64,000 nt of DNA from contig CM074804.1 of assembly GCA_037447605.1 (NCBI GenBank), forward strand, positions 8,161,909 through 8,225,908, given 5' to 3'. Made by a program: the position numbers and the translations under genes. Below, piece by piece: positions 1 through 64,000 of this stretch; the stretch's first letter is position 1; each line of letters starts with the position of its first letter. Under the pieces are notes generated by a model. The model did no database searches and had not been told where the DNA came from. It worked only from the letters and a program-made list of their open reading frames with translations. This stretch comes from Zygnema circumcarinatum SAG 698-1b. Its lineage: Eukaryota > Plantae > Zygnematophyceae.

Positions 1-3000
1 CCACTGGGACTGACTCTACGGTTACATGCTCAAGGTCAATATAACTAGTTACCGGTTCCGTAGAATTGAGAGAGTCTTGGATTTCCCTGTCGAAATTAGG
101 GTTTTCAGGGTCTGTTTTTCTGCCTTCTTCAGGGACGTGCCTTTGCCAGTGCAGGCGAAGTCTCCCAACCGTTAGATCTGAAGATGTGACCAATGGGGTG
201 ATGCGGAAAAGCCTCGTAAAAGCCTCTCCCTCAGAGAGAACGAGCCCTCCTGAACCCTTCTCTCCCTGAGCTCCCAAAGCAGCCCCCTGCATACTCCTAC
301 CCTCTCCCTCACTCCCTCTCCCATCTTCTCTCTCACTGATAGGAAGTACTTGGCACGCCTTCTCGTCGGCCTCCTCTACCACCATTTGGAGCAGTCTCAC
401 AGGGACAATAGAGGTGCTTCTCAAACACACTACCATTGTACACGTGTCATTCAGTGGGAGAGCAGCTGCGCGGGTTGGAGCCTCTCCCTCTCCCCCTACG
501 TTGCTTCCGCCGGCCACTCGCGTGCCGCCACCTGGCAGCAATGCATCCTTCCGGAAGGGGCCCAAATACCTTACAGTAGCAGAAAAAGCCGCAAAGCTGC
601 TCATATTCAGGCTTTGAGAAACATGGAAATAGCTGCTTCTCCCTCCCTCCTCCGAACCTCCCTCTCCTGTCTCCTTCTGAACTGTGTACGAAAGAGTAGC
701 AGTGAGAGAGGCTCTCCCTGCCTCCCTCCACCTCACATACACAACTGCTTTCCATAGACTGCCTTTTGCTACAGGTGGAATTTCCAACACAACCCCAAAC
801 TTGGGCTCTGAACCCTCCAAACCCACCCCTTCAGCAAGCTCAGCATTCTCCCCCTTTTCAGGGTTTCTCGAAAAAATGGAGTTTTTAGGGTTGTGGGGCG
901 GCTGAGCTTCAACGAAAATTTCCGCGGGTGCCCGAACATCGCTTCCGGGAGAAGCAGCCAATGGCTGACTGCCAGGTGGCGCCATCGACGAATGGGAGGA
1001 AGTTACTAGAAGCCGAAGTTTTCCTTGTTGGACAAAATGACCTGTTGATTCGAGCTCAATGTGAACAGGGAGTGCTTCTCCTATAAGAGCAGACTCCGTT
1101 GCTTTAAGATGAAGATTTACAAGAGCCTCCTCCTCCTCTACCTCTATCCATGGCTGCCCTGCCATAGAGAGAATAGGGTCTAGAAAGGGAACATTTTCAG
1201 AAGAGCGTTCAAACATCCAAAGGGGGGTGGAGTCTACAAGAGAGGGAGGCACAATGCTGCAGGAGAGAGTGGCGTAGGGAGATACATGGAGGGTCAGTTT
1301 AACGCATTCCGTTCGTCCGGAAGTACCTGACAAAACACACAAAAGTTTCGGGTGTTCAGTTTTTAGGGTTTGGAGGGCTTTCAGGAAATTTCTAGAGTTC
1401 TCTGCAAAGGTTGCTGTATTGTATTCTTACCTGCAATAACCCGGACAGAAATGCGCTTCCACTGCCCCCTCCTCAATGTAAGTTCAAGACTCCCTTCCAC
1501 TCCCTCTCCCTCTCCCACCCTTCCTCCCTCTCCCTCCCTCTCTCCCTCCCCACCTCCGTTCCGCAATACACAGTTCAACGAGGGATCACTGAACTGAACT
1601 TCCGCCCTCTCCAACTGCACGGGCTGAGGCAAGTGAGAGAGCAACCCCAACTGCAGCACTACCTCCGTTCCAATTTTCACTTTCTGCTCTACAAATGCAG
1701 CCGTTACAGTTACCGCTGTCCGTAACGGACTCTGTGCATCGACCCTCAGTTCTACGAGACTCTCTGCAGTCACTGTCATTCCCACCGTTCCGTCTACCGC
1801 TGGTAGCGTTGAAACTGTACCATGGAACAACCCCATCACTTCAGTAAAAACCACTGCATGTTGTAGCTCTCCTAGGGGTCCTGCAGGGCCAACTTCCGGC
1901 CCTACCACAGGGGGGGATGAACCTGGACTATCATCGGGAGATGGGAGAGCTGCAAGTTCTAAGGAGTATTCTAAGTATTCTTTAAGGGAGTTGAGATGTC
2001 GAGCACATTCTCGGAGATATCCGAGAGTTGCAGCAAGCAAGGGAGCCCACCCTTCTTTACGGTAAACTGTGGCTACATTCTCAAAGAGCCGTTTAGCGTT
2101 ACTGTATTCGCGAGCATGGAAATACTCGCGGCCCATTTCGCAGGCGAGTTGAGAGGCAGTTCTGACTGCATGGATCTGCTTGTACAGTTCGTGGGAACGG
2201 GACTGCAGTTCTATGACTGCGTGGGCCGGCGTTGTACTCTTTCCAACAAGCAGCTCGTGTTTGAGGTACTCGTTCTCCGTTGGCCTGCAATCATACCCTT
2301 CCTAACTCATATGGTTACCAAACAACATGAGAGAGAAAACTTGCAAGATTTTATGAAACATAGAGCATCTTCCGGTGCTGAGGATTGGGGATTGGGGATT
2401 TTTTTTCTTCTTTTTGAAAATTTTCGGAAGTTTCTCCGTTCCATAAAGAAACTTCAGAATAGAGAGCCCTACAACCCATCTAAGTTCCCTAAAAACCACG
2501 AATCCTGAAGGACTTTAAATATTCTAGTATACACTCGATTGAGTCTACAGATTGAAAAGAAGGGAGTGACTAACCTTTGGTCATGAACGGATGATCCTCG
2601 ACCAATGAGACGTGGGGCTTGACCAATATAGAGGGAGGGAGCCACCTCCTCGGGAGGGCCTCTCAGCACATCCTCTCCCTCCACCTCCCCAAAAGCATCC
2701 AAAGCAGCAAACGCACTCTCAAAGCTCCGCCTCCATCTCAGCATGTGTGCCGCGGCGAGCTGCCATCACGGGTCAAACAAAAAAGGCATCACATGGTGAG
2801 AGAGAGAGAGTGGGAGAAACAGAGAGAGTGTGAGAGGGAGAGGGAGAGGGAGAGGGAGCGAGGGGGGGAGAGGGACAGTGGGGAAGAGGGAGAGAGGTGT
2901 GGGGGGGGCGAGGGAGAGGGAGAGGCGGGAGGAGGGAGAGAGAGAGGGGGGAGGAGGGAGAGGGAGAGGGAGAAGGGGGAGGAGGGAGAGTGAGAGGAAG

Positions 3001-6000
3001 GGGGAGAGTGAGAAGGAAAGGGAGAAGGAGAGCGAGAGGGAGAGGGGGGGAGAGGGAGAGGGGGAAAACGAGGGAGATGGAGAGGGAGCGAGAGAGGGAG
3101 AGGGGAGTTGAGGTCCGCTCTCACCTGGAAGTAGTGTGCAGGGTGGAGCTCTCTCTCCGTGATAGAAGGCAGAGAGAGAGAGGTAGTGATAGCGGGAGCG
3201 GAGGGCTGTCCCGCCGCCAGTCTTTGCTGAAGCACTTCTCCAAAAACGCGAAATTGGCGGGCCATAAATTTCCAGTGCAGAAATGCTCCTTCTAATGGCC
3301 CAATTTTGTTTCCAAAAAACGTGACGTGACGACCGAACCATCGGACTGCCTCGGTCTCCTTCCCGCTGTGCATTAAGAGAGTGAGGACTTTCACATGGAG
3401 CAGTTCTGCCACCGTTTTCAGTTCTACGATGCTCTGAATGGGCTGCATGTGGACGGGGGTGCTGACCAGTTGCCCCATCCAGCCCTGCATAGAATCCCGT
3501 TTCCGTTCCAACAGAAGCAGCAGCATTAAGAACATAGATTTCACATGTATTGACATGCATTCTCGTTGCTCACATAAATGCAGAAAATCCTAAAACTACC
3601 TCTCTGTCCAGGTTTTTTCTAAAGACCCAGAAAGGTCAGAAGCCCCAAACCCCACGGGACTTTAAGCAAGTAAAGTAAGGATTTAAAAAGGCCGATAAAT
3701 TATAAAAAAAAGATGGGAACGATCTATCCCAGCTTAATATCGCGAGTGTGAAATTGGCCTACCTCTTGGAGCGATGCATAAGCTGACTCATAGCTCTTCA
3801 AAGCGCTCATCCAATCTCTGCGAAACTCCGCATATGCTGCGATCTGGCAGCCCCGCGTGTCAATTGCAGTCAGCAAAAAGGCCAACAGGTTGACCCGGGT
3901 TGACCATGGTTGACCGGAATTGACCAGGGTGGACCTCGGATGACTAGAGACGACCAGGGTTGACCGTAGAGAAAACAAGAAGGCGAGAGAAAGGAGAGTA
4001 ATAGAGAGGGACGGAGAGAGAGAGACAGGGAGGGAGGGAGGGAGGGAGGGGAGGGAGGGAGGGAGGGAGGGAGGGAGGGGGAGGGAGGGAGGGGAGGGAA
4101 AGAGGGAGGGAGGGAGGGAGAGGGAGGGAGGGAGGGAGGGAGGGAGGGAGGAGGGAGGGAGGGAGGGAGGGAGGGAGGGAGGGGAGGGAGGGAGGGAGGG
4201 AGGGAGGGAGGGAGGGAGGGAGAGACGGAGGGAGGGAGGGAGGGAGGGAGAGACGGAGGGAGGGAGGGAGGGAGGGACGGAGGAAGGAAGGGAGGGAGGG
4301 ACGGAGGGAGGGAGGGAGGGAAAGAGGGAGGGAGGGAGAGGGAGGGGGAGAGGGAGAGAGAGAGAGAGGGAGGGGGAGGGGGGGAGGGAGGGAGTGAGAG
4401 AGCGAGAGGGAGAGAGGGAGAGGGAGAGGGGCACCTTGAAGTAGTAGCGTACGTTGAGCTCCCAGTGGCTGTAGGCCTTCCGCTCGAGGCGAGCCCTCAC
4501 CCGCCGCCCCTCCTCGCGGTAGAACGAATTCAGCAGCTCCGCCACCAGCGCGCCCATTCTGCCCACCCTCGTTCGGTCAGTTCAGGGCTACGGATTCAGG
4601 GTTTCGAGTTGAGGGTGAAGGGTTTAGGGTTCAGGGTTTGGGGTCAAGGGTATAAGGTCAGTTGGTTCAAGGTTTGGGGTCAGGGCGCTAGGGTTCACAA
4701 ATTTCAGGGTTTTCACCTTGTTTGGACTATCGCAGGTTTCAGGGAGTTCAGAATCGTCACGATTTTTTTAAACCTAGGGTTTTGAGTTCGTAAAAAAAGT
4801 CAGCGAGGATTTGAGAGATTCAACCATCATCATTAGTAAAATAGTCCTCAGAGGAATTGGCCTTCTGAGGATTACTGTAACCCTCAGTCTCCTAGAGGTA
4901 AAAGCTTTCCAAGAATGCTCTTCGAATAATAGAAGCACGATGCGAATGCGAATGGTTATGCAATGTACCTGACGAGGGAGCGCTTTAGGTCTGCAGGATC
5001 TCCATATGTGAATGTCATAATGCAGCGTGGCTCCACTTCCGCACGCTTTCTCAGAGCTATAAACCGCTCCTCATTCATCTCTCCTGCACAACGGCAATGT
5101 GTCACAGAGAGCAGAAGAGGTCGGATGAAGGCCCCGTGCACATGTGAGCAGTTGAACGGATTCCGGTCCTGCAAACCCTAACTGACATGGAAACGCTTTT
5201 ATTCAGAAACTTACCAACTGGCGAGGCCTGCAACATGAGCACCACGAGCTTCATCCCCCGCCCGCGCATCACATTCCTGCCCACTCACATACACCCTCCG
5301 TCACAACATGCGTCGGTAACCCTAACAAAAATGCTACCAAAAAAGTCCCTCCTTCTTTCCCTCCCTCCCTTCCTCCCTCGCCCTCCCTCCGTCCCCCCCT
5401 CCCCCTATCCCTTCCCCCCCCCTCCCCCCATTTCCCCTCCCTGTCGTTAAAGTAACCCTAATGTATCCCTTCCCCCCCCCCCCCTCCCTCCCCCTATCTC
5501 CCTCCGCCTCCTGCCTCCCTCTACCCTCCCCCCTCCCTCCCTCCCTCCTCCTCCCCCTCCCCCCTCCCCCTCCCTCCCCCTACCTCCCTCCGTCCCCTGC
5601 CTCCCTCCCTCCCTCCCCCTCCCTCCCTCCCTCCCTCCCTCCCCTCCCTCCCTCCCCCTACCCTCCCTTCCCCCTCCCTCCCTCCTCACCTGACCATGTC
5701 CACCTGCGCACAAACCTCCTCCCATGCCTCCCCCCCTCCATAGATGTGCTCCCGCTCCAGCAGCAGCGCGAGCACCGCCGGCTTCTCCCGCGCGTGCTTG
5801 CGCAGCCACGCGGCCTTCAGCACGCCCACGGGCGGCGCCGTCTTGGCGTCCGCCGCCCGCCTCTCCCGCCCGCCCACCGCCTCCGCCTCCGCCGCGCCGC
5901 CCAGCGAGAGCGCGCCCGCGGGCGGCTGCAGCGCGCCCAGGAAGGCGGCGACCTGCGCGTGCAGCCGCACGCCTCCCACCAGGGCCACGAGCGGCATCGG

Positions 6001-6033
6001 GGGGGTCAGGAACTCCGGGGGATACTCGTCCAT
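1..6033 (-). CDS. TRAPPC11: Trafficking protein particle complex subunit 11 (Foie gras/Gryzun domains), 3' end outside window
   Basis: Nine in-frame GT-AG exons: 6033-5690, 5276-5215, 5083-4969, 4558-4435, 3843-3763, 3484-3125, 2759-2575, 2284-1431, 1326-<1. Peptides MDEYPPEFLTPPMPLVAL, FYREEGRRVR...RYYFK, IAAYAEFRRDW, FLHWKFMARQFRVF, YRKEGWAPLL...GYLREC and LLSHLPQPVQL match plant TRAPPC11 as I recall it. Confidence 0.95.
3888..3966. repeat. Eight degenerate 10-bp units (GGTTGACCNN) in TRAPPC11 intron 4
   Basis: TTGACC at 3890, 3900, 3910, 3920 and 3960, with degenerate units between on the same 10-bp register. Confidence 0.85.
4028..4430. repeat. (GGGA)n polypurine tract, intronic
   Basis: About 400 bp of gggaggga repeats directly after the exon 4 donor of TRAPPC11. 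Confidence 0.95.
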
Positions 6034-6442
6034 GGCGCCCCGGAAGGGAGAGGGAGGGAGGAAGGGAGGGAGGGAGGGAAAGAGGGAGGGAGGGGGAGGA
6101 AGAGGGAGTGGGAGGGATGGAGTGGAAGGCGAACCCTAACCCTAATGAAGGGCGTGCTGCTAGGAGCTGAAAAGGGTCTGTTTCTTTAATGTGCGAACTT
6201 ATTTGGTGGGGGAGTTCATCAAGGATGGCGTGCCACGTGTGCAGAGTTGTACATGTGATCGATCGCAATTGGTCAAGGAAATGTTTGACTGTACCATGGA
6301 ACTGTTGGAATCACTGAGAAGTAACGGACACTGGAACTGAGAGAGGTCTTGAATGTAAAAGCGTAAGGACCAGTTTAACGGCCGTGACAAGGATACATTG
6401 CAGATATTTTGAACTTTTGAATTGTTCAAGGGAGTTTCTATT

Positions 6443-6567
6443 TACACACCTTTTTATCTAGATACACACCTTTTCTGAAAAAAAATATCCCCAATACCAT
6501 AACGACTATAAAAGTAAAATCTGACCGGGGAAAAGAGGTGTGTACCTAGACAAAAAAAAGCTGTGTA
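6443..6567. repeat. Imperfect ~33-37 bp inverted repeat with ~55 bp AT-rich spacer (MITE-like or hairpin)
   Basis: Left arm tacacacctttttatctagatacacaccttttc (6443-6475); reverse complement of the right arm (6530-6567) is tacacagcttttttttgtctaggtacacacctcttttc. Confidence 0.7.
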
Positions 6568-7301
6568 TGTCGTATTTTCCATTGGTCAATTCAAATACTT
6601 TCTGATCTCTTGGAAATTTGGACCTTTTTGCAGATGAACATTTGAGCTTTTCTAAAGTGATTCAATGTTCAGTGTTCAATTGCATTGGGTTCAAAATGAT
6701 GGAAATTCGACCACCCGAGCGACCAGATTCAATGAACCACCAAATCCGCCCGTCACATTTGGGACTGGGATTCGAAAATCAGATATAATATGCGACATTG
6801 AGATACTCTGCCGTATGTCGTACGGCTGTTCTTGTCGTAACTGCCGTTCGGAAGGCGCTGATTCGCGGAGGCCATTTTTCTTGTCGTTTAGCTGTCGACA
6901 TTTCTGTCGTGAAGCAATCTTCTGTTCGTAAATATCATCCGAAGTTTTTTGGAATTTAGATAAACGACAAGAAGGTTTCCACGCCGTTTGGCAAAGCTCC
7001 AAGCAGCCAAAACGTACGGCACCGTTAGAAACCGGTTCATCCGTACAGTACAGTTTTCCCGCCCAGCCGGCAGGTCCGGCACTTCCTGCGACCCTTATAG
7101 ACGTCGTTTACCAATCAGAGGCCCCATTTTTAGTCGCACGCATGTCGCCTGCCTGCGACTGCCAGCCGTTGTTGTCGGCCACTCAAAGACCGGCAGAGAC
7201 CGTCAATTTTTTGGCCATCCCCTCTTCCTAGCTAGCGTCCCCCCCGTTTCGGTTTCTTCTCCCTCCGAGCTCCAAAGGCGCCATTTTCGCCCCTCTGGAT
7301 C

Positions 7302-7453
7302 GCGGCGCATTTTGGGGCATACCGGACCGTCCGTTTTAGGGTTTTGGAAGGAGCTGCGGATTTTGGGTCAAATCAGATCGTCCGTTTCAGGGTTTTGGAA
7401 GGAGCGGCGTATTTTGGGTCAATCCGGACCGTCCGTTTTAGGGTTTTGAAGCA
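7302..7453 (+). repeat. Three ~51-bp tandem units, most carrying a telo-box-like TTTAGGGTTTT, just upstream of the NLR-like start codon
   Basis: Units start at 7302, 7353 and 7404 (gcggcg..ttttggg..cgtccgttt[t/c]agggttttg[g]aag). Confidence 0.85.
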
Positions 7454-7487
7454 GCAGCGGTGGTCGGAGGCGAGGGTTTATGCATCC

Positions 7488-10400
7488 ATGGTGGTTTTGC
7501 AGCCTGAGCCTGAACCCCACCTCCTCGACGCGCAGGAACCGCCTTCCAGCAGCGCCTCAACCTTCTCCGACCCCAGTCTCCTCAGCTCACGCTCTGTGAG
7601 CGTTGATTTAGACCATGCGCGCTCTCAGCCGTTGGATTCCGCATCCCCCCCGACAGATGGCGCGGATCCAACGGCCCAAGATGCTCCTCCTCCCCTGCAG
7701 GTGAAGGAGAAGGCCGTCTCCTTCAGCCGCCATGTGGTGGTCCTGGACGACAAAATCCACCCAAAAAAGAAAAAAAATAAGAAGCTAAAGGCCATCGTGA
7801 AGCGCGCTCCCCGAAATTTAGCTGTAATGGAAGAGCATAGAAACCCTGAAGTGGAGAAGCTTCTGGCGAAGCTCCTGCAGGTCGCCACCTTCTGCCAATA
7901 TCACGCTGAACCCAAGGCGCTCAAGGAGAGGCCCGTCCTCTCGGAGCTCGTGAAGAAGGCGGCGTGGTGGAAGCTGGATTTCAGAGACTCTGAACGGATG
8001 AAGGAGAGCATGGAACGGGCGGTTCTGAGCTGCTTGGAGGAGTACTGCATGCCCGGGGAGGAGGTGCAATGGCTGGAGCTCATGGGGGTGGTGGAGCAGG
8101 TCAATGATATCGCAATGCAGCGCCTCGGGGAGGTAAGCGCTGAACCCTAAACCCGTTTTTTGGAACTTTAAGCTCTAAACCCTCAACATGAAATTTGACT
8201 CTGGGCCCGGATCCTTGCGGCTTTCTCTCCTCTTTATAGCTCAATCTCTCCTGCTCTCTCTTCTCCCCTCTTTCACCCCTCTCTGGCTCTTTCCATCTTC
8301 TCCTTTCTCTTCTCTCATTCTCCCTACACTGTTTTGTCTTTCTCCCTTTGCCTGTGTCGCTCACTTCCACTGCCTCCTATCCTGTCCTGACCTCTTCCAC
8401 TTCTTGTACATTCCCCATTGCTCTCTTATCCCCCATCCATTCGTCCAGAGTGCCTTCATCTCTTTTCCTAGTCTCTGACTCTTCCTCCTTCCTTCTTTAC
8501 TCACCTTCTCATCGCCCTGCCACTCTCCCGCCCTTCCTCGCTTCCCCTCTCCTTCTCCCTCTCCCCCCCCATACCATTCACCTCCTCCCCCTTGAACCCC
8601 CGACAATCGTTTGAACTCTGATTGCAATCCCTTTATCCTGAACCTCCCCTTACACCCTGAACCCCCTCTCTCTCTAAACACTCCTATCCAAACCCTAATC
8701 CCCCCCCTCCCCCCCCTCCCCTCGTTACCTTTACCTGCAGTGGCGAGTCTGCGGAGTGGCCCACGAGTTTGCGAGATCCGCCTTCATGCGCGGCTCCACT
8801 GCTCATGAGAGGCACGTTTTCAAGAAGCCTCTAAAGGCGCTGCTGCGTCTAATGGAGCCTCTGAAGAAGCTGGAGGCGAAGGTGGAGGCGAAAGTGAAGC
8901 TCTCGCGGGAGGAGAGGAAGCTCAAAAGGAGATTGGCTGAGCAAGTCTGTGAGGTGGGGAAGTAGGCATCCCAGAGTGGGTTAAGAAGCTATTGGAATTA
9001 CCAATTGTGTTGTGTTGTGTGGTCGTATTGTATTTTGGTATGGTAATGTATGGTATCCTATGGCACAGTATTAGAATTAAGTAGTCTTATAGTCGTACTG
9101 TATTGCAGAGCACCTGTTTTTTATGTTCTCTGAAGCCTAAGTCCCATTGGTAGGGCTTGAGTGCAGGTGGGTCTGTTCATCGGTTCGATCCGAAGGTCAG
9201 GCCAAGTAGTGACAGTCCTCCGAGCCACCGGAATGGAGGAATGTTTGGTGCAATTCGAGTACGAACTGAACAAAACATTGTTTGAATTGTACAACGATGG
9301 GATCCTCCTAAGCTTGAGTACTGAACATGTTCATCCCACGAGTCGCCCTTGGACCGTTCCCTACCCCCAAAACCACCTCTATCACGGACAAAACGAGCTT
9401 TTAGGAGAGATTTTTCGGTTCCTTCACTCGCAAGGAGACTGCGATTCCGTTGTACTTCCTCACTCTTCAAATCTTTCCAAGGAGTCAGTGAAGGGGCACC
9501 ATCGCTCGAGTTCTTCGGAGTCTGTGGAGTCGATTTCTATGACTACTGTAAACATGGCTCAGGTGAAGGGAAAGGGACTCTCAAAGAGGAAGGGAGGGAG
9601 GAAGGGTTTTTTTGTGATGAAGATGTGACTATCGAAACTAATGTCAAACATGCATAGGCCTGAACCCTGACGCCTAAAGCCTCAAATGCTAGAACCACTA
9701 TAGCCTCTACATCTTCAACCTCTACATATCCTAAAAGCTATAACAACGATATAAGAAATGCAGAAAGTCCCATAATGCTTAAGTTTCCGTAGGAGCTCTG
9801 AACTTCAGAACCTCAACATAACAAACCCATAACCCCAAACTACACAGAACCCTCAAAACCCAAAACCTTCCAATCTCCCATACCTCCTCCGCCAGACCCC
9901 ACGAACCCTAATACTACAAAACCCATAATCTCACCACCCTAACACCCTAAAAGCCCACCTAAAAACTCCAATCCCCAATCTGCCATACCTCCTCCCCCAA
10001 ACCCCACGAACCCTAATACCCCAAAACCCATAATCTCACCACCATAACACCCTAAAAAACCCACCTAAAAACCCATCTTTAAATCAAAATGCAATCCTGG
10101 GTGGGCCAGTCAGGAGCTCTGCTCCTTTGGGGTTTCAACGGCATGGGAAAATCCTCCATTGTTTTGGAATACGCTTACCGGAACGCGCTCGAGTACGATG
10201 GGGTGCTGTGGGTCGACTGCGACCCCTCGGCGGAAGAGGAGTTTGCAAACCTAGCAGACGCGCTTGATCTCGACGTGAAGATCTAAACCAAGACAAAAAC
10301 CCTGAAACATAAAATCTAAACCCGAGAGTTTGAAAGGTGTAGGTCAAGTCGTACGTAGAAAAAGAGAGGAAGAGGGAAGGGAAAAGGAAAGGCAAGTAGA

Positions 10401-13400
10401 GGAAAGTAAAAATAAGAAAAGTAGACGAAGAGGGAAGGTTAGAACCTTAAAAGGAATGAGAGGCAAAGGAAGTCTTTTTAGGTGTTCAGGACTGTGAGAG
10501 TTGGAAGGGTAAGAAGGCGATGGGAGCTCGACCTTCTGTTTGTGTGTGCATGCAGGTCGAGGATGACGAGGATCTGGACAAACGTGTTGACCAGGTTCGG
10601 AGACACCTGGAGGGCGGGTCCAAGTACCTGCTGGTGTTGGACGATGTGGTAAACGTCCACGACTTGGAGGCGATTTGGCCAAAGGTAGGCACCTCAACTT
10701 TCTCCTCCCCTCTCTCTCTCTTCGTTTCTGTCACTCTCTCCCTCCTCTCAGCTCGGACCCCTTTCTGCTGCTGTCCCTTGCTTCCTTCTCCCACGCTCCC
10801 CTACCTCTCCCTCTCTTCAGGCATTCTCTCGACCTATCCCTCTCTCGTGTCTGTCGTTTTCACTGTTCCTCGTCTCTCCTCCACTCTGTCTCTCTCCCTT
10901 CATCTCCTCACTATCTTGCCCTTCGTCCCCCCCTCTCTCCCTCTCTCCCCCTCTCCCCTCACCCCCCCACTCCCCCACTCCCCCTCTCCCCTACTCCCCG
11001 TCTCCGCCTCTCCCCCCCTCTCCATCTCTCCCCCTCTCCCCTCACCCCCCCACTCCCCCACTCCCCCACTCCCCCTCTCCCCTACTCCCCGTCTCCGCCT
11101 CTCCCCCCCCACCCCCATCTCCCTCTCCTCTCCCTCTCCCTCTCCTCTCCCTCTCCCTCTCCCTCTCCCTCTCCCTCTCCCTCTCTCCCCTCTCCTCTCC
11201 TCTCCCTCTCCCTCTCCCTCTCCCTCTCCCTCTCCCTCTCCCTCTCTCCTCTCCCTCTCCCTCTCCCTCTCCCTCTCCTCTCCCTCTCCTCTCCCTCTCC
11301 CTCCTCCTCCCTCTCCCTCTCCCTCTCCCTCTCCTCCTCCCTCTCCCTCTCCCTCTCCCTCTCCCTCTCCTCTCCCTCTCCCCTCTCCACTCTCCTCTCC
11401 CTCCCTCTCCCTCTCTCCTCTCCCTCCTCCCTCCTCCCTCTCTCTCCTCTCCCTCTCCTCTCTCCTCTCCCTCTCCCTCTCCTCTCCCTCTCCCTCTCCT
11501 CTCCCTCTCCTCTCCCTCTCCCTCTCCCTCTCCCTCTCCCTCTCCACTCTCCTCTCCCTCTCTCCCCTCTCCTCCCTCTCCCTCTCCCTCTCCCTCTCCC
11601 TCTCCTCTCCCTCTCCCTCTCCCTCTCCCTCTCCCTCTCCTCTCCCTCTCCCTCTCCCTCTCCCTCTCCCTCCTCCCTCTCCCTCTCCCTCCTCCCTCTC
11701 CCTCTCCCTCTCCCTCTCCCTCTCCTCTCCCTCTCCCTCTCCCTCTCCCTCTCCTCTCCCTCTCCCTCTCCCCTCTCCTCTCCCTCTCCCTCTCCCTCCT
11801 CTCCCTCTCCCTCCCTCTCCCTCTCCCTCTCCTCTCCCTCTCCCTCTCCCTCTCCCTCTCCCTCTCCCTCTCTCTCCCCCTCTCCCCTCACCCCCCACTC
11901 CCCACTCCCCCTCTCCCCCTCTCCCCTCACCCCCCCACTCCCCACTCCCCCTCTCCCTCTCCCTCTCCCTCTCCCTCTCCCTCTCCCTCTCCCTCTCCCT
12001 CTCCCTCTCCCTCTCCCTCTCCCTCCCTCTCCCTCTTCCCTCTCCCTCTCCCTCTCCCTCTCCCTCCCCCTCCCCCCAATGCGTGAGTGTGGCTCCAGAG
12101 CAGGCCGGGCAGTCGCACGTGCTGCTCACCTCCACGGAGGCGGTGGACTTCATCCCCTCCATGAAGATCAGCCAACTCCCGCACGACGAGGCCATCAAGG
12201 TACCCCTGCCTGCGCCTAAACCCTAAACCCTAAACCCTAAACCCTAAACCCTAAACCCTAAACCCTAAACCCTAAACCCTAAACCCTAAACCCTAAACCC
12301 TAAACCCTAAACCCTAAACCCTAAACCCTAAACCCTAAACCCTAAACCCTAAACCCTAAACCCGAACCCCTAAACCCTAAACTTCCCCCCTAAACTCTAA
12401 CCCTATTCCTAAACCCTAACCCTAACCCTAAACCCTAAACCCTAAACCCTAAACCCTGGCTGCAGCTCCTGGACCTGGACCGGCTCCGGTCGCTGCCCGC
12501 GGGCGAGCTCGAGGCGGTGGAGGAGATAGCGCGCGAGCTCGACGTGCTGCCCATGGCGCTGGTCATCGCGGGAAATGTTTTGGAGCTCGGGCAGCCTGCC
12601 CGGACGCTGCTCAAGAAGCTGGGCAAGGGGATGGAGGGCAGCAAAGAAAATAATAACAATATGGAAAAGAAAAAAGTTCGGCTGAAAAAGTCGCAGCCGC
12701 TGCCCGTGGAGACGATGATCAAAGACGAGCGCTTTTCGAGGCCTTCAACGTGAGGAGTGGTTTTGGGTTTGAAATTTTTTAGGGTTTAGGGTTTGGGTTT
12801 TAGGCTTATGTTAGGATGTAAGGGCATTCATAGCTCTTCCTCTTCTAAGTTTTTTTTTTTTTTTGCGGGCAGGTTGAAAAACCTTTTCAACGAAATCCTT
12901 GAAAGCATTGTGGGGAGAGGGGCAATGTTCGAAGTCGCATCCCACTTCGCGCACGGCGAGCTCGCCATCGCCCTATTGGAGGCCGCCGGGTGGTTCGGGC
13001 CGCAGGAAATTCCTTTCAGACTGCTCGCAATTGCTGCCCGGAAAATCCGGTCAGTAAAAAAATCTTGAGAAGGGGGAAAGAAGAAGGTTGTTTCATTCAG
13101 ATTGCTCGCCATTGCTGTCCGGAAAATCTGGTCAGTAAAAAAAAGCTTGAGATGGGGGAAAGAAGGAGGTTGTTCCGTTCAGATTGCTCGCCATTGCTGC
13201 CCGGAAAATCCGGTCAGTAAAAAAAGTTTGAGAAGGGGGAAAGGAGGAGGTTGAAGGACAGTTTTTTCGGGCCTGTTGTGTCATTTGGAAGTCGCAGCGA
13301 AAAGGCCTTTTATAAGCTTCTAGGGTGTTATTTAATTGTGTTTTTCAGCAGTTTTTTTGGGTTTGGGAGGTGAAATAGTAAGGTTTTGGCTGGGATTTCC

Positions 13401-16400
13401 CCACGGTTCAAAAATTGAAATTTTCTTCAAATAATCCTCGAACCCTAACCCTTTCAACTCTACTCTCTAAACCCCACACTTTCAAACCTTACTTTCTGAA
13501 CCCTAGCTCTTGCAACCCTAATTTCTGAGACCCCCACCTTACTTACAGCCCTACTTTCTGAAACCCTAAACTGCTGCCATCCCTTCCTTTATTCATTTAC
13601 TTTCTCTTTCAGACCGGTGAAGGCGAAAACTGGTGCTGTGGGTCAAGTCATGAGTCAGATTTGGGAAGATGCGACGGATTTTCTTCAGGGGAGAAACTCA
13701 CTAGATGATGATGAAGATCAGGGAACAGATGACGATATTGTTCTCTCCATTACCAAATTAGATAAGCTTGGACTCGCCACACAGAACGAGACCACAAAAG
13801 GGATTATTTTCCATAGACTGGTTCAAGAATACGCCCGATCTCGCCCCAACTCTGTCAAAGCAGCGAAAGCAGTCCTAGAAACCCTAGTTTTTGCGAGATG
13901 TTTCCGGGAAACTTCCGACCATTTCCACTCTGTTTGGGCCAGAAGGAAGTGGTTGGAATCTCAGAACTTTCCCTGTAACGAAATTTTCATAGTGGGGCTG
14001 AGACTGGCGGACTATTGGGGTGACCTGAATGAGAGAAGGCAGGTGTTGGCCATATGCGAGGAGGGGTTGCGGAGAGGGAAAGATTTGGGTTCTTTGAAGT
14101 TCAATTTTTGGCAGCTGAAATGTGAAGTGATAGCGGAATCGAAGGAGGGACCTCGAGAGGCCATTCAGGAACTGCTCAGATGTCAGAGGCAAATGTCAAA
14201 GGAAAGTTTGGGAACTCCATTGGGGCTGCTCATAGAAACGCAGATTCTGTACCATTCCGTTACATCGGAGAACAAGTCTCTGGTCGACGTCAAGGAACAC
14301 TTTGCGAAGCTGGAGAAGAAGGCAGAGGAGCTGTTGGGAAAGATGGGAGGAGGAGGAGCAGGAGGAGGAGGGGGGGTGGGAGAGGGAGAGGGAGAGGAGG
14401 TTCTGAAGGTTTTCAAAGAGTACGCGGCAGATGGGGAGGCCGTAACGCTCGCTACCGCCATAGAAACGCTTAGTGTTCTGCAGTTACAGAACGAAACTGG
14501 CACGGAACGGGCCCTTCGCCTGCTGAGACAGTCATCACAGCTGCTCCAACAGACTGGGGGGTCGGGTCACATGATGAGAGTTAATAAGAAATTAGGGAAG
14601 GTGTTTTCCAAACTGCTCCTGCAGGCATGCGAGCAGCAGATGTTCCATGAAGCATTTTTTAGCATTGTAGAGGGGGGGTTGCCCACAGACCTGCTGGGAG
14701 GAGGAGGAGGAGAGGGGGGAGGAGGGAAGCAGCAGGATGAGTTTTTTGGGGTGCCAACAGGGTTCAAGGCCAAGTTTTTGGAGGTGTCGAAAATTATGAA
14801 GGAGGCGGAGGAGGAGAGCGAGAGTAGTAGTGAGACAGAGTCGAGTTCTGAGGAAGAGAGTGAGGAGGAGATAGAGAAGGAGGCAGAGGGGGAGGAGACA
14901 GAGGAGGAGACAGAGGAGGAGGAGGAGGAGGAGGAGGAGGAGGAGGGAGGAGAGGAAGTGGAGGGAGAGGAACACGGGGAGAAAGGAGTATGGAGCTCGA
15001 CAAATGGGGATGCTGTAAGTTTGAATGGAGAAGCGGGAGAGGAGGGAAAGGAGAGAAACAGAGAGGAGGCTGAAGAGGAGAAGACGAAGTTGACGGAGGA
15101 AGAGATCCATGCAGCAGTAGAGAAGTACTTGGGAGGGTGGAGAGTGGAGAATGGAAAAATCATTTGGGGAAAGCCGGAGGGGCGGAACGGGAGGGAAGAG
15201 AGAGAGGGGGAGGAGAGAAAAGGAGAAGAGAGACAGTGGGACGAGGGAAGCGAATTTGACAGAGAAAGAGAAGAGAGTGTGAGAGAGGAGAGTGGGTCAC
15301 GAGCGGAGGCTGGGGAAGGGGGAGAGATGAGGGAAGCCATAGATGAGAAAAAGGAGGACGAGGAAATGAGACCTGGAAATGAGAAGGGGCCTTTAAAGGG
15401 ACACGGCGCCAAATCCTTTGTGCGTTCACGTTCAATTCCTGGTTCACGAAAAGCCTTGAAACATGCTAAGAAGCTGCAGAAAAAAGAAGAGAAAATGCGG
15501 AAAATGAGCTTTGCAGTGGAGGAAAAGCGGCGCATATATGCGGAAATCATACAAAATGTATGGCCGAAAAGTGGGAGAGTTTTGGGAGACGTCCATTTCT
15601 CAAAGGAGGAGCGAGTGGAAGCTTCCAAAGTCTTCTCTACCGTCCTGAGCAATATGAGAAACCCACATGGAGTCGGGGGCTCCTGTACTCTCGTACTGCT
15701 CCGTTTAACGGAACGGATTGACGGAGTAGAAGGCCAAAAGCTTCTAGAAATAGCAAAAGACAAGCTGGAAGAAGCTCTGGGAGAGGAGGTGGAGAGAGAA
15801 GGGACTCATATAATGAGCAGAGAGTGGGAAGCTTTCATCTTTCTCTCTCTCATTTACGACAAACTCGGAGCCCTCGATGCTGCCCAGACCACTTTTGAGA
15901 AAGCTCTCCCCTTCTTCGAGTTGAACCCTACCATTCTCCCTCACTGCCTCTCCTTCTTCTCCTACATTCTCATCAAGAGAGGGGACTTCGTCTCAGCAAG
16001 ACTAAACCTTCACAAGGCCCTCTCTCTCCTCAAATCTCTCAAGGTGAAGAAATTTGGACTCATGATGGTGGTAGCTAGCCAGCTGGCAATTGTTGAGTGG
16101 TTGGAGGGCTGCCCTGCAGCCGCCCAGGGATACCTGCAGGACTGCTGCCAGCTGGCAGCAAAAGCCCTAAACCCTGAGCATCACCTAATGGCGGATTATT
16201 TGAGCGCTATCGGGAGGGTTCAGCTGTCTCGGGTGAGGTCTAAACCCTAAAAAATTCGAAACCCTCAGACCCTCCTGTCACCAATCCTGGAAACTCTAAG
16301 AAGAAGCCCTAAGTTGGGTTCCCTTCTCCCTTCTCCCTTTCCCTTCTCCCTTCTCCCGTCTCCCTTCTCCCTTCCATCTCCCTTCGCCCTTCCATCTCCC

Positions 16401-16932
16401 TTCTCCCTTCTCGTTTCTCCCTTCTCCTAACGCTAACCACCTTTACCCACTTTCCCTCCCTCTCCCTGCAATTGGAATCTCCAAATGAGAGGGCCATTGG
16501 GGAGTTTGACTTTAACCCACCCTACTATTGTGCCCCCATATTTTGCGTTTTCCTTGTCAGGATCACGACACGGAGGCTGCGTACTTGTCTTTCCGTCACG
16601 CATTACGGATCCGTGAAAAGCAGCTCGACTCGGACGACCCCGCTTTGGCATGTGCCCTTGCGAACGTTGCCCTCACTCTCGATAAGATAGACAAGGACAG
16701 CTCCATCCTCCACCTCAGAAGGCACAGAATGGCTTATCAGCACTTGAAGAGTGCTAGTGAGAGGGCGAAGCTGGCGGAGTTGGTCTCTGCGCAGGCAGTG
16801 GCGATGTGGGGGAGGAGGAGGGAGCTGCAGGAGGAGTCGAGAGGTCTCAAGGAGAGGGCGCTCGCCATCATCAGTGAGAATGGGGAGCTGGAGGAGCTCA
16901 AGGTTCTCAAGAGGAGGCTGCTCAGGAGAACG
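7488..16932 (+). CDS. NLR-like STAND protein: helical N-terminal domain + NB-ARC + TPR repeats with an acidic insert
   Basis: Phase-consistent exons: 7488-8132, 8741-8953, 9167-9562, ~10110-10274, 10556-10684, 12104-12199, 12466-12749, 12873-13049, 13613-16232, 16561-16932; terminal exon uncertain (possibly 17261-17266). Motifs: [18 protein letters not shown] (pre-P-loop), GFNGMGKS (P-loop), [26 protein letters not shown] (Walker B), [17 protein letters not shown] (GLPL-like), [10 protein letters not shown] (MHD-like), TPR-type [13 protein letters not shown] and [23 protein letters not shown]. Confidence 0.85.
10930..12077. repeat. ~1.15 kb (CCCTCT)n polypyrimidine tract in NLR-like intron 5
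   Basis: Almost pure C/T hexamer repeat lying between the Walker B exon and the RNBS-B exon. Confidence 0.95.
12215..12457. repeat. Interstitial plant-type telomeric array (CCCTAAA)n in NLR-like intron 6
   Basis: About 20 perfect CCCTAAA units followed by degenerate ones, filling most of the intron. Confidence 0.95.
13015..13253 (+). repeat. Three ~81-bp tandem copies spanning an exon/intron junction of the NLR-like gene
   Basis: Copies start at 13015, 13096 and 13178, each ttcag-[a]ytgctcgc...ggaaaatcyg-gtcagtaaaaaa...gggggaaag. Confidence 0.9.
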
Positions 16933-18000
16933 GTGAGTTCTCCTCTCTCTCTCCCTCTCCCTCTCTCGTCCCTCTCCCTCTCTGTCCCCCTCTCACACTC
17001 TCTCCCTCACTTTCTCGCGCGTTCTCTCCTTTCATGGTCCTTAGTTTAACATGAATGGTGTTCTTCTGGGGGGATGGGTGCTGCATGCAGCACCTCACAG
17101 AGGCGGACTTGAACGGAGGCAGATAATGTGGCGGTGGAGATTTCCATGTGAGAACACCGTCAGTTAGGGTTTGCAGACCAGCCTTTAGGTGAAATGTGTG
17201 TCTGAGCTTCGCCAATGTGGTACTTCCACTGCATGCTTAGGCCTTGACCTTATATCCTAGGACTGACTTAGAGAGAGTGGGGAGGGGGGAGAGTGTGGGG
17301 AGAGAGTGGAGGCGGGAGGGAGGGAGAGAAAGGAAGGGGGAGAGAGTACAGAGAGAGGGGAAGAGTGGAGAGAGAGAGCTCCCTCTCTCTTTTCACCCTC
17401 CACCCTCCCTACAGCTATAAGAAGAATATGCAGAATGATACACAACATTTTACTTCTGGCTTCCTGTTATCGTATTATACATAGAACTGATTTACTGGAT
17501 AGTATATTTAGGGAAGCTCGGTTTGCTGTAGACTAGAAAGCAGGGTTTCGGGTGTTAGAGCTTCTAGAGTTCAAGGCCCCCTGGCGGGTAAAGCTATTCG
17601 TTTTCCTCATTTTTTGTTTTGTTTTTTCATTGTTATTCAACAGCGACGAGGTCTGGTGTATTTTTTAGGATTTGTTCTGTCTCTCACTTTGAGCAATAGC
17701 AAAATTCAAACTTAAGCAATAGAAGCGACGACAATCTCCCAAACTCAATTTGAAGTTTTTCCTTTCCGTTCCCTTCTGTTATCGTTTCTTTCATCTCCGT
17801 TTCTCTTTTCGTAGTGATGCACTAAGTTGACCGACCTGACAAGATAACATCATCCCTATTCCAACGTCGTCTACTCTTCCTGTATTTTGGCTCTTTCCCT
17901 GGTAAGCGCCTCACTCTCTCATGGAGTGATGAGGTGAGGTCAGCTGTCGCTTTCCCTCTCTCTCTCTCTCACACACACGCACACACACGCGGAGAGCTCT

Positions 18001-19485
18001 CTAGTAACTGTGCTTCGCATGGAATTTCCGTTGCAGAGCAACTTCTGCCTTCCTTAAAAGAACCCCAAAGACCTGCAAAGCTGTTGGCAAAAAATTGAAG
18101 GAAACGATTAAGATGGCAAGTCGGGAGAAGGAAGCGGGAGGGGGGTGACGGGAGAGAGAGCGGATGCGGGAGGGGGAAAAGGGAAGGAGGAGGGAGAGAG
18201 AGAGAGGGAGACTTCACCTTGAGGTTCTGCATCTTGGCCTCGCAGCAAATAGGCCTTGGTGGTGAGAGTCCCCGGGGCCTGCTGAAACACCTGCAACAAA
18301 GGCTCCATTTCACAAAGTTCAAGCTGCAAATCACCTCACACAGTTTCACACAGAGTTCCAGAAACCGCTAGGAAAATTTGAAGGGGACAAATGACAGGGC
18401 CAACACCCACGACCCCATGGGTCGTTCTCAAGACGAAGAATATAAAAGGGTATCACCATATAGCCAAAGACTATGAATTCCATTGAGGGTACCCTGCAAC
18501 TCGTGGTCCAATCACAGCTTCCCATGTCGGACAAAATGCATAGGTGGCAAACCTAGATTGGACCATGCCATCGACTGTACCCTCAATGGATCCCGACCCT
18601 TAGTCAGTATGATTTTGAGGGTTCGGAAACTTCGGTTACTCGTTGTAAGTTCTCACCTCTGCTTTGAAGGCCGAGGACGAAGCTGATTCTGCTCGAGCAG
18701 GTGAAAAGGAGCCCTGGATTCCCCTCCACATTGGAAAATCACCTCAAAGCCTCCATATTCTGCTTAGGTTTCCCATTCTGAGTTGGAGGAATATCGACAG
18801 CATCATCTTCAGCGAAAAACAGAGAGAGAGGCGGAGAGAGAGTGAATACCATAAGGCTAAAAGAGCGTTCATCCACAGTGCACTCTGCTTGAAGGAGCCT
18901 GAGCTCTGCCGCCAAAGCTTGGAGGACCTCCCAAGCTGACGTTCTCTGGCCAATGCTCTGCCTCAAAAAAACTCACAACAATAAATAAATAGAGAAAAAT
19001 ACAGGCAGAAAAGGTGGTGGAGGGGGGGGGGGGGGGGGTGAAAGGGCACAGCGAGAACAAAGCTGAAGCAAACAAAATTCCTTAGAAATCACGCCGTCCT
19101 ATAACGTGAGATTTCCCACTTAAAAGTAGTCGACATGATAAGAATGGCACCTGCAATGTAAAAGAGAGCTTGGCCTTCATAGAGGGAGAGGCAGCAACGG
19201 TAGTCGGCGGGAGAGGAGAATAGGACCACGCGAGACCCCAGCGAGAAGTTCGGCCCTGGACGAACTCCGTGGTGCGGACAACCGCCACCTGGCACCATTT
19301 GATTGGAGGATGCAAGTATTCGCTTTTAGGATGCCATTACGCATTTCTTCGCAGCAGTGCAAAATGAGAAAGAGAGGAAGAGAGGACGAGAGGACGAGAG
19401 AAAGGGAGGGAGAGAGGGAGGAAGAGGGGAAGTGAGAGATGACAACGAGAGGGAGAGGGGGAGAGGGACGGACAGGTTGGGAGCA

Positions 19486-19517
<32 letters not shown>

Positions 19518-21592
19518 GGAAATAGGGAAGGAGGGGAAGACACCTGCTGTTGCCACAAGCGAGCAGAGAGACTCTTGAGGTGCTGCTTGAGCCCAACTAA
19601 AGTGGTAAACCAGCTGNNNNNNNNNNCCCCCCCCCCCCCCCCCCCCCCGCCCCAAAATCTCCCCAAAAGGCATTAGAAAATTTACACAGAAGAATTCCTC
19701 CAATTTAATCTCCCCCTCTTCCCCTCTACCACACACTTGACCCACTGAAACCCTCCTCCAAGTAAGGTCTGAGCCTCACTGTATGCGGTCCCGTAGAACG
19801 GAACTGTCATCGATAATGCGATCTATGAAGGCTTTCTCTCCCCCCGGATACGCCATTTCCGCAGAGGTTCCGCCACAAGCTGAATTAGGGTTCGCTCCTG
19901 CCTCCTCCATGCTCTCAAAAAAGGGAGGATTGCACATGCACATGTCAAAAACTTCATCGTCTCTCACTACTCCAACAAGAACAGCTGCTTGAGCTGTACC
20001 CTCCTCTCTCCTCCCACCTGCTCCCTCTCCCTCTCTATCATCAGGAGATGAGTGCGGTCCGCCATGGACTTCCTCTTTCACCTCTCTCTCTCCCCTCTCT
20101 CTCTCCGTCTCTCCCTCTCTCCGGCTCTCCTCGCTACTACAGTGCCCTGCTCTTCGTAGCTGGATGAAAGGAGAGAGGTGTGGGTTCCGATTCAGATTCG
20201 CTGCAGCTCCATCCATGGCGGCTTCCGTTACGTCTGCAAGAAAAGGAACAAACTTTAAATACCCTACAGGACTGCTGTCATAAGAGGTAAAAGAAAAGAA
20301 TGAAAAAAAAGCACAAACGAAACAAAACACAAAACACAAAAAACACAAAAGAATGAGCGAGAGCTTGCGCATGCATGCAAGATGGCTTCCCAGAAAGACT
20401 TCTGTACCAATTTTCAGTTGACATGGAGAATTATACTTTCATATAAGAGCACAATACCTGTAGCTACAAAATGCCATCCGCAGATAGCAGCTCCGAGAAG
20501 GGAGTAAATACAGTTTGCTCCAGTTCCAATGTCGACCACATGCACCTCTTCTGTTGTTCCTCTACCCCTTCCCTCTCTCTTCCACGGAGGGGGAGAGAGA
20601 GAGAGCAGGTCCTGCAGCCAGTGGATATAGTTGGCTCTATTTGGAACAGCAGGACAAAGCTGCCCGTCTTCTATCCACCTGCATCCTGAAACCCTTCCTT
20701 TCTAAATCAAACCATGGATTATGTATATGTATATATATCCGATCGATTCATATGATGGAGAGGAGAAAACACCAAAGAGAAGACTTCATGTTTTGAGAAA
20801 CACAAATCACTTGCGAAACAAGCTTTACCAGTTAATGCCAAAGTCATGATGTAGCAATGTTTTAGTAAGCTCTCTTGTGGCATTATAATCTCTCCAATTT
20901 ATTCGAGAACGACCTCGGCCACCCCGTGGAGGTTGAACATAAGGACGAAAATTGGAATAGCTTTGTGCAAGTTTCTCAAAGTCCGGCTCCTCCTCTGCGT
21001 ACTTATTGCGAGGATGCATAGTTCTCCTTTCTTGTCTCGTCTCTCTCGTGCATTTCTTTAAGTCTCGAATTTCTCCATGATATATGTCTGAAAACCCTCC
21101 GGCTTCTCCAGCATCTGTGGAATCTTTCTCATCATATCTGCCTCGTTTCTTCCCTCCTTGGGCCTGTACTTCATTCACAGACTCTCTGCTCCCAAACTCA
21201 GTAAGAGAAACTTGCAGAGTCCCCTCCCTCTCCTTCTCCGACTGCTGAGTGTGATGCTTCTCTCTCCCACTATACCTCTCTGCATCTTCAGGAGCATGAT
21301 GCATCCCTTCACCGCTGTTCTCAATAGAGTCAACAGCAGTACTTTTTAGAAACTGCACGCTATTATCCCCCTCTTGAAAGTGGCAGTCACGGCTGATTGG
21401 AGAGGCATTGGAAAGAGTGGCAGGACTTTGTGCATGTTGAGCATTTTCTCCTTCGAGAAGGTCAGCAGAAATAAGGGGATTGTGCTGGCTGAGATCAGAG
21501 ACTTGGTTTGAAACAGGCTGGCGGTTTTGAAGGACCTCTTTGGTAAGGTCCAGCACCTCTCTCAAAGCCTGTTTCATCTGAAATGAAAACAC
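18001..21592 (-). CDS. METTL16: U6 snRNA/mRNA m6A methyltransferase METTL16/FIONA1 (RlmF family) with a long N-terminal extension
   Basis: Exons 21592-20829, 20678-20458, 20233-19780, 19613-19544, 19288-19151, ~18957-18850, further small exons ~18740-18200, last exon ending at TAG 18001. Motifs MHPRNKY (ATG 21019), LCPAVPNRANYIHW, DIGTGANCIY, MCNPPFF, GGEKAF, WFTTLVG, TEFVQGRTSRWGLAWS. True start unresolved. Confidence 0.93.
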
Positions 21593-22162
21593 GAAACAGA
21601 AAAAGAATGGGCACCTGCCTTTGAGGTTCTACTTTGCATAGAGGAGCCTTTTCCGAAGATTGAAGAAACAAAGAGAGTTTCATTCGGTCATGTCGCTGAC
21701 TACTAAAAAAAAAAACGACAGGAAACAGTTTCTTCAACAAGGAGCTATGTTAAACTTGAGATTATGAATCTGACAAGGTTTCTCATACAACAAGGTAGGC
21801 AAACAGATTCTCTACTCAAAGGAATTGAGGAAATTCTTTCTGAACCAGGAAACCTTGATTAACTAAACGAACAAGGTAGGCTGCCCCTTTTCCTGCATTT
21901 CTTAAAGTCAAAATTTAAACCCTAAAAAACCATTTAGACGCTTTACCCCCTAACCGCGCACTCACCAAACCAAAGCCGCTCTACTTTATAACGCTTATAT
22001 CACCTTGCTTTTACATTTATCATTAAATTACATTCCTAAGCACTACTGTTTGCTACCCTAATCGTTTCCAAATCAGCATCCTACCGTGTTTTTAAGGTTT
22101 CTGTTTGCGAATCAGCTTGTGAATGGAATTCACATTATTTTGCATGCAAAACACAAAGTTAC

Positions 22163-22540
22163 CTCTAGCGCCTCTTCATTGTTTGGCTCTGCCTGGAGGC
22201 GCTCCTCCCAATACTGGAGCTGCTGCTCATACATCTGCGCTGAAGCACCGAGTTCCTCGGCATCCTGCATCTCCTCACCCTCCGTTCTGGAATCCTGCGC
22301 AATCGTCTTACTAAAAGCAAAAAAATGAAGAAAGAGAATATACTACTCACACATTGTTAGGCGGACGCACCGACAGGCGGCCGAGCGGGAGAGAGATTGA
22401 GAGGGTTAGAGAGAGAGGGCAGACAGAGAGGGAGAGAGCGTTCTGACGCGCCCCGTCTGCACTGAAATCAGGATGTTAGGGTTTGATAAGAAGTAGCAGA
22501 AGGATCACCTTTCCAGTTGAGCATATACTTTTTGTAGCAT
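22163..22540 (-). CDS. Putative small exons of unknown product, either the METTL16 5' end or a separate short gene
   Basis: Exon 22310-22163 (ttttag...GAG|gtaac) encodes KTIAQDSRTEGEEMQDAEELGASAQMYEQQLQYWEERLQAEPNNEEALE. An upstream phase-compatible exon ends at AATGT|gtgagt. The downstream connection is not resolved. Confidence 0.35.
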
Positions 22541-22599
22541 TAGACTGAGGAGGAAAGGGAGGGCTTCAGCATCTTCACCCTCCCCAGAAAGCTAATTTC

Positions 22600-24573
22600 A
22601 TGAAGTTTGCAGAAAAAGCAGTTCAGGAAAGCTCAGAGGCGCAGCATGAGGAGAAGACGTCTGGGAAGCGGAGAGAACGATTCTTGGCAGCCGTTTCTGG
22701 GAAAGCCCTGAGGGCAAAGCTTGCTGGGAAGGTGAATCGTTCTCTTTCTTCTTCAGAAATCAGTAAGCTCTCTCTCAGTTTTCCACACCGTATCAAACTG
22801 TACAGACATTCAAAAGCCAAATTCTGGAAGAAATTTCTTTCTTTTGGTGGAGATTATGGATGACTATTAAGGAAAGGATAAGCTCTTGCAAGCGCTGTCT
22901 TTTTATCTATTGAGGAATGCAGCCAGTTTTGAAAGTAAGCTGAGGAAATTGAAAGGCATGGACTAGCCATAGGCCATAGATTGGACTCAGATTTACAACC
23001 TCTGTCCATTGTTCTAATAATCATCTAGGTATTCAGAGTTATAAGAATCAGAAAATTTGGCACAAATAATCAGGCTGTACTCCACATTCAAGTCGATAGA
23101 AACATAGGAAAAGAAAAGCACCTGCTTTTTATTTCTTCCTTATTTTTGAGTCAGAATGACTTTGGATGAAAATGGGCATATGGATACCTACTGTTGTGAT
23201 GTTACGATGGAAGAACGCGTGTGTTTGCCTTTTCAAATTGCCAAATGTTTTAGAAATTGGAAAGAATCGAGTGTTTTATTGGATCGAATTGTTTACCTTC
23301 ATTCAAAATTATTGTCTAAGTACCATTAAAAAAGGGTTATGTATGTCGCTTGTTTGAGGAAGCCTTTCAAGAGTTTCTATCTGACAGAGCACAATGCTCG
23401 GAAGGGAACACCCCTTTTTCTCTTTCTTCTTTTTTCCCCCCTTTTTCTTTGTTTGTGTGTGTGCGGTTACCACCCGTAGGAAACCACCTGTGGGATGTTC
23501 TTCCCAGATCAAAAATTTGAAGTTTTTGCTTTCCTCCTCTGCCTGCAGGGAATCTGAGGACAGCCTATCAGAATGCGCGAAGCATCAAGAAGTATCGAAG
23601 GCTGGAGAAGAAACTTGGAGGGACTGGGAGGCCCTCTCTTCCTGGAGGTGCAGGGGCGAGGGAGGAAGAGGAGCAGGTCGAGCAGGTGAGTTCAAGCGGT
23701 CACTCACTGCTGCTCCATGTTCAGGATTGGAAGTGCATCAGGACTTTGCATATGAGGTTGCAAAGAGTGTGAGAGAAGAGTGGGAGGGAGGGGGAAAGGG
23801 AGGGAGAGAGAGGGAGAGATTGGGGAGAGATGGGGGGAGAGGGAGGGAGTTTCTTTCTCCTAGTGCTAATCGCTGGCTCTGTGGCGCTGCAGGCGGGCAG
23901 TAGGAATGCAGGGACTCTGCAGAGGCCTGAAGCTGCAGATAACAGAGCCGCAAGGAAGCAGTCTAAAGGGGCAGACTTATCCGAGAGTAGGGTCAGGTTT
24001 TTCAACGGGGAGAGGGAGGGAGGGAGAGGGAGAGGGAGGGAGGGAGGGGGCGAAGGGTCAGGTGAGGCCGAGCTCGATGGTTTGAAAGATAGTAGAAAGA
24101 GAAGGTATAAGGAATTCAAAGCGGACGATGAGGACAATGCAGGTGAGGAAGAGGAAAAGAGGGAGAGAGGGGGCCAAACGAAAGGAGAAGGTGCAGGCAA
24201 GAAGAAGAGGCACAGTCAGTTGGAGAAAGATGAGGAGGAGGAGCCTTTTTTGCAGAAAGAAGAAGCTGGTGGTCCGAGTGAGAGAGAGGAGATGGCGGTA
24301 GGAGGGAGAGGCCATCTCAATCGGAGGAAGAAACCGCTCTTGAGTCAGATGGCGAGACTGCAGCGAGAAGCGGAGCAGAAGAAAGCTGCAGAGAGGGCAG
24401 CGAGGGAGGCGAGGGAGGCTGAGATGGAGCAAAAGCGGAAGCAGAGAGAGGAGGCGGAAAAGAGGAGGAAGGGAGTGACTGCGAAGCTGAGGAAGGTGAC
24501 GAAGAGAGGGCAGCCTGTGATGAAGCACAGAATGGAGAAGCTGCTGGAAAGCATACAGAAGGTGGTCAAGTAG
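22600..24573 (+). CDS. FYV7/TAP26 (CCDC59)-like rRNA-processing protein
   Basis: Exons 22600-22762, 23549-23685, 23893-24573, with phases 1 and 0 matching. Contains AYQNARSIKKYRRLEKKL and the C-terminal family motif KVTKRGQPVMKHRMEKLLESIQK. Confidence 0.85.
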
Positions 24574-25116
24574 CAGCCTTAGTTGTTCAGACAACCCCTC
24601 CAGTACTTAGAAAAGTACCTGGCGTCAATTTTCTCCACTCAAATTTTGAATCCTCTTGTTTTTTACACCAAGAGTCAAGCCAAAATTGCTAGGTTGGGGG
24701 TGAGACGTTGTAAAGTGTTGTTAAGGGAAAGATAAGAGAAGGGGGATTCGGGCTCTCTCAAGTGGACTCTCCCGCTCCCTTGTACAGCAACAAAGGCTCG
24801 GTTTCCTTACTGTGAAGACGGTTCCAAGGGTGGCTTCTTCTGGTGGTGCGATTGCATGCCATAGACTCTGCCCTTCTTGTCTGTTTTCTCAACTACCACG
24901 CTCATAGCAGGTTTCCTTCCGTTCTGAGAACAATACACTTTAGCCTTAAAATCCTAACGGCCCGTATCGGCCCTACACAAAAATTTCTGCCTGGCAAGAA
25001 CATGATTCACTATACATTTTTTCATTACCACGTTACCCCTCTCCAAAAGTGTAAAATCTTACGTCTCAAATCTGGCAAGCTTGCATAGGCATTCCGGAAA
25101 GTCAAGGTTGGTGCCA

Positions 25117-32657
<7,541 letters not shown>

Positions 32658-33214
32658 TGAAGCTGCTATCAATTTTTTGCTGCAATTTTGCAGCAAAAAA
32701 TTTCTGAAGCAGAAATCTGCTCCAAGATTTGGAGCACTTTCAGCCCAAATAAACCTTGCAGGAAAGCGCGCGCAAGGGCCGTCGTCGTTATCTTCCAATA
32801 ACAGAACGCCACGTGGAAGCAGTAAAAAACAGATCAATCAGCGACTGCCATGTCAGAAATTTATAACTACGTGACAAACCCTGATTGGCTGCACTTGACA
32901 CGTCGGTTCCTTCTTGACAGCTTTTGAAAGAGGCCTGCTGACAGGAAAGAACGACCTACGGACGCCCTGGTATATTCCTCGAGGAAAAGTAAATGTTGCC
33001 GGGACGGTTGGATACAATCAGGAAATTGACGGACGCGGTGCGACCCAGCAAGAAATTGGAGAGGAAGAAAAGGGAGGGGTCGTCATTGATGGCTCTGGAC
33101 TCTGAGGCCTTGTCTGGAGAGGAGGGCATGGCGGGTTGAGAGAGGAGGAAAAAGTAGGGGAGGGGAAGAGCTTGGAAGCTGCGGAGGGGGCTGCTTGTTT
33201 GTTGCCTGGTGGCG

Positions 33215-36175
33215 ATGGCTCTGGCGGTGAAAAATACAGAGGAGGGGCATTTGAAGTTCCGGGAAGGCAACTTTGTTGCTGCTCTGGAATTCTATTGCGC
33301 TGCTATTAACTCTGCTACGCTTCCAGCACACCTTATTGCTCTGCACAGCAACTGTGCAGCTTGTTATGTTAAGCTCAGAGATCATTCGAAGGTGGGACGC
33401 CATTCTCAATCCGATTTGCTGCGGCTTGGCTGCTTGTGCAAAAAGAATACTGTCCTCTTCAGAATGAGGGAAGCATGTCGAAAATATTAATGTAGGAATA
33501 ATAGGGTTTGGAAAGAAGAGTTATAAAGCATCTGCAAGAAAGAGAGGAATGCTGGTATGCGGAGGGCTTAGTGCAGGGTGGATGAGCGGCAGCAGCAATA
33601 AAATAAATCAATGTGCAAAGACTTTGATTTTCTTAAGGTCCTTCAGTGTAGTTTCTCAAAGTGAGTATTGATGTCTAGCTTGTTTTAGGGTTTGTAATTC
33701 AAGGCAATCCAATTTATTGGCAAGATTCTTTTCTATAGAGTGGCTCATTGCCGGTTCTATGCGCTTTTGTGAGCAAGACTGATGTTTAGCCTTAAAGTAT
33801 TTCCTGGTCTTGTCTCCTGCAGATGTCTTGTGCCCTTGAGGGGGTGATAGCAGAGTTTGTAGGCATTTCTTGGTAGCTTAGTCGTATATGCTCCCAGCCC
33901 CAAGAATGCTAGATGCTTCTTATACTACGATTTTGTTGTGCCTCAGACTCTTGGTGCAAGTGTAGAAGCAAATGCTTTCATTTTTATTTCCTTTGCATGT
34001 TTGTAGTTGCTGGAAGATTGAGTGATCCAGCTTAAGTCTTGATGTCGTGAGGAGTAAGATTTTTTTTTCACAGGCAATTTCATCGCCGCCCTTCTGGCTG
34101 GTCACATGTTCAGAATTTAGCATTTGTTTTTTAAAATGTTTGAGTGCAGGCCGTAGAAGCGTGCAGTTCAGTACTGCAGCTGGACCCGAATCATGCAGGC
34201 GCTCTGCTTCTCCGTGCTCAAACATTGCAAGCAAAAAGGGATTATCAAGCCGCGATTCTGGATGTGGAGAGGTTGCTACAATTAAAGCCAAGTCCAGCAG
34301 CTCTCAACCTGGAAGCAAAACTAAAGTCGCAGCTGGTAAGAGCTCTCTGTTTATTTATTCTTCAGCCTAGAAGCCTTTCCCAGTCATTGACTTCATGGCT
34401 GACGACAGCACATGAGTGAGACACGGGCGCCATGGTTTTTATGCATGCAATTCTCGCTACTTTGTTCACATATGTTTTCAATGGTTTGTTCGACTTTCTG
34501 TTCCTACTCCGCACGACTTGACAACTCGTTCATTTCTCGTAGCCTCCTCTACTTTTTAACAGCTTCAACCATATGCAGCTTCTTCCTCGTGCTTGTCAAT
34601 CGAAAGTTCCGAATCTCATCCCGCGACATTTATATGTTCGCATTCTTGCAACAGGCAAAGGAGTTGGAAGTGAAAGCTATCCGAGAGCTGGCAAAAGAGC
34701 CTCCCATGTCAACCCCACAGACGGCTGGAAATCTTTCAAGAGATGCTTCCTCCCTCTCGTTAACCCCGAACCTTTCTTCAAGCAACAACGCTCCTTCTCT
34801 CATATCTTCGTTAGATGATCCATCATCAGTGAAGGATGCTGGCAAACCTGTACCGAAGGTCATGTCCAGAATTCCAACACCATATCCGAATCGATTGCCC
34901 ACAAATCAGTCAAGTGTGTTATCTGGCATGCAAGCATCCACCTTCAGCTCCTCTGATGCTGCTTCACCGCCGCCAGATTCTTCTTCAAGTCCTCAATTCA
35001 ACCCTTCTCCTGCTCAGTCTTCTGAAGCTTCGTCAACATCTTCCAACAGTTTTGACTCCGTTCGTTCCCCAACAGATGCTTCGGGAGCTGCGCCGTCAGT
35101 TTTATTGAACGCTCCCTCAGCTGAACTCTCCTCGGCCGTGTCATCTTTATCGACTGCAGCAGCATTGCCATCGACCCTAGGGAGCTCCTCCATTGGCCCT
35201 TTCAGCCATCCTTCCCTTGATCTCAGAAGCAGCCGGCTATCCAAGTATTCTCGTCTGCCAGTTGCGCCATTGCCGCCAGTGCCGAGCTCTCCCAGTCCCC
35301 GTGATGAAGCTACTTTGCCAGAAAGCAGCGTGGTTGTACCATCTGGCCACTTTAGAGCCCCGCCTGCTGTTATCCCATCTACGGCAGTGGCTTCGGAGAT
35401 ATTCAAACCGCCTACTCATGAAGCCCTTCCCGTTTCTGACGTGAAGAGCAGCTTAGCTTTAGATGATGTACCTCTTGCAGCTGCTGTTGTGACGGTGGAG
35501 GAGGAACAGGCTTCCACTTCTCCTCCAGTACATATTGAGGAGGCTTCATTGGTGTCAACTTCTGAACCTCTTGCCCCTCCGAATCCAGAGTCGGAGGAAC
35601 AGTCGTCTGAACCTGTTGCAGAACATGTTGAAGTTGTTCCAGAGACGCCTGTTCCTGAAAAAGTCCCTTCTCCAACTGCAGAACCTTCAATAGCGCCCCT
35701 AATGTCGGTCAAACCATCAGGTGCGGTTGAACCTCCACCATTTTCTCCTGCTGCAGTTCCTGCAGCTACTTTCTCATCATCTGTAGCGTCCTCTTCCTCT
35801 TCATCGAAAGCCCTTAAGCGCTTAGAAGTTATAGAAGCCTTAGAAAACTTGGAAGCCTTGAAGGCTCTCAAGCCGTTGCCTAGTCAGAAGGCGCCGCTGG
35901 ATGTTTCAGATCGTGAGAAGGGAGAAGAAATAATAAAATTGAAGAGTCAGCCTGTGGAGTTAAAACTGTTCAACGGACCTCTCATGACCCTTAAGGACGC
36001 CCGACGAGATCCCCCCATCATAAAAATGCTTCAGCCGAAAGTTCCTCAGAAAAAGATGGACTACAGTAAGTGGGATAGTTTGGATGTCAGTGACAGCGAT
36101 GAAGAGAGGGAGCCTGAACCGACGTATCACTATCGGATCAAACAGGTCAATATTCAGCCGATAACAGGAAAGTGA
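33215..36175 (+). CDS. TPR protein (3 TPRs, long Pro/Ser-rich linker, C-terminal DYSKWD motif), similar to Arabidopsis At1g56090-type proteins
   Basis: Exons 33215-33391, 34150-34335, 34655-36175, all phase 0. Peptides GHLKFREGNF, IALHSNCAACYVKL, VLQLDPNHAGALLLRAQ and C-terminal MDYSKWDSLDVSDSDEE...YHYRIKQV. Confidence 0.85.
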
Positions 36176-36883
36176 TGAGGACGAGGATGGGAAGGTCATG
36201 TCTGACTTAACTGTTCATCGTTTTTCGTCCTGCTTAGAGTGACAATTTATTAGCTGAGGCAAACCTCGAAGGGATTTGTGAATGAGACCGAGAATAATGA
36301 GAGAAAGTAGGGGGAGCAAGGAGGGTAGAGAGAGAGAACGTAGCGTAGCTGTTTACTGAGAGAGAGAGTGTATTCGAGAGAGTGAGAGTGAGAGAGAGAG
36401 AAAGAGAGAAGATGAGTTGCTTGGGTGTTCGCTTACTATATGTAAATCAGGGTAATTATTTCGGGGTATGCGAACTTCAGTTAGAAGGGATTTCTTCTTG
36501 CATCTAAGCTGATGGGCTCCAAGTATAAGCGAGGCTATTCTGGCATAGCGCTGTGTAGGAAGGGCTCCTTCCTTCTTTCTTCTTCCTGGAATCCTTTATT
36601 TTACAATTAACTGAGAAATGTCAACTGCAACTGAGCACGATGATTGGCTGCGGAGCTGTGTTGGCGATTTACTGCATGCATGCATGTGCATGAAATTCAT
36701 TGTTGCTTTATGGCTTGAATCAAAGCCGCGTCTGGGATTCTGTAAAGGTGGCAGGGGTTCTAAACCCCTATCTAAAAACCGCTATCTAAGTTGCTGCAAT
36801 GCATTTTTTGCAAATTGCAAACCTAAACCCTAGAATTTTGCGAACCCTAAATTTAATACCGTAGTACAGAACTCGCAGCTCCA

Positions 36884-39800
36884 TCAGCCAACTTTCTGGA
36901 GAGGGGGAAGATGCAGTTCGCCGCAGCGAATAAGATCCGCGATTTCAACGGAAAATCTGAAACATAGAATTCCGAATGACAAAAGCAAGAGTTGAAGACT
37001 ATTTAAAAAAAAAGCTGCACAAAAGGGTGTGATGTTCTACCTATCAAACGTGTAGGGAGCAGCGAAAGGGAGGGATCAAAATTAGGTTTAGGGTGTTGGG
37101 TTTTAAGGTTTACGGTTTAGGGTTTCAACGTTTAGGGTTTAGAGGTTTAAGAGTTAGGGTTTAGGGTTTATATTTAGGGTTTAGGGCTTTAATATTTAGG
37201 GTGGGTTTTAAGATTTAGGGTTTAGGGTTTCAAGGTTTAGGGTTTTCGGGTTTTTCAGCCATATACCGGTGGAGGGGAAACCCCATAACGTTAAAATAAC
37301 ATCCTTCGATGCGTCTTACGAGGGTGCCACCTTTACCCTGATTTCAATAAGGAAAGGCATAACTGACTTATTTGTTAATCCAAATTAGAAAAAAAAAAAA
37401 AAAAAAAAAAAAACGAAATTAAGAAAAGCTCAAGAAATTTGACATTCAGCGACACTTCCGTACACGTGTCTGTCTGAAGAAGATTTTAGGGTTCCTGGAA
37501 GTTCCAAGACTCCAAGACTCCTTTTTAGGGTTTCGAAAGGCTGCTTTCAGAACCAAACGAAATTTCAGCATCCGGTCAGAGTTCAGGATTTTTAGGATCT
37601 TAGGGTTTCAGGAACCTTAGGGTTCGAACTTTTAGGGTTTTAGGTTTTGGGGATTCAGGGTTAAGGGTTTAAGCCCTACTTGGATGCCATAGGCCCCGGC
37701 CTTCCCCATTGGCTCCCCTGTTGCCACGTAGGCCGAAATTTCCTCGTTGTCCAGCTCCCCAAATTCAACCTGGCGAGAGCAGGAAGCCTAAAAGTCAAGA
37801 AATGACCGGCACGAATTTTTAGGGTTCAGGGTGCAGGGTTCAGATTTTAGGGTTCGAAGTTCATGCTTCAGGTGTTAGGGTTCAGGATTTTGAGTTCAAT
37901 GTTTAGGGTTCAGGATTTAGGGTTCAAGGTTTAGGGTTCAGGATTTAGAGTTCGCTTTTGTGAGGAAAGGGTGGCAGTTCACCGCTGTCTGTTCATAGAA
38001 CGAACGCAACTTCGGAGCCTCGGACGCGTCTGTAAAGGAAAAAAGGGGAAAACAAAAAAAAAACACCAAGTGTGAAGCATTGTTAGTTGCTGGACTTCAA
38101 AGCAAAGAAAAATCTCTGTAACCCTGTAAACTCTAAAACCCTGTAAGCCCTTTCCCTGCGCCCTGGAAACCCTAAAATTGGTAGGGTTCTACAAGGTTGT
38201 TGCTGCTCCCCTCCTCGCTGTGCTCCCTCCCCCTCTCGTCCCCTCCCTCACCCCTCCCTCTCTCTATCCCTCCCCACCTCCCCTCTCAAACTCGCTCCGT
38301 CTATAGTTACCACTATCTGCCACAAACCACGAGCCTTAATGCCAAGGAAAGGTATAACCCTAAAAAAGCTCAAAACCCTAAAAACCCCAAGCGAACCCTA
38401 AAGGGCCTGAAACCCTAAAGAAACCCAACACTATGCAACCCTAAACCCCCTGAAAGTCCTAACCCCTCAACCCTGAACCCTAAACCCTAACCCCTCAACC
38501 CTAAGCCCTCAACCCTGAACCCTAAACCCTAACCCCTCAACCCTAACCCCTCAACCCTCAACCCTAACCCCTCAACCCTGACCCCTCAACCCTGACCCCT
38601 CAACCCTGAACCCTAAGCCCTAACCCCTAAACCCTAACCCCTCCCTCAACCCTAACCTCTCAACCATAACCCCTAAACCCACCCCTGAACCCCCCCCTAA
38701 ACCCTAACCCCTCAACCCTAACCCCTCAACCCTCAACCCTAAACCCTAACCCCTAAACCCTAACCCCTAAACCCTAACCCCTCAACCCTGACCCCTCAAC
38801 CCTGAACCCTAAACCCTAACCCCTAAACCCTAACCCCTCCCTCAACCCTAACCTCTCAACCCTGAACCCTAAACCCTAACCCCTAAACCCTAACCCCTCC
38901 CTCAACCCTAACCTCTCAACCCTGAACCCTAAACCCTAAACCCTAAACCCTAACCCCTGAACGCGTGCACAGGCCTTTTGGCAGAGCGAGCGCCACTCCC
39001 GTGTACACAGTGTGCTTCCTCCCTGCGAGCCGCCGGCCAATCAGAGGGCGAGATCGCTCAGTCCGACCAATCAGAGCGCAGGGGCCAATGAGCCTCATCA
39101 TAACAACACCCTAAAATTCCGGAACCCTAAAAATCCGAAACCTTAAAAACCCTAAAAAATTGCGCACCACTGAGCGATCGGAGCATCCCAAAGGCGTCCT
39201 CTTCATCTCTCGGCTTCTCCAGAATTTTTCCCTGCAGCCCGTTTTTCTTTCTTTGCTTTATAGGTTGAAGAAGCGAGGGATGTTTGCTTTCCGAAGCTCA
39301 AGGAGAAGCAAAGGGAAGTATTAAAAAGATGATGGAGAAGTGAAGCAAGCAAGATTGACGAGTAGCAAAAAGGGTCCCCAAAATGTAAAATCTAATTAAA
39401 AAGGAAAAAAGGAAAAAAAAAAAAAATAGCAGCGCTGACCGAAATTTCGACGACCGTATCAGCTGCGATGATGAGCTTTGGAAAGTGTCATCCTGCAAGA
39501 ACTAAAAAGAATGAAATTGAAAATNNNNNNNNNNNNNNNNNNNNNNNNNNNNNNNNNNNNNNNNNNNNNNNNNNNNNNNNNNNNNNNNNNNNNNNNNNNN
39601 NNNNNNNNNNNNNNNNNNNNNNNNATTCATTCAAAAATGAATAAAAATACTGTGCAATATACATCTGCAAACTTGAAAGAAAACCCAAAACGCGGAGGCT
39701 CAGCTTCTTCCTGAACCCTCACTCTGAACCTTATTTCTAAACGGATCTGAAACCCTAATTTTGTTTTAATCTTGAACCCACCTAAACCCTAAGCCTTCAC

Positions 39801-40439
39801 CCGAACATTAATCCTATCCAAAAATCTTAACCATTTGGAATCTATCCCTAACCCTAACACCTCAATTCTTACCCTGAACCCTGAAGCCTAACCCGTAGCT
39901 CCAATCCTAAATCTTAGACTCTAACCTTAAACCCTAACCCTGACTCCTAGCCCTAAACCCTAATCATATACCCTAACCCTAAATCCACTCCCTGAACCCT
40001 AGCCCTGAACCCTAGCCCTGAACTCTAACCTAATTGCCAGACCTAATTCCTAGACCTAATTCCTAGCCCCAAACCCTACCCCTCAACCCTAGACCTAATT
40101 CCTACCCCTGAACCCTAGCCCTGAACCCTTTCCTAGATCTGATTCCTAGCCCTAAACCCTAACCCTGAATCCTAGTCCTAATTCCTAGCCCCTATACCCT
40201 AGCCCTAAACCCTAGCCCTGAATCCTAGACCTAATTTCTCGCCCTAAACCCTACACCCTAAGTCCTAACCCTACCCCCCCCCCCCCCCCCCCCCCCCNNN
40301 NNNNNNNCCCCCCCCCCCCCCCCCCGAGCCCGGGGGGCGAGCGGCGCACGAGGGAGCGCAGGAGGAGGGCGCGGCGCGGGGAGGCGGAGGCGAGCACGAC
40401 GCGGCACGCCTCTAACGCCGCCACGTGTTGCAGCGCCAT
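36884..40439 (-). CDS. Maf/YhdE-family nucleoside triphosphate pyrophosphatase; exon 2 probably lost in the 100-N gap
   Basis: Exons 40439-40350 ([14 protein letters not shown]), 39475-39440 ([12 protein letters not shown]), 39231-39168 ([22 protein letters not shown]), 39022-~38970 (RKHTVYTGV), 38029-37983, 37770-37680 ([30 protein letters not shown]), 37337-37267 ([14 protein letters not shown]), 36956-36884. None of these internal exons appears as such in the ORF track. Confidence 0.92.
37082..37250. repeat. Degenerate (TTTAGGG)n array in the last Maf intron
   Basis: Repeated tttaggg/ttaggg variants; similar arrays at ~37580-37670 and ~37810-37950. Confidence 0.9.
38380..38960. repeat. 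Degenerate (CCCTAAA/CCCTCAA/CCCTGAA)n array in a Maf intron
   Basis: About 580 bp of heptamer variants with higher-order repetition. Confidence 0.95.
39750..40272. repeat. Degenerate telomere-like array (CCCTAAA/CCCTAGC variants) in Maf intron 1
   Basis: ccctaa/ccctag/ccctga heptamer variants. Confidence 0.9.
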
Positions 40440-41686
40440 TGACTGAGGGGAGAGCGCAGAGAGGAGAGAGGGTAAGCGGGAGGGCGCGGGGAGGGAGAGG
40501 AGGGAGAGAGAGGGAGGGAGAGGAGGGAGAGAGAGGGAGGGAGAGGAGGATGACCCTTCAAAAACTGAGCCTTCCCCGCCTCGTTCGGTTGCTCGCCTTT
40601 CCTTACTCTCCCTCCTTGCTAAGACTTCCCTCCCTCTCCCTCTCTCTCTCTTCCCTCTCTCTCCTCTCCCTCTCCCGCTCTCCCGCCCACTCTCTCCTCC
40701 TCTGCCTCCCCTCTCGTCTCGCTCCTCTCCTTCTTTCTCTGCTTCCCAATCTCCGCTCTCTCTCTCTATCTCTCCCACTCTCGCGTTTGTTTCTTCGTTC
40801 TCAGCCCCCAACCTCACCTCTCTCCTTCACTCCTCTGCCCCCTCTCTCTCACACACTTGCACTTCCTCCTCTCACTTTTACTATCTCCGTTTCCCTGTGC
40901 CTCTTCCTTCTACCTCCTCTATCCCCTTCTTCCGCCACTTCTTCCGCCTCCACACTTTCCCTCCTCCCTCTACCTTGCTGCCTCTCTCCCTCACTTCCCT
41001 CACTCCTTCTCCCTATGCCTGCTCCCCTTTGAGTAGTTGTTCTGCTCCTCTTCCCTCCATTTGCAGCGCGAGGAGGCAGTCAATCACGCATTTTGAAATC
41101 CAGGAAATGCAACTTTAAAAAACATCACCTCATTGTCGCTTTCAAAAATGTCACAGCGTCATTATTATCTTCACTCTTCTTCTTGTTCTTGAGTTGTTTA
41201 CTTTCGCTTAATCTTTTCATCACTTGCACCTTATTCCACCCTCCTTGGCCGCTAGCAGTCCTCTTCCACCATTTCATTGCACTCCAGTACGTAACATCGA
41301 GGCGAAAGGCACACACAAAACTGAACAGTTCTTAAGAAAAACTTACAGCAGCACAAGAACCAAAACCTCTTCACCTCCATTTTTTGAGTGAAATGAGACC
41401 TTTTCATTCAAACTCTATCGCATGAAACATGTCATGCCATGCAACATCATCATACATCCACTTCACTTCCAAACCCTAAGAAGCCTATTTTCTTTCCAAT
41501 GCTGCGTTCTACCTAAAGTGTCTGCCTGCATGCATGCATGAGCGCAGGTGGTGGGCAGCATCATCTCCTCCTTCCTCTGACTACTCGATGGATGGATGGA
41601 TGGATGGATGGATGGATGGGGTCCTGCAGTTGGCAGTCACACCATCCGCCCTGAACCCTAATTTCTACATCTCCTCCACCCTTAAG

Positions 41687-43806
41687 GCCGGCAACTCTCG
41701 AGAGTCGCCCTTTATCGAGAAATATATACTGAGAAAAAGCCCACTGCCACTGCACCTATTTTGCAGAAACTACAACTACACACGAAAAGAAATACATTAG
41801 TGCTTATTGCTGATGAGAGCAGGACCCTATCTATACACACAGGCTAAAACCCCGAACCTTCTACAGAGGCTGGAACCCTGAACCTGACCCTTCTGGGCAT
41901 GGAAAAAAGAGGGTTGGAACCAACATACTTCCTAAGCTATTCTGATTATTTAAAGAGGAAGAGGACAAAGGGGGTAGTTGGCTGTCTGCCCCCATACAAG
42001 GATCATCTACAAGCTGGGGAATGCCTACGTCATGTATGGGAAAGCTCCCATTGAGGAGCTCCTCCATTAGGGCAGTTTCTAGGGCATCAATCTGATGGCT
42101 GACGTCAGCAGGTGGGAGGAGGGCTCCAGTAGGGCCTGCCATAGGGGCAGCCATGGATGGAAAAAGAGCGTCAAAAATTGAGTCTGTGGAGTGGTCCATG
42201 GCGCCACATGTGAGAGAGAGCGGCTGGTTTCCTGTTGAATCGAACGGAAACAGTACCGTTCTACCAGTTCCTTCCATGCAGTTCAGTCCCCAGGGGGACA
42301 CATTCCCTTCAAGTTGGGAACAGTGAAAAAGTTTCCATCAGCAAACTGTCGAATGCTGGGAGGGAGGGAAGCCATGGAGGGAGAGAAGGAGGAGGCTCTC
42401 CCATCACCACTCCCTCCCTCCTCCTCCTCCCCCTTGCTTGCAGCCCAGTTCTCTCTCCCACTCTGCTCCCATATCCCTGAGAGTGAGCTTTCCTCCGAAC
42501 AAACATCCATCTGCTCCAGAAGAGGGGGAAGATTGGCAGCCATAGAAGCGCTGACGTCATCATTTGCAAGTTGAAGGGCTGAAGAAGCGCAGGAAGTCGA
42601 ATTTTGCAGCGGCGATGAGGGCCCTCTGGGAGAGGGTTCTCCCAGGGGGGGAGGGGATTCTTTTCTTTGGAGGGAGGAGGGTGGGGGTGGGAGGAGAGAG
42701 GAGGAGGAGCTGTTGGGAGAGGGAGGGAGAGGGGAGAGGAGAGGGGGGAAGTCCATCGGAGGAGGCAAAGCCATGGCGGAGAGGCGAGGGAGGGTGGCGA
42801 AGGGAGGTCTCCTCTGACATGGCTGCTGGAGAGCGGGGGGGAGGGGAGAGGGAGTCGCGCAGGGAAGGGAGGGAGAAGGAGAAGGAGAGGCAGAGGCAGA
42901 GAGAGAGACAGAGGGAGAGGGAGTGGGAGAGAAGTGGGAGGAGTGGGAGGACTGGGAAGAGGGGTTGCTGCAGGAAGGGAGGAAGGTGCAGCCGTTCCCA
43001 GAATTGGTGCTCTGTTTCCCGCAAAAGGTAAAATAAACCAATTTTTAGTCAGAAAAAACAGTCCCAAAGAAAAGACTTACAATGTTCTGCTTTTTCCTTT
43101 TGCAAGAAACAGAAATGGTCAGATTTAAAGAAGAAAAATAAATAAAAAGGGAGAAAAGTAAGCTCTTTTTCCTCCCTAAGAAATAAGGGTGGAGAAGGAA
43201 AGCGAGTGCTCAGAGTAGCCAATGGCATCATCGCACCTGCTCGGACCAGTTGGCGGCTCTGCATTGGTCGGTCACGCCACGTGTCGTACAGCCATAGGTC
43301 GCCGAATTGTGCCCCGCAGAGAAGCTCCCATTGGTCCCCGCATTGGCCTGCAAAAGCTCTCAGAGAGGTCAGATGTCGACTTCGCCTCAAAGAAAGAAAG
43401 AAAGAAAAGAAAGAAAGGAAGAAAGTCCTCCCTTTCCTTAGAGGCCCTCAATTCCAAATATACGAATGAAGAGGGGGGGAAAAGAGAGGCCCCACCCTCC
43501 TTCCCTGCTAATCGCCTGCAGAAGAGTAGAGAGAAAGAGAGAGAGAGGGAGAGAGACAGAGAGAGAGAGAGAAAGAGAAAAAATGAGAGAGAGGCACCTT
43601 CACGCCCTCCGCGAGGTACTGCTGAAGCAGCGTCCTATACTTTTTCTTCAAATGCGAATGCCACCGATTCTGCAGACGGAGAGAAAAGAAGAGACTCACA
43701 TCAATGCCGAGCCCTTCCTCCCCTTCTCACTCCCTCTCTCTCTCCCCCCTACTCTCCCCCACTTTCCCTCTCAGTAGTTAGCCCTACAAGCCCCCGAACC
43801 CGCCGG
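41687..43806 (-). pseudogene. Near-identical duplicate of MYB exons 3-5 with a 2-bp frameshift; probably an assembly overlap
   Basis: 41687-43806 matches 43817-45934 across a 10-N gap. The only difference I found is an extra aa at ~42311 (cattcccttcAAgttggg versus cattcccttcgttggg). It lacks the R2/R3 exons. Confidence 0.75.
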
Positions 43807-43990
43807 NNNNNNNNNNGCCGGCAACTCTCGAGAGTCGCCCTTTATCGAGAAATATATACTGAGAAAAAGCCCACTGCCACTGCACCTATTTTGCAGAAAC
43901 TACAACTACACACGAAAAGAAATACATTAGTGCTTATTGCTGATGAGAGCAGGACCCTATCTATACACACAGGCTAAAACCCCGAACCTT

Positions 43991-46439
43991 CTACAGAGGC
44001 TGGAACCCTGAACCTGACCCTTCTGGGCATGGAAAAAAGAGGGTTGGAACCAACATACTTCCTAAGCTATTCTGATTATTTAAAGAGGAAGAGGACAAAG
44101 GGGGTAGTTGGCTGTCTGCCCCCATACAAGGATCATCTACAAGCTGGGGAATGCCTACGTCATGTATGGGAAAGCTCCCATTGAGGAGCTCCTCCATTAG
44201 GGCAGTTTCTAGGGCATCAATCTGATGGCTGACGTCAGCAGGTGGGAGGAGGGCTCCAGTAGGGCCTGCCATAGGGGCAGCCATGGATGGAAAAAGAGCG
44301 TCAAAAATTGAGTCTGTGGAGTGGTCCATGGCGCCACATGTGAGAGAGAGCGGCTGGTTTCCTGTTGAATCGAACGGAAACAGTACCGTTCTACCAGTTC
44401 CTTCCATGCAGTTCAGTCCCCAGGGGGACACATTCCCTTCGTTGGGAACAGTGAAAAAGTTTCCATCAGCAAACTGTCGAATGCTGGGAGGGAGGGAAGC
44501 CATGGAGGGAGAGAAGGAGGAGGCTCTCCCATCACCACTCCCTCCCTCCTCCTCCTCCCCCTTGCTTGCAGCCCAGTTCTCTCTCCCACTCTGCTCCCAT
44601 ATCCCTGAGAGTGAGCTTTCCTCCGAACAAACATCCATCTGCTCCAGAAGAGGGGGAAGATTGGCAGCCATAGAAGCGCTGACGTCATCATTTGCAAGTT
44701 GAAGGGCTGAAGAAGCGCAGGAAGTCGAATTTTGCAGCGGCGATGAGGGCCCTCTGGGAGAGGGTTCTCCCAGGGGGGGAGGGGATTCTTTTCTTTGGAG
44801 GGAGGAGGGTGGGGGTGGGAGGAGAGAGGAGGAGGAGCTGTTGGGAGAGGGAGGGAGAGGGGAGAGGAGAGGGGGGAAGTCCATCGGAGGAGGCAAAGCC
44901 ATGGCGGAGAGGCGAGGGAGGGTGGCGAAGGGAGGTCTCCTCTGACATGGCTGCTGGAGAGCGGGGGGGAGGGGAGAGGGAGTCGCGCAGGGAAGGGAGG
45001 GAGAAGGAGAAGGAGAGGCAGAGGCAGAGAGAGAGACAGAGGGAGAGGGAGTGGGAGAGAAGTGGGAGGAGTGGGAGGACTGGGAAGAGGGGTTGCTGCA
45101 GGAAGGGAGGAAGGTGCAGCCGTTCCCAGAATTGGTGCTCTGTTTCCCGCAAAAGGTAAAATAAACCAATTTTTAGTCAGAAAAAACAGTCCCAAAGAAA
45201 AGACTTACAATGTTCTGCTTTTTCCTTTTGCAAGAAACAGAAATGGTCAGATTTAAAGAAGAAAAATAAATAAAAAGGGAGAAAAGTAAGCTCTTTTTCC
45301 TCCCTAAGAAATAAGGGTGGAGAAGGAAAGCGAGTGCTCAGAGTAGCCAATGGCATCATCGCACCTGCTCGGACCAGTTGGCGGCTCTGCATTGGTCGGT
45401 CACGCCACGTGTCGTACAGCCATAGGTCGCCGAATTGTGCCCCGCAGAGAAGCTCCCATTGGTCCCCGCATTGGCCTGCAAAAGCTCTCAGAGAGGTCAG
45501 ATGTCGACTTCGCCTCAAAGAAAGAAAGAAAGAAAAGAAAGAAAGGAAGAAAGTCCTCCCTTTCCTTAGAGGCCCTCAATTCCAAATATACGAATGAAGA
45601 GGGGGGGAAAAGAGAGGCCCCACCCTCCTTCCCTGCTAATCGCCTGCAGAAGAGTAGAGAGAAAGAGAGAGAGAGGGAGAGAGACAGAGAGAGAGAGAGA
45701 AAGAGAAAAAATGAGAGAGAGGCACCTTCACGCCCTCCGCGAGGTACTGCTGAAGCAGCGTCCTATACTTTTTCTTCAAATGCGAATGCCACCGATTCTG
45801 CAGACGGAGAGAAAAGAAGAGACTCACATCAATGCCGAGCCCTTCCTCCCCTTCTCACTCCCTCTCTCTCTCCCCCCTACTCTCCCCCACTTTCCCTCTC
45901 AGTAGTTAGCCCTACAAGCCCCCGAACCCGCCGGAACCGCAATGCAGGGCAGCAGCCATGGCGGGGAGAGAGGGAGGGAGAGCTCCGCACCTTGATGGAA
46001 CCGTCCGTGCGACCTCGGAGCTCCTTGGCCATGGCGGCCCACTTCGAGCCGAGCCGCGCGTACCCGAACACGATCACCTTGTCCTCCTCCGCCGTGAAGG
46101 GAAGCTTGCTCACCTGCCGCCCATGGCCCGTGGGAATGCCCATCGTCATGGTCATGGCCATATCCCTGCGTCATGACATGGCCATGCATGGCATGGCGTT
46201 GCATGGGCATGGCACGAGCATGTACGCATGCATGCCTGTATGCATGGCATGGGGATGCCCCTCCTCACCTGCGGGTGCAGGTGCTGCCTCCAGCGCAGGC
46301 GGCAGCTCTTCCCGCTCCTCCCCGGCAGCCCCCCCGCGAGGCCCTCCCACCGCCGCGCGCCGCCGCCCAGGACCGCCGCGCGCAGACGGGCGTCCTCCTC
46401 CGCGGACCACGGCCGCCGCACGTGCGACCCCGCCCCCAT
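43991..46439 (-). CDS. R2R3-MYB transcription factor
   Basis: Exons 46439-46269, 46113-45991, 45797-45726, 45475-45365, 45139-43991, all phase 0. R2: WSAEEDARL...GRSGKSCRLRW. R3: PFTAEEDKVIV...[30 protein letters not shown]. Long Pro/Ser-rich C-terminus. Confidence 0.92.
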
Positions 46440-46689
46440 AGCTCACTCTCTGCCACTTCCTCTCCCTCTCTCCCTCTCTCCCTCTCCCTCTCCCTCTCCT
46501 CTCCCTCTCCCTCTCCTCTCCCCTCCCTCTCCCTCTCCCTCTCCCTCTCCCTCTCCCTCCCTCTCCCTCTCCCACTCCCTCCCTCCCCCGCTCCCAACCG
46601 ATCGTCCGCTCGCGCTCTGCCGCAAAAATGCCCAGCGCGGCTCCTTTGTCCGCGCGTGGCCTGTACGGACACTCGGCCACTCGCAGCGC

Positions 46690-49600
46690 GCCACGTGCCC
46701 TAAACGCCAAGACCCAGCGGACGGAGTCTTGGCGGCTCTGCAACCGTACGCCCTGTCCTGAAGCCACGCCGCCGCGACGTGGCTCTTCCTGCCGCGGCCG
46801 CGCGATCCGCCACCCGCTGACGTGATGACCGTAAGAGGGCGACACGTAGTGCAACAGTCCGCGCCAAAGGTGGTGGCGGAGGGACTCTTGTCGTATTAGT
46901 AACGTGGCTTCATTTAATAGGGCGACGGCGCCGCGGGCCGCGGCGGAAGTTACTGGACAGGCTCGTGGCTCGGGCGGGAGATTTTGTCGTCAATTGGGTG
47001 TATCGTACATGTTTTTGGCAGTATGAGCGTTGTAGACGACGTGTCTGTGTCCGCTGCATGCCACGTGTCCACGGATCTGGGCGGCAGGGAACAGTGGCGT
47101 TGGAGCGAAGCGCCGACAGCTGTCGTTTTTGAGGCAGTAAAAACAGAAAATCGATCGAGTGTGAAAGTACGGAAATTTTGGAAAAAATTATAATGAATAA
47201 AAAGTTCGATCGTGGGGGCAATCCAATCAAAATATTTTCCCCACTAGGAAACGACACAATAAGAGTGCTCGTCAAAAAAAATCAAAAACAAAAATTTGGA
47301 ACAAAAAATTGACAGCGTGGCACAATACTAGTATATTGTCTTGCGCATATATATTTGCTAAAAAGGTATTTCAGAGTACTAATTCTGAAAAATATCGGAA
47401 AGCAATAATGGGAGCTGGCAAGCCCGGATTTAGGAGCCATCGAGTCGAAATCGAACCCGCGACCTCCGCTACAATAAAGATCCGTGAAATCCCAACCGTC
47501 CAGCCAACCAGGATCTTTTCCGACACGGAGGATGTTACACGTGGCAAGGCGCCCTTGGCCTCCGGCCGTTGACTTGTGATTATTTCTGAACATTTTTGTA
47601 CGCCCTTTGACTCCATTTCCAAAATCCAAATCCAAAATCCAAAGGTACAGAAATCCCGCAGCCGACAAAAAAATGACCTCCATCGAAGTTCCAAATTATT
47701 TTTGGAGACAATCAATTCGAATGCCCAAATCCCGACAAAAAATGAGCAGGCCGGGCTTTTTGAATAAAACAACGTCGCACATACGACAATTCCGTCCCAG
47801 TCTCCAAGTTCGTCGCAAACTGTCACACCACGCGTCGTCGTCTGAGGGCGCCACGGCGGCTGGCAGCGTCGGTGCCGCCTCGTCAGCACGCGCCACGTCG
47901 CGTGCCAGGCGTCGTGCGCGTGGCTCCACCGTACAAGGCCATACGACGCCAGAGAGGGCAGCGGGCGGGCACTTGGCGTGTACTGCACGTGGCGGGCCGC
48001 GAGTGGCCGACTGACCGGCCGCGGCGCCTGGACGCGTTTGGGCGGCCATCGTTGGCCGCCAAAATTGTGCGGCCCATCAAGTGTACACTCTTGTACACTG
48101 AAATACGACAAAAAAAGTACGAAGTGAGGTCGCCTGAGATTGATGCCTGATCCCTGGCCGCTGGTCTCAAACGTTTGTATTGTCCATGCAAATTTGGGCG
48201 CATCGGGACCGTTGACATCCCGGAGCACTGCATCCGATATCCACCGTACGATCGATCGGCCGCTATCTCTAAATGATGGGCTTCGCTTCGCAGGGATCGT
48301 GGCCCGATTCGCCGTCGCAATAAATTCGATACGACGCAGCATGATTTTCATTCGATACTATACGATATAATACGATACGCCTATCCGGTACGGTCGTGAA
48401 CGACCGGAAAAGCGACCAGGTACAAAATACGGCCGACATGATATTTTTTTGACGTCGCCGACATCTCTTACAGGACCGAGGCCTTCCTTGACTCGCCTTG
48501 ACTATCCTTGTACAGACGCAACATCACCCTCCACGTGAAGCACTCCACGTGGCAGTGCTCCTCATCCACTTCCACGTGTCAGAAGGCAAGCCGTACTACG
48601 GGTCGCTTCCAGTCAAACTCAAGGCAAGGTTTCGAACGAACAGCAGCTGACGTGGGATGGTGACCCTATTCCCGACATATAAAAAATGAGCCGGCCGGGC
48701 CATTTAAATGAAGCCACGTCGCACATACGACAAACCCTTCAGCGCCTCCAACTTTGGCGCGATCCCTCTCGTCACGTGTCGTCCTCTGAGGGCGCCACGT
48801 CTACTAGCGGCGTCGGCGCCGCCTACCTAGCGCGCGCCACATCGCAGAGCCAGGCGTCGCGCGCGTTGCCATGCCGTACAAGACCGTATGAATCCAGTGG
48901 CACTGCGTGCGGAAGCTTGGCGTGTAGCACACGTGGTGGGCAACATGTGGCCGACCGACCTGCCGCGGTGCCTGGACGCGTTTGGGCGGCCGTCAGTGGC
49001 CGCCAAAATTGTGCGGTCCGTTCAAGTGTACACTTTGTTACGACAAACAAGTACGGAATCAGGTCGCCTAAGATTGGTCGGGTCCCTGGCCGCTGGGTCC
49101 CAAACGTTTGTTTTTTTGTGTCCATGCAAATTTGGGCGCATCGGCACTGTTGATATCCCCGATCGCCAGATCCGATCTCGACCGTAAGATTAATCGGCCG
49201 CTACTCTAAAAATGATGACGCCGCGCGGTCTGCCTTTTTGGCCTCAGCGATCGTTCACGATATATTCGATATGGTTAGCGATAGGGGAGGGGGGGGAGGC
49301 GGGGGGGGGGAGGGGAGGGGGGCGGAATAGCCAAAATGGGAGAGTGGGATTTCAAAAAAACAGGGACGGGATAACCAAAAAGAGGGGGAGGGGGGGTATA
49401 TAGTTCTCCTATGTTTTTTTTATGCCGCCGACACCTACTGGACCGATCTTGGCTGACCTTGACTCGCCTTGACTTGCCTTGATCGAACGCGACTTCGCCC
49501 TTCACAGGCATCTTAAACCTCGCCACGTGGCAGTGCTCGAGTGCCAGGTGTCAGCATTGAAGCCGTACTACCGGTCACGTCCAGTCAAACACAAGGCAAG

Positions 49601-49861
49601 GTTTCGAACGAACAGCAGCTGACGTGGGATGGTGACTGCACACCACGTGGCAATCTGAAAAGGCCAGATTGTCCCGTTCTTCTCCCCTCGGAAACCACGA
49701 GCTGGGCCGTTTTATGAGGGCCCGTTCCGTCGAGCAGCTCTGCGAACGGAACTGGCACAGCGAACGCTGCACGTACCCTCCAATCGAGGGGGAAGAACGC
49801 CGTAGAGAGGAGGCGCCACGTGGAAGAATCTACGGCTCTACGGGAGCTACAGCGCCACGTG
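46690..49861. promoter_or_regulatory. Divergent MYB/aminotransferase intergenic region with a dense G-box (CACGTG) cluster
   Basis: Perfect CACGTG at about 46692, 47062, 47538, 47986, 48532, 48546, 48573, 48773, 48930, 49524, 49644, 49817 and 49856. Function is inferred. Confidence 0.55.
47728..49636 (+). repeat. Diverged tandem duplication, period ~940-970 bp, non-coding
   Basis: Unit 1 ~47728-48664, unit 2 ~48669-49636. Shared blocks: acgtcgcacatacgacaa, tctgagggcgccacg, cctggacgcgtttgggcggcc, tggccgccaaaattgtgcgg, tccatgcaaatttgggcgcatcgg, caaggcaaggtttcgaacgaacagcagctgacgtgggatggtgac. Confidence 0.9.
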
Positions 49862-49895
49862 TCAGGATCTACGGCTCTACGCGAGGCGCGGCGCC

Positions 49896-51221
49896 ATGGC
49901 GGAGGGTGCGGAGGAGGGCGCGATCGTGCACGTGTGGTCGGGACCGCGCTCGCTCAGCACGGCGCTCATGTACGCCTTCGCGCAGGTCTTCAACCCTCAA
50001 TCCTAAACCTGAACCCTGAACCCTTAATCTTAACCCTAAACCCTAAACCTAAACCCGAAACCTAGACCCTGAAACCTAAACCTAAACCCTGAACCCTAAA
50101 CCTACACCCTGAACCTAGACCCTGAACCCTATACCTAAACCCTTAACCCTAAACCTAAACCTCTAACCCTAATCCTAAACCTCTAACCCTAATCTCTGAG
50201 CCTCCCGGCATGTTTTTCAGGGCTTGTTGGGTTCCCCTCTGAACTCTAAACATGAAACCCTTGAAGTTTTACTTATTTGTAGGCACAGTTGATGGCGCCA
50301 TGAGTCGCAATCAGTGAGGGTGAAAATACAAACAAGAGAAGGCAGCTGTAGGGGTCGCGCTGAATCCCAGGAGTCGAATTTTCTGGAAACATTGGAACTC
50401 TATTTTCTCTGCATTTTAAAATGACTAACCCTAAACGTGTGCCTAATCACTCTAAACTCAAAGTACTTTTTCCTAACCCAGGACCATTTACTTCATGCAA
50501 ATTCATAAGAAGTTTGAACTCCCCTCTTTGCCATCTCCCCCTCTCCCTCCCCCTCCCCCTCCCNNNNNNNNNNCCTCCCCCTCCCCCTCTCCCTGCCCCT
50601 CCTCCCTCCCTCCCTCTCACTCTTGTGACCCTGCGGGAGAGCAGAGGGAGGACACGGAGGTGGTGGACGAGCCGCTCTATGCTCACTATTTACGGACAAG
50701 TGGCGCGGCTCGGCCGTACCGCGACCTCGTTCTCGCCTCGCAGGTCCGCTCAGCCCCGCGCCGCTCCATGCAGCTCTTCAGTTACGGTAGGGGGGAACTG
50801 AACGGAGAGCATGGAACGGGGGACAGGATGCGGATGGCAACCAGGTGGTGCGAACAGTCATTTACGGTCCCATGAAGAAGAAGGTTCGGTTTGTGAAGGT
50901 GAGAGTGTCCTTCAACCCCTTTGCAATGCTTTGAATTTCAGAGATTTTGAAGTCTTAGATGGTTCGAGGTAGTTGAAGGGGCCTTTCAGAGCAGTGCGTG
51001 CACGAATAAAAGGGTGTTGGAGAAAGGCAGTGCCCAGTTCCATGTTCCTGTCAATCCGTTCTGTTTTAGCGATCCCTCCGTCGCAGGGAACGCATGCAGC
51101 ACATGGCGAAGCATAGAACGCCGGACCTCACTAAGGACCTCATCGATCGCGGACGCCACGTCATTCTCATTCGGGATCCTTTGGAGGTGCTGGTGAGTTC
51201 TCTCTCTCTCTCTCTCTCTCC

Positions 51222-51263
<42 letters not shown>

Positions 51264-51273
51264 NNNNNNNNNN

Positions 51274-51314
<41 letters not shown>

Positions 51315-54300
51315 AAAACCCTAAAAACCCTAACAACCCTTAAAACCCTGAAAACCCTAAAAACCCTCGCTCTCTCTCTCTGTCTCTCTCTCTCGCCGCT
51401 CATTAGACCTGAACACCCTGAAAGAACCTGAAACTTGCAACCCTACGAGAGAACCCTAACAACTCTCTCTCTCTGATTCTTGACGATACTTGACCCGTCC
51501 TAACCCTAAAATCCCTGACTCCGCCTACAACCTAACCTCTGAACCCTCCCAAACCCTAAGTCCTGAATCCCTGCATCCGCATTCGGGCCCTCCTGCAGCC
51601 CTCCTTCAGCGAGGTGGCCCCTCCCTCCCTGGAGGAGCTCTCCCTCCCTTCCCTCCTTCACCTTCACAGTGAGTTCCGTCAGGCGGGTCGACCTGCCCCT
51701 GTGGTAGACGCTACTGAACTCCGCCGAAATCCAGAGGTTTCCCCCTCCCTCCCTCCCTCCCTCCCTCCCTCCCTCCCTCTCTCTCACTTTCTCTCTCTCT
51801 CTTCATCCCTCTCTTGATTTCCTTTTGGTCCTTTTCTCTGCACGTTCTCCTCTCCCATCCATCTCTCTCTCTTTCTCTCTGTCTTTCTCTTTTCCGCACT
51901 CACTCTCCTGCTTACTACCATCCCGCTTCTCTCTCATCAATCCCTCCCTCTCCTCTTTCCCTCTCACCACTTCGCTCCTTCCCTATCTTCTTCTTTCTTC
52001 CCTCCCTCTCTCTCTCCGCCTCTCTCTCTCCGCCTCTCACACCCGCAGGATGCTGCTTAGCAGGGCATTCTGCGGTCCCTCTGCTCCCTCCTCTCCCTCC
52101 CCTTCGACCCCTCCATGCTCAGGTGCCCCCCCCTCCCTCCCAATTATGCATGTTCCTTCTACGTCAGCCTCTGCATCATCATCCTTCCCAACATCACCCC
52201 CATGTGATGCAGATGGCAGGCCGGGCCCCGTCCGGAGGACGGAGTGTGGGCCCCATGGTGGTACGGCGGGGTGCACGCATCCACCGGCTTCTCCCCTCCC
52301 TCTCCCGTCTGCAAGGTGTCTCTCTCCCTCCCTCCCTCCCTCCCTCCCTCCCTCCCTTTCTTGTTACCTCCCTCCCTTTCTCCCTCTTCCTCCTCCTCCC
52401 GACCCTGGTTTCCCCTTTCCCGCTCCTGAACTCCGCAAATCCATCAAATCCTAAAACTCCAACATCTGCCTTTCTCTCTCTCTCTCCCTCCCTCCCTCCA
52501 CACATCCCCTCTCTCTCCCCCCCCCCAACCCCTCCCCTTCCTGTCTGTGAAGGCCTTCCCTATGGAGCTCTACCCTCTCCTCGAGGAGGCTCTCCCCTGG
52601 CTAGGGGCTAGAGGCCAGGGGCCAGGGGCTAGAGGCTAGGCTAGGGGCTAGGCTAGGGGCTAGGCTAGGGGCTAGGGGCTGAGGCTAGGGGCTAGGCTAG
52701 GGGCTAGGGGCCAGGGGCCAGAGGCCAGGGGCCAGGGGCCAGGGGCTAGGCTAGGGGCTAGGCTAGGGGCTAGGCTAGGGGCTAGGCCCTAGGGGAAAGG
52801 GGCTAGGGGCTAGGGGCTAGGGGCTAGGGGCTGAGGCTAGGGGCTAGGCTAGGGGCTAGGCTAGGGGCTAGGGGCTGAGGCTAGGGGCTAGGGGCCAGGG
52901 GCCAGGGGCTAGAGGCTAGGCTAGGCTAGAGGCTAGGGGCTAGGGGCCAGGAGGCCAGGGGCCAGGGGCCAGGGGCCAGGGGCCAGAGGCCAGGGGCCAG
53001 GGGCCAGGGGCCAGGAGGCCAGGGGCCAGGGGCCAGGGGCCAGGGGCCAGGGGCCAGGGGGCCAGGGGCCAGGGGCTAGAGGCTAGGCTAGGCTAGAGGC
53101 TAGGGGCTAGCTAGAGGCTAGGGGCTAGGGGCCAGGAGGCCAGGGGCCAGGGGCTAGAGGCTAGGCTAGGGGCTAGGCTAGGGGCTAGGCTAGGGGCTAG
53201 GCTAGGGGCTAGGGGCCAGGGGCTAGGGGCCAGGGGCTAGAGGCTAGGCTAGGGGCTAGGCTAGGGGCTAGGCTAGGGGCTAGGGGCTGAGGCTAGGGGC
53301 TAGGCTAGGGGCTAGGGGCTAGGAGGCTAGGGGCTAGGGGCTAGAGGCTAGGCTAGGGGCTAGGGGCCAGGGGCCAGGGGCCAGGGGCCAGGGGCCAGGG
53401 GCCAGGGGCCAGGGGCCAGGGGCCAGGGGCCAGGGGCCAGGGGCCAGGGGCCAGGGGCCAGGGGCCAGGGGCCAGGGGCCAGGGGCCAGGGGCCAGGGGC
53501 CAGGGGCCAGGGGCCAGGGGCCAGGGGCCAGAGGCCAGGGGCTAGGGGCCAGGGGCTAGGGGGCTGGGGGCTAGGGGCTAGGGGCCAGAGGCCAGGGGCT
53601 AGGGGCCAGGGGCCAGGCCAGGGGCCAGGGGCCAGGGGCCAGGGGCCAGGGGCTAGAGGCCAGGGGCTAGGGGCCAGGGGCCAGGGGCCAGGAGGCCAGG
53701 GGCCAGGGGCCAGGAGGCCAGGGGCCAGGGGCTAGGGGCCAGGGGCCAGGGGCTAGAGGCCAGGGGCCAGGGGCTAGGGGCTAGGGGCTAGGGGCTAGGG
53801 GCTAGAGGCTAGGGGCTAGGGGGCTAGAGGCTAGGGGGCTGGGGGCTAGGGGCTAGGGGCTAGGGGGCTAGAGGGGCTAGGGGGCTAGGGGCTAGGGGCT
53901 AGGCTAGGGGCTAGGGGCTAGAGGCTAGGGGCTAGGGGGCTAGAGGCTAGGGGCTAGGGGGCTAGGGGCTAGAGGCTAGGGGCTAGGGGCTAGGGGCTAG
54001 GGGCAAGAGGCGAGGGGCGAGGGGGCTAGAGGCTAGGGGGCTAGGGCGCTAGGGGCTAGGGGCTAGGGGGCTAGGGGCTAGGGGCTAGGGGGGGGCTAGA
54101 GGCTAGGGGGCTAGGGGGCTAGGGGCTAGGGGCTAGGGGCTAGGGGCTAGGGGCTAGGGGCTAGGGGGGGGGGGCTAGAGGCTAGGGGGCTAGGGGCTAG
54201 GGGCTAGAGGCTAGGGGCTAGGGGGCTAGGGGCTAGGGGCTAGAGGCTAGGGGCTAGAGGCTAGGGGCTAGGGGCTAGAGGCTAGGGGCTAGGGGCCAGG

Positions 54301-56004
54301 AGGCCAGGGGCTAGGCTAGGGGCTAGGGGCTAGGCTAGGGGCTAGGGGGGCTAGGGGGCTAGGGGGCTAGGGGCTAGAGGCTAGGGGCTAGGGGCTAGAG
54401 GCTAGGGGCTAGGGGGCTAGAGGCTAGGGGGCTAGGGGCTAGAGGCTAGGGGCTAGGGAGGCTAGGGGCTAAGGGGATAGTCGTAGGGTTTAGAGTCCAA
54501 GGGTTTGAAGTCGTTATGATGGATCGGATCGGCCCGTTTGTTTTGTTAAAGTGGAAGCGATGGAGGGCGGAGAGAGAGAGGGGGGCGCAGACTGAGGGAC
54601 TCCGCCAAGGCGATGGCGATCGAGGAGATTCCCTCCACGAAGGAGGTGGGCTGCGTAGGGTTTAGGGTTTTTTTTTAGGGGAGGGGGAAAGAGAGAGAGA
54701 GAGAGAGATATATATATATATAGACAGAGAGAGAGAGAGAGAGAAAAGGAAGGGGGTGAGGGAGAGGAGAGAGAACGCGAGAGAGAGGGAGTGATGATGA
54801 GTGCGCGTGCGGGAGAGCCGCAGATCGAGGCTGCTTTGGCCGCAACTTTGGCGGCCAACGGAATGCGGGACGGAGCACATGTGCGCCTCACTCTCACACG
54901 TGGGAAGAAGGTGAGTGAGGGAGGGAGGGAGNNNNNNNNNNAGAGAGGGGAGGGAGAGGAGGGAGGGGAGGGAGGGAAGGGAGGGGAGGGAGTTTGTTTA
55001 TCACTCCCCTCGCGACGGTCGGAGGAAGAAGAACGGATGGATTCAAATTTCTTAGCCCAATTTAAACAGTGTATACTTTGTAGAAATTTGAAGATTTTCT
55101 TTCTGAGTGGCGTTTCCCCTTTCAGGTCACTTCTGGGATGAGTCCCCACTTCAACAAGTACGGACCGACACTCATCGGTATGAGATTTTCTTAAATTGGA
55201 ACTAAACCGATATTAGAAAAATTGAAAGTCTAAGCACGTGCGCTTCCGCTAGAGGAGAACTTCAAACCCTAAAGCTTCTAAGCATGGTGCAGGTCTGACA
55301 ACCCTTAAAAATTTAGCCCAAATCTTTTTTAAACCCTAAATCTTCAAACCCTAAACCCTGAACCCTGAACCTTTTGGGTGTTGGAGAGGCAGTTTTGGCG
55401 GAATGGAAGGAGCCGGTTTACTCCAACGAGCGCGGAATAACTCTCATCACTGCCACCACTCGACGCAATAATCCGCAGGTCGGTTTAGGGTTTAGGGTTC
55501 AGGGTTTAGGGATTAGGGTTTAGTATCATTGGATTGGGGACTTTATACTCTTTCCTATTGTTTTTAGCGTTTCTAATTTTTACTTTCTGAGCCTCACATT
55601 GTGCGAAGCGTCTCGTTGGCTGGCAAGCAGTGCGTGGACTCCAAGATCCACCACTGCAACTTGATCAACAACATTCTTGCCAAGGTGGATTTCTCTCTCT
55701 CCCTCTCCCTCCCTCCCTCCCTCCCCTCTCCCTCCCTCCCTCTCTTCCTCCCTCCTCTCCCTCCCTCCCTCCCTCCCTCCCTTCCCCCCTCCCTTCCCCC
55801 CTCCCTTCCCCCTCCCTCCCCCTTCCTCCCTCCCCCCCTCACTCTAGCCCCACTCCCACTCCTTATCTCATACTCCACCAGAATGTTTCTGAAAAAAGTC
55901 CGTCTGCATACGCTTCACCTCCCCTTTCTGTAATCGTCCCATTCTTTCCCCCTCCAATTCTTCCTCCCCCTCAGACCCAGACCCAGACCCAGGAGAGAGC
56001 TGAG

Positions 56005-56040
<36 letters not shown>

Positions 56041-56591
56041 GAGGGGGGAAGAGGAGAGGGAGAGAGCTGAGGAGAGCTGGGGGGAGGGAGGTGCTTTCAG
56101 ATCGAGGGCAACAACGCGGGGGCGGACGACGCTCTCATGCTTGACGTGAACGGGTTTGTGGCGGAAACAAATGCTACCAATGTGGTATGCAATCAGCCCT
56201 CCCCCTCTTATCTCTTTCTTTCCCCTGAATTGGGATACTCTTATGCTCTCTCTCTCTCTCTCTCTCTCGCGCTCTCTCTCTCTCTCTCTCTCTCTGCGTG
56301 TTTCTCTCTCCACTCTCTCCTTCCTGCTGCCATTCTCTACTACCTTTGTTGTCACTTCCACCTGCTCTTCTACTCCTCTCGTAGTCTCTCTCCTCGCTCC
56401 CCCTTGGGTCTTTTCCTCCTCTCCCTTATGCATGTCAGTTACAGTTCCAGTCACAGTTGGCAGCACGTGAATGTTTGCAGTTCCTTGTGAAAAACGGAGC
56501 TCTCCACACACCACTGCCGGAACACTGCCTTCCCGGGATCACTCGCGCTATAGTAAGTATACCCTTTCTCTCTCTCTCCCTTTCTCTCTCA

Positions 56592-56625
<34 letters not shown>

Positions 56626-57138
56626 TCCCTGCCCCCTTGCTCGTTTTCCCCCCTCCCGCTGGTCCGTGCTCTCTTCCTCCCTTTTTTGCTCCCTCTCTCC
56701 TTGTCGTTCCATTTTGTCTCTGCCTCTCTTTAAGCCCTCTCCCGCCCTTCTCCCCCCACTCACTTTCTCTCTCCCATTCTCTTTGGCAGTCTGTGATACC
56801 GTTCTTGCAGCCACGAAGTTCATTTTTCTCTCACTTTCCCCTTCATTCCTTCGCAGGTCATAGAATTGGCAGAGAAGGAGGGCCTGCGGCTGACGGAGCG
56901 GCGGATCTCTTTGTCAGAGTTCCACTGCGCAGACGAGGTTCCCTCTCTCTCTCTCTCCCCCCCTCTCTCTCTCTCCCCTCTCTCTCTCCCTCTCTCCCCC
57001 CTCTCTCCTCTCACACACACACTCTCTCCCTCTCTCCCCTTTCACTGGATGGAAAAGACTCACAGTTTTGAAAACCTCGAATGCCCTTCACACTCTGACC
57101 CCAACTCTGTGCTCAAACTGTCACTTTCACTTTCACTG

Positions 57139-57169
<31 letters not shown>

Positions 57170-57495
57170 CAACCCATTCTTTTTCTTACAATAGAAAAAC
57201 ACATGAAGCTCCGAGAGGGCTGCCTTCTTCACTTAAAGAGTTCAGAAGAGATCACAATCTTCACAAGCCTTACGGTCTTGCCCTCTCCGGCTATTGGTGT
57301 GTCACATCACGCGAGGGTTTTTGCATGCATGGGGGGGTTCAGATGTTCACTAGCGGCACAATGGGAGAGCTCACTCCCGTTGTGCGGTTGGACGGGCGCG
57401 TTGTGGGGGACGGAACGGTGGGGCCCACCACGCGGCAGTTACAAGGAGCGTTTCAACGCTTAACTGAAACTGAGGGATGGCCGCTGCCTTACTGA
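49896..57495 (+). CDS. Branched-chain aminotransferase-like protein (sulfotransferase-like P-loop domain + class IV aminotransferase), internally interrupted in this assembly
   Basis: Exons 49896-49985 (VHVWSGPRSLSTALMYAFAQ), 50645-50743, 50827-50898, 51100-51192, 51599-51736, 52064-52122, 52213-52315 (GVWAPWWY), 52553-~52598 (truncated), 54591-54645, 54824-54910 (HVRLTLTRGKK), 55126-55177, 55393-55478, 55631-55684 (DSKIHHCNLINN, catalytic Lys), 56101-56184, 56481-56552 (CLPGITR), 56857-56937, 57343-57495. Colinear with Arabidopsis At5g27410-type proteins as I recall them. Confidence 0.88.
49995..50195. repeat. Degenerate (CCCTAAA)n array in intron 1 of the aminotransferase-like gene
   Basis: ccctaaa/cctgaa/cctaaa variants. 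Confidence 0.9.
52599..54476. repeat. ~1.9 kb G-rich heptamer satellite (GGGGCTA/GGGGCCA)n
   Basis: Continuous mix of ggggcta, ggggcca and gaggcta units, with a pure (GGGGCCA)n run at ~53350-53530. Confidence 0.97.
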
Positions 57496-58668
57496 CATGG
57501 AACGGAGAGCGTTGTATTCAGAAAATGGGTCGATTCGTGGGATACATAGTTACCTGCGTTGGGGTTTGTTTCTCTATTTTTTTTTTTTTCTTTTGAGATT
57601 AGAGGTTTGAGAATGGAATGCGCTTGACATGTGAAGGATTGTCCATTGCTACCTTTTCCGTGTAAATAATTTCTTTTTTTTTGGCGTTTCGTCTTTTTAT
57701 GTGATTGATTTTTTTTTTTGGTTGACTGTTTGTGTGTGAAGAAGCATACTTTCCAGTCGATCAAATTCGATCATTTTTTTTCCCTCACTCATCGGCCAAC
57801 GGCGAGGGAGGAGGTCCCGTGCTGGGGAGGCGAGAGTGCTCAAAAGGAGCTCTTTTTTAAAGAAAAGGCAAAAACAAAATTGACTATAAATTGTAAAGCA
57901 TTAGCACCCAGTCCTAAATTGCATATAGAGATGGTTCGTGTCAACCGGCTCTCTCAACTCTCGGTTTAAACCTCCGTTCTATTATGTACTCCTCAACCAT
58001 GTCCAGCAGACCGAAGTCAAGCTAAGTCAAGCTAAGTCAAGCTCGCACTCTCCCTCCATCCGGCCCACATCCTCTCTCACACACTCCACCCTCCCGCCCC
58101 AAAAGCAATGCCCTCCCTCCCTACTCCGCGACCAACCCTAATCTCAACTCGCCAAGACTCGCCCCCTTAACTCTTTCCCTAAGACCCCTCGCACGGAACC
58201 CTCTTCACAGAAAGGGCCTCCTTCCCCCCCTCCGATTTGCCCATTCAAAGCATCGATTCGAAGCGCTCCTCACTGCCTTGTGATTAGAATGAGTTACTAC
58301 TCCTCCCACAGCTCTCTCTTTGCGCATTCGTTTGCCTCCGGGAAGTCCAAAGATTTGAAGTGTCCAAACCCTGCAAAAGGTCTGGCATCTACTCCACCCT
58401 CCTCCCGCTCCTCGTCTCTCCTCCCTCCCTCCTTCCTCCCTCCCTTCCCCTCGCGCCGCGAGCCAATGCTCAAAACAATCCGATTCTATGCCTCTGTTAA
58501 CTCGAATGCAAAAAAGACCGTTCGCACATATCCCAAAATAAAGTTCGAAGGTCTTTTTGGGGCCTCTGGGGGCCTCACAGCAGGAGATCTGCTCCGAGTT
58601 TGCTGTTTCAGGACTTAGCTCTGCTGCCTCTCACTCTCTCTCTCTCTCTCTCTCTCCCTCCCCCTCTC

Positions 58669-60996
<2,328 letters not shown>

Positions 60997-61207
60997 TGAG
61001 AAGAGAGTGTTGAGGAGGTTTCTCCCACAGGTAAAGAAGAGAAGGGCGAGGGCCCCAGGAGGGATTATATGATATCCATGGCTGCGGTGAGGAAACCACT
61101 CGGAATCTGGAGGGAAGGCGCAGAACAGTAATGCAGGGTAGAGGAGGTGGTGAAGTCCTGCACAGCATCACTTGAACGGAACGTTAGGCAACTGCAGGTA
61201 TCCAGAG

Positions 61208-61455
61208 GGGAGAGAGAGCGGGAGGGAGACAGAGCGGGAGGGAGAGAGAGCGGGAGGGAGAGAGAGCGGGAGGGAGAGAGAGCGGGAGGGAGAGAAAGCG
61301 GGAGGGAGAGAGAGCGGGAGGAAGAGAGAGCGAGAGGAAGAGAGAGCGGGAGGGAGAGAGAGCGGGAGGGAGAGAGCGGGGGGAGAGAGAGCAGGAGGGA
61401 GAGAGAGCGGGAGGGAGAGAGCGGGGGGAGAGAGAGCAGGAGGGAGAGCGGGAGG
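61208..61455. repeat. ~14-16 bp tandem repeat (gggagagagagcgg[ga])n
   Basis: More than 10 degenerate copies upstream of the signal peptidase start codon. Confidence 0.85.
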
Positions 61456-64000
61456 CGGGGACAGAGGCAGTGGCCATAGCGAGAGAGACAGGAAAGAAGA
61501 GAGAGTGAAAGAAAGAGACAAAGCAACAGCGAGAAAGCGACAGACAGAGACAGAAAGCAACCGAGAGAGGGAGAGGGCCAGAGTGAGGCAGACAGACGGA
61601 AACACATGATGAAGAATCAAATCCTCCTGTACATTGATCAGGATTGCTGAGCAGATTCAATTCTTCATAGAGTTGATGATTTTAGGGTTTCAGCATGCCA
61701 TGCTGCTGACCACAGGGTTTACCACATGTACGATTCACAAAAGTTTGCTCTTTTCATCATTTGCGGGACTCTGTGGCATTGCATAAAGCAAACAATCGCT
61801 TCTCGTTAGGTCTGCATGCACGAACCAGTTCAGCAATCTGCGATTCACGCGAAAGATTTGCGACTGAATTTCTAATTCTATACGTCTTTCACATAGATTC
61901 TGCAAGCAGCTGCAACACATATATACAGTTTGAAGCCTCCTCCTTCTCCCCCCGACTCTTGGTAGAGAGAAGCGCTCTCATTTCCTTCTTCCGCCGCGTC
62001 TTTCACACACGTACTGAGAGGAAGAAGAGGGAGGGAGGGAGGGAGAGAGGGAAATGCCAACGCATGGGAGAGGGAAGGGCAGAGAGAAGGCAAAGAACAA
62101 AGAAGCCATTTTCCCCTTCTATCACTCTATCCCTCCTCTCCCTCCCTCTCCCTCACTCTCCCTCCCAACCACTTCTACTGGCTGCTGCTGCTGCTGTTCG
62201 TTCTTTCCATCTCCTTACCTTCATCAAATGCTTCCCCATTTCATCATCAAAACGTGAGCTCAGAGTGAGGACTACAATCAAATGCCAATATGTGAAGTGA
62301 AAATCCAACCAAACATTCCATCCAAAACCCCAAACTTCTGGACACTAAATGGCATTCATGGAGGAGGGAGCTGCCAGGAAGCAGCAGCAGCAGCAACATT
62401 GGAAGCATAGGTTCCATGTAACGCATATGCAGGGACCTCAGTAACGGAACTGTCAACATAGAACACGGAACATGGACCCGTTAAACAGTTGACATTTCCC
62501 TTTTCCCCTACTTTTTTTACCTTCTAGAAGGATCCGCCGGGCAGCCCGAAAAGAAATTTCTCTTCTGGTCTAAATTTCCTCCGAAGTCGAAATTTCCATG
62601 CGTGGCGGGGGGGCTCTCTTCTTTTTGCCGCAGAGAAAATCTTTTCCTTTCAAAAACCTCCAAATTCCTGAACCCTTTTTTCAAGCCTCGAAAAAAAAAA
62701 AAGGACCAAGCAGTGCCAAGGCCCTTACTGCTGCTGCTCTTTCTCACCCAAAAAATGCAAGAAAAAATAAAAAAAATCTTCAACTCTGAACCCTTGCGCG
62801 CTGCAGCCTTTCACCCTAAATTCTTGCCTCTGCAAAAAATCTGAACCCTTCCTGAACCCTAAAAAGGGCCGAGGGAGCGCCCCAGGGCGCAATTAGGGTT
62901 TGGCTCCGACCAAAGAGGGGGAGAGAAGGGGAGGGGTGCGGCTTTGAGTGGCTTGGAAAAATGGGGGTAGGGGAGGGTTCGAACCCAAAAAATGGGTATA
63001 GCAAGAAATTTGGACAAACAAATGGGGTATAGAACTGTACGGAGGAGATTTTGGGCGAAAGAAATGAAGTTTTTTTGGGGAATTCGAATCTAAAAAAGGG
63101 GGTATATTTATGTACGAACGCCTCAGATCGTACGGCCAGGATCGGTTTTTGGGGTTTTCTGCCGGCAGCGAAGTCTCGTGGAAATGGGGTAGATTCGATG
63201 TGATGATGTCATGGTGTTGGCGTTTATGGCGGTGATGACGTGGTACTTGTTAGGGAGCCTACATGGAACTGTATGTGACGGTTGCCGGCGACGGCGATTT
63301 ATGTGTTTTCGGCCAGTTACACGAAACGAAACGGAACAGCGTGGTTTTATGGTTGCTGAAAGCGCATGGAGCCAGTAAGAAGCATGCACACATGCAGCCA
63401 CTCAAAATTCCTTGGAACAAAAAATCTCACACCGATTCAAAAAAAAAAGGGTCTATGGATGGGAGAAAAAATGAAAAGAAAGCGATTTTTTTTTACTATT
63501 ATTTTTTTAAGCACTGAATTAAGGCAAAAGTATGACACCAACATCCCAAAATAAGTTCCTTTCTTTTTTTCTTTCTTTCTTCTCTTTCGCCTAAAGTTCC
63601 TCAAGGAAAATTTCCTCCACCTCCTGCTGCTTCTCCTCCTCCTCTGCTTCCTCCCTCACTTGCCGCTTGGGCTGAACATAGCAACACCGCTTCATGCCAT
63701 CCAACAAATTGTTCTACAACACAACATTGCTGTGGTTAACAAAGCCAGGGTGGGCAGCCAACCATTTGCCGACATTGGGCTATTGAGCTTTCCTTCACAG
63801 ACGTTTTCAACCCGGATGAACAAGAGCCTCCAGCAGCTGACTCGGCGGCCTCGATCCTGCATGCGCACAGAGGGAAAGCCGCCCCTGCGACCTTTGCAGT
63901 AGAAGCTCTTAGGGCAACTGTACCAACATTATTTGCATGCTAAGCATGTGCCACAACTCCCGCCTAGTTCTCTCTGCTTCAGTTTGACGTCGCTTGACGA

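Follow-up and report, generated by a model that had tools for sequence, protein, structure and literature searches.

Gene structure and transcript evidence

Ten exons on the forward strand, between positions 7488 and 16932 of the window (the whole 64-kb stretch of DNA that was analysed), form one spliced, transcribed multi-exon gene (Table 1). The exon chain had been proposed in the initial annotation from the sequence alone. Transcript data from three studies bear it out for exons 1–5, which are joined at GT..AG sites (8132/8741, 8953/9167, 9562/10110 and 10274/10556) in contigs of runs X1–X3. Exon 1 is joined to exon 2 in X3 contig 14, while X1 contig 4 (2178 nt) spans exons 2–5 and extends for another 1275 nt; the loose end at 10685 continues as the sequence at 12104 (exon 6) in X1, X2 and X3. 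The exons of the N-terminus and the exon with the P-loop thus share one transcript, and the concern that exons 1–3 belong to a separate transcript can be set aside.

All ten exons have a stop-free translation. Because a GT donor (at 16933) directly follows exon 10, the chain probably lacks a short last exon. There are two candidate start codons, M1 at 7488 and M114 at 7827; the Kozak context is stronger at M114 than at M1 and the in-frame codon signal is weak across 7488–7826. The encoded protein has ∼ 1,700 residues. A tblastn search with all exons found no paralogue within the window. The gene has housekeeping genes as its neighbours, and we therefore regard it as a stand-alone gene. Long arrays of microsatellite and telomere type are found in the introns, and the sequence made up of the exon 8 3′ end and its donor is present in three copies.

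Table 1. Exons of the NB-ARC-TPR gene, with their content and the evidence for each.
Exon (length)	Positions	Strand	Content and evidence
Exon 1 (215 aa)	7488–8132	+	S/P/D-rich leader, then predicted helices; spliced contigs
Exon 2 (71 aa)	8741–8953	+	Charged, strongly amphipathic helical segment; joints 8132/8741 and 8953/9167
Exon 3 (132 aa)	9167–9562	+	Hydrophobic predicted-strand segment, linker, pre-P-loop helix, S-rich loop; spliced contigs
Exon 4 (55 aa)	10110–10274	+	P-loop, RNBS-A-like LEYAYR...VLWV; FxSxx_TPR, TNP motif 1
Exon 5 (43 aa)	10556–10684	+	Walker B; joint 10274/10556; Pfam NB-ARC, FxSxx_TPR
Exon 6 (32 aa)	12104–12199	+	RNBS-B-like and RNBS-C-like segment, read from sequence; continuation of 10685
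Exon 7 (94 codons + 2 nt)	12466–12749	+	GLPL-like VLPMAL; FxSxx_TPR; colinear with P0001
Exon 8	12873–13049	+	21-residue TNP-type motif (12985–13047); FxSxx_TPR; P0001, P0002
Exon 9 (873 codons)	13613–16232	+	Winged-helix region, helical domain, E/G-rich insert, TPRs
Exon 10 (124 aa)	16561–16932	+	Last TPRs, charged helical tail; Pfam, P0001

The remaining exons can be compared with P0001, a transcript-derived protein of 1502 aa from another species that is 37–43% identical. In tblastn it matches exons 7 to 10 in colinear order at 30–41% identity, and it agrees with the E7/E8, E8/E9 and E9/E10 junctions. Exon 7 is colinear with its residues 21–100, the start of exon 9 is 42–43% identical to it (MAFFT), and exon 10 aligns to residues 1367–1492, beyond which P0001 continues for 10 residues. 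The TNP-type motif of exon 8 is conserved in both P0001 and P0002. P0001 also aligns on either side of the exon 9 insert, where it carries an unrelated insert of its own (∼ 620 aa). P0001 preserves the C-terminal half of the NB-ARC, the helical domain, the TPRs and the place at which the insert lies, which speaks for selection acting on the chassis as a whole. A word search with residues 1–330 of exon 9 returned nothing, one with residues 1–500 of P0001 for full-length kin (826–2628 aa) returned P0001 itself only, and a metagenome scan with the exon 9/P0001 alignment gave no relatives. P0003, a member of the P0001 cluster, proved to be an unrelated bacterial peptide of 53 aa that adjoins a SinI restriction-modification pair, and was rejected as a clustering artefact.

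The NB-ARC core and the C-terminal half

Judged by its motifs and profile matches, the central region is an NB-ARC-type STAND ATPase. It had been described as carrying a complete NB-ARC motif series followed by TPRs. The P-loop (Walker A, GFNGMGKS, 10131–10154, exon 4), Walker B (YLLVLDD, 10625–10645, exon 5), a GLPL-like motif (12544–12561, exon 7), an MHD-like motif (FHRLVQ, 13809–13826, in the winged-helix region of exon 9) and the TPRs are indeed present. The series falls short of complete at the RNBS-B-like segment (SHVLLTSTE, 12113–12139, exon 6), which is without the usual sensor-1 Arg (TTR, TSR); ATP hydrolysis may therefore be weak, or the switch atypical.

The ATPase exons score best with NCBIfam NF040586 (FxSxx_TPR, FxSxx-COOH system TPR protein), the profile of a bacterial NB-ARC + TPR family. 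It is matched colinearly over profile positions 28–269 by exon 4 (28–80, E 1.1e-10), exon 5 (83–125, E 4e-3), exon 7 (166–224, E 0.06) and exon 8 (244–269, E 0.15), with scores that fall well short of the family's 300-bit cut-off. In contrast to these bacterial proteins, the present gene is eukaryotic and intron-rich, and its product has ∼ 420 additional N-terminal residues as well as a disordered insert. Exon 5 matches Pfam NB-ARC (PF00931) at positions 84–118 (E 3e-4; 20.5 against a gathering score of 23.5 bits). No single exon reaches that gathering score, the domain being split over six exons that were scanned separately. Weak Pfam matches were also obtained to AAA_16 and nSTAND6 (exon 4) and to DUF7779 (exon 9).

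In exon 9 the conserved helical domain reaches 14672 and is followed by a variable, E/G-rich insert of ∼ 280 residues (14673–15518; 31% D + E) that is of low complexity and disordered. The TPRs of this exon lie at 15519–16232 and include a Pfam TPR_12 match of 35.6 bits (cut-off 30.1); exon 10 matches Pfam TPR_NPHP3 and TPR_12.

Comparison with TNP proteins

Among the TIR proteins of land plants, TNP (XTNX) proteins show the highest conservation; there is debate about their origin. Johanndrees and colleagues are said to have found, in 2022, no TNP orthologues in Klebsormidium or Chara. No TNPs were found in green algae by Zhang (2017; PMC5662649), and Chia (2022/2024; 2024, PMC11218826) placed the origin of TNPs in algae. 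Both the TNPs (TIR-NB-ARC-TPR; Arabidopsis TN17/TN21, ZmTNP-IIa) and the present gene have an NB-ARC followed by TPR-type repeats.

Published TNP motifs were scored against shuffles. XTNX motif 9, RM[VL][LQ][VA][GS][GA]WFAP...SLLA[LA]AA[HK]K[IL]PEK (Table S5, PMC5662649), matches exon 8 at 15 of 26 available positions (p ∼ 0.002), in agreement with the earlier recognition of a TNP GWF-type motif here. TNP motif 1 (P-loop/RNBS-A) matches exon 4 at 15/50 positions (p ∼ 0.006) and motif 18 (MHD region) matches exon 9 at 10/19 (p ∼ 0.002). The three shared NB-ARC motifs, P-loop/RNBS-A, GWF.P..IP..LLA.AA.KI and the MHD region, thus stand in the correct order. The TNP C-terminal motifs 3, 6, 11, 13, 16, 19, 21, 22, 25 and 30 did not score above shuffles. 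Because TNP likeness ends at the NB-ARC core, the gene is probably not a TNP orthologue; the suggested TNP relationship of the NB-ARC holds for the core motifs and stops short of orthology. The RNBS-B reads TTR in TNPs and TST-E here, and the protein is ∼ 700 residues longer than TNPs, with a long disordered insert.

The two also differ at the N-terminus. TNPs have a TIR domain, whereas XTNX TIR motifs 4, 5, 12 and 17 scored no better than shuffles and no Pfam match to TIR or TIR_2 was found in the gene even at E ≤ 10. The TIR-less region of about 370 residues that had been noted before the pre-P-loop motif is therefore confirmed, with a length of about 360–420 residues.

The N-terminal region

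Residues 1–113 of exon 1, which are S/P/D-rich, are probably disordered; the last part of this segment is a polybasic stretch of 11 residues. Four helices are predicted within residues ∼ 117–215 (aa 120–139, 149–161, 168–186 and 192–214; AF2 single-sequence model, pLDDT 50.8). With the start at 7488 they follow a disordered polybasic leader of ∼ 115 residues; with M114 (7827) they would lie at the N-terminus. In exon 2 the helical moment is ≥ 0.5 in 26% of 18-residue windows, compared with 5% in shuffles. Exon 3 has no amphipathic-helix windows; strands are predicted at aa 2–21 and a helix at 77–88 (AF2 single-sequence model, low confidence, pLDDT 39.7), and the exon contains a pre-P-loop helix motif of 12 residues. 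The amphipathic helical pattern that the initial annotation saw in exons 2 and 3 consequently applies to exon 2 and not to exon 3.

Exons 1–3 matched nothing in Pfam, NCBIfam, PADLOC or the PDB sequences in an exon-by-exon scan, a procedure that lowers sensitivity. A short, sub-threshold match to MCM4_WHD, a Pfam winged-helix model, was obtained (E 0.0025; 18.3 against 24.4 bits). A full phmmer search with exon 1 found 0 relatives among 1.84e9 representative proteins, a library so large that a domain of ∼ 100 residues might, at ∼ 30% identity, miss E 1e-3. A metagenome scan with the exon 1 helices gave no relatives, and in ESM Atlas feature searches, run with these helices and with exon 2, the scores (0.77–0.83) were in the chance range. 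No relevant PDB sequence was retrieved with exons 1, 3, 4, 7 and 9 or with profile A1. As far as such searches reach, the N-terminal module is lineage-restricted and without detectable relatives.

Proposed function and alternative readings

Switch behaviour is established for NB-ARC/STAND proteins such as Apaf-1, plant NLRs, bacterial Avs and NB-ARC-TPR proteins. We consider it highly probable that the gene encodes a STAND (NLR-like) switch protein of the NB-ARC-TPR clade whose N-terminal region is the output module. By comparison with the established members, the TPRs and the helical C-terminal part would keep the ATPase ADP-bound and off, and would sense a ligand. Ligand binding would bring about nucleotide exchange and oligomerisation, and the latter would cluster the output module, made up of the polybasic disordered leader, a helical part of ∼ 170 residues and a short segment rich in strands. 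A role of this receptor in immunity is suggested by analogy only.

Two readings of what the output module does were considered. In the initial annotation its helices were assigned to an RPW8/MLKL/HeLo-type four-helix bundle; such a bundle would insert into membranes after oligomerisation and make the protein a pore-forming TNP-like receptor. The four helices predicted, at low confidence, in exon 1 and the strong amphipathicity of exon 2 are consistent with this, and a start at M114, with its strong Kozak context, would place the first helix N-terminally, as in known executioner bundles. HeLo/HELL/MLKL-like heads are described as frequent on fungal NB-ARC-TPR NLRs (PMC4986451; PMC10952240), and Nicotiana cells are killed by CC-type heads that come from NB-ARC proteins of Chara (PMC11218826). 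However, the likeness to the RPW8-type CC (ADR1/NRG1), the MLKL N-terminal domain and fungal HeLo is confined to a predicted helical, partly amphipathic character. Scanned singly, exons 1–3 match no Pfam family (RPW8, HeLo and MLKL-type included) and no PDB sequence, the language-model look-alikes gave nothing, and the exon 3 part is predicted to be strand-containing and non-helical. With the annotated start, moreover, the putative bundle lies behind ∼ 115 disordered residues and away from the N-terminus, unlike in ZAR1, RPW8, MLKL and HET-S. Both AF2 models (pLDDT 51 and 40) are too poor for fold comparison, so that any matches from one would be meaningless. The family assignment is thus not upheld, and we regard a pore-forming head as unlikely.

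It is possible, though doubtful, that the module is non-lytic and serves as an adaptor or regulator, for example in the nucleus or by binding nucleic acid or protein; the protein would then be a STAND linked to signalling or transcription, like the bacterial AfsR/MalT-type regulators. A classical NLS-like polybasic stretch of 10 residues directly precedes the helices, but such a patch could equally bind acidic membrane lipids. The MCM4_WHD match points in the same direction, but it is short and below cut-off, and no DNA-binding family was detected. The bacterial family with the best NB-ARC profile is not known to act as a death receptor, and an acidic disordered insert of ∼ 280 residues is typical of scaffold or nuclear proteins. 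Much less probable is a gene in decay, or a non-functional one, within an expanded family, still transcribed but no longer working as an ATPase switch. The missing sensor-1 Arg, the repeat arrays in the introns, the triplicated end of exon 8 and the low-complexity insert of exon 9 would fit such decay. Against it, all ten exons are free of stops, transcripts from three studies show precise splicing, the P-loop remains intact, as do the Walker B, GLPL-like and MHD-like motifs, and a relative at ∼ 40% identity, P0001, has the same domains in the same order.

Relation to known receptors

The non-TIR NB-ARC-TPR layout is common in fungi. Fungal NB-ARC-TPR NLRs (Dyrka et al., 2014) have the same three-part layout of a non-TIR, probably helical N-terminus, NB-ARC and TPR; their N-termini are HeLo/HELL/Goodbye/MLKL-like, whereas this green-lineage algal gene has no HeLo-type sequence match. 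Among streptophytes, (NBARC)(TPR) proteins without TIR are tabulated for Anthoceros (hornworts) and Sphagnum (NLRtracker, Data Set S1; Chia et al., 2024, PMC11218826). These likewise have no annotated N-terminal domain, the comparison being one of listed architectures. For the two algae in the same paper no non-TIR (NBARC)(TPR) is reported, and Chlorokybus has (TIR)(NBARC)(TPR). A review states that streptophyte algae possess NLR-like receptors with alternative C-terminal repeats and CC/RPW8-like bundles (PMC10952240). To call the architecture new, as had been done, was therefore an overstatement, and taken alone the gene adds one member to a known receptor class.

The finding of an expressed algal NB-ARC with TNP motifs and an orphan N-terminus suggests that output domains are interchangeable on the NB-ARC-TPR chassis in the plant lineage, as they are in fungi and bacteria, and makes the N-terminal module a new candidate signalling domain. 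We give a rather low probability to the proposal that in this streptophyte alga a TNP-type NB-ARC-TPR chassis is coupled to a non-TIR, lineage-restricted and undescribed output domain (helical, with a short strand-rich part) that is, in the strongest form, a divergent membrane-attacking helical bundle. If true, the N-terminal module of an ancient receptor class would have been swapped within the plant lineage, and the strongest form would provide a link between the fungal HeLo-NB-ARC-TPR receptors and the RPW8/CC executioners of plants.

Gene structure and expression

The gene occupies positions 7488–16932 of the forward strand and comprises ten open exons (E1–E10, see table), with GT..AG at every splice site and reading phases that agree throughout. 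Contigs from three runs of three studies of the same organism contain the spliced joints 8132/8741, 8953/9167, 9562/10110 and 10274/10556; each of the three runs also has a loose end at 10685 that leads to the sequence at 12104. The E1–E2 junction is carried by one contig; E2, E3, E4 and E5 are joined in a single 2178-nt contig, which extends a further 1275 nt. The run labels state possible RNA only; since joints spliced at canonical sites occur beside low-depth, intron-retaining contigs, the reads must derive from RNA. A single transcript therefore contains the P-loop exon together with the N-terminal exons, as the initial annotation had proposed, and a separate transcript for E1–E3 is ruled out.

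The later junctions are supported by comparison with P0001, a 1502-residue Trinity transcript product from another species (EukProt) and the only known relative of the gene. It follows the order of E7, E8, the two conserved parts of E9, and E10, with identities of 30–41% (tblastn), or 42–43% over the start of E9 (MAFFT alignment), and its alignment runs across the modelled junctions E7/E8, E8/E9 and E9/E10. Because P0001 begins within the NB-ARC domain, it is 5′-truncated and uninformative about the N-terminus. P0003, from the same 90% cluster, was dropped as an unrelated 53-residue bacterial peptide, an artefact of the clustering of the protein collection; on ENA metagenome contigs (loci L001–L006), its coding sequence adjoins those of a SinI-type restriction enzyme and a DNA methylase.

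Both ends of the model call for caution. M114 (7827), with G at −3 and G at +4, has a stronger Kozak context than M1 (7488); an out-of-frame ATG at 7480 precedes and overlaps the annotated start; and the codon signal of residues 1–113 is weak but present (0.11 in frame; −0.39 and −0.36 out of frame). These observations leave the true start uncertain. At the 3′ end, a GT donor at 16933 directly follows E10 and P0001 ends 10 residues beyond it, so the model probably lacks a short terminal exon. The transcribed 5′ leader also contains a 51-bp tandem repeat.

Features of the gene and its surroundings (window positions), with exon-wise matches to NCBIfam NF040586
Feature	Position	Strand	Profile range	E-value
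E1	7488-8132	+
E2	8741-8953	+
E3	9167-9562	+
E4	10110-10274	+	28-80	1e-10
E5	10556-10684	+	83-125	4e-3
E6	12104-12199	+
E7	12466-12749	+	166-224	0.06
E8	12873-13049	+	244-269	0.15
E9	13613-16232	+
E10	16561-16932	+
RNBS-B	12113-12139	+
E/G-rich insert	14673-15518	+
51-bp repeat, 3 copies	7305-7460
CCCTCT-type array, 1.1 kb, ~195 copies	10931-12076
(CCCTAAA)n, ~35 copies	12215-12457
82-bp unit, 3 copies	13010-13253
METTL16-type RNA methyltransferase exons (Methyltransf_10), neighbour	19779-21592	-
rRNA_processing protein, neighbour	23830-24570	+
S26 signal peptidase, neighbour	60106-60996	-

An ATPase core with TNP-type motifs, followed by TPRs

Profile scans, run exon by exon, matched E4, E5, E7 and E8 in the correct order to NF040586, a bacterial NB-ARC+TPR family. 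E4 also matched AAA_16 and nSTAND6, and E5 matched Pfam NB-ARC (E 3e-4). E9 gave a weak DUF7779 match and a TPR_12 match exceeding its cut-off, and E10 matched TPR_NPHP3 and TPR_12. Direct reading of the sequence identified [21 protein letters not shown] and FHRLVQ. RNBS-B reads SHVLLTSTE and lacks the usual sensor-1 Arg conserved in NB-ARC proteins, whereas TNPs (land-plant TIR-NB-ARC-TPR proteins) have TTR here.

The TNP-type motif named in the initial annotation corresponds to the published XTNX motif 9, RM[VL][LQ][VA][GS][GA]WFAP[AS][PA][IV][PS][VA]SLLA[LA]AA[HK]K[IL]PEK (Zhang et al. 2017, Table S5, PMC5662649). In ungapped scoring against 500 shuffles of all exons, this motif matched E8 at 15 of 26 available positions (p ~ 0.002), motif 1 (P-loop/RNBS-A) matched E4 at 15/50 (p ~ 0.006) and motif 18 (MHD region) matched E9 at 10/19 (p ~ 0.002). 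Motifs 2, 7, 8, 10 and 20 are visible by eye, with ungapped scores that are not significant. By the same scoring the TIR motifs 4, 5, 12 and 17 had no match in the exons, nor had ten TNP post-NB-ARC motifs. The ATPase core thus carries TNP-type signatures, yet the gene is no TNP orthologue. Since a TNP NB-ARC profile is reported to match actinobacterial and ascomycete NB-ARC-TPR proteins as well (Johanndrees et al., PMC9806590), these motifs may mark that entire clade.

The conserved post-NB-ARC helical domain is separated from the TPRs by a low-complexity, probably disordered E/G-rich insert of 282 residues (31% D+E). P0001 has an unrelated low-complexity insert of ~620 residues (residues ~505–1127) at the same site; in both proteins the C-terminal sensor region is split at this conserved position, by inserts that have no sequence conservation.

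The N-terminal module and its possible function

The initial annotation read an amphipathic four-helix pattern in E2–E3 as an RPW8/MLKL/HeLo-type, pore-forming head. We consider this assignment unlikely for the ~420 residues ahead of the NB-ARC core. The positive evidence for it is limited to a module predicted to be helical and in part amphipathic: E1 residues 120–214 form four helices in an AlphaFold2 model calculated without an alignment (pLDDT 50.8), and the helical pattern of E2 is strongly amphipathic. However, the pattern does not extend to E3, which has no amphipathic-helix windows, strands predicted at its residues 2–21 and its sole helix at the pre-P-loop position (pLDDT 39.7); this counts mildly against such a bundle. 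So does its location, which is not N-terminal if the annotated start is used. Residues 1–113 are rich in S, P and D, with a polybasic stretch at their end. E1, E2 and E3 had no match in Pfam, NCBIfam, PADLOC or PDB sequences, a search of 1.84 billion representative proteins gave no relative of E1 at E ≤ 1e-3, and language-model look-alikes of the E1 helices and of E2 scored within the chance range. RPW8, MLKL and HeLo families are often beyond recognition by sequence.

The gene product most likely works as a STAND switch, in which the TPR/helical part would sense a ligand, the NB-ARC would exchange nucleotide and oligomerise, and the orphan N-terminal module would be clustered as the output.

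The NB-ARC-TPR layout, TNP-type motifs and absence of a TIR held up, but the claim of a new architecture was overstated: TIR-less (NBARC)(TPR) proteins are already tabulated in Anthoceros (2–9 per genome) and Sphagnum (4–14), alongside five (TIR)(NBARC)(TPR) proteins in Chlorokybus (NLRtracker table, Chia et al. 2024, PMC11218826), and in fungi, NB-ARC-TPR proteins with HeLo-type heads are common (PMC4986451). Andolfo et al. 2019 likewise describe NB-TPR genes from algae, and according to a review (PMC10952240), streptophyte algae possess NLR-like receptors that combine alternative C-terminal repeats with TIR or CC/RPW8-like bundles. Our literature search found no paper on an MLKL/RPW8-like + NB-ARC + TPR protein in a streptophyte alga.

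Genomic surroundings and intronic repeats

The neighbours of the receptor gene in the window are housekeeping genes, with no immune-type gene cluster among them. Assembly gaps lie at 19617–19626, 39525–39624 and in six more 10-N runs, all outside the gene. Intron 5 consists mostly of a CCCTCT-type microsatellite, and this array gives rise to spurious long ORFs on both strands and in several frames. A plant-type telomere repeat, (CCCTAAA)n, lies within intron 6 of this expressed gene, and shorter CCCTAAA-like runs are scattered in introns 3 and 8. The 82-bp tandem unit (89% matches) includes the final ~40 nt of E8 (coding ...[11 protein letters not shown]) and its GT donor; its triplication places two extra copies of this donor and motif end in intron 8, which could be usable as alternative donors.
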